Assembly: GCF_037889915.1 (NCBI RefSeq)
Contig: NZ_JBBKZV010000010.1
Coordinates: 15,387 to 39,386 of the forward strand
DNA length: 24,000 bases
Reading direction: 5' to 3'
Source of the DNA: Variovorax humicola
GTDB taxonomy: Bacteria > Pseudomonadota > Gammaproteobacteria > Burkholderiales > Burkholderiaceae_C
Part shown: positions 1-24,000 of the stretch, piece by piece
How positions within the stretch are numbered: the first letter of the stretch is position 1
Layout: each line of letters opens with the position of its first letter
Program-made: the position numbers and the translations under genes
Notes under the pieces: model-generated
What the model was told of the DNA's origin: nothing
Seen by the model: only the letters and a program-made list of their open reading frames with translations
The model's database searches: none

Positions 1-45
1 TTTTGATTTCTCGATTTGACTGAACGAACGGACAAGGAGAAGGAC

Positions 46-768
46 ATGGATGTGCGGTTTCTTCCCGCGGGTGACACCGCGATGGTTGTGGAGTTCGGCG
101 ATCGCATCGACCGCGCCCTCAGCACAAGAGTGCTCGCGCTGGGCGCGAAGCTGCGGGCCGCGAGCCTGCCCGGCGTGATCGAGTCGGTGCCCACCTATCG
201 CTCGCTGATGGTGAGGTACGACCCGTTGCAGGTGGACGGCGCCAGCCTCGAGCGGCAACTCGAGGGCCTGCTGCATGGCGATGCGGCCGCCGGCACCGAG
301 GCGCGGCTGTGGCACGTGCCTGCGTGCTACGAGGCTTCGCATGCACCAGACCTCGCGGACGTGGCGCAACGCACCGGCCTCACCACGCAAGAGGTGGTCG
401 CAATGCACACCGGCACGCAGTTCCACATCTACATGATCGGCTTCGTGCCGGGCTATCCGTACATGGGTGACCTGCCCGCGGCCCTGGTGCTGCCGCGCCG
501 TGCCGATCCGCGCGTTCGCGTGCCCGCCGGCTCGATCGCCATCGCGTCGAACATGACGGCCATCTATCCGATCGAGAGTCCCGGCGGCTGGCATCTGATC
601 GGTACCACCCCCGTTCGCCTGTTCGACGCGCAACGCGAGCGCCCCGCGCTGTTCGGCCCTGGCGACAAGGTGCGCTTCGAACCTGTCAGCGCGTCGGAGT
701 TCGAGGACATACGCCGCGCGAGTGCAGACGGTTCATACGTGTTGTCTTCCTGGAGCATTGCGCAATGA
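46..768 (+). CDS. pxpB: 5-oxoprolinase subunit B (PxpB; KipI / allophanate hydrolase subunit 1 family)
   Basis: The ORF track frame is 16..768. The N-terminus MDVRFLPAGDTAMVVEFGD is typical of the PxpB/KipI family. The ATG at 46 is preceded by AAGGAGA (34-40), while the TTG at 16 has no RBS. The stop overlaps the next gene's ATG in ATGA at 765-768. Confidence 0.85.
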   Translation: MDVRFLPAGDTAMVVEFGDRIDRALSTRVLALGAKLRAASLPGVIESVPTYRSLMVRYDPLQVDGASLERQLEGLLHGDAAAGTEARLWHVPACYEASHAPDLADVAQRTGLTTQEVVAMHTGTQFHIYMIGFVPGYPYMGDLPAALVLPRRADPRVRVPAGSIAIASNMTAIYPIESPGGWHLIGTTPVRLFDAQRERPALFGPGDKVRFEPVSASEFEDIRRASADGSYVLSSWSIAQ

Positions 769-1802
769 CCTCGACTTCCACGCTCAAGGTGACCAGCCCG
801 GGCATCCATACGACCGTGCAGGACCTCGGCCGCTCGGGCTTCCAGGACGTCGGCGTGCCGCTTTCCGGCCCGCTCGACCGCATCGGCCTGCAGTTGGCCA
901 ATGCATTGGTCGGCAATGCCGGCGCGACGCCCGTCCTCGAAATGCTGTTGCAAGGACCGGCGTTCCAGGTCGAGGCCGATTCCGTGCGTGTCGCGCTGGC
1001 GGGCTGCAATGGCGCCATCGAGGTCGGCGGCGACAACGCCCGCCGTGTCCCGGCGGGCACGAGTGCGCGCCTGAGACGCGGCGATGTCATCCGCATCGCG
1101 TCGATGGGCGATTCGGCTTGTGCGTATCTGGCGATCGAGGGCGGGATCGACCTGGCGCCGCAATTGGGCAGTGCATCGACCTACGTCCGCGGCCGCATGG
1201 GCGGCATCAACGGCCTGACGCTGAAGGCCGGCGACAGCGTGCCGCTCAGGCAGCCCGCGGCCAAGGAGCGCCCCGAACGGATGCTGGCGCAGCCATTCGA
1301 CCTGGCGCTCGAGCAACCGGTGCGCGTGATGCTCGGACCGCAGGCGGATTTCTTTTCGGAGGCGGCGATCGAGCAGTTTCTGTCTGCCGAATACGTTGTG
1401 TCGGCGCAGTCTGATCGCATGGGATTCCGCCTGGAAGGCGTGCCGCTGGCACACGAGAAGGGCTACAACATCGTGTCGGACGGCATCGTCACGGGCTCGA
1501 TCCAGGTGCCGGGCTCAGGCCAGCCGATCGTGCTGCTGGCGGATGCCCAGACGACTGGCGGCTATCCCAAGATCGCGACGGTGATTTCGACCGACATTCC
1601 GGTGCTGGGTCGGCGCCGGCCAGGCCGAAAGGTGCGCTTCGCGGCCGTGGGCCTGGCCGAAGCCCAAGCGTTGCGAAGGGACCAGGAAGCCTTCCTGCGC
1701 CGTTGCACCGGGTCATTGCGGGTGGCGGACAGCGCTGCGGTAATCGACGTCGCGGCCCTCTACACGGAAAGCCTGATCAGCGGCGTGGTGGCGATAGACT
1801 GA
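765..1802 (+). CDS. pxpC: 5-oxoprolinase subunit C (PxpC; KipA / biotin-independent carboxyltransferase-like, allophanate hydrolase subunit 2 family)
   Basis: This 345-aa ORF contains ...LLADAQTTGGYPKIATVIS..., characteristic of the KipA/PxpC family. It is translationally coupled to pxpB by an ATGA overlap. No pxpA lies inside the window; it could be upstream of position 1. Confidence 0.85.
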   Translation: MTSTSTLKVTSPGIHTTVQDLGRSGFQDVGVPLSGPLDRIGLQLANALVGNAGATPVLEMLLQGPAFQVEADSVRVALAGCNGAIEVGGDNARRVPAGTSARLRRGDVIRIASMGDSACAYLAIEGGIDLAPQLGSASTYVRGRMGGINGLTLKAGDSVPLRQPAAKERPERMLAQPFDLALEQPVRVMLGPQADFFSEAAIEQFLSAEYVVSAQSDRMGFRLEGVPLAHEKGYNIVSDGIVTGSIQVPGSGQPIVLLADAQTTGGYPKIATVISTDIPVLGRRRPGRKVRFAAVGLAEAQALRRDQEAFLRRCTGSLRVADSAAVIDVAALYTESLISGVVAID

Positions 1803-1818
1803 GCCCCGCCGCGCGAAA

Positions 1819-1836
1819 CGTCAGCGACAGCTGACG
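1819..1836 (+). terminator. Hairpin CGTCAGC-gaca-GCTGACG just downstream of the pxpC stop; possible weak terminator
   Basis: A perfect 7-bp stem with a 4-nt loop begins 17 nt after the stop. No T-tract follows, so this may be only a stabilising hairpin or a protein site. Confidence 0.25.
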
Positions 1837-1891
1837 CCATGAAGCGTATGCTATTCTGAAATTCCATTGTTGGAATGATGAGATCAATGGG

Positions 1892-2659
1892 ATGCAAATG
1901 ACAGCAACACCGCGCCCACGCGGGCAGATTCCCGCCTACATCCAGGTCGCCGCCGCGCTGCGCCGCCGCATCGAGATCGGCGACTGGAAACCGGGCGAGA
2001 AAATCTCGACGCTCGAAGAACTCGAAGAAGAGTTCCAGGTCGCCCGCGTGACCGTCCGCCAAGCTGTCGAATTGCTCGAGCGCGACGGCCTGGTCACCCG
2101 CCAACAGGGCCGAGGCACTTTCGTCAACGACCAACTCGACGACAAGCGCTGGTTCACGCTCCAGACCTCGTGGGATGCGGTGCTGGACTCGATCAGGGAC
2201 AACGTTCCGAAGTTCATCAAGGTGGACGATCCGCCGGCCGCCCCGCGCCTGCGCGAGGGCGAGGGCGTCCTGGCCAGCGAGTATGTCTTCCTGCGCAGCG
2301 TGCAGTTGAAGGATGGCGTGCCTTATGGCGTCGTCAACCTGCATCTCTCCAAGGAGATCTTCGAGCGCGAACGGGCGCGCTTCCTGAAGCGCACGGCCCT
2401 GCCGATCCTGGCGACCATGAAGATCGGCATCCGCCATGCGCACCAGACCTTCGTGATCGGCACCGCCGACCCGGAGACGGCGGAACTGCTGAGCGTGCCG
2501 ATGAGCGCGCCCACGGCCGAGGTGCGATGGGTCGTGCGTGACGAAGCCGACGTTGCGATCTACGTCTCCGACATCACCTATCGAAGCGATGTCGTGAAGA
2601 TGTCCATCGACTTCTTCGAAGGCAGCAGCCAGGCCGCGCGCCGTCGCAAGTTCGCTTGA
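1892..2659 (+). CDS. GntR-family transcriptional regulator, HutC subfamily (N-terminal wHTH plus C-terminal UTRA-like effector domain)
   Basis: The sequence IPAYIQVAAALRRRIEIGDWKPGEKISTLEELEEEFQVARVTVRQAVELLERDGLVTRQQGRGTFV is a canonical GntR wHTH. The ~170-aa C-terminal domain has the size of a HutC/UTRA type. An alternative ATG lies at 1898. The upstream 1845-1891 is AT-rich and contains the small inverted repeat TTCCA-ttgt-TGGAA (1862-1875). Confidence 0.85.
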   Translation: MQMTATPRPRGQIPAYIQVAAALRRRIEIGDWKPGEKISTLEELEEEFQVARVTVRQAVELLERDGLVTRQQGRGTFVNDQLDDKRWFTLQTSWDAVLDSIRDNVPKFIKVDDPPAAPRLREGEGVLASEYVFLRSVQLKDGVPYGVVNLHLSKEIFERERARFLKRTALPILATMKIGIRHAHQTFVIGTADPETAELLSVPMSAPTAEVRWVVRDEADVAIYVSDITYRSDVVKMSIDFFEGSSQAARRRKFA

Positions 2660-2700
2660 TGCCTGGCGCGCGCGCCTAAGGGTTTTTGCCCTCTATTCTC

Positions 2701-2728
2701 TCTAACATACTAAAGATGGTATGTTAGA
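2701..2728. promoter_or_regulatory. Perfect 10-bp inverted repeat TCTAACATAC-n8-GTATGTTAGA; candidate operator in the promoter of the Mo-hydroxylase operon
   Basis: The arms are 2701-2710 and 2719-2728, read directly from the sequence. It lies in an AT-rich island about 100 nt upstream of the 2832 start and directly downstream of the GntR gene. The GTAT/ATAC cores resemble HutC-type half-sites. Assigning it to the GntR protein is inference. Confidence 0.5.
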
Positions 2729-2831
2729 CTGAGTGCTCGACGGCAATCTTGCCCGTCCTCCGGCGTCGTCCGCGCTCCGCGATGGAGCGCCGCGGCGCAC
2801 GGACGCAGTCAATGACGAGAGGAGCGAATCG

Positions 2832-5228
2832 ATGTCGACTCAAGGTGTCGGGGCACGGGTACTTCGCAAGGAAGACGACCGCCTGCTACGGGGGCGTGGC
2901 CAGTTCGTGGCGGACATACGCATGGCAGGCATGCTGGACGTTGCCTTTGTCCGCAGCCCACTCGCTCACGCGCGGATCGTCGGCATCGACATACCGCCTG
3001 CGTGCCGGGACGGCGTCTACACCGTGCAGGATCTAGGTTCGGTCAGGCCGATCCGGTCGGTGTCAGGCTTGCCTGGCTTCAAGATTTCCGAGCAGCCGAT
3101 CCTCGCGCAGGGCAAGGTGCGCCACGTCGGCGAGACGGTTGCCATGTGCGTGGCGCCGACGCGTGCCGAAGCCGAGGACATCGCGGCCGCCGTCCGGCTC
3201 GACCTGGAGGAACTGCCGGCGGTGCACGACATGCTCGAGGCCCGCCGCGACGTTTCCACGCGCCTGCACGAAGAGTGGCCCGACAACGTCTTCCTGGAGA
3301 CCCGCGTCAACGTCGACATCGACCGGGTGAGCGATGCGCCGATCAAGGTCAAGCGCGTGATCCGCACGTCGCGGCAGTCCATGGCGCCGATGGAAGGGCG
3401 CGGCGTCGTGGCCCACTGGGATACGCGCCTGGAGCAACTCGTCGTCTACACCGCGACGCAGATGCCGCACATCGTGCGCACAGGGCTCTCCGAATGCCTG
3501 GGCCTCGACGAAGGCCAGGTGCGGGTCATCGCACCGGACGTCGGCGGCGGCTTCGGCTACAAGGGCATCCTGCTCACCGAGGAAGTCGCGGTCAGCTGGC
3601 TGGCGATGCGGCTCGGGCGCCCGGTGCGCTGGATCGAGGACCGTCGCGAACACCTGACCGGCGGCGCCAACTGCCGCGAGCACCACTACGTGATCACCGG
3701 CTACGCCGACAGTACGGGCCGCTTGCTGGGTATCGACTGCGAGGCGACCGTCGACTCGGGCGCGTATTCGTCGTATCCGTTCTCGGCCTGCCTGGAGGCT
3801 GCGCAGGTCGCGAGCATCCTGCCGGGGCCGTACGACTTTCCGGGCTATCGCTGCGTGACGCATTCCGTCGCCACCAACAAATGCCCGATCCTGCCCTACC
3901 GAGGCGTCGCGCGCACCGGCGTGTGCTTCGCGCTGGAGTTGCTGCTCGATGATCTGGCGCATGCGGCCGGCATCGAGCCGCACGAGCTGCGCATGAAAAG
4001 CCTGGTGCGTCCGGAGCAGATGCCGTTCGACAACATCACGAAGAAGCACTTCGACAGCGGCGACTATCCCGAGGCGCTGCGCCAGGCGGTGGAGGCGATC
4101 GACCTTCCCGCCATCCGTGCGCGCCAGAAGCGCGGCGAGGCCGATGGCCGCCTGATCGGCGTCGGGGTGTCGATCTATTGCGAGCAGGCGGCGCACGGCA
4201 CGTCGGTGTACGCGGGCTGGGGCATTCCGATGGTGCCTGGCTACGAGCAGGCGACGGCGCGCCTGACGCCCGACGGCGGGCTCGAGCTGCGCATCGGCGC
4301 GCACTCGCACGGCCAAAGCCTCGAAACCACGTTGGCGCAGGTGGCCAACGAGATCCTCGGCATCGACGTGTCCAAGGTCAAGCTGATCCATGGCGACACC
4401 GCGTTCACCCCGTATTCGACCGGCACCTGGGGCTCGCGCTGCATGGTGATGTCGGGCGGCGCGGTCTCGCGTGCCTGCCAGCAGTTGTCGGCCCGCCTGT
4501 CGGTCATCGGCGCATGGATGCTCGAGACGCAGGCGGACCAGGTCGTGTTGCGCGATGGCAGGTTGACCGGTCCCTCCGGCAGCCTTTCGATCGGCGAGAT
4601 CGCCCGGACCTGGTACCGGCGGCCGCAGGACCTGCCCGCGGGGGTCAATCCCGGCGGGCTGGAGGTGACCGAGGGCTACAAGCCGCAGCGGGACTCCGGT
4701 ACCTTCGGCTATGGCGCGCACGCGGTGGTCGTGGCGATCGACCGCGAGACGGGCGACGTCGAGATCCTCGACTACGTGATCGTCGAGGACGGCGGCAAGC
4801 TGGTCAATCCGATGGTCGTGGACGGCCAGATCTACGGCGGGACCGCGCAAGGCATCGGCACCGCGCTCTACGAGGAGATGGCCTTCGACGCATCCGGCCA
4901 GCCGCAGGCATCGACCTTTGCCGACTACCTGCTGCCCGGCCCGACCGAGGTGCCCGAGCCGAGGTTGATCCACATGGAAACCGTTTCGCCCTACACCGAG
5001 TTCGGCGTCAAGGGTGTCGGGGAGAGCGGCGCGATCCCGCCGCCCGCCGCGATCTGCAATGCCGTCAACGACGCACTGCGTCCGCTCGGTGCGTCGCTGT
5101 ACGTCTCGCCCGTCACGCCGCGCCGCGTGCTGGAAGCCATCGCCGAGGCACAGGACGCCGCCGCGGCAGCGATTGCGGCATCGACGGCATCGACGGCAAT
5201 GCGCGACAGCGCGAAGGTGGCGCCATGA
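2832..5228 (+). CDS. Molybdopterin-binding large subunit of a xanthine dehydrogenase / aldehyde oxidase / CoxL-like hydroxylase
   Basis: MSTQGVGARVLRKEDDRLLRGRGQFVAD is the classic N-terminus of this family. The ATG at 2832 is preceded by GAGAGGAG (2816-2823); the track ORF start at 2733 adds a poor R/P-rich extension. The C-terminal GVKGVGESGAIPPPAAI motif is typical. The active-site loop reads PYRGVAR (3894-3914), not the form-I CODH VAYRCSFR. Confidence 0.9.
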   Translation: MSTQGVGARVLRKEDDRLLRGRGQFVADIRMAGMLDVAFVRSPLAHARIVGIDIPPACRDGVYTVQDLGSVRPIRSVSGLPGFKISEQPILAQGKVRHVGETVAMCVAPTRAEAEDIAAAVRLDLEELPAVHDMLEARRDVSTRLHEEWPDNVFLETRVNVDIDRVSDAPIKVKRVIRTSRQSMAPMEGRGVVAHWDTRLEQLVVYTATQMPHIVRTGLSECLGLDEGQVRVIAPDVGGGFGYKGILLTEEVAVSWLAMRLGRPVRWIEDRREHLTGGANCREHHYVITGYADSTGRLLGIDCEATVDSGAYSSYPFSACLEAAQVASILPGPYDFPGYRCVTHSVATNKCPILPYRGVARTGVCFALELLLDDLAHAAGIEPHELRMKSLVRPEQMPFDNITKKHFDSGDYPEALRQAVEAIDLPAIRARQKRGEADGRLIGVGVSIYCEQAAHGTSVYAGWGIPMVPGYEQATARLTPDGGLELRIGAHSHGQSLETTLAQVANEILGIDVSKVKLIHGDTAFTPYSTGTWGSRCMVMSGGAVSRACQQLSARLSVIGAWMLETQADQVVLRDGRLTGPSGSLSIGEIARTWYRRPQDLPAGVNPGGLEVTEGYKPQRDSGTFGYGAHAVVVAIDRETGDVEILDYVIVEDGGKLVNPMVVDGQIYGGTAQGIGTALYEEMAFDASGQPQASTFADYLLPGPTEVPEPRLIHMETVSPYTEFGVKGVGESGAIPPPAAICNAVNDALRPLGASLYVSPVTPRRVLEAIAEAQDAAAAAIAASTASTAMRDSAKVAP

Positions 5229-6046
5229 AACCAGCACGCTTCGACTACGAGCGGCCCGCGGACCTTGCCGCCGTGATCCGACACCTGCAACGCGACGACA
5301 TCGTCGTCAAGATCGTGGCCGGCAGCCAGTCGCTCGGACCGATGCTCAACCTGCGCCTGGTGCAGCCCGACCTGCTGGTCGACATCACGGGCATCCCGGA
5401 ACTGAAGCGCGTGGAAGTCGGCAAGGACGCCATCGTCATCGGCGCGTGCGTGACGCATGCGGACATCGAGGATGGCCGGGTGCCCGATGTCACGCGCGGC
5501 GCGCTCTCGAAGGTGGCGCGCGGGATTGCCTACCGCGCGGTGCGCAACCGCGGCACCATTGGCGGAAGCCTGGTGCATGCCGACCCGTCGGCCGACTGGA
5601 TCTCCAGCCTTGCCGCGCTCGGTGCCGAAGTGATCATCGCCGGCCCCGCCGGCAAGCGCCGGCTGGCGATCGAGGACTTCATGACCGGCGTGTTCGAAAC
5701 CGCCCTCGAGCCCGGCGAAATGCTGGAAGCGGTGAGGATTCCCCGCCTGTCCGACGGCGCACGCTGGGGTTATCACAAGCTGTGCCGCAAGACCGGCGAG
5801 TTCGCGCATGCCATCGGCGTGGTGCTGCACGACCCCGATCGCAAGGTTTGCCGCGTCGTGATCGGTGCCACCGAGGCCAAGCCGATCATCGTGACCGATG
5901 CGCGGTCGCTCTTCGGCGAGGGCCGCAAGCTCGACGTGGATGCAGCGCACAAGCTCCTTGCCGATGCGGGACTGGACGACGCATTGGACAACCAGATTCA
6001 CATTGCCGCCCTGAAGCGCGCCGTCGATCGGGCCGAACAGTCATGA
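5225..6046 (+). CDS. FAD-binding medium subunit (CoxM-like, molybdopterin dehydrogenase FAD-binding domain)
   Basis: MKPARFDYERPADLAAVIRHL...IVAGSQSLGPMLNLRL...RNRGTIGGSL are hallmark motifs of the FAD subunit. It has ATGA overlaps with both the upstream (5225-5228) and downstream (6043-6046) genes. Confidence 0.9.
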   Translation: MKPARFDYERPADLAAVIRHLQRDDIVVKIVAGSQSLGPMLNLRLVQPDLLVDITGIPELKRVEVGKDAIVIGACVTHADIEDGRVPDVTRGALSKVARGIAYRAVRNRGTIGGSLVHADPSADWISSLAALGAEVIIAGPAGKRRLAIEDFMTGVFETALEPGEMLEAVRIPRLSDGARWGYHKLCRKTGEFAHAIGVVLHDPDRKVCRVVIGATEAKPIIVTDARSLFGEGRKLDVDAAHKLLADAGLDDALDNQIHIAALKRAVDRAEQS

Positions 6047-7326
6047 AAACCATCAACCTGACCGTGAATGGCAAGGTCGTCTCGGGCGCGGCCGTCGAAC
6101 CCCGCACGCAGCTCGCCGACTTCCTGCGCGATTCGCTCGACCTGACCGGCACCCACCTGGGATGCGAGCACGGCGTTTGCGGGGCCTGCACGCTGATGAT
6201 CGACGGCGTGCCGGCGCGCTCGTGCATCACGCTGGCGGTGGCTTGCGACGGCGCCGACGTCACCACCATCGAAGGGATGGACGACGACGACGTCATGCGC
6301 GCGCTGCGCGCCGCGTTCTCGCGCGAGCACGCGCTGCAATGCGGCTACTGCACACCCGGCATGCTGGCCTCGGCTCGCGACGTGGTGCTGCGCATGCCCG
6401 ATGCCAGCGAGCAGGACATCCGCTATGCGATGAGCGGCAATCTGTGCCGTTGCACCGGCTATGTTGGCATCGTGCGTGCCGTGCAGGCGGTCATCGAGGA
6501 GCGCAGGGCAGCGGGCTTTACCGTGTGCGTGAATGCGCGGACCGCGTTGGGTCCGGTGGGGTCTGGGCATGCTGCGCCGATGGCCGGGGGCGGCAGTCCC
6601 GCAGCAGTGAATGGCGCAACCACCCGGGTCAGCGTGGCAGCGCCGAAGGCGTCGGCACCGCCGAAGGCGTCGGCACCGGCGCCGGCCACGGCCACGCCCA
6701 CTGCGGCCCCGGCCACCCGCACAGCGTCGGACAGCAGCAAGCCGATGACCACCCTGAACCAGACTTTCACCGTCGACTTCCCGCGCGACGAGGTCTGGGC
6801 CTTCTTTGGCCGCCTTGGCGACGTGACCACCTGCCTGCCCGGCGCATCGTTGCTGGCGCCGCCGACCGAAACCCATGTCGAACCCAAGTTGCGCATCAAG
6901 GTGGGACCGATCGTGGCGGACTTCGAGGGCGCCGCGGACGTCGAGCGGGACCCGGCCCAGTACGTCGGCATGATCTTCGGCAGCGCACGCGACACCAAGT
7001 CGAGTTCCGCGACGCGCGGCGAGATCCGCTACAGCCTGGTCGAGGAAAAGGACGGGAAAGCGACGCGCGTGGACGTGCAGGTCGGATTCGCGCTGACAGG
7101 CTCGCTCGCCCAGTTCAGCCGCTCCAGCATCGTCAAGGACATCGCCAAGCGCATGACCGACGCTTTCGCAGAGAACCTGCGCGCGCGCCTGAGCCATGGC
7201 GGCAGCAATTCCGACGGGAGCGCGCCTGCGCCGCAGGCCGCCGAACTGAACGCCGGCGCGCTGGTGTTCTCGGTGCTGTGGGAACGGATCTCCGGCTTCT
7301 TCGGCAAGTTGTTCCGCCGCTCCTGA
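6043..7326 (+). CDS. [2Fe-2S] small subunit (CoxS-like) fused through a Pro/Ala-rich linker to a CoxG-like SRPBCC domain with a hydrophobic C-terminal tail
   Basis: The N-terminal ~160 aa hold both cluster motifs: CEHGVCGACT and QCGYCTPGM...CRCTGY. Nucleotides ~6500-6745 encode a low-complexity linker (APKASAPPKASAPAPATATPTAAPATRT). The C-terminal part, LNQTFTVDFPRDEVWAFFGRLGDVTTCLPGASL..., resembles CO-dehydrogenase subunit G. The extreme C-terminus LNAGALVFSVLWERISGFFGKLF is hydrophobic. Confidence 0.85.
   Translation: MKTINLTVNGKVVSGAAVEPRTQLADFLRDSLDLTGTHLGCEHGVCGACTLMIDGVPARSCITLAVACDGADVTTIEGMDDDDVMRALRAAFSREHALQCGYCTPGMLASARDVVLRMPDASEQDIRYAMSGNLCRCTGYVGIVRAVQAVIEERRAAGFTVCVNARTALGPVGSGHAAPMAGGGSPAAVNGATTRVSVAAPKASAPPKASAPAPATATPTAAPATRTASDSSKPMTTLNQTFTVDFPRDEVWAFFGRLGDVTTCLPGASLLAPPTETHVEPKLRIKVGPIVADFEGAADVERDPAQYVGMIFGSARDTKSSSATRGEIRYSLVEEKDGKATRVDVQVGFALTGSLAQFSRSSIVKDIAKRMTDAFAENLRARLSHGGSNSDGSAPAPQAAELNAGALVFSVLWERISGFFGKLFRRS
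6643..6678 (+). repeat. Perfect 18-bp tandem duplication (CCGAAGGCGTCGGCACCG x2) inside the linker of the CoxS-CoxG fusion
   Basis: Units 6643-6660 and 6661-6678 are identical, in frame, and encode PKASAP twice. Confidence 0.9.
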
Positions 7327-7339
7327 AGGGGATTTCGAA

Positions 7340-7588
7340 GTGACAACGGCCAGCCGAACCATCGCGTTGTTCGTGAAGGAACCCTATCCGGGGCGTTTTG
7401 TCTGGGTCCTCATGGAGAGCGAATGGCAATCCTGGAAACAGATCGACAGCGCAAGCGAAGCCTGCGAAACGTGGACCGCCGCGTGGGAAGCCGGATGTGT
7501 CGAAATGGGCAAGCTCGCGAGCGACAAACTTCAGGGGCCGCGCCAGCCTGCGCAAGCCGACGAGCCGGCCCCCGTCGGCTGGATGTGA
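7340..7588 (+). CDS. Small hypothetical protein (82 aa, GTG start)
   Basis: The ORF is preceded by AAGGGGA (7327-7333), and G/C predominates at third codon positions as in neighbouring genes. The product (TIALFVKEPYPGRFVWVLMESEWQSWKQID..) is non-repetitive and lacks the Arg/Pro bias of shadow ORFs. I recognise no family. Confidence 0.45.
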   Translation: MTTASRTIALFVKEPYPGRFVWVLMESEWQSWKQIDSASEACETWTAAWEAGCVEMGKLASDKLQGPRQPAQADEPAPVGWM

Positions 7589-7601
7589 AGGCCTCCGTCG
7601 A

Positions 7602-7652
7602 CTGGATGCGAATCCAGGCGTGCTCGGCCGACTGCAAACTTCGAGCACGTGC
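7602..7652. terminator. Two adjacent hairpins between convergent genes; putative bidirectional terminator region
   Basis: The first is CTGGAT-gcga-ATCCAG (7602-7617). The second is GTGCTCG (7620-7626) pairing with CGAGCAC (7642-7648), extendable by 1-2 bp. Neither strand has a clear U-tract. Confidence 0.3.
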
Positions 7653-7677
7653 CTTGGGTTGACGGGAGGCTTGGCGC

Positions 7678-8586
7678 CTACCAGTCGCTGCCGCTGTTGT
7701 CAGTGCCGCTGTCCCAGGACCCGGCGTCCTGGATGCCGAAATCATTGCCTCCCATGTCGGCGCTGGTGTCCGGCCCGAGGTTGTCGCCGAACGTCGACGG
7801 GCCGCTCGGATGACGCTCGAGGTCGCTCGAGCGCCCGTCCCGGTGCGAGAAGTGCCGTACCGCTTCCTCGACAGCCACAGCGCCCAGGCCCATGGCCGCG
7901 CCGGTCATCAAGGCGCCTCCCAAACCGCCCGGCAATCCACCCGGCGCGGGCGCGGGCGCGTAGCTGGCGGGGTTCACCGGCGCATTCTGGGCGTAGCCTG
8001 TCGGCCCGTTCGCATAAGACGGCGCGCCAGGGCCTGCTGCGTAGTTCGTGTTCGGTCCGGCCGCCGCCGCACGGGCGCGGCCGAGTCGCCGGAACACGAA
8101 GACACCCGCGGCGATCAGCAGGGCCAGGATGCCCAGTTTCGCCGGTGCGCCCATGCCCGGCGCAGACTCAGGCGCAGCCAGCGACGGGGACTGCAGTCCA
8201 GTCGACGTTCCGGCGGCCGCCCTGGGGGGCTTCGACGCATCGAGCCGCTCCGCCAGGCCCGCAACAGCCTCCGGCCTTGCAAAGGGAAGGCCGGGCGCCA
8301 GTTCGTTGGCCTTGGCGAACTCGGATCTGGCCGCGGCAAGATTGCCCTCCTTGGCCAGCAATTCGGCGTGGACGAAGTGGGCCTTGCCGCTGCCGGGGTG
8401 CGCGGCCAGCACCTTGCCGATCATTTCGTCGGCTTCGCGAAGCCTGCCGCTCGAGGCAGCCTTGTAGATGTCGTCGATCGTCGGCTCGTTGGTACGAAGC
8501 GGGTGCGTGTCGGCCTGCGCGAGCGCAGCGACCGGCACGGCCAGGGCAAGGACGAGGCCCAGTTGGATGACAAGACGTTTGTACAT
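7678..8586 (-). CDS. Secreted/membrane tetratricopeptide-repeat protein with a low-complexity Gly/Pro/Ala/Asn region and an acidic C-terminal tail
   Basis: It starts with a signal peptide (MYKRLVIQLGLVLALAVPVAALAQA). A TPR-like segment follows (GRLREADEMIGKVLAAHPGSGKAHFVHAELLAKEGNLAAARSEFAKANELAPG), then a TM helix (LGILALLIAAGVFVFRRLG). A glycine-zipper-like stretch (GGLGGALMTGAAMGLGAVAV) also occurs. The opposite-strand 390-aa ORF is Arg/Pro-rich shadow. Confidence 0.75.
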   Translation of the reverse strand: MYKRLVIQLGLVLALAVPVAALAQADTHPLRTNEPTIDDIYKAASSGRLREADEMIGKVLAAHPGSGKAHFVHAELLAKEGNLAAARSEFAKANELAPGLPFARPEAVAGLAERLDASKPPRAAAGTSTGLQSPSLAAPESAPGMGAPAKLGILALLIAAGVFVFRRLGRARAAAAGPNTNYAAGPGAPSYANGPTGYAQNAPVNPASYAPAPAPGGLPGGLGGALMTGAAMGLGAVAVEEAVRHFSHRDGRSSDLERHPSGPSTFGDNLGPDTSADMGGNDFGIQDAGSWDSGTDNSGSDW

Positions 8587-8901
8587 GTTGTGAGCGCTTT
8601 CGAAGGTCGGTCACCGGATGGTGGTTCAGAGACTGGAACACGCGCCCATTAAGTGGCCCTTAATCAGGCGTGTTTCAGTGTCTGGCGGCGGCAGCGCGGT
8701 GCGTGTGCGTCGCGGCCTGCAAGATGCGTCGGCGGACGCCACAATGCGTCCACGAAGGCCCGGCGAAGCCGGTTCCGCGGTATCCCTGGAATTGACCGCG
8801 CCGGTTTTCATGCGTCGCCGGTCGTGCGACAGCGCGGTGGAAAACCGATCATGAGAGTCCGGCGTTGATTGGCGCGCCGCGATGGTGCTGCCGTGGTGCC
8901 T

Positions 8902-9549
8902 TCAGGGCGCTGCCATGGCGTCGTCGTGCGGATCGATTGCATCGGCACCTTCCGGCAATTGCACCTTCTCGATCCCGCCCAGGAACAAGTCCGCGACGAT
9001 CGGCGCCATGGCGGCGTAGTCCAGTTCGCCGTCGGGCTTCATCCAGGTGAACATCCAGTTGATCATGCCGAACAGCAGCATGGTCAGGGGCTTCGACAGG
9101 TGGGCGCTCGGCTTGCCCGAGCGCATTTCCGACACGGCGCGCGCGAAGCCGGCGACGACGCGACGCTCCTTGTCGAGCACGCGCTCGCGGTCCTCCGGCG
9201 TAAGGAACTTGACGTCTTCGGTCAACACCCGATGCGCGTCCTGTGCATTGGCGTACTCGGCCACGATGCGATGGATCATGTGGCGCAGCCTGGCCTCGCC
9301 GCGCAACCTGGCGGCGGATTCGTCGTCGATCAAGGCCTGCAGGCGCGAGACGTGTCCCTCGGCGATGCTGACGAGCAGGCTGTATTTGTCCTTGTAGTAG
9401 TGGTAGAGCGAAGCCTTCGATAGCCCGCACGCTTCTGCCACCTGGTTCATCGATGCCGAGGCGTAGCCCCGCTTCGCGAACAGCGCGGCGGCGCGGGTCA
9501 GGATCAACTCTCGCTGGTCTTCGTAGGTGGAGGCTCGTCCGCGCGGCAT
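8902..9549 (-). CDS. paaR: TetR/AcrR-family transcriptional regulator, PaaR-type by context
   Basis: The N-terminal HTH is RELILTRAAALFAKRGYASASMNQVAEACGLSKASLYHYYKDKYSLL. It lies immediately downstream of paaY on the same strand, inside the paa cluster. TetR-type PaaR regulators are the known paa repressors in Burkholderia, Thermus and Corynebacterium. Function is assigned by context. Confidence 0.75.
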   Translation of the reverse strand: MPRGRASTYEDQRELILTRAAALFAKRGYASASMNQVAEACGLSKASLYHYYKDKYSLLVSIAEGHVSRLQALIDDESAARLRGEARLRHMIHRIVAEYANAQDAHRVLTEDVKFLTPEDRERVLDKERRVVAGFARAVSEMRSGKPSAHLSKPLTMLLFGMINWMFTWMKPDGELDYAAMAPIVADLFLGGIEKVQLPEGADAIDPHDDAMAAP

Positions 9550-9603
9550 GTCGTTGAATCCCCTGGTTGGTTGATGCGAATCCTGCTTGAGCGGCCGCCC
9601 CGG

Positions 9604-10209
9604 TTACTCGTCGCGCTTGGTGGCGATCAGCGTGCGCACCGTCGAATGCTGTACGCGCGGCCGGTTGTCTTCGACGGCCGCGAGCGGCTCGACCTCGACC
9701 AGGCTGGCCTGGCAGCGCCGCGTCAGCTCCTGGTAGGTCAGGGTGCCATCGAGCTTCCATGCGATCTCGGAGTCGCTGAGTTCGCGCTTGACCTTGGCCG
9801 GCATGCCAGCGGCCAGGCTGCGCGGCGGCACCTTCATGCCCGCCGGCACGAAGGCGCAGGCCGCGACGAAGGATTGGGCGCCGATCTCGGCCTCGTCCAT
9901 CACCACGGCATTCATGCCGACGAGGGCATCGCGCCGCACGATGCAGCCGTGCAGCACCGCGCCATGGCCGACGTGGCCGTTCTCTTCGATGAGCGTGTCC
10001 TGCAGCGGGAAGCCGTGCATTACGCAGGTGTCTTGCACATTGGCGCCGGCGTGGAGCACGATGCGGCCGAAGTCGCCGCGCAAGCTGGCATTGGGCCCGA
10101 CGTAGCAGTTCGGCCCGACGATCACGTCGCCGATCAGCACGGCGGTCGGGTGCACGTGGGCGCTTGGGTCGACGACCGGCCTGACGCCTTCGATCGAGTA
10201 GCAGGGCAT
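9604..10209 (-). CDS. paaY: Phenylacetic acid degradation protein PaaY (hexapeptide-repeat, gamma-carbonic-anhydrase-like thioesterase)
   Basis: [52 protein letters not shown]... shows the left-handed beta-helix repeat typical of PaaY. The ATG at 10207-10209 is preceded by AAAGAGGAAAGAG. The 322-aa track ORF extension crosses the divergent promoter and overlaps paaG, so it is rejected. Confidence 0.88.
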
Positions 10210-10293
10210 GTCTCTTTCCTCTTTGCTTTGTTGGCTAGGGTTTCCACCAAGTTCAAACAACTTGCGTACCGAAGCGAGGAAATAATAAACTCT

Positions 10294-10307
10294 ACCGAAC
10301 GGTCGGT
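10294..10307. promoter_or_regulatory. Imperfect palindrome ACCGAACGGTCGGT in the paaY/paaG divergent intergenic region; candidate PaaR operator
   Basis: The site was read directly from the sequence and has the form ACCG-nn-CG-nn-CGGT. From memory, this matches the core pattern reported for TetR-type PaaR operators, which needs checking. A related half-site TACCGAA recurs at 10267-10273. The surrounding 10210-10333 is the only AT-rich promoter-like gap in the cluster. Confidence 0.4.
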
Positions 10308-10333
10308 CAATAATGTTTCGGGAATCCACCACG

Positions 10334-11116
10334 ATGACAGAGCCCACGATTTCGGCGAGCCAGGCTGGCGCCGTAACCACGCTGACGCTGAGCCGTCCAG
10401 CCGCGATGAACAGTTTCACGAGTGCGATGCACGCCGAACTGCTGGCGGCGCTGAACGCCGCCGCGGCCGATCCGTCGGTGCGCTGCGTGATCATCACGGG
10501 CGCTGGCCGCGGGTTCTGCGCGGGCCAGGACTTGAGCGATCCGGCCGCCGCGCCAGGACAGGACCTCGGCAAGTTGATCGAGGCGAACTATGCGCCCCTG
10601 GTCGAGCGCGTCCGCTCGATGCCGGTGCCGGTGATTGCCGCGGTGAACGGTGTCGCCGCGGGTGCCGGTGCCAATCTCGCCTTGTGCTGCGATCTCGTGA
10701 TTGCCGCGCGCTCCGCGTCTTTCATCCAGGCGTTCTCCAAGATCGGGTTGGTGGTGGACACCGGCGGAACCTGGCTGCTGCCGAGGCTGGTGGGCTCGGC
10801 GCGCGCGCTCGGCCTGGCCATGCTGGGCGACAAGGTGCCGGCGGCCGATGCCGCGCAGATGGGAATGATCTGGCAATGCGTCGACGACGCCGCGCTGCTC
10901 GACACCGCGAACGCCCTTGCGACGCGGCTCGCCGGCATGCCGACGCGTGCGCTGGTCGCTACGCGGCAGGCGTTGGTGGCCGCACAGGGCATGGACATGC
11001 GCGAGGCACTGCAACAGGAAGCCGCGCTGCAATCGGACCTCGGCGGTTCGCACGACTATCTCGAAGGCGTGGACGCGTTCCGCAACAAGCGCGCACCGAG
11101 CTTCACCGATCGCTGA
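10334..11116 (+). CDS. paaG: 2-(1,2-epoxy-1,2-dihydrophenyl)acetyl-CoA isomerase PaaG (crotonase superfamily)
   Basis: The crotonase motifs are [29 protein letters not shown] and [23 protein letters not shown], and the gene sits in paa context. The start is uncertain. I prefer the ATG at 10334 because the ATG at 10313 would begin 6 nt after the palindrome. Confidence 0.88.
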
Positions 11117-11144
11117 GCACCCGAGGCAGCCAACGCCGATCCAC

Positions 11145-11600
11145 ATGACAGCCCACATGACCGAACTCCCATCCCCACAACAAACTGCCGAGCATGTCCG
11201 CGAAGGCATGTTGCGCAACGACCGCGCGACACGTTCGCTCGGCATGCGCGTGGTCGACATCGCGCCGGGCACCGCAACGATCCGCATGCAGGTGCGCGAA
11301 GACATGCTCAACGGGCATGACATGTGCCACGGCGGTTTCATCGCCACGCTGGCCGATTCGGCCTTTGCCTTTGCGTGCAACTCGTACAACGAGATGACCG
11401 TCGCCTCCGGATTCGGCATCGATTTCATCGCGCCCGCGAAGCTCGGCGATGTGCTGAACGCGCGTTGCGAAGAGGTGTCGAAGGCCGGTCGCACCGGCGT
11501 CTATGACACCGAAGTCACCAACCAGCGGGGCGAGCGACTGGCTGTGTTCCGCGGCCGCTCGTACACCATGAAGGGCAAGCCGGCCGTCGTGCCTGCGTGA
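11145..11600 (+). CDS. paaI: Hydroxyphenylacetyl-CoA thioesterase PaaI (hotdog fold)
   Basis: NGHDMCHGGFIATLADSAFAFACN...GRTGVYDTEVTNQRGERLAVFRGRS is typical PaaI. An alternative ATG lies at 11157. The 227-aa track ORF start overlaps paaG out of frame and is rejected. Confidence 0.88.
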   Translation: MTAHMTELPSPQQTAEHVREGMLRNDRATRSLGMRVVDIAPGTATIRMQVREDMLNGHDMCHGGFIATLADSAFAFACNSYNEMTVASGFGIDFIAPAKLGDVLNARCEEVSKAGRTGVYDTEVTNQRGERLAVFRGRSYTMKGKPAVVPA

Positions 11601-11628
11601 ACCCTGCCAGCCTCACCGAGGAGACAAC

Positions 11629-12942
11629 ATGCCAGTGAAGCAACCGGGGCCCGACGACCTGTCGGCCATCGAGAAGGCCAGCCGCGACGAGATTGCCGCG
11701 CTGCAATTGGCGCGCATGAAGTCGACGTTGCAGCGGGCGTACGACAACGTGCCGCACTACCGCAAGACCTTCGATGCCAAGGGTGTGAAGCCGGGCGACC
11801 TGAAGCAGCTCGGCGACCTCTCGAAGTTTCCGTTCCTGGTCAAGTCCGACCTGCGCGACAACTACCCGTTCGGCCTCTTCGCCGTGCCGCGCGAACAGCT
11901 CGCGCGCGTGCATGCATCGTCCGGCACGACCGGCAAGCCGACTGTGGTCGGCTACACGAAAAACGACATCGACACATGGGCCGAGCTCGTCGCGCGATCG
12001 ATTCGCGCCGCAGGCGGCCGACCGGGCGACATGATCCACATCGCCTATGGCTATGGCCTGTTCACCGGCGGACTGGGCGCCCACTACGGTGCCGAACGCG
12101 CGGGCTGCACTGTCATCCCGATGTCGGGCGGGCAGACCGAGAAGCAGGTGCAGTTGATCCAGGACTTCAAGCCGTCCATCATCATGGTCACGCCCAGCTA
12201 CATGCAGGTGATCATCGAGGAGTTCACGCGCCAGGGCCTCGATGCGCGCGCGAGCTCGCTGAAGGTGGGCATCTTCGGCGCGGAGCCGTGGACCGAAGCG
12301 ATGCGCCACGACATCGAGCACAAGGCCGGCATCGATGCGGTCGACATCTACGGCCTCTCGGAAGTGATGGGCCCCGGCGTGGCCAGCGAATGCATCGAGA
12401 GCAAGGACGGCCCGGTGATCTGGGAAGACCATTTCTATCCCGAGATCATCGACCCCGACACCGGTGAACTGGTGCCCGACGGCGAGGAGGGCGAACTCGT
12501 CTTCACCTCGCTGACCAAGGAAGCATTCCCCGTCATCCGCTATCGCACGCGCGATCTCACGCGGCTGCTGCCGCCGACCTCGCGCTCGTTCCGCCGCATG
12601 GGCAAGATCGTCGGTCGCAGCGACGACATGATGATCATCCGTGGCGTCAACGTCTTTCCGACACAGGTCGAGGAGATCGTGCTCGCGCATGAGAAGCTCA
12701 CCGGCGTCTACCAGATGCACATCAGCCGCGAGGGGCTGCTCGACCAGGTCGAGGTGCATTGCGAACTGCAGCCCGGCAGCCACGTCAGTGAAAGCGACCG
12801 CAACGCGGTGGCGACGTGGGTGCAGCATCGCATCAAGACGCTGGTCGGCATCTCGACCGAAGTCCGGGTGTTCGACCCGAACACCATCGAACGCACGCAG
12901 ACCGGCAAGGCCCGCCGCGTGGTCGACAAACGCCCGCGCTGA
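11629..12942 (+). CDS. paaK: Phenylacetate-CoA ligase PaaK
   Basis: The 437-aa length and the motifs SSGTTGKPTVVGYT, YGLSEVMGPGV and IRYRTRDL are characteristic of PaaK. GAGGAGA (11619-11625) precedes the ATG. Confidence 0.93.
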   Translation: MPVKQPGPDDLSAIEKASRDEIAALQLARMKSTLQRAYDNVPHYRKTFDAKGVKPGDLKQLGDLSKFPFLVKSDLRDNYPFGLFAVPREQLARVHASSGTTGKPTVVGYTKNDIDTWAELVARSIRAAGGRPGDMIHIAYGYGLFTGGLGAHYGAERAGCTVIPMSGGQTEKQVQLIQDFKPSIIMVTPSYMQVIIEEFTRQGLDARASSLKVGIFGAEPWTEAMRHDIEHKAGIDAVDIYGLSEVMGPGVASECIESKDGPVIWEDHFYPEIIDPDTGELVPDGEEGELVFTSLTKEAFPVIRYRTRDLTRLLPPTSRSFRRMGKIVGRSDDMMIIRGVNVFPTQVEEIVLAHEKLTGVYQMHISREGLLDQVEVHCELQPGSHVSESDRNAVATWVQHRIKTLVGISTEVRVFDPNTIERTQTGKARRVVDKRPR

Positions 12943-12983
12943 GCGCTGCGCATTCATCCTCCGAGCGACGAACAAACCATTCC

Positions 12984-15431
12984 ATGCTGAAGAAACTTTC
13001 TCTCCTTTGCACAGCCCTTGCGCTGGCCGGCTGCGCCGCTACGACGGCTACCTCGACCGGAACGGCCACGATCAAGCGAGACACCTACGGCGTTCCGCAT
13101 GTCTACGCGAACGATGTGCGTGGCCTGTTCCACGGCTACGGCTATGTCGTGGCCGAAGACCGCCTCTTCCAGATGGAAATGGCGCGCCGCGCCGTGCTCG
13201 GGACCGTCTCGGAAGTCATGGGTCCGAACTATGTGGCGCTCGACAAGGGGAGCCGGTCGGCCTTCACGCCCGATTCCATCAAGGCGCAGATGGCCAGGTT
13301 GCCGCCCGATGAAAAGGCCATCTTCGACGGTTATGCAGCAGGCTTCAATGCACGCGTGAAAGAGGTGCTGGCTGCCAAGGGCACCCTGATGCCGAAGCAG
13401 TTCATCGACGCCGCCTTCGAGCCGAAGGCCGACTGGACCGGCTACGACGTTGCGATGATCTGGGTCGGCACCATGGCCAACCGCTACTCGAATGCGAGCA
13501 GCGAAATCGCCAACCTCCGTCTGCTGAATCAACTCCAGAAGGCGAAGGGCGATGCGCTCGGCCGCGAACTCTTCGACCAGATCCGCTGGATCGAGGATCC
13601 GCTTGCGCCGACCACGGTCCCGCGCAGCGGCGGGCAGAGGCAGGCCGCCGCGCTGCCGGCGAATGGTTCAGCGAAGGGTGACGATCCGTTGGCCCGCCTG
13701 GTGCCGGTCTCGCCAGAACTGCTGGCCTCCCGCAGCGACGTCGATGCGGCGTCGCGCGGTGTCGCGGAGCCGTGGCAGCGACCCATCGCAAGCAACCTCT
13801 GGATCACCGGGCCGAAAAAGACCAGCGACGGCAGCACGGTGCTCATCAACGGGCCGCAATTCAACTGGTTCAATCCGTCGTATGTGTTCGCCGTCGGGCT
13901 GCACGGCGCTGGCTACGACGTGACGGGCAACACGCCCTTCGCGCATCCGGTAATCCTGTTCGGCACCAACGGAAAGATCGCCTGGGGTGCGACTGCGGGC
14001 CCGCTGGATGTCAACGACATGTACCAGGAGAAGCTCAACGCGTCGAACCGCTACGAGTACCTCTTCAACGGTGCCATGCGGCCGATGGGCAAGCGCACGG
14101 AGATCATCAAGGTCAAGGGCCAGGCCGATCAGAGCCTGGATGTCTACTCGACAGTGCATGGCATCGTCACGGACTTCGATCTTCCGAACAACACCGCCTT
14201 CTCGATGAAGCGGAGCTGGGACGGCCATGAGCTCGAATCGCTGCTCGGCTGGATCCATTCCATGCAGGCAAAGAACTGGGACCAGTGGCTGGCGCAGGCT
14301 TCGCGAGTCGCGATCACCATCAACTGGTACTACGCGGACGCCGACGGAAACATCGGTTACGTCTCGCCCGGTCGACTGCCGATCCGCCCCGCCTCGCAGG
14401 ACGTTCGCCTGCCGGCGATCGGCGACGGCTCGATGGAGTGGCAGGGCATTCGTCCCTTCAAGGAAGACCCGCAGGTGTTCAATCCCGCGCAGGGCTACAT
14501 CGCCAACTGGAACAACCAGTCCGCGCCAGGCGCGGTCAGCGATGGCGGCAACTACGCGGCGGCAGACCGGGTCAATGAATTCATCACGCGCCTCGAAGCC
14601 AAGCCGCGCCTGACGCGCGATGAGCTTTGGGCCATCAACCGCAGCACGGCCTACGCGGACACCAACGCGCGCTATTTCGTCCCGTTCATCGTGGAGGCCA
14701 CGCGCGGTTTGCCAGCCACGGATCCGGCGCATCGCGCTGCGCAGATCCTTGCCGCGTGGAACATGGAGAACGACGACCCGACCGAGCAAGGTGCCTACCA
14801 GAGCCCGGCCACGACGATCATGATGGCGTGGCTGCCGATCATCTACAAGCAATTGCTGGCCGACGATCTGCCGCCCGAAGTGTTCGCGGCCTATTCGAAC
14901 GGAGGCTACGCGGGCGCGACGCAAGTCGCCAGCATCCGGCCGGGTAATGGCTCCAAGCTGCTCTACAACGCATTGCTCGGCCCCAAGGCCGGGGTGCCGC
15001 AGCGCTACGACTTCTTCAATGGCGCCGACAAGAACGCGATGATCCGCAGCACTCTCGCACAGGCCGTGTCCGAGTTGACGGCGCAGTACGGCAGCGATAC
15101 GGCCCGGTGGCGCACGCCGGTCACCAGGCACGTGTTCCTCACCAGCAACTTCATCGGAGCGCCGCAGGCCAACGCCGACGAATTGCTGACGCTGCCGAGC
15201 TACATGAACCGCGGTTCGCAGAACGACAAGGTGGTGTTCTCGGCCGGCAGCGTTTCCATGTGCACGGCGGCACCGCCCGGACAGAGCGGCTTCGTTGCGC
15301 CAGACGGCCGCAAGGCGGCGCACTATAGCGACCAGATGGCGCTCTTCAAGGACTTCGGCTGCAAGAGCGAGTCGCTGACGCCGGCCGAGGTGGACCGGAA
15401 TCTCGAATCGACCAAGCAGTTGGCGTATTGA
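12984..15431 (+). CDS. pac: Penicillin G acylase (Ntn-hydrolase, EC 3.5.1.11-type) precursor with a lipoprotein signal peptide
   Basis: Long stretches match my memory of E. coli PGA. Alpha chain: [34 protein letters not shown] and [15 protein letters not shown]. The beta chain starts at [10 protein letters not shown]...[34 protein letters not shown], with the catalytic Ser codon at 13791-13793. Further matches are [23 protein letters not shown] and [13 protein letters not shown]. The N-terminus [17 protein letters not shown] has a lipobox (LAGC, Cys17). Confidence 0.92.
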
Positions 15432-15451
15432 CCCTTCAACAGGAGATCACG

Positions 15452-16462
15452 ATGTACACGCAAGCCATGGACACGATGGGCAAGGAGCCCGGCGACGGCA
15501 AGAAGGCGGTTCGCTCCGCCGAGGAAATGCAGTTCGAGGAACGCTTCGACGCGCACATCGACGCCGGCGATTTCATCGAGGCGAAGGACTGGATGCCCGA
15601 CCACTACCGCAAGACGCTGGTGCGGCAGATCAGCCAGCATGCGCATTCGGAAATCGTCGGCATGCTGCCGGAGGGCAACTGGATCAGCCGCGCGCCCACG
15701 TTGAAGCGCAAGGCCATCCTGCTGGCCAAGGTGCAGGACGAGGGCGGCCACGGCCTCTATCTCTACGCGGCGGCCGAAACGCTCGGCACCTCGCGCGACC
15801 AGATGTTCGATGCGCTGCACAGCGGCAAGGCCAAGTACAGCTCGATCTTCAACTACCCGACGCTGACCTGGGCCGACATCGGCACCATCGGCTGGCTGGT
15901 CGACGGCGCGGCAATCATGAACCAGGTGCCGATCTGCCGCTGCTCTTATGCGCCGTATGCGCGCGCCATGATCCGCATCTGCCGCGAAGAGAGTTTCCAT
16001 CAGCGCCAGGGCTACGAAGCCCTGCTCACGATGATGACCAAGGGCACAGCCGCGCAGAAGGCGATGGTGCAGGACGCGGTCAATCGCTGGTGGTGGCCGT
16101 CGATCATGATGTTCGGCCCGCCGGACGACCAGTCGCCCAACAGCGCGCAGTCAATGCGTTGGGGCATCAAGCGTTTCAGCAACGACGAACTGCGCCAGAA
16201 GTTCATCGACGCGGCGGTGGAGCAGGCGCGCATTCTCGGCGTGACCCTGCCCGACCCGGATCTGAAGTGGAACGAGGAGCGCCAGGCGCACGACCACGGC
16301 GCGATCGACTGGAGTGAATTCTGGCGTGTGATCGGCGGCGATGGGCCGTGCAACCGCGAACGGCTGGCGGCGCGCGTCAAGGCCTGGGAAGACGGCGCAT
16401 GGGTGCGCGAAGCCGCACTCGCACACGCCCGCAAGCAATCAACCTTGAAGGAAGCAGCATGA
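15452..16462 (+). CDS. paaA: 1,2-phenylacetyl-CoA epoxidase catalytic subunit PaaA (di-iron oxygenase)
   Basis: The di-iron ligand regions are [10 protein letters not shown] and [17 protein letters not shown] (15441-15446) lies 5 nt upstream of the ATG at 15452. The TTG at 15428 overlaps the pac stop and is less likely. Confidence 0.93.
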
Positions 16463-16524
16463 TCGACGCACGGCCGCCCGAAGGCGATCGCACCGCAACG
16501 CGTAGCGCGGAGGTTACCCAATGA
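16459..16524 (+). repeat. Copy A of a dispersed 62-bp intergenic element; contains a 21-codon mini-ORF ([21 protein letters not shown]) ATGA-coupled to the paaA stop and the paaB start
   Basis: The ATG at 16459-16461 overlaps the paaA TGA (16460-16462). The mini-ORF TGA (16522-16524) overlaps the paaB ATG (16521). GGAGG lies at 16509-16513. Hand alignment to the copy at 21728 gives 55/62 identical positions. Confidence 0.85.
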
Positions 16525-16811
16525 CTACCGAAAACGAATGGCCCCTGTGGGAAGTTTTCGTCCGCAGCAAGGCGGGCCTGGACCACAAGCATTGCGGCAG
16601 CCTGCATGCCGCCGACTCGAAGATGGCCATCCAGATGGCGCGCGACGTCTACACGCGCCGGCAGGAAGGCTGCAGCGTCTGGGTGGTGCGCTCCGAGCAG
16701 ATCGTGGCAAGCGACCCCGGCGACAAGGACATGTACTTCGACCCGGCCGAAGACAAGGTCTACCGCCACCCGACCTTCTACGTGCTGCCCAAGGCCGTGG
16801 ACCACATGTGA
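16521..16811 (+). CDS. paaB: 1,2-phenylacetyl-CoA epoxidase subunit PaaB
   Basis: The 96-aa product, WPLWEVFVRSKAGLDHKHCGSLHAADSKMAIQMARDVYTRR...DKDMYFDPAEDKVYRHPTFY, is the conserved PaaB signature. Confidence 0.93.
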   Translation: MTTENEWPLWEVFVRSKAGLDHKHCGSLHAADSKMAIQMARDVYTRRQEGCSVWVVRSEQIVASDPGDKDMYFDPAEDKVYRHPTFYVLPKAVDHM

Positions 16812-16821
16812 GCGCGTCGCC

Positions 16822-17595
16822 ATGCAATCGTCCATCGAACTCCAACTGACGCCTTCCGCGCAGTACCTGCTGCGCATCGGCGACACCTGCCTGATCCTCG
16901 CCCAGCGGCTCGGCGAATGGTGCGGCCATGCGCCCATCCTCGAGGAAGACATCGCCATGTCGAACATCGCGCTCGACCTCATCGGCCAGGCGCGGGCCTT
17001 GCTGACGCGGGCCGGTGAAATCGAAGGCCGGCAACACGACGAAGACCAGCTGGCCTTCCTTCGCAACGAGCGCGATTACTTCAACCTGACGATGGTCGAA
17101 CTGCCGCGCGGCGACTTCGCTTTCAGCGTGCTGCGCAACACCATGGTCTCGACCTGGCTCAAGCTGCTGTGGGAACGGCTCGCGAATTCGACCGATCCCG
17201 AGGTCAACGCGATTGCCGGCAAGGCGCTGAAGGAAGCGCGCTATCACCAGCAGCATTCGGGCGATTGGGTGGTGCGCCTGGGCGACGGGACCGACGAGTC
17301 GCGCAATCGCATGAAGGCCGCGCTCGAACAACTGGGGCGCTATGTGGCCGAGATGTTCGACACCGATGCCGTCGACGAACAGGCCCATGAAGCCGGCATG
17401 GGGCCGCTCTGGTCCGAGCTGAAGGCGCCGTGGCAGGCGGAGATGCAACAGATCCTGGACGAAGCCGGCCTCGCGATGCCCGCCGAATCCGCCTTCCGCA
17501 GCGAAGGCAAGCGCGGCATGCACAGCGAGCACATGGGCTTCATCCTGACCGACATGCAGTACCTGCAGCGCAGCTTTCCCGGAGGCGTGTGGTGA
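16822..17595 (+). CDS. paaC: 1,2-phenylacetyl-CoA epoxidase subunit PaaC
   Basis: YLLRIGDTCLILAQRLGEWCGHAPILEEDIAMSNIALDLIGQAR is a ferritin-like PaaC sequence. The gene lies between paaB and paaD. The track ORF start at 16606 overlaps paaB out of frame. Confidence 0.9.
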   Translation: MQSSIELQLTPSAQYLLRIGDTCLILAQRLGEWCGHAPILEEDIAMSNIALDLIGQARALLTRAGEIEGRQHDEDQLAFLRNERDYFNLTMVELPRGDFAFSVLRNTMVSTWLKLLWERLANSTDPEVNAIAGKALKEARYHQQHSGDWVVRLGDGTDESRNRMKAALEQLGRYVAEMFDTDAVDEQAHEAGMGPLWSELKAPWQAEMQQILDEAGLAMPAESAFRSEGKRGMHSEHMGFILTDMQYLQRSFPGGVW

Positions 17596-18128
17596 CGCTG
17601 GAACTGGTTGCCGCGGACGTACAGGGCGAGCGCCTGCGCGCGGCCTGGGACGTGCTCGCATCGGTGCTCGACCCCGAGGTGCCCGCCGTTTCGGTGCGTG
17701 ACCTCGGCATCGTGCGCGACGTGATCGAGCACGACGACGGGCTCGAGATCGTGCTGACGCCGACCTACTCCGGCTGCCCCGCGACCGAGGTGATCGAGCA
17801 CGACGTGTTGGCCGCCGTCGATGCCGCGGGCCTCGGCCCGGCCCGCGTCAGCCTGCGCCGCGCACCGGCCTGGACCACCGACTGGATCAGCGCCGAAGGC
17901 CGCCGCAAGCTCGCCGAATACGGCATTGCGCCACCCGGCCCGGCGACTTCGCAGGAAGCGGCACCCGTCCGGTTCTTCGGCCGTCGCAGCGAGGCGGAAA
18001 AACTCGCCTGCCCACGCTGCGGCAGTTTCCACACCGAGCGGCTCGCGGCCTTCGGTTCCACCGCATGCAAGGCGATCTACCGTTGCCTGACCTGCAAAGA
18101 GCCCTTCGAGCACTTCAAGCCGATCTGA
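17592..18128 (+). CDS. paaD: 1,2-phenylacetyl-CoA epoxidase subunit PaaD (DUF59/MIP18-like domain plus C-terminal Cys4 ribbon)
   Basis: LDPEVPAVSVRDLGIVRDV...TPTYSGCPA is followed by CPRCGS...CLTC. The GTG start at 17592 overlaps the paaC TGA (GTGA), with GGAGG at 17581-17585. A GTG at 17589 is an alternative. Confidence 0.85.
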   Translation: MTLELVAADVQGERLRAAWDVLASVLDPEVPAVSVRDLGIVRDVIEHDDGLEIVLTPTYSGCPATEVIEHDVLAAVDAAGLGPARVSLRRAPAWTTDWISAEGRRKLAEYGIAPPGPATSQEAAPVRFFGRRSEAEKLACPRCGSFHTERLAAFGSTACKAIYRCLTCKEPFEHFKPI

Positions 18129-18139
18129 TCGAGAACACC

Positions 18140-19225
18140 ATGAGCGTCATGTTCCATCCACTGCGTGTTCGCGCCATCGAGCCCGATACGCAAGAGGCTG
18201 TCATCGTCTCCTTCGACGTGCCGCCCGACCTGCGGGAAGTGTTCGGCTTTACGCAGGGCCAGTACCTCACCTTGCGCACCGACATCGACGGGCAGGACCT
18301 ACGCCGTTCGTATTCGATCTGCGCCGGTGTCGACGACGGCGAACTGCGCGTCGGCGTGCGCAAGGTGCGCGGCGGCGTGTTCTCCAACTGGATCAACGAA
18401 CACCTGCAGCCCGGCCACACCGTGCAGGTCATGGCGCCGCAGGGCCGCTTCTTCGTGCCGCTCGATCCGAAGTCGCAACGCCATCACGTCGGCATTGCCG
18501 GCGGCAGCGGCATCACGCCCATCCTTTCCATCATGAAGACGGTGCTGGCGCGCGAGCCGAAAAGCCGCTTCACGTTGATCTACGGCAACCGCCTGCTTCA
18601 ATCGACGATGTTCAAGGAAGAGATCGAAGACCTCAAGAACCGCTACATGACGCGGCTGGTGCTGCAGCACGTGTTCTCCGACGAGCACACCGACGCGCCG
18701 ATCAACCATGGCGTGATGGACCGCGCGAAGATCGGCGAATTCCTGAAGAGCATCGTGCCGGCGGCCGGCATCGACCACGTGTTCGTGTGCGGACCGTTCC
18801 AAATGAACGACGAGGCCGAGGCCGCGCTGCTCGACGCCGGCGTGCCCGAGGAGCGCATCCACATCGAGCGCTTCGGTGTCGCGTTGCCATCCACCGGCCC
18901 CGTCGGCGCCGTGGTGCACGAGGCCAAGCCCGGCGATGCCGAGACGGCGCGCATCGTCATCGTGCGCGACGGGTTGCACCGGGAGATCTCGTTCACCAAG
19001 AACCAGCCGAGCATTCTCGATGCCGCATCGGCCGCGGGGCTGGAGGTTCCGTATTCCTGCACTTCCGGCGTGTGCGGCACCTGCCGCGCCAAGCTGATCG
19101 AGGGCGAGGTGCGCATGGAGCGCAACTTTGCGCTGGACAAGAAGGAAGTGGCCAGCGGCTTCATCCTGACCTGCCAGGCGCACCCGCTGACAGAGCGTGT
19201 CGTTCTCTCATTCGACGAACGCTGA
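18140..19225 (+). CDS. paaE: 1,2-phenylacetyl-CoA epoxidase reductase subunit PaaE (FNR-like FAD/NAD domains plus plant-type [2Fe-2S] ferredoxin)
   Basis: The motifs are RSYSIC (FAD), GIAGGSGITP (NAD) and the C-terminal CTSGVCGTCRAKL...LTCQA cluster motif. Confidence 0.93.
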   Translation: MSVMFHPLRVRAIEPDTQEAVIVSFDVPPDLREVFGFTQGQYLTLRTDIDGQDLRRSYSICAGVDDGELRVGVRKVRGGVFSNWINEHLQPGHTVQVMAPQGRFFVPLDPKSQRHHVGIAGGSGITPILSIMKTVLAREPKSRFTLIYGNRLLQSTMFKEEIEDLKNRYMTRLVLQHVFSDEHTDAPINHGVMDRAKIGEFLKSIVPAAGIDHVFVCGPFQMNDEAEAALLDAGVPEERIHIERFGVALPSTGPVGAVVHEAKPGDAETARIVIVRDGLHREISFTKNQPSILDAASAAGLEVPYSCTSGVCGTCRAKLIEGEVRMERNFALDKKEVASGFILTCQAHPLTERVVLSFDER

Positions 19226-19465
19226 TGCACCCGAATGCACCGCGCCCGGTGCGCCATGCGGCGTTGCTCCTCCTTGTGGGCATGAGCCCGCGGCGTCGTC
19301 GCGCCTTGCCTGGCGCGGCGATCGCGACGCACTCGGGCGCATCGGCCTCCATCTCGAGGCACAAGGCGCACGGGTACATCCCGATGACGACGATGCAATG
19401 AAAACCGTCAACTACCGCTGGCACTTCGCCTTCCATTTTTCAAGAAACACCACCTCGGAGAAGAC

Positions 19466-20611
19466 ATGAAATCTTTCAAGCCACTGCTGCTGATTGCCCT
19501 GCTCGGGGCTGCCGTTGCCGCACAGGCCGACGTCAACGTCGGCGTCACGCTGTCGGCCACCGGGCCGGCGGCATCGCTCGGCATCCCGGAGAAGAACACG
19601 ATCGCGCTGATGCCCAAGACCATCGGCGGGCAGAAGGTCAACTACATCCTGCTCGACGATGCGTCCGACACGACCGCGGCGGTGGCCAACACGCGCAAGC
19701 TCATCGCGGAAAGCAAGGTCGACGTGGTGCTCGGCTCGACCGTCACGCCGGCTTCGCTGGCGATGATCGACGTGATCTCCGAGGCGAAGACGCCGATGAT
19801 CTCGATGGCCGCCTCGGCGCGCATCGTCGAGCCGATGGACGACAAGCGCAAGTGGGTCTTCAAAACGCCGCAGAACGACATCATGATGTCACTTGCCATT
19901 GCCGAGCACATGCAGAAGTCGGGCGTGAAGACGGTCGGCTTCATCGGCTTCTCCGACGCGTACGGCGAAGGCTGGTACCAGGAGTTCGGCAAGGCCGCCG
20001 GGCTCAAGGGCCTGACCATCGTCGCCAACGAGCGCTTCAGCCGCAGCGACACGTCCGTCACCGGCCAGGCGCTGAAGATCCTGTCGGCCAAGCCTGATGC
20101 GGTGCTGGTCGCCGGCTCTGGCACCCCGGCCGCGCTGCCCCAGAAGACGCTGAAGGAGCGCGGCTATGCCGGCAAGATGTACCAGACGCACGGCGTGGCG
20201 AACGGCGACTTCCTGCGCGTGGGCGGCAAGGATGTCGAGGGCACCTTCCTGCCCGCAGGGCCGGTGCTCGTAGCCGACCAGCTGCCCGCCGGGAACCCGG
20301 TGAAGAAGAGCGCGCTGGCGTACATCGCGGCCTATGAGGGCGCGAATGGCAAGGGCAGTGTCTCTACCTTCGGCGGCCACGCATGGGACGCCGGCCTGCT
20401 GATGGCGGCCGCGGTTCCGGTCGCACTGAAGAAGGCGCAACCCGGTACGCCGGAGTTCCGCGTCGCGTTGCGCGACGCACTGGAGCAGGTCAATGAATTG
20501 CCCGGCGCGCACGGCATCTTCACCATGTCGCCGACCGATCACCTCGGGCTCGACCAGCGCGCACGCGTGATGGTCAAGATCGAGAACGGCGCCTGGAAAT
20601 TCCAGCCCTGA
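19466..20611 (+). CDS. ABC transporter periplasmic substrate-binding protein, Leu/Ile/Val-binding (LivK/PBP type 1) family
   Basis: It has a signal peptide (MKSFKPLLLIALLGAAVAAQA/DV). The 381-aa length and VGVTLSATGPAASLGIPEKN are typical of this family. GGAGAAG lies upstream of the ATG. The ligand is unknown. Confidence 0.88.
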   Translation: MKSFKPLLLIALLGAAVAAQADVNVGVTLSATGPAASLGIPEKNTIALMPKTIGGQKVNYILLDDASDTTAAVANTRKLIAESKVDVVLGSTVTPASLAMIDVISEAKTPMISMAASARIVEPMDDKRKWVFKTPQNDIMMSLAIAEHMQKSGVKTVGFIGFSDAYGEGWYQEFGKAAGLKGLTIVANERFSRSDTSVTGQALKILSAKPDAVLVAGSGTPAALPQKTLKERGYAGKMYQTHGVANGDFLRVGGKDVEGTFLPAGPVLVADQLPAGNPVKKSALAYIAAYEGANGKGSVSTFGGHAWDAGLLMAAAVPVALKKAQPGTPEFRVALRDALEQVNELPGAHGIFTMSPTDHLGLDQRARVMVKIENGAWKFQP

Positions 20612-20640
20612 GCTTCGGCTTGCCCCATAGAAAGTAATTC

Positions 20641-21669
20641 ATGGACGCACAGATCGCCCTGCTGCTTGCGCAGGACGGCCTCGTGAATGGTGCGGTGTAC
20701 GGATTGATGGCGCTGGCCCTGGTGCTGGTCTTTTCCGTCACCCGCGTCATCTTCATTCCGCAAGGCGAATTCGTGGCCTTCGGCGCGCTGTCGATGGCCA
20801 TGATGCAGGCCGGCCGCGTGCCGGCGACGCTGTGGCTGCTGCTGGTGCTCGCCGCGCTGGCGCTGATCGTCGAGGCATGGCGCTGGAAGCGCGGCCTCAC
20901 GGTCGAGTGGACGTCTGCGCTGCTGTGGTGCGTGGCATTCCCGCTGGCCGCCTGCGCGCTCGCATTGGCATGGAAGCCCACTGGCGTCGCGGCGCAAGCC
21001 GTCACGACGCTGGTGCTGATCATGCCGCTCGGGCCGCTGCTCTATCGCCTCGCATTCCGGCCGATGGTCAATGCCACGGTGCTGACGCTGCTGATCGTCT
21101 CTGTCGCGCTGCATGGCGTGCTGGTGGGGCTCGGCTTGCTGTTCTTCGGTGCCGAAGGTTCGCGCACGCCGGCCTTCTCGGACGCACGCTTCGACCTGGC
21201 CGGCCTGCAGGTGACAGGGCAATCGATCGTCGTCATCGGCGTGACCTTCGTGCTGGTGGTGCTGATGTTCCAGTTCTTCGGCCGCTCGATGGTCGGCAAG
21301 GCCTTGCGTGCGACGGCGATGAACCGTGTCGGCGCCCGGCTGATGGGCATTCCGACGGAGTTGGCGGGCGATGTGAGCTTTGCGCTGGCGGCGCTCATCG
21401 GCGCGGTGTCGGGCCTGTTGATCGCGCCACTGACCACGGTCTACTACGACACGGGCTTTCTCATCGGCCTGAAGGGGTTCGTGGCCGCGATCGTTGGTGG
21501 GCTGGGCAGCTATCCGGCGGCCTTGCTCGGCGCGCTGCTGGTCGGGCAACTCGAATCGTTTTCTTCCTTCTGGGCCAGCGCCTTCAAGGAGGTCCTGGTG
21601 TTCACGCTGATCATTCCGGTGCTGTGGTGGCGCTCGCTGCGCAGCCATCATGTGGAGGATGAGGAATGA
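20641..21669 (+). CDS. Branched-chain-amino-acid-type ABC transporter permease (LivH-like)
   Basis: The product is polytopic and hydrophobic, with a LivH-like N-terminus ([18 protein letters not shown]) and C-terminal [17 protein letters not shown]. At 342 aa it is somewhat longer than typical LivH. Confidence 0.88.
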
Positions 21670-21731
21670 ACGCCGCACGGCCGCTTGAAGGCGTTCGCAC
21701 CGTAGCGCGCAGCGCGGAGGTTTTCCAATGA
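21666..21731 (+). repeat. Copy B of the 62-bp element; mini-[28 protein letters not shown]-coupled to the livH-like stop and to copy C
   Basis: The ATG at 21666-21668 overlaps the permease TGA (21667-21669). Its TGA (21729-21731) overlaps the next ATG (21728). It matches copy C at 59/62 positions. Confidence 0.88.
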
Positions 21732-21793
21732 ACGCCGCACGGCCGCCCGAAGGCGTTCGCACCGTAGCGCGTAGCGCGGAGGTTTTCCAATGA
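21728..21793 (+). repeat. Copy C of the 62-bp element; mini-ORF MNAARPPEGVRTVARSAEVFQ, ATGA-coupled to copy B and to the downstream permease/ATPase gene
   Basis: It starts exactly 62 bp after copy B. Its TGA (21791-21793) overlaps the ATG at 21790. GGAGG at 21778-21782 serves as the SD for the 21790 start. Confidence 0.88.
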
Positions 21794-23661
21794 ACACGTC
21801 AGTCAAGAATCCGGCGTTGTCCGCAGCGACATCGGGCGGGCTGCTCACGCGCCGCCATCTCACGCTGGCCGCCATCGCGTTGCTCGCGGGGGTCTGGGGC
21901 TGGCTGCCCGAATTCACCGTCGTGGTGATGAGCTACATCGGCCTCTATGCGCTCGTCGCCGTGGGCCTTGCGATGCTCACCGGCGTCGGCGGCATGACCT
22001 CATTCGGGCAGGCCGCGTTCGTCGGCATGGGCGCCTATGCGACGGCATGGTCCTGCACTTCGCCGTGGGCCGCATCGACCATCGGCGCGGTGGTGGGCAC
22101 GGGATTGCTGCCCTGGGTCGGCCTGCTGCTCGGCTTGGCGCTGACCTTCGCACTGGCCTGGATGCTCGGTGCCGTCACGGTCAAGCTGCAAGGCCACTAC
22201 CTGCCGCTGTGCACCATTGCCTGGGGCCTGAGCCTCTACTACCTGTTCGGCAACATGGAGTTCCTCGGCGGCCAGACCGGCATCACCGGGGTGCCGGCGC
22301 TGGTGATTGCCGGCTGGTCGCTGGCCTCGCCGCGCGCGCTGGGCATCGTGATCTGGGCCGTGCTGCTGATCGCCTTGTGGCTGTTGCACAACCTGCTCGA
22401 TTCGCGCGAAGGGCGCGCGGTGCGTGCACTCAAGAACGGCCGGCTCATGGCCGAGTCGATGGGTGTGGACACGGCCCGCTATCGCATCAAGCTGTTCGTG
22501 CTCGCGGCCCTGATGGCGGCGATTTCCGGCTGGCTCTATGCGCACATGCAGCGCTTCGTGAACCCGACGCCGTTCAATCTCAACATTGGCATCGAGTACC
22601 TGTTCATGGCGGTGGTCGGCGGTGCCGGACACCTGTGGGGCGCGGTGCTCGGCGCGGCGTTGATCACGCTGCTCAAGGAGAAGTTGCAGGACATTCTTCC
22701 GGGGCTGCTCGGGTCGAGCGGCAATTTCGAGGTGATCGTGTTCGGCCTGCTGATGCTGCTGGTGTTGCAGCGCTTCGCGGAAGGCTTGTGGCCTGCGTTG
22801 GAGCGCCTGGGCCAGCGCTTCCTGCGAGCGGATGCGGCACCCGCGCCGCGCGGCATGGCAGCGCTGGCGCGCCGCGTGTTGCCGGCGCGCGGCACGGTGC
22901 TGCTGCAGTCGTCCAGCGTCACCAAGCGCTTCGGCGGGCTGGTCGCCAACAACTCGGTCTCGATGAACGTGAAGGCCGGCGAGATCCACGCATTGATCGG
23001 CCCCAACGGTGCGGGAAAGAGCACCTTCTTCAACATGATCTCGGGCGTCGACGATCCGACCGAAGGCGAGGTGCGCCTGATGGACAAACCCATGCGCGAA
23101 TTGCCCGCGCGCGACTTCGCGTCGCTGGGCCTGGGCCGCACCTTCCAGCACGTGCGCCTGCTGGGGCAGCGAAGCGTGATCGAGAACGTGGCGCTCGGCG
23201 CGCACCTTCGCGCCAAACGCGGCTGGGTTGCTTCGATGCTGCGGCTCGACCGTGGCGAAGAGGCGGCATTGCTGGCCGAAGCGCGCCACCAGATCGAGCG
23301 ATGCGGCCTCGGCGCGCATGCCGACACGCCAGCCGCTTCGCTCGCGCTGGGCCAGCAGCGCGTGGTCGAGATTGCACGTGCGCTGGCAAGCCAGCCGGCC
23401 GTGCTGCTGCTCGACGAGCCTGCGGCGGGACTGCGCCACCTGGAAAAACGCGCACTGGCCGAACTGCTTTCGCAGCTGCGCGCCGAAGGCCTCGGCATCC
23501 TGGTGGTCGAGCACGACATGGAGTTCGTCATGAACCTGGCCGACCGCATCACGGTGCTGGAGTTCGGCACGGTGATCGCCGAAGGCAAGCCGGCCGAAGT
23601 GCAAGCCAACCCGCGCGTGCTCGATGCCTACCTGGGCGGCGCGGAGGAGGTGACGCCATGA
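21790..23661 (+). CDS. Fused LivM-like permease / LivG-like ATP-binding protein of a branched-chain-amino-acid-type ABC transporter
   Basis: The N-terminal ~350 aa are polytopic (LivM-like). The C-terminal ~260 aa carry Walker A GPNGAGKSTFFN, the signature-region LALGQQRVVEIARAL, and Walker B VLLLDEPAAGL. Confidence 0.9.
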   Translation: MNTSVKNPALSAATSGGLLTRRHLTLAAIALLAGVWGWLPEFTVVVMSYIGLYALVAVGLAMLTGVGGMTSFGQAAFVGMGAYATAWSCTSPWAASTIGAVVGTGLLPWVGLLLGLALTFALAWMLGAVTVKLQGHYLPLCTIAWGLSLYYLFGNMEFLGGQTGITGVPALVIAGWSLASPRALGIVIWAVLLIALWLLHNLLDSREGRAVRALKNGRLMAESMGVDTARYRIKLFVLAALMAAISGWLYAHMQRFVNPTPFNLNIGIEYLFMAVVGGAGHLWGAVLGAALITLLKEKLQDILPGLLGSSGNFEVIVFGLLMLLVLQRFAEGLWPALERLGQRFLRADAAPAPRGMAALARRVLPARGTVLLQSSSVTKRFGGLVANNSVSMNVKAGEIHALIGPNGAGKSTFFNMISGVDDPTEGEVRLMDKPMRELPARDFASLGLGRTFQHVRLLGQRSVIENVALGAHLRAKRGWVASMLRLDRGEEAALLAEARHQIERCGLGAHADTPAASLALGQQRVVEIARALASQPAVLLLDEPAAGLRHLEKRALAELLSQLRAEGLGILVVEHDMEFVMNLADRITVLEFGTVIAEGKPAEVQANPRVLDAYLGGAEEVTP

Positions 23662-24000
23662 CTGCACTGTTGAAGCTGGAAAATTTCTGCGTCTCCTACC
23701 GCACGGTCGAAGCGCTGCACAGCATCGAACTCGAAGTCGACGAGGGCGAGATCGTCACCGTGATCGGCCCCAATGGCGCCGGCAAGACCACGCTGCTGTG
23801 CGCGGCGATGGGCCTGCTGGCGTCGAGCGGTTCGCTCACGCTGGCCGGCGAGCGCATTGCGCGCCCGACCGTCGAAGCGATGGTTGCACGCGGCGTTGCA
23901 CTGGTACCGGAAAAGCGCGAGCTGTTCGGCGAGATGTCGGTCGAGGACAACCTGCTGCTCGGCGGCTTCTACCGCTGGCGCAAGGGGCAGCGCAACCAGA
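23658..24000 (+). CDS. LivF-like ABC transporter ATP-binding protein (5' part; runs off the window end)
   Basis: This ORF is absent from the track because no stop is reached. My translation from the ATG at 23658 (ATGA overlap with the previous stop) gives MTALLKLENFCVSYRTVEALHSIELEVDEGEIVTVIGPNGAGKTTLL...VALVPEKRELFGEMSVEDNLLLG, with Walker A present. Confidence 0.85.
   Translation, partial: MTALLKLENFCVSYRTVEALHSIELEVDEGEIVTVIGPNGAGKTTLLCAAMGLLASSGSLTLAGERIARPTVEAMVARGVALVPEKRELFGEMSVEDNLLLGGFYRWRKGQRNQ

Follow-up and report, generated by a model that had tools for sequence, protein, structure and literature searches.

In Variovorax humicola, a repeat unit fills the 62-nt spacer between paaA and paaB in the 24,000-nt stretch of DNA that was analysed whole (the window). 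The unit belongs to a dispersed family of 62/65-nt repeats, which we consider likely to be kept at start codons because their small reading frame (mini-ORF) and Shine-Dalgarno (SD) sequence relay translational coupling. Coupling through an overlapping ATGA is among the commonest ways in which bacteria fix subunit ratios, and an insertion into such a junction would normally break it. Because the element has its own mini reading frame and ribosome-binding site, translation of paaB probably stays linked to that of paaA through it. The parts of the junction, and two sibling units elsewhere in the window, are as follows.

15453..16462, + strand: paaA, 336 codons, Pfam PaaA_PaaC (E 6.6e-95); its TGA stop (16460-16462) lies within the 5' ATGA of the element
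16447..16454, + strand: ancestral SD of paaB, GAAGGAAG, now 4 nt 5' of the mini-ORF ATG
16459..16520, + strand: 62-nt repeat unit, subfamily A of a probable short form of the Betaproteobacterial Repeat Element (BRE), with repeat matches in the window and about 200 further copies
16459..16524, + strand: mini-ORF, 21 codons plus stop, joined through ATGA overlaps to the paaA stop at one end and to the paaB start at the other
16461..16489, + strand: hairpin 1, arms GATCGAC (16461-16467) and GGCGATC (16483-16489), conserved 15-nt loop GCACGGCCGCCCGAA (16468-16482)
16498..16508, + strand: hairpin 2, CGC (16499-16501) with GCG (16505-16507), loop GTA, closed by an A-C mismatch; the SD begins directly after it
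16509..16513, + strand: GGAGG, the element-supplied SD for paaB as read from sequence, 7 nt 5' of the ATG
16521..16811, + strand: paaB, 96 codons, Pfam PaaB (E 1.6e-43), its ATG within ATGA 16521-16524
21666-21727 and 21728-21789, + strand: two tandem sibling units between the stop of a livH-like permease gene and the start of a livM/livG fusion (ATGA at 21790)

The paaA ATG at 15453 is preceded by AGGAG, and the length of the product is that of the 336-aa Variovorax PaaA. With the paaA stop inside the ATGA at 16459-16462 and the paaB start (16521) inside that at 16521-16524, the ATG-to-ATG distance is 62, and the geometry described in an earlier, sequence-only reading (double ATGA, 21-codon frame, GGAGG and this spacing) proved exact in its coordinates. 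The protein accessions of paaA and paaB in V. humicola appear to run consecutively, and the mini-ORF between the two genes to be uncalled.

The unit at paaA/paaB is identical to that at 21728 in 55 of 62 positions and to that at 21666 in 52 of 62. We reproduced both the first of these values and the seven non-synonymous differences reported with it, which fall at element positions 5, 8, 29, 38, 40, 58 and 59 and produce six amino-acid changes; these differences are not independent, because positions 5 and 29 form one base pair, T-A in the paa copy and A-T in the liv copies. The window contains three matches to the 20-nt core, where 0.08 would be expected, and three to the 26-nt 3' module, where 0.01 would be. 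The repeat thus does recur at a second junction, as had been claimed, but the description of the two operons as unrelated was loose: the Liv-type ABC transporter genes begin 240 nt 3' of paaE, on the same strand and within one paa cluster, together with paaR-like TetR, paaY-like, paaG, paaI, paaK and paaABCDE genes. No transposase domain was found among the annotated genes of the window.

Empty and filled paaA/paaB junctions

In V. paradoxus-group genomes (L089-L098) and in Variovorax sp. PBL-E5 (L222), paaA and paaB are joined by a single ATGA without the unit, providing the related insert-free junctions that had been proposed as a check. These empty junctions read ...GAAGGAGGCCGCATGAGC... 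and ...GAAGGAAGCCGCATGACG...; the ATG there is the start codon of paaB. Filled junctions, in the window and in a soil metagenome contig (L088) with an identical PaaB protein and an identical element, have the same flank plus 62 nt, with ATGA duplicated on both sides. The bare ATGA of the other Variovorax junctions thus indicates that the window unit was inserted and is accompanied by a direct repeat of 4 nt.

The GAAGGAAG at 16447..16454 is orthologous to the GAAGGAGG or GAAGGAAG that stands immediately 5' of the paaB ATG at element-free junctions. On the whole the analysis supports the earlier proposal that the repeat supplies the SD and start context of paaB, whose translation is predicted to depend on the element. 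Across the family, an SD-like core occupies positions -17 to -4 relative to the 5' ATGA in 54% of copies, as compared with 9% of control positions. We found no direct repeat longer than ATGA, since the two ends of the copies are uncorrelated past position 4, with position 5 marginal (p = 0.03). On the 3' side, TGAGC occurs in 56% of copies versus 19% of element-free ATGA junctions, an excess that hints at a target preference. One candidate for a further insert (P0035) was rejected, since its junction is empty and the start had been mis-called. Gene-calling programs sometimes lengthen a downstream protein by adding such an insert, or upstream sequence, to it.

Copies of the family and their placement

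Two collection scans yielded at least some 200 distinct copies, mainly from Comamonadaceae and other Burkholderiales. Of 87 stretches from the scan of species genomes, some three quarters are true copies, and these came almost solely from the same groups (Variovorax, Hydrogenophaga, Rhodoferax, Ramlibacter, Hylemonella, Xenophilus, Xylophilus, Aquabacterium and others) plus one Zoogloea. For metagenomes, the other half of the element served as anchor and gave at least 120 stretches; 2.9 million viral contigs gave two matches.

These results bear on another alternative: that the spacer is a conserved intergenic sequence of the ordinary kind, that it is an intrinsic terminator or attenuator, or that the similarity arose by chance. 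Its GC-rich composition and short stems, and the T-run (TTTT) that follows GGAGG in some copies, would fit such a reading. Yet the scan for terminators and promoters found no such site within the element, the unit is absent from orthologous junctions, and hundreds of copies lie at unrelated loci. We give this alternative next to no probability and regard it as refuted by the core excess in the window, the empty junctions and the copies of the family.

Copies lie directly on the start codons of genes, usually where stop and start overlap in an ATGA within an operon, and nearly all are co-oriented with their genes. Arrays are head-to-tail, with one to three units per junction (two or three in L009, L014, L058, L070, L087, L197 and others), and one array, at L007, mixes subfamilies. 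Copying is further indicated by another genome (L050), which has, at a locus not homologous to this one, a 39-nt stretch that matches the 5' half of the paa copy exactly, T-A pair variant included. Randomly chosen flanking genes were real operon partners (metW, livG/livF, dppD/F-like and tctC). Among the 191 listed copies, a 5' NTGA is present in 180. In 161, the 5' TGA of the element is the stop of an upstream ORF, counted if it spans 50 codons or more or runs off the contig, and in 156 the mini-ORF stop lies in NTGA or TGATG at the downstream start. Measured from start to start, and so independently of frame, the length is 62 or 65 in 142 of 171 listed copies and 2 mod 3 in 146 of 171, a count that overstates the number of independent events because size classes are inherited within subfamilies. 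The base after the downstream start is A in 152 of these 171. GGAGG or GAAGG is kept in nearly all copies. In 132 of 139 terminal units the 3' start begins an ORF of 50 codons or more; of all ATGA sites at these loci, 55% do so.

The earlier expectation that frame openness, length, SD and end overlaps are retained is therefore borne out for frame and geometry in approximately 82-85% of about 190 listed copies. A multitude of frame-breaking copies, which would have argued against it, was not seen among the listed copies; yet 33 of 191 mini-ORFs (17%) read past 24 codons, some of them fused in frame to the downstream gene, to which they add an N-terminal MSAARPPEGARTAA... extension (for example, at L011 and L054), and lengths other than 2 mod 3 account for about 15%. 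These exceptions indicate that the relay geometry is favoured, not obligatory. The start-codon preference could reflect the survival of harmless insertions rather than targeting.

Peptide variation and stem covariation

The mini-ORF peptide is not under selection, as variation is equal at all three codon positions. In 128 distinct canonical copies, entropies at codon positions 1/2/3 were 0.64/0.79/0.57, 0.81/0.80/0.81 and 0.46/0.48/0.52 for the three size classes, and distinct peptides numbered 46 for 46, 30 for 30 and 49 for 52 distinct copies, respectively. The view of the sequence-only reading that the peptide is unconstrained was thus confirmed, and its suggested dN/dS-like comparison revealed no codon-position bias, with nearly every distinct copy encoding a distinct peptide. 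A genuine micropeptide gene, coding for a leader or regulatory peptide and conserved for its product, would account for the open frame with its ATG, upstream SD and stop, and for the stretch ARPPEG.RTA that recurs in many copies. It is nevertheless highly improbable: apart from the codon-position result, stem covariation alters residues (VRST, ARSA, ARQG), subfamilies encode different N-terminal halves, a fraction of the listed copies reads on past 24 codons as described above, and multiple tandem copies occur.

Both stems covary, in support of the claim that the element acts at the level of nucleic acid. In 74 copies, pair 5/29 of hairpin 1 occurs as G-C, A-U, C-G and U-A, and the arms of this hairpin vary together (GAGCGCC/GGCGCTC, GAGCCCC/GGGGCTC, GAGCCCCC/GGGGGCTC and GAGCCGCC/GGCGGCTC) in copies from a scan whose pattern left the hairpin 1 region unfixed. 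Pairs 41/50 (CG 39, UA 23, GC 2) and 42/49 (GC 42, CG 28) of hairpin 2 covary as well. Overall, 91.5% of cells are paired versus 82.9% after shuffling, and 68 cells are changed on both sides versus 21.8 in shuffles, a value that none of 500 shuffles reached. Single sequences fold no more stably than shuffles on either strand (z from +1.5 to -0.6), so the structure rests on covariation, without thermodynamic support. An inner hairpin proposed by RNAalifold was rejected, being built solely from columns fixed by the search pattern; the outer stem covaries in the independent scan.

The same evidence allows a reading in which the host has selected a regulatory RNA element, with hairpins and loop serving as an mRNA stabiliser, a processing site or a protein-binding site that sets the PaaB:PaaA ratio and is tuned by copy number. 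It would be consistent with covarying stems on the sense strand of the operon mRNA, with a loop core conserved across subfamilies and in Bordetella BRE, with the co-orientation of copies with transcription and their number of one to three per junction, and with the small RNAs transcribed from Bordetella BRE regions (PMC3110155). We consider it unlikely, because Variovorax species differ in whether the same junction is occupied and nothing suggests that they require the insert, the same cassette occurs in functionally unrelated operons, and folding stability is within the shuffle range. Rfam gave no match at gathering score over the window, and only noise at E up to 10 over 16380-16600. Such an RNA element is compatible with the relay explanation and does not exclude it.

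Pairing could instead take place in DNA, G-U and A-C mismatches (17 and 14, respectively) not separating RNA of this strand from DNA. A remnant of a hairpin transposon, of the REP/RAYT or IS200/IS605 palindrome-associated type, would insert beside ATGA, and its translation features would be what selection left over. Two subterminal hairpins, the lack of terminal inverted repeats, strict orientation, a tetranucleotide common to the left flank and the right end, and A-C mismatches as common as G-U, expected for pairing in DNA, all agree with this, as do identical variants at unrelated loci. We nonetheless judge this origin quite improbable, because the fixed-spacing SD, start codon and 2-mod-3 length are features of the element in every subfamily, not of the flank, and because copies are almost confined to start codons even though ATGA occurs approximately 7,100 times in the examined loci. 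No associated transposase was seen at these loci.

Known repeats and the predicted relay

The sequence-only reading missed two known relatives, BRE and the mycobacterial MIRU. BRE (Hot et al. 2011, PMC3110155) was described from the chromosomes of Alcaligenaceae, Comamonadaceae and Rhodocyclaceae, with up to 29 copies in Polaromonas JS666, as a 75-91 bp repeat with T-rich ends and a central GCCCCCTCGGGGGGC hairpin, intergenic at any gene orientation and with no function assigned; the published criterion is more than 70% identity to the consensus over approximately 40-90 bp. From sequence comparisons, we regard the 62/65-nt family as a probable short variant of BRE. The 5' module of type A, the window subfamily, matches a long Comamonadaceae BRE in L099 at 26 of 28 positions (score 41 versus 15.8 +/- 2.8 for shuffles), type C scores 30 against Bordetella BRE (shuffles 14.5 +/- 2.5), and in L063 a type C short element and a long BRE have about 30 nt in common. 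The window copy itself scores 21 against Bordetella BRE (p = 0.018) and is without the BRE central third. Subfamily B gave no significant match to BRE, and the central GCCCCCTCGGGGGGC hairpin had no match in the window even at three mismatches.

Host range in Alcaligenaceae and Comamonadaceae, variable tandem arrays and copies touching ORF ends are reported for BRE (PMC3110155), and the family has the corresponding distribution in Betaproteobacteria and the corresponding arrays, two units at 21666-21789 and two or three elsewhere. Unlike BRE, the window element is 62 nt long, has neither central hairpin nor T tracts, and ends in GGAGG-N7-ATGA; the mini-ORF, the SD and the double-ATGA coupling geometry are not mentioned for BRE in PMC3110155. 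Our literature search found no BRE paper after 2011 and no literal match to the core sequence.

In architecture the element matches MIRU, as a case of convergence and not of membership. Start codons are the insertion sites of MIRUs, whose ORF is coupled at -4 spacing (PMC12548453), and filled sites show a direct repeat of four nucleotides (PMC3184786). As far as these two papers relay the original description (Supply et al. 1997), both are 40-100-nt units inside operons, co-oriented and with a small ORF overlapping the flanking stop and start at -4, and both show start-codon insertion, tetranucleotide repeats in filled versus empty sites, variable tandem arrays and GC-rich internal inverted repeats. 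Operonic co-orientation, an overlapping internal small ORF and empty and filled sites were all found for the window family. MIRU hosts are Actinobacteria, a different phylum, and the two are not known to be related in sequence; the window family differs in its strong canonical GGAGG at fixed spacing and its size classes of 62 and 65 nt.

Enterobacterial REP/BIME sequences (Higgins 1982; Stern 1988; cited in PMC3184786) are likewise repeated GC-rich intercistronic stem-loops that can alter the relative expression of flanking cistrons. REPs are untranslated, occur in both orientations and in inverted pairs, protect mRNA 3' ends and are tied to RAYT transposases, whereas the window element is strictly oriented, carries an SD and start and stop codons, and is predicted to be read by ribosomes; its copies are direct and co-oriented and its arrays head-to-tail. 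Nor does the family resemble a MITE, as the consensus 5' end ATGAGCGCC and 3' end TTTTCCAATGA are not complementary. Rickettsia palindromic elements (PMC3184786) insert inside coding sequence and are translated within the protein, a likeness to the minority of copies that run in frame into the downstream gene; the default of the window family is a separate mini-cistron. A likeness in mechanism, and in mechanism only, is to synthetic bicistronic-design cassettes (reviewed in ref 78 of PMC12548453), which are engineered and neither natural nor repeated. In these, a short leader ORF with its own SD has a stop overlapping the gene start and carries the gene SD within it, so that translating ribosomes unfold structure and reach the downstream start.

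The relay that we favour would work as follows. Ribosomes ending paaA at UGA 16460-62 would re-initiate at the overlapping AUG 16459, still preceded by the old paaB SD, GAAGGAAG, and would translate the 21-codon mini-ORF through both hairpins. Termination at UGA 16522-24, which overlaps the paaB AUG, would be followed by a restart aided by the element GGAGG 7 nt upstream, the element thereby relaying paaA-to-paaB coupling rather than breaking it. The mini-ORF peptide would be a by-product, and the two covarying stems and the loop core (GGCCGCYC..AAG) would be features at the nucleic-acid level, most likely recognition features for a putative copying machinery. Copies would persist where the relay geometry holds, that is, a length of 2 mod 3, NTGA at both ends and an SD.

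A bolder possibility, which we hold only tentatively and think rather doubtful, is that the probable short BRE forms are an active start-codon-homing element. A putative enzyme would read GGCCGCYC..AAG and place the mini-ORF/SD/ATGA cassette on SD-ATGA(GC) starts, and cells would use copy number (one, two or three units) as an inherited setting of how much downstream protein is made relative to the upstream one. If so, the family would be a natural, self-spreading counterpart of the synthetic bicistronic-design cassettes.

The relay reading would make this family a second, independent repeat lineage, after the mycobacterial MIRUs, in which a relay cistron keeps coupling. Members of the family are numerous in Comamonadaceae from soil and fresh water, where they sit in operons for catabolism and transport and escape annotation. 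BRE, described in 2011 without a function, thereby gains a function-level hypothesis, and its probable short forms may serve as a natural library of approximately 60-nt coupling cassettes with varied hairpins and spacers, usable for studies of re-initiation or as genotyping markers.

Insertion and copying of the paaA/paaB unit

Domain annotation places the window in a phenylacetate (paa) cluster, in which a TetR regulator, a hexapeptide transferase, an enoyl-CoA hydratase, a thioesterase, PaaK and a penicillin-amidase-family gene lie ahead of paaABCDE, with a Liv-type ABC transporter 240 nt past these genes on the same strand. The amidase-family gene (12816-15431, Pfam E 5.9e-132) lies between paaK and paaA, and the transporter includes a 623-aa permease-ATPase fusion. 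V. humicola PaaK (MEJ8823808), an ABC substrate-binding protein (MEJ8823815) and the LivM/G fusion (MEJ8823817) are exact matches to window proteins. The accession numbering is consistent with the mini-ORFs being unannotated: the amidase, paaABCDE and livH take up exactly the numbers in between. The features at the junction are:

15453-16462, +, paaA (ATG 15453 to TGA 16460-16462)
16459-16520, +, the unit
16509-16513, GGAGG of the unit, 7 nt 5' of the paaB ATG
16521-16811, +, paaB (from its ATG)
16823, start of paaC

The sequence-only reading had described ATGA at each end of the unit, an ATG-to-ATG distance of 62 nt, a 21-codon frame open throughout, a GGAGG and 55/62 identity to the unit at 21728, and this description proved accurate; identity to the unit at 21666 is 52/62. 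The window contains three occurrences of the repeat core, compared with an expectation of 0.08. An ATGA stop/start overlap between two carboxyltransferase subunit genes (765-768) carries no element, and occupancy of such junctions is therefore partial.

The unit is an insertion. A single ATGA joins paaA and paaB in ten Variovorax paradoxus-group loci and in Variovorax sp. PBL-E5, with junctions reading ...GAAGGAGGCCGCATGAGCGCC... and ...GAAGGAAGCCGCATGACGCAG...; in the window, the matching GAAGGAAG-N4-ATGA leads into the unit, after which come another ATGA and paaB. An identical unit with an identical PaaB was found on a soil metagenome contig. The two ends of a copy agree with each other over ATGA only, and TGAGC, the element's own 5' end, is commoner at the 3' boundary of copies (56%) than at ATGA junctions that lack an element (19%). 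The 39 nt that form the 5' half of the paa copy recur unchanged, with their rare T-A pair, at a locus of another genome that is not homologous (L050), subfamilies are mixed within one array (e.g. locus L007), and orthologous copies are retained across Rhodoferax species, which argues for copying and not for local origin. In heterologous arrays at L007 (~4275-4405) and L019 (~994-1125), a type D unit is directly followed by a type A unit, which suggests that slippage alone did not build them and that independent insertions followed one another at a single start codon.

A repeat family with conserved geometry at start codons

The paaA/paaB unit is one copy of a large repeat family. A 20-base pattern taken from the 5' half, searched in one genome per species, matched 87 stretches, of which about three quarters were true copies, from Variovorax, Hydrogenophaga, Rhodoferax, Ramlibacter, Hylemonella, Curvibacter, Xenophilus, Xylophilus, Aquabacterium, Albitalea, Aquincola and Zoogloea; the remaining quarter or so were unrelated coding matches from other phyla. 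Metagenomes were scanned with the 3' half (hairpin 2 and the SD) as anchor and the 5' half unconstrained, which gave at least 120 stretches. Among the matches listed, several 5' subfamilies were linked to one common 3' module: 62-nt subfamilies with arms GAGCGCC...GGCGCTC and GAGCCCC...GGGGCTC, a further 62-nt subfamily of the ...GGGCCGCTCCCAAGGCGAAT... type, and 65-nt subfamilies with GAGCCCCC...GGGGGCTC and GAGCGCCGCGCCGGGCCGCCCCAAGCAAGCTC. Viral contigs yielded only two matches to the repeat.

Geometry was counted over 191 distinct copies among the matches listed. The 5' end starts as NTGA in 180, an ORF (50 codons or longer, or running off the contig) terminates in the 5' TGA in 161, and the mini-ORF ends as NTGA or TGATG at the downstream start in 156, while 33 stay open beyond 24 codons, some as in-frame fusions with the downstream gene. 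With length measured independently of frame, 142 of 171 copies span 62 or 65 nt from start to start; 146 of the 171 have a length of 2 mod 3, and in 152 an A directly follows the downstream start. An ORF of 50 codons or more starts at 132/139 informative terminal units, as compared with 55% of all ATGA sites at the same loci, and five randomly chosen flanking pairs were true operon neighbours (e.g. metW, livG/livF, dppD/F-like ATPases, tctC paralogues). Where a copy does not overlap the upstream gene, the upstream stop lies 2-17 nt before the element or the upstream gene is absent; since this overlap is not universal, the common denominator of the copies is the start codon of the downstream gene. 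An SD-like core precedes the first ATGA in 54% of copies versus 9% of control positions, as expected if the downstream gene originally started at the 5' ATGA.

Several variants depart from this pattern. At one site shared by two Variovorax species (L053 7183-7250, L059 2298-2365) there is no upstream gene for coupling, the 5' ATGA has decayed to CAGA, and the 3' SD-ATGA and downstream gene are intact. The 3' ends at L004, L011, L015, L025, L042, L054 and L065 have a shorter hairpin 2, GAAGG and no terminal stop, and continue in frame, which would add an N-terminal MSAARPPEGARTAA... extension unless translation still begins at the internal ATG or GTG. Arrays at L087 (2692-2822), L048 (4416-4483) and L014 (2070-2263) have a 63-nt period, GTGATG or GATCA junctions instead of ATGA and, unlike the 62/65-nt classes, one frame open across all units.

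At paaA/paaB junctions of other Comamonadaceae (L099 601-760, L100 601-790, L101 601-730), the start of the paaB coding region is a hotspot for repeats of different kinds: in L099 a long BRE (...GARPPEAAKAPSGGSAAHEVASVG...) lies in frame, and L100 has a degenerate BRE-like stretch. A palindromic CCCTCCCCTGGTGAGGGGAGGG-type repeat, translated SPSPGEGRVGEGSS, occurs in V. defluvii, Variovorax sp. WDL1 and several metagenome contigs, and lengthens PaaB from ~96-103 to ~125-137 aa. The PBL-E5 locus (L222) has a 116-nt paaB-paaC spacer (775-885) with CCCCCCTCAAGGGGGC, resembling the long-BRE central hairpin; this spacer is only 11 nt in the window. In the same locus the gene caller added 24 residues to PaaB (P0035, 401-475), taking its start back into paaA; the junction ATGA at 474-477 is the true start.

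Covarying stems without selection on the peptide

Hairpins 1 and 2 both covary across family copies. Pair 5/29 of hairpin 1 is seen as G-C, A-U, C-G and U-A, and whole arms co-change in the independent scan; in hairpin 2, pair 41/50 alternates CG/UA/GC and pair 42/49 GC/CG. Paired cells amount to 91.5% versus 82.9% in shuffles, and double-change cells to 68 versus 21.8 (0/500 shuffles as high), with slid registers pairing at only 24-52%. Of the seven differences from the unit at 21728 that the sequence-only reading had counted, those at positions 5 and 29 are one such compensated pair. Folding energies were no better than those of shuffles, and G-U and A-C mismatches are about equally frequent, a comparison that does not separate mRNA from DNA pairing. 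Within the unit, a motif scan found no terminator or promoter motif, and Rfam gave no match.

The three codon positions are equally variable in each of the three size classes, and nearly every distinct copy encodes a distinct peptide, the reverse of what is expected for a selected peptide. The constraint acts on the nucleic acid, not on the peptide. The feature is real, and its earlier interpretation, as an RNA- or DNA-level element in which being translated matters more than the product, is supported.

Relation to BRE and MIRU repeats and a proposed relay

By sequence, the element probably groups with BRE, a 75-91-bp repeat of Bordetella and Comamonadaceae reported without a function (PMC3110155). 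The window's subfamily shares 26/28 nt with the long BRE that another bacterium, L099, carries in frame at the N-terminal end of paaB, a 30-nt module is common to short type C and a long BRE in L063, and alignments to Bordetella BRE score far above shuffles, most clearly for type C. BRE has a central GCCCCCTCGGGGGGC hairpin and T-rich ends, whereas the short form lacks both and instead carries a GGAGG-N7-ATGA tail. The loop core is the best candidate recognition site, because it is conserved across subfamilies and in Bordetella BRE. On ORF overlap, the BRE paper goes no further than to note that some copies extend a few bases into ORF ends (PMC3110155); our literature search found no later BRE work and no paper containing the core sequence.

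In architecture, though we claim no membership of that sequence family, the element matches MIRUs, which insert at start codons with an internal ORF coupled to the gene at -4 spacing (PMC12548453), and have tetranucleotide direct repeats and ORFs overlapping adjacent genes (PMC3184786). Under the termination-reinitiation logic reviewed in PMC12548453, ribosomes terminating on paaA would re-initiate at the overlapping AUG, aided by the former paaB SD; translation of the mini-ORF would unfold the hairpins, and ribosomes would halt at the UGA overlapping the paaB AUG and restart there via the element's GGAGG. The net effect would be that paaB remains coupled to paaA. The element is probably a short variant of a known repeat that has been little studied; it would relay translation and is convergent with MIRU.

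Follow-up and report, generated by a model that had tools for sequence, protein, structure and literature searches.

Results

The window, i.e., the whole stretch of 24,000 nucleotides of Variovorax humicola DNA analyzed here, carries paaA and paaB as well as livH and livMG, the latter two encoding components of a branched-chain amino acid ABC transporter (Table 1). The gap of 120 nt between livH and livMG is filled by two head-to-tail units of 62 bp, which Tandem Repeats Finder reports as an array at 21665–21795 with a period of 62, 2.1 copies and 95% matches. Units 1 and 2 are identical at 59 of 62 positions; the differences are CC to TT at unit positions 20–21 and T to C at position 45. Each unit contains an open frame of 21 codons, and a 4-nt ATGA overlap occurs at every junction of the chain formed by livH, the two mini-ORFs and livMG. 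A GGAGG sequence is present in both units at a distance of 7 nt from the following ATG. The coordinates and numbers given in a preliminary description of this DNA for the two units, their ATGA-coupled mini-ORFs, the GGAGG ahead of each unit end, the gap, and the LivH-like and LivM/G-like flanking genes were all reproduced. An open frame of 21 codons in DNA of 70% G+C is weak evidence by itself; the weight of the evidence is instead carried by the ATGA ends, the unit length of 3n−1 and the comparative data.

Table 1. Genes and repeat units at the paaA/paaB and livH/livMG junctions of the window.
Feature	Position	Strand	Remarks
paaA, 1,2-phenylacetyl-CoA epoxidase subunit A	15428–16462	+	TGA at 16460–16462 overlaps ATG of unit 3
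Unit 3, 62 bp	16459–16520	+	covariance-model score 74.6 bits
Unit 3, mini-ORF	16459–16524		21 codons
Unit 3, hairpin 1	16461–16489		one mismatch
Unit 3, GGAGG	16509–16513		
paaB	16521–16811	+	ATG overlaps TGA of unit 3
livH, LivH/UrtB-type branched-chain amino acid ABC permease	20641–21669	+	342 aa; 3′ end aligns with orthologue ends
livH stop TGA	21667–21669	+	overlaps ATG of unit 1
Unit 1, 62 bp	21666–21727	+	covariance-model score 78.9 bits
Unit 1, mini-ORF	21666–21731		21 aa
Unit 1, hairpin 1	21668–21696		
Unit 1, hairpin 2	21705–21715		
Unit 1, GGAGG	21716–21720		
Unit 2, 62 bp	21728–21789	+	covariance-model score 84.0 bits
Unit 2, mini-ORF	21728–21793		21 aa; MNAARPPEGVRTVARSAEVFQ
Unit 2, hairpin 1	21730–21758		
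Unit 2, hairpin 2	21767–21777		
Unit 2, GGAGG	21778–21782		
livMG, LivM-type permease fused to LivG-type ATPase	21790–23661	+	623 aa; ATG overlaps TGA of unit 2

A 29-nt core pattern, searched with up to three mismatches, matched at three places in the window, compared to 0.00 matches expected from 100 shuffles. The third match corresponds to an independent, full 62-bp unit between paaA and paaB that is identical to unit 2 at 55 of 62 positions. It has an ATGA at either end and a GGAGG placed as in units 1 and 2, and one position of its stem is changed on both sides (GAACGCC/GGCGTTC to GATCG-C/GGCGATC). Since unit 3 also occurs, next to an identical PaaB, in an independent 1.2-kb soil-metagenome contig (L001), it does not represent an assembly artefact. 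The paaA/paaB unit had been overlooked in the preliminary description. The true start of paaA probably lies downstream of the listed TTG.

The LivH-like protein of the window shares 95% identity with its counterpart in V. robiniae and 90% with that of V. brevis J22R133, and the paa–liv gene order is the same in both (loci L002 and L003, respectively). Gene calls in these two loci give a 4-nt overlap at paaA/paaB as well as at livH/livMG, with bare ATGA junctions that read GAAGGAAGCAGCATGAGC... at the former and GGAGGACGAGGAATGA... at the latter. In alignments with these loci, the window is longer by exactly 62 bp at paaA/paaB and 124 bp at livH/livMG. As both junctions are plain ATGA overlaps in the closest relatives, the window units are precise insertions relative to them. 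The preliminary description had suggested a comparison of orthologous livH/livM junctions, and the empty ATGA overlaps that we found there, with paaA/paaB as a second case, support its idea of a small insertion or amplifiable module, as do the dispersed copies and arrays described below. The element is found elsewhere in V. robiniae and V. brevis (L092, L034), and a third relative (L004) carries a different insert of 132 bp at the same liv junction. A metagenome scan with the window-specific 20-mer GGCGTTCGCACCGTAGCGCG yielded nine matches, all of them chance matches inside unrelated sequence. That the array arose simply by local duplication of an ordinary spacer was ruled out, given the third copy, the sites that are empty in relatives, and the dispersal of the family.

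The distribution of the units was analyzed in a collection containing one genome per species, which we scanned with the internal core CGNCGCNCGGCCGCYYGAAGGCG, a sequence that leaves out the unit ends. The scan returned at least 136 matches in at least 120 stretches, nearly all from Burkholderiales, with Variovorax, Ramlibacter, Rhodoferax, Xenophilus, Xylophilus, Hydrogenophaga, Roseateles, Ottowia, Bordetella and Achromobacter among the genera represented; a handful of actinobacterial matches lie inside unrelated sequence and were taken as chance. Of the 136 matches listed, 50 have an ATGA at position −5 relative to the core, compared to at most five for any other offset. With a minimum of 100 codons set for the downstream ORF, 38 of the 63 NTGA-anchored matches listed reach such an ORF via a gapless relay of one or more mini-ORFs, 19 are continuous with one in the same frame, and three are broken. 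The 5′ TGA closes an upstream frame, either at least 100 codons long or running to the edge of the locus, in 50 of these 63 matches listed.

A covariance model (R1) was built from an alignment of 32 units of the 62-bp type (A3), using positions 5–62 only, i.e., with the unit ends excluded. Applied to ca. 1 Mb of fetched loci, R1 recovered 46 units from Comamonadaceae/Burkholderiales, most of them flanked on both sides by long co-directional ORFs. NTGA lies directly 5′ of 38 of the 46 units (35 ATGA) and directly 3′ of 38 (30 ATGA, seven GTGA, one TTGA). The family profile search proposed in the preliminary description therefore places the copies at non-arbitrary positions, and its further suggestion to record copy number and period showed that arrays of two to three units are common, with periods of 62 or 63 at seven loci (the window, L013, L049, L068, L098, L009 and L106). 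Copy number also varies at an orthologous junction, with one unit in L079 and two in L098. The junction geometry agrees with deposited annotations: for both the IncP plasmid pDCB2 from Diaphorobacter (L127) and V. paradoxus VAI-C (L128), these place the end of the upstream CDS at 1204 and the start of the following CDS at 1266, with a 65-nt unit variant beginning at 1201. The genes that host units are functionally unrelated and include paa genes, ABC transporters, NRPS/PPTase genes and a plasmid acyltransferase. We consider it likely that the units represent a repeat of Burkholderiales that is dispersed and can be amplified in tandem, and that they are a shortened, 62-bp version of the Beta-proteobacterial repeat element (BRE, see Discussion) with ends that mimic a stop/start overlap. 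Targeting of ATGA and wider insertion with survival only at ATGA are both compatible with the junction bias.

Two hairpins are proposed for the unit. On alignment A3, 95.5% of the cells in the proposed stems pair, compared to 20–55% with slid partners, and compensatory pairs occur at positions 5/29 (GC 22, AU 3, UA 3), 41/49 (CG 14, UA 14) and 42/48 (GC 25, CG 7). RNAalifold predicts extra pairs between ACC (34–36) and GGU (54–56) that partly cover the GGAGG. The units do not fold with a better energy than shuffled sequences (z of −0.6 to +1.5), so that the support for the hairpins comes from covariation and not from stability. Conservation of the core loop is partly circular because the loop was fixed by the search pattern. 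Rfam gave nothing at gathering score in the window, L059, L085 and L108 (best sub-threshold E = 2.1) and nothing meaningful in the same sequences at E ≤ 10. Neither terminator-like nor promoter sites were found on the units. An intrinsic terminator, consisting of a GC-rich stem and a T run, was rejected as there is no terminator-like site on the units.

Beyond the 62-bp form, we found length classes of 65 bp, 83–87 bp and 95–107 bp as well as an inverted type, all with a common core hairpin. The 83–87-bp class contains a GCCCCC/GGGGGG hairpin and GCGTGGGGG. In the reverse type, the core hairpin has the opposite orientation to the genes, and an ORF of 23–27 codons that starts beside the stop of the upstream gene terminates in CTGAC-ATG, a single base ahead of the downstream start. 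In the longer types, array periods are 84, 87, 78 and 75, all of them multiples of 3, and the arrays read in frame. Three loci (L019, L089 and L112) have the same 86-nt unit at one orthologous junction. The length variants of the 62-bp type, small in number, comprise eight with +1 or −2 nt, which have a length of 3n and give an in-frame fusion, and a single one with −1 nt that keeps a TGATG overlap. None of the ATG-started units has a stop ahead of codon 20. Judging from these small numbers of variants, the reading frame looks constrained.

Discussion

The layout of the units suggests a relay by which they might be accommodated within operons. A unit opens with an ATGA, in which ATG starts the mini-ORF and TGA ends the upstream gene; this is followed by two GC-rich hairpins and GGAGG as the putative Shine-Dalgarno (SD) sequence, and 7 nt past the GGAGG the next ATGA stops the mini-ORF and starts the next cistron. 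Owing to the unit length of 3n−1, one or several units fit into an ATGA junction without an untranslated base. Ribosomes ending at the upstream UGA would re-initiate on the overlapping AUG of the mini-ORF, of which the G, along with the following A, is predicted to sit in the foot of hairpin 1. Translation of the mini-ORF would then melt hairpin 2 and the partly paired SD with its outer ACC/GGU pairs over the GGAGG, and the ribosome would stop at the next AUGA and pass to the start of the next cistron or unit. Insertion would be nearly neutral for the operon because the coupling architecture is left intact, and intact coupling with one or several units would explain both persistence at junctions and tolerance of arrays. 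From the arrangement of starts, stops and SD sequences we infer that the mini-ORFs are translated and that the genes are coupled; the preservation of translational coupling that the preliminary description attributed to the units would be a property of this sequence layout.

Since a unit both follows an ATGA and ends in one, each insertion would recreate its own site. The direct repeats on either side of a unit are 4–12 nt long, with 8–12 nt in L079, L092, L105, L037, L013 and L127. Of 33 terminal units, 13 have GCG after their 3′ NTGA, compared to 6.9% of 638 ordinary NTGA junctions, and the livMG start in the window reads ATGAAC, as does that of the unit, with ATGACC, ATGAGC or ATGAGT in the relatives. 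Integration mediated by microhomology, or gene conversion, at translation-start sequences would explain these clues no less well than a transposase with a fixed site. Candidate ways of moving are microhomology at translation-start sequences or a hairpin-recognizing enzyme acting in trans.

Instead of near-neutral insertions, the units might be host regulatory RNA, that is, intercistronic hairpins that set the expression ratio or mRNA stability of their neighbors, as REP hairpins in malEFG do for neighboring cistrons. Such a function would be in line with the compensatory changes in both hairpins, the predicted pairing of part of the GGAGG and the retention of junction copies across species, as seen for the 86-nt unit, and Bordetella BRE loci are transcribed as sRNAs (PMC3110155). 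We nevertheless regard it as unlikely: the units are polymorphic in presence between relatives of 90–95% identity at two junctions of one conserved cluster, the same unit recurs in unrelated operons, orthologous copy number varies, and the folding energy is unexceptional. A role of the mini-ORFs in encoding functional 21-residue peptides, with the repeat as a small duplicated gene, would account for the open frame, ATG and upstream SD in every unit and for the recurring motif M-S/N-A-A-R-P-P-E-G. However, the conserved residues RPPEG are encoded where the hairpin loop is conserved at the nucleotide level, the peptide matches no protein family, and variants of 3n length fuse it to unrelated proteins. 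Variability per codon position is flat (0.084/0.100/0.097), i.e., without an excess at the third position, and compensatory changes in the stems freely switch V/A, S/R and A/T, and thus the peptide itself does not look selected. The codon-position and compensatory-change evidence led us to rule out a functional peptide, a reading that in our estimate retains next to no probability; the 21-aa peptides are probably by-products.

The units could also be miniature elements of the REP/REPIN or IS200/IS605 type, in which a Y1 (HUH) transposase would recognize the hairpins and cut 3′ of ATGA, such that the link to junctions would reflect survival only. For IS608 and ISDra2, insertion occurs on the 3′ side of a defined tetra- or pentanucleotide and does not duplicate the target. 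Compatible with an IS200/IS605-derived element are the two hairpins, which lie close to either end, and the occurrence of ATGA at the two boundaries, together with the strict orientation and a conserved loop in which GGCCGCCC is kept even in divergent subfamilies. Moreover, the same tetranucleotide lies before and at the end of the unit, and recreation of its own target would explain head-to-tail arrays. The direct repeats of varying length, however, fit microhomology better than a fixed cleavage site, copies at non-start ATGA are few although intergenic ATGA should be neutral targets, the family consensus is without a GTAG or CGTC tag, and inverted REPIN pairs are absent. In addition, a phmmer search of all ORFs of at least 70 aa in ca. 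1 Mb of loci flanking the copies, a weak test with an approximate IS608 TnpA query, gave no Y1 transposase. We therefore judge a Y1-mobilized element to be quite improbable and favor the dispersed BRE short form with stop/start-mimicking ends.

This repeat resembles several known systems in part. Like REP, BIME and REPIN sequences, it consists of GC-rich, dispersed extragenic hairpins that are transcribed in operons between co-directional genes (PMC2817692, PMC3733652), yet its arrays are direct, it is anchored at start codons, and it contains its own SD, start and stop. A REP/REPIN–RAYT system was rejected based on the consensus, which is CCGCAG and not GTAG/CGTC, the direct rather than inverted arrays, and the lack of a Y1/RAYT hit in ca. 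1 Mb searched with an approximate query. A TIR-type MITE was likewise rejected, as the ends are direct (ATGA...ATGA) and the flanking direct repeats of 4–12 nt are not of fixed length. Rickettsia palindromic elements (RPEs), as cited in PMC3733652, are palindromic repeats tolerated within translated sequence, and in our family the variants of 3n length and the 84/87-bp arrays run in frame into the downstream protein. According to that citation, RPEs insert within coding regions, whereas this family lies at the stop/start boundary, mostly as separate cistrons. In the synthetic bicistronic design, as cited in PMC12548453, a short leader ORF contains the SD of the next gene and has an overlapping stop/start. 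That design is engineered and does not involve a genomic repeat, i.e., the likeness is functional only, and the units offer synthetic biology natural examples of it. For genome analysis, the units lead to wrongly called gene starts and to proteins annotated with N-terminal extensions, and they are potential VNTR typing markers.

By sequence, the units probably derive from the Beta-proteobacterial repeat element (BRE; Hot 2011), described as a repeat of ca. 90 bp in Bordetella and Comamonadaceae that occurs in tandem with variable copy number (PMC3110155). The published BREs measure 75–91 bp, have “features of mobile elements”, and in some copies overlap the ends of ORFs by a few bases; start/stop coupling, mini-ORFs or hairpins are not mentioned in the BRE paper (PMC3110155). 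Our literature search found no later work on BRE. The BRE sequences in the supplement of PMC3110155 align with the longer subfamilies identified here, and with the window unit given a gap of ca. 25 nt. Common to both are the first hairpin with its GGCCGCCC loop and the 3′ block GCGCAGCG(T/C)GG(G/A)GG (alignment A5), and bridging forms (L059, L071 and L085) combine the exact core of the window with the BRE GCCCCCTCGGGGGGCAGC module. A BRE of ca. 75–91 bp is composed of hairpin 1, GCCCCCYYGGGGGGCAGC, and a third hairpin with GCGTGGGGG; the window unit differs in its length of 62 bp, is without the middle GCCCCC/GGGGGG hairpin (ca. 25 nt), and has GGAGG in place of GGGGG. As described for BRE, the units are dispersed in Betaproteobacteria, occur in tandem, and vary in copy number at orthologous loci (L079 vs. 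L098). Bordetella BREs, the published type, have T/A-rich (T/A-run) stems and are not ATGA-coupled, so the coupling belongs to some subfamilies and not to the whole family. The window unit is probably a short BRE derivative with a layout of the type known from mycobacterial interspersed repetitive units (MIRUs), and BRE, published with function unknown, includes forms built around stop/start overlaps.

MIRUs (Supply 1997) are presented in the summary in PMC12548453 as units whose ORF start and stop overlap the flanking stop and start (−4 spacing), with lengths of tens of bp, head-to-tail arrays inside operons, dispersed loci and variable copy number, and they are regarded as mobile elements that affect expression only minimally. 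The preliminary description named no described element with this geometry, but MIRUs share it exactly (PMC12548453 citing Supply 1997), and the sequence family corresponds to BRE (PMC3110155). The window units agree with MIRUs in being arranged head-to-tail in an operon, in a size range of ca. 40–100 bp and with −4 stop/start overlaps, but differ in their host, which is a betaproteobacterium and not an actinobacterium: the window comes from Variovorax rather than Mycobacterium, and the relatives found are all from Burkholderiales. The likeness is one of layout, an analogy rather than established common descent. Classic MIRUs, with units of 77 and 53 bp, likewise have a length of 3n−1. Unlike MIRUs, this family has two covarying hairpins and subfamilies of opposite hairpin orientation that still possess the relay. 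To our knowledge, the spread of MIRU-type units and their siting on start codons have remained unexplained since the description in 1997. A second family with this layout, present in many genera and in several lengths and orientations, makes the question of spread tractable by comparison and by experiments in culturable Variovorax.

The pattern of many subfamilies in both orientations, with the relay kept at junctions across Burkholderiales, appears to be undescribed in the searchable literature; searches with sequence strings returned chance matches only, and those for MIRU-like or intercistronic repeats of this sort nothing relevant. As a more tentative proposal, which we hold to be possible without favoring it, Burkholderiales might harbor a large modular superfamily of “translation-transparent” mobile repeats that specifically colonize stop/start junctions, each subfamily with its own start, SD and stop, and that may depend for their integration on microhomology with translation-initiation sequences and not on a transposase. 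If true, this superfamily would offer enough comparative material to work out both its movement and the hand-over of ribosomes via mini-ORFs, and it would represent an independent and far more widespread counterpart of the MIRUs.

Genomic setting and abundance

The paa (phenylacetate) genes and the adjoining liv-type ABC transporter genes form one cluster in the window, and the loci of V. robiniae and V. brevis share its gene order. Units occupy two ATGA junctions of this cluster, 5.3 kb apart, in the window strain alone of the three compared. Other replicons, of 1.3-2.5 Mb, hold one or two matching places each, and the family seems to be low-copy. Against that background, two filled junctions within 5.3 kb represent a high local density. 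A 65-nt variant lies between ABC ATPase and acyltransferase genes on the conjugative IncP plasmid pDCB2 of Diaphorobacter sp. JS3051 (L127), and the family could spread horizontally by this route.

Junction sequences and insertion

Direct repeats that exceed ATGA in length, reaching 11-12 nt (TGAGCGACGCG, ATGACCGCCGCC), often lie on both sides of a unit. Among terminal units, whose 3' NTGA (a stop/start overlap, ATGA included) adjoins the next gene, 13 of 33 continue with GCG, compared with 6.9% of ordinary junctions. The window livMG gene begins with ATGAAC, as the unit itself does, while its orthologues differ. Together, these sequence features hint at microhomology-mediated insertion or gene conversion. 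Subtypes of different length at one orthologous Variovorax junction (..cttacctggggagcgtcgtATGAG..), 86 nt in three species and 95 nt instead in a fourth, suggest repeated hits or turnover at that place.

Structural variants and a second insert type

In one subfamily the core hairpin, the one common to the length subfamilies, is reversed with respect to the genes. The parts are arranged as ATG..GCCCCCACGCTCACTTCGTTCGCTGCCCCCCGAGGGGGCGCGTCAG-core-CTGAC-ATG, and an ORF of 23-27 codons still spans the distance from upstream stop to downstream start. In variants of 3n length, the frame runs on into the downstream gene. Some copies fall under CDS features in deposited annotations, suggesting that some N termini are extended or some starts misplaced; in the two matches checked, H10 and H11, CDS overlap is limited to the first four bases of the unit.

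In a metagenome relative whose LivH is 94% identical (L004), the livH/livMG ATGA junction is filled by a different insert of 132 bp, in which indels are uncertain as the assembly is apparently nanopore-derived. It starts with ATGACTGGCATGAATTC and ends with GGGCATGA, and the downstream gene continues its reading frame. Part of it is similar, at 75% over 68 nt, to sequence 3' of another ATGA junction, in V. rhizosphaerae. The insert may belong to a second repeat family dwelling at junctions.

Loci (L, relatives or other copies) and database matches (H) by observation
Observation	Locus	Positions
paa-liv cluster	window	11629-23661
Direct repeats	L127	1201-1277
Direct repeats	L013	1002-1140
Direct repeats	L079, L092, L105, L037	
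Direct repeats	window	21790-21795
86-nt subtype	L019	3453-3542
86-nt subtype	L089, L112	
95-nt subtype	L062	
Inverted hairpin	L015, L041, L055, L057, L078, L091, L093, L123	
In-frame/annotation	L006	1501-1600
In-frame/annotation	H8-H13; L012, L049, L061, L073	
Different insert	L004	11030-11161
Different insert	L106	2429-2504
Different insert	L005	1456-1470
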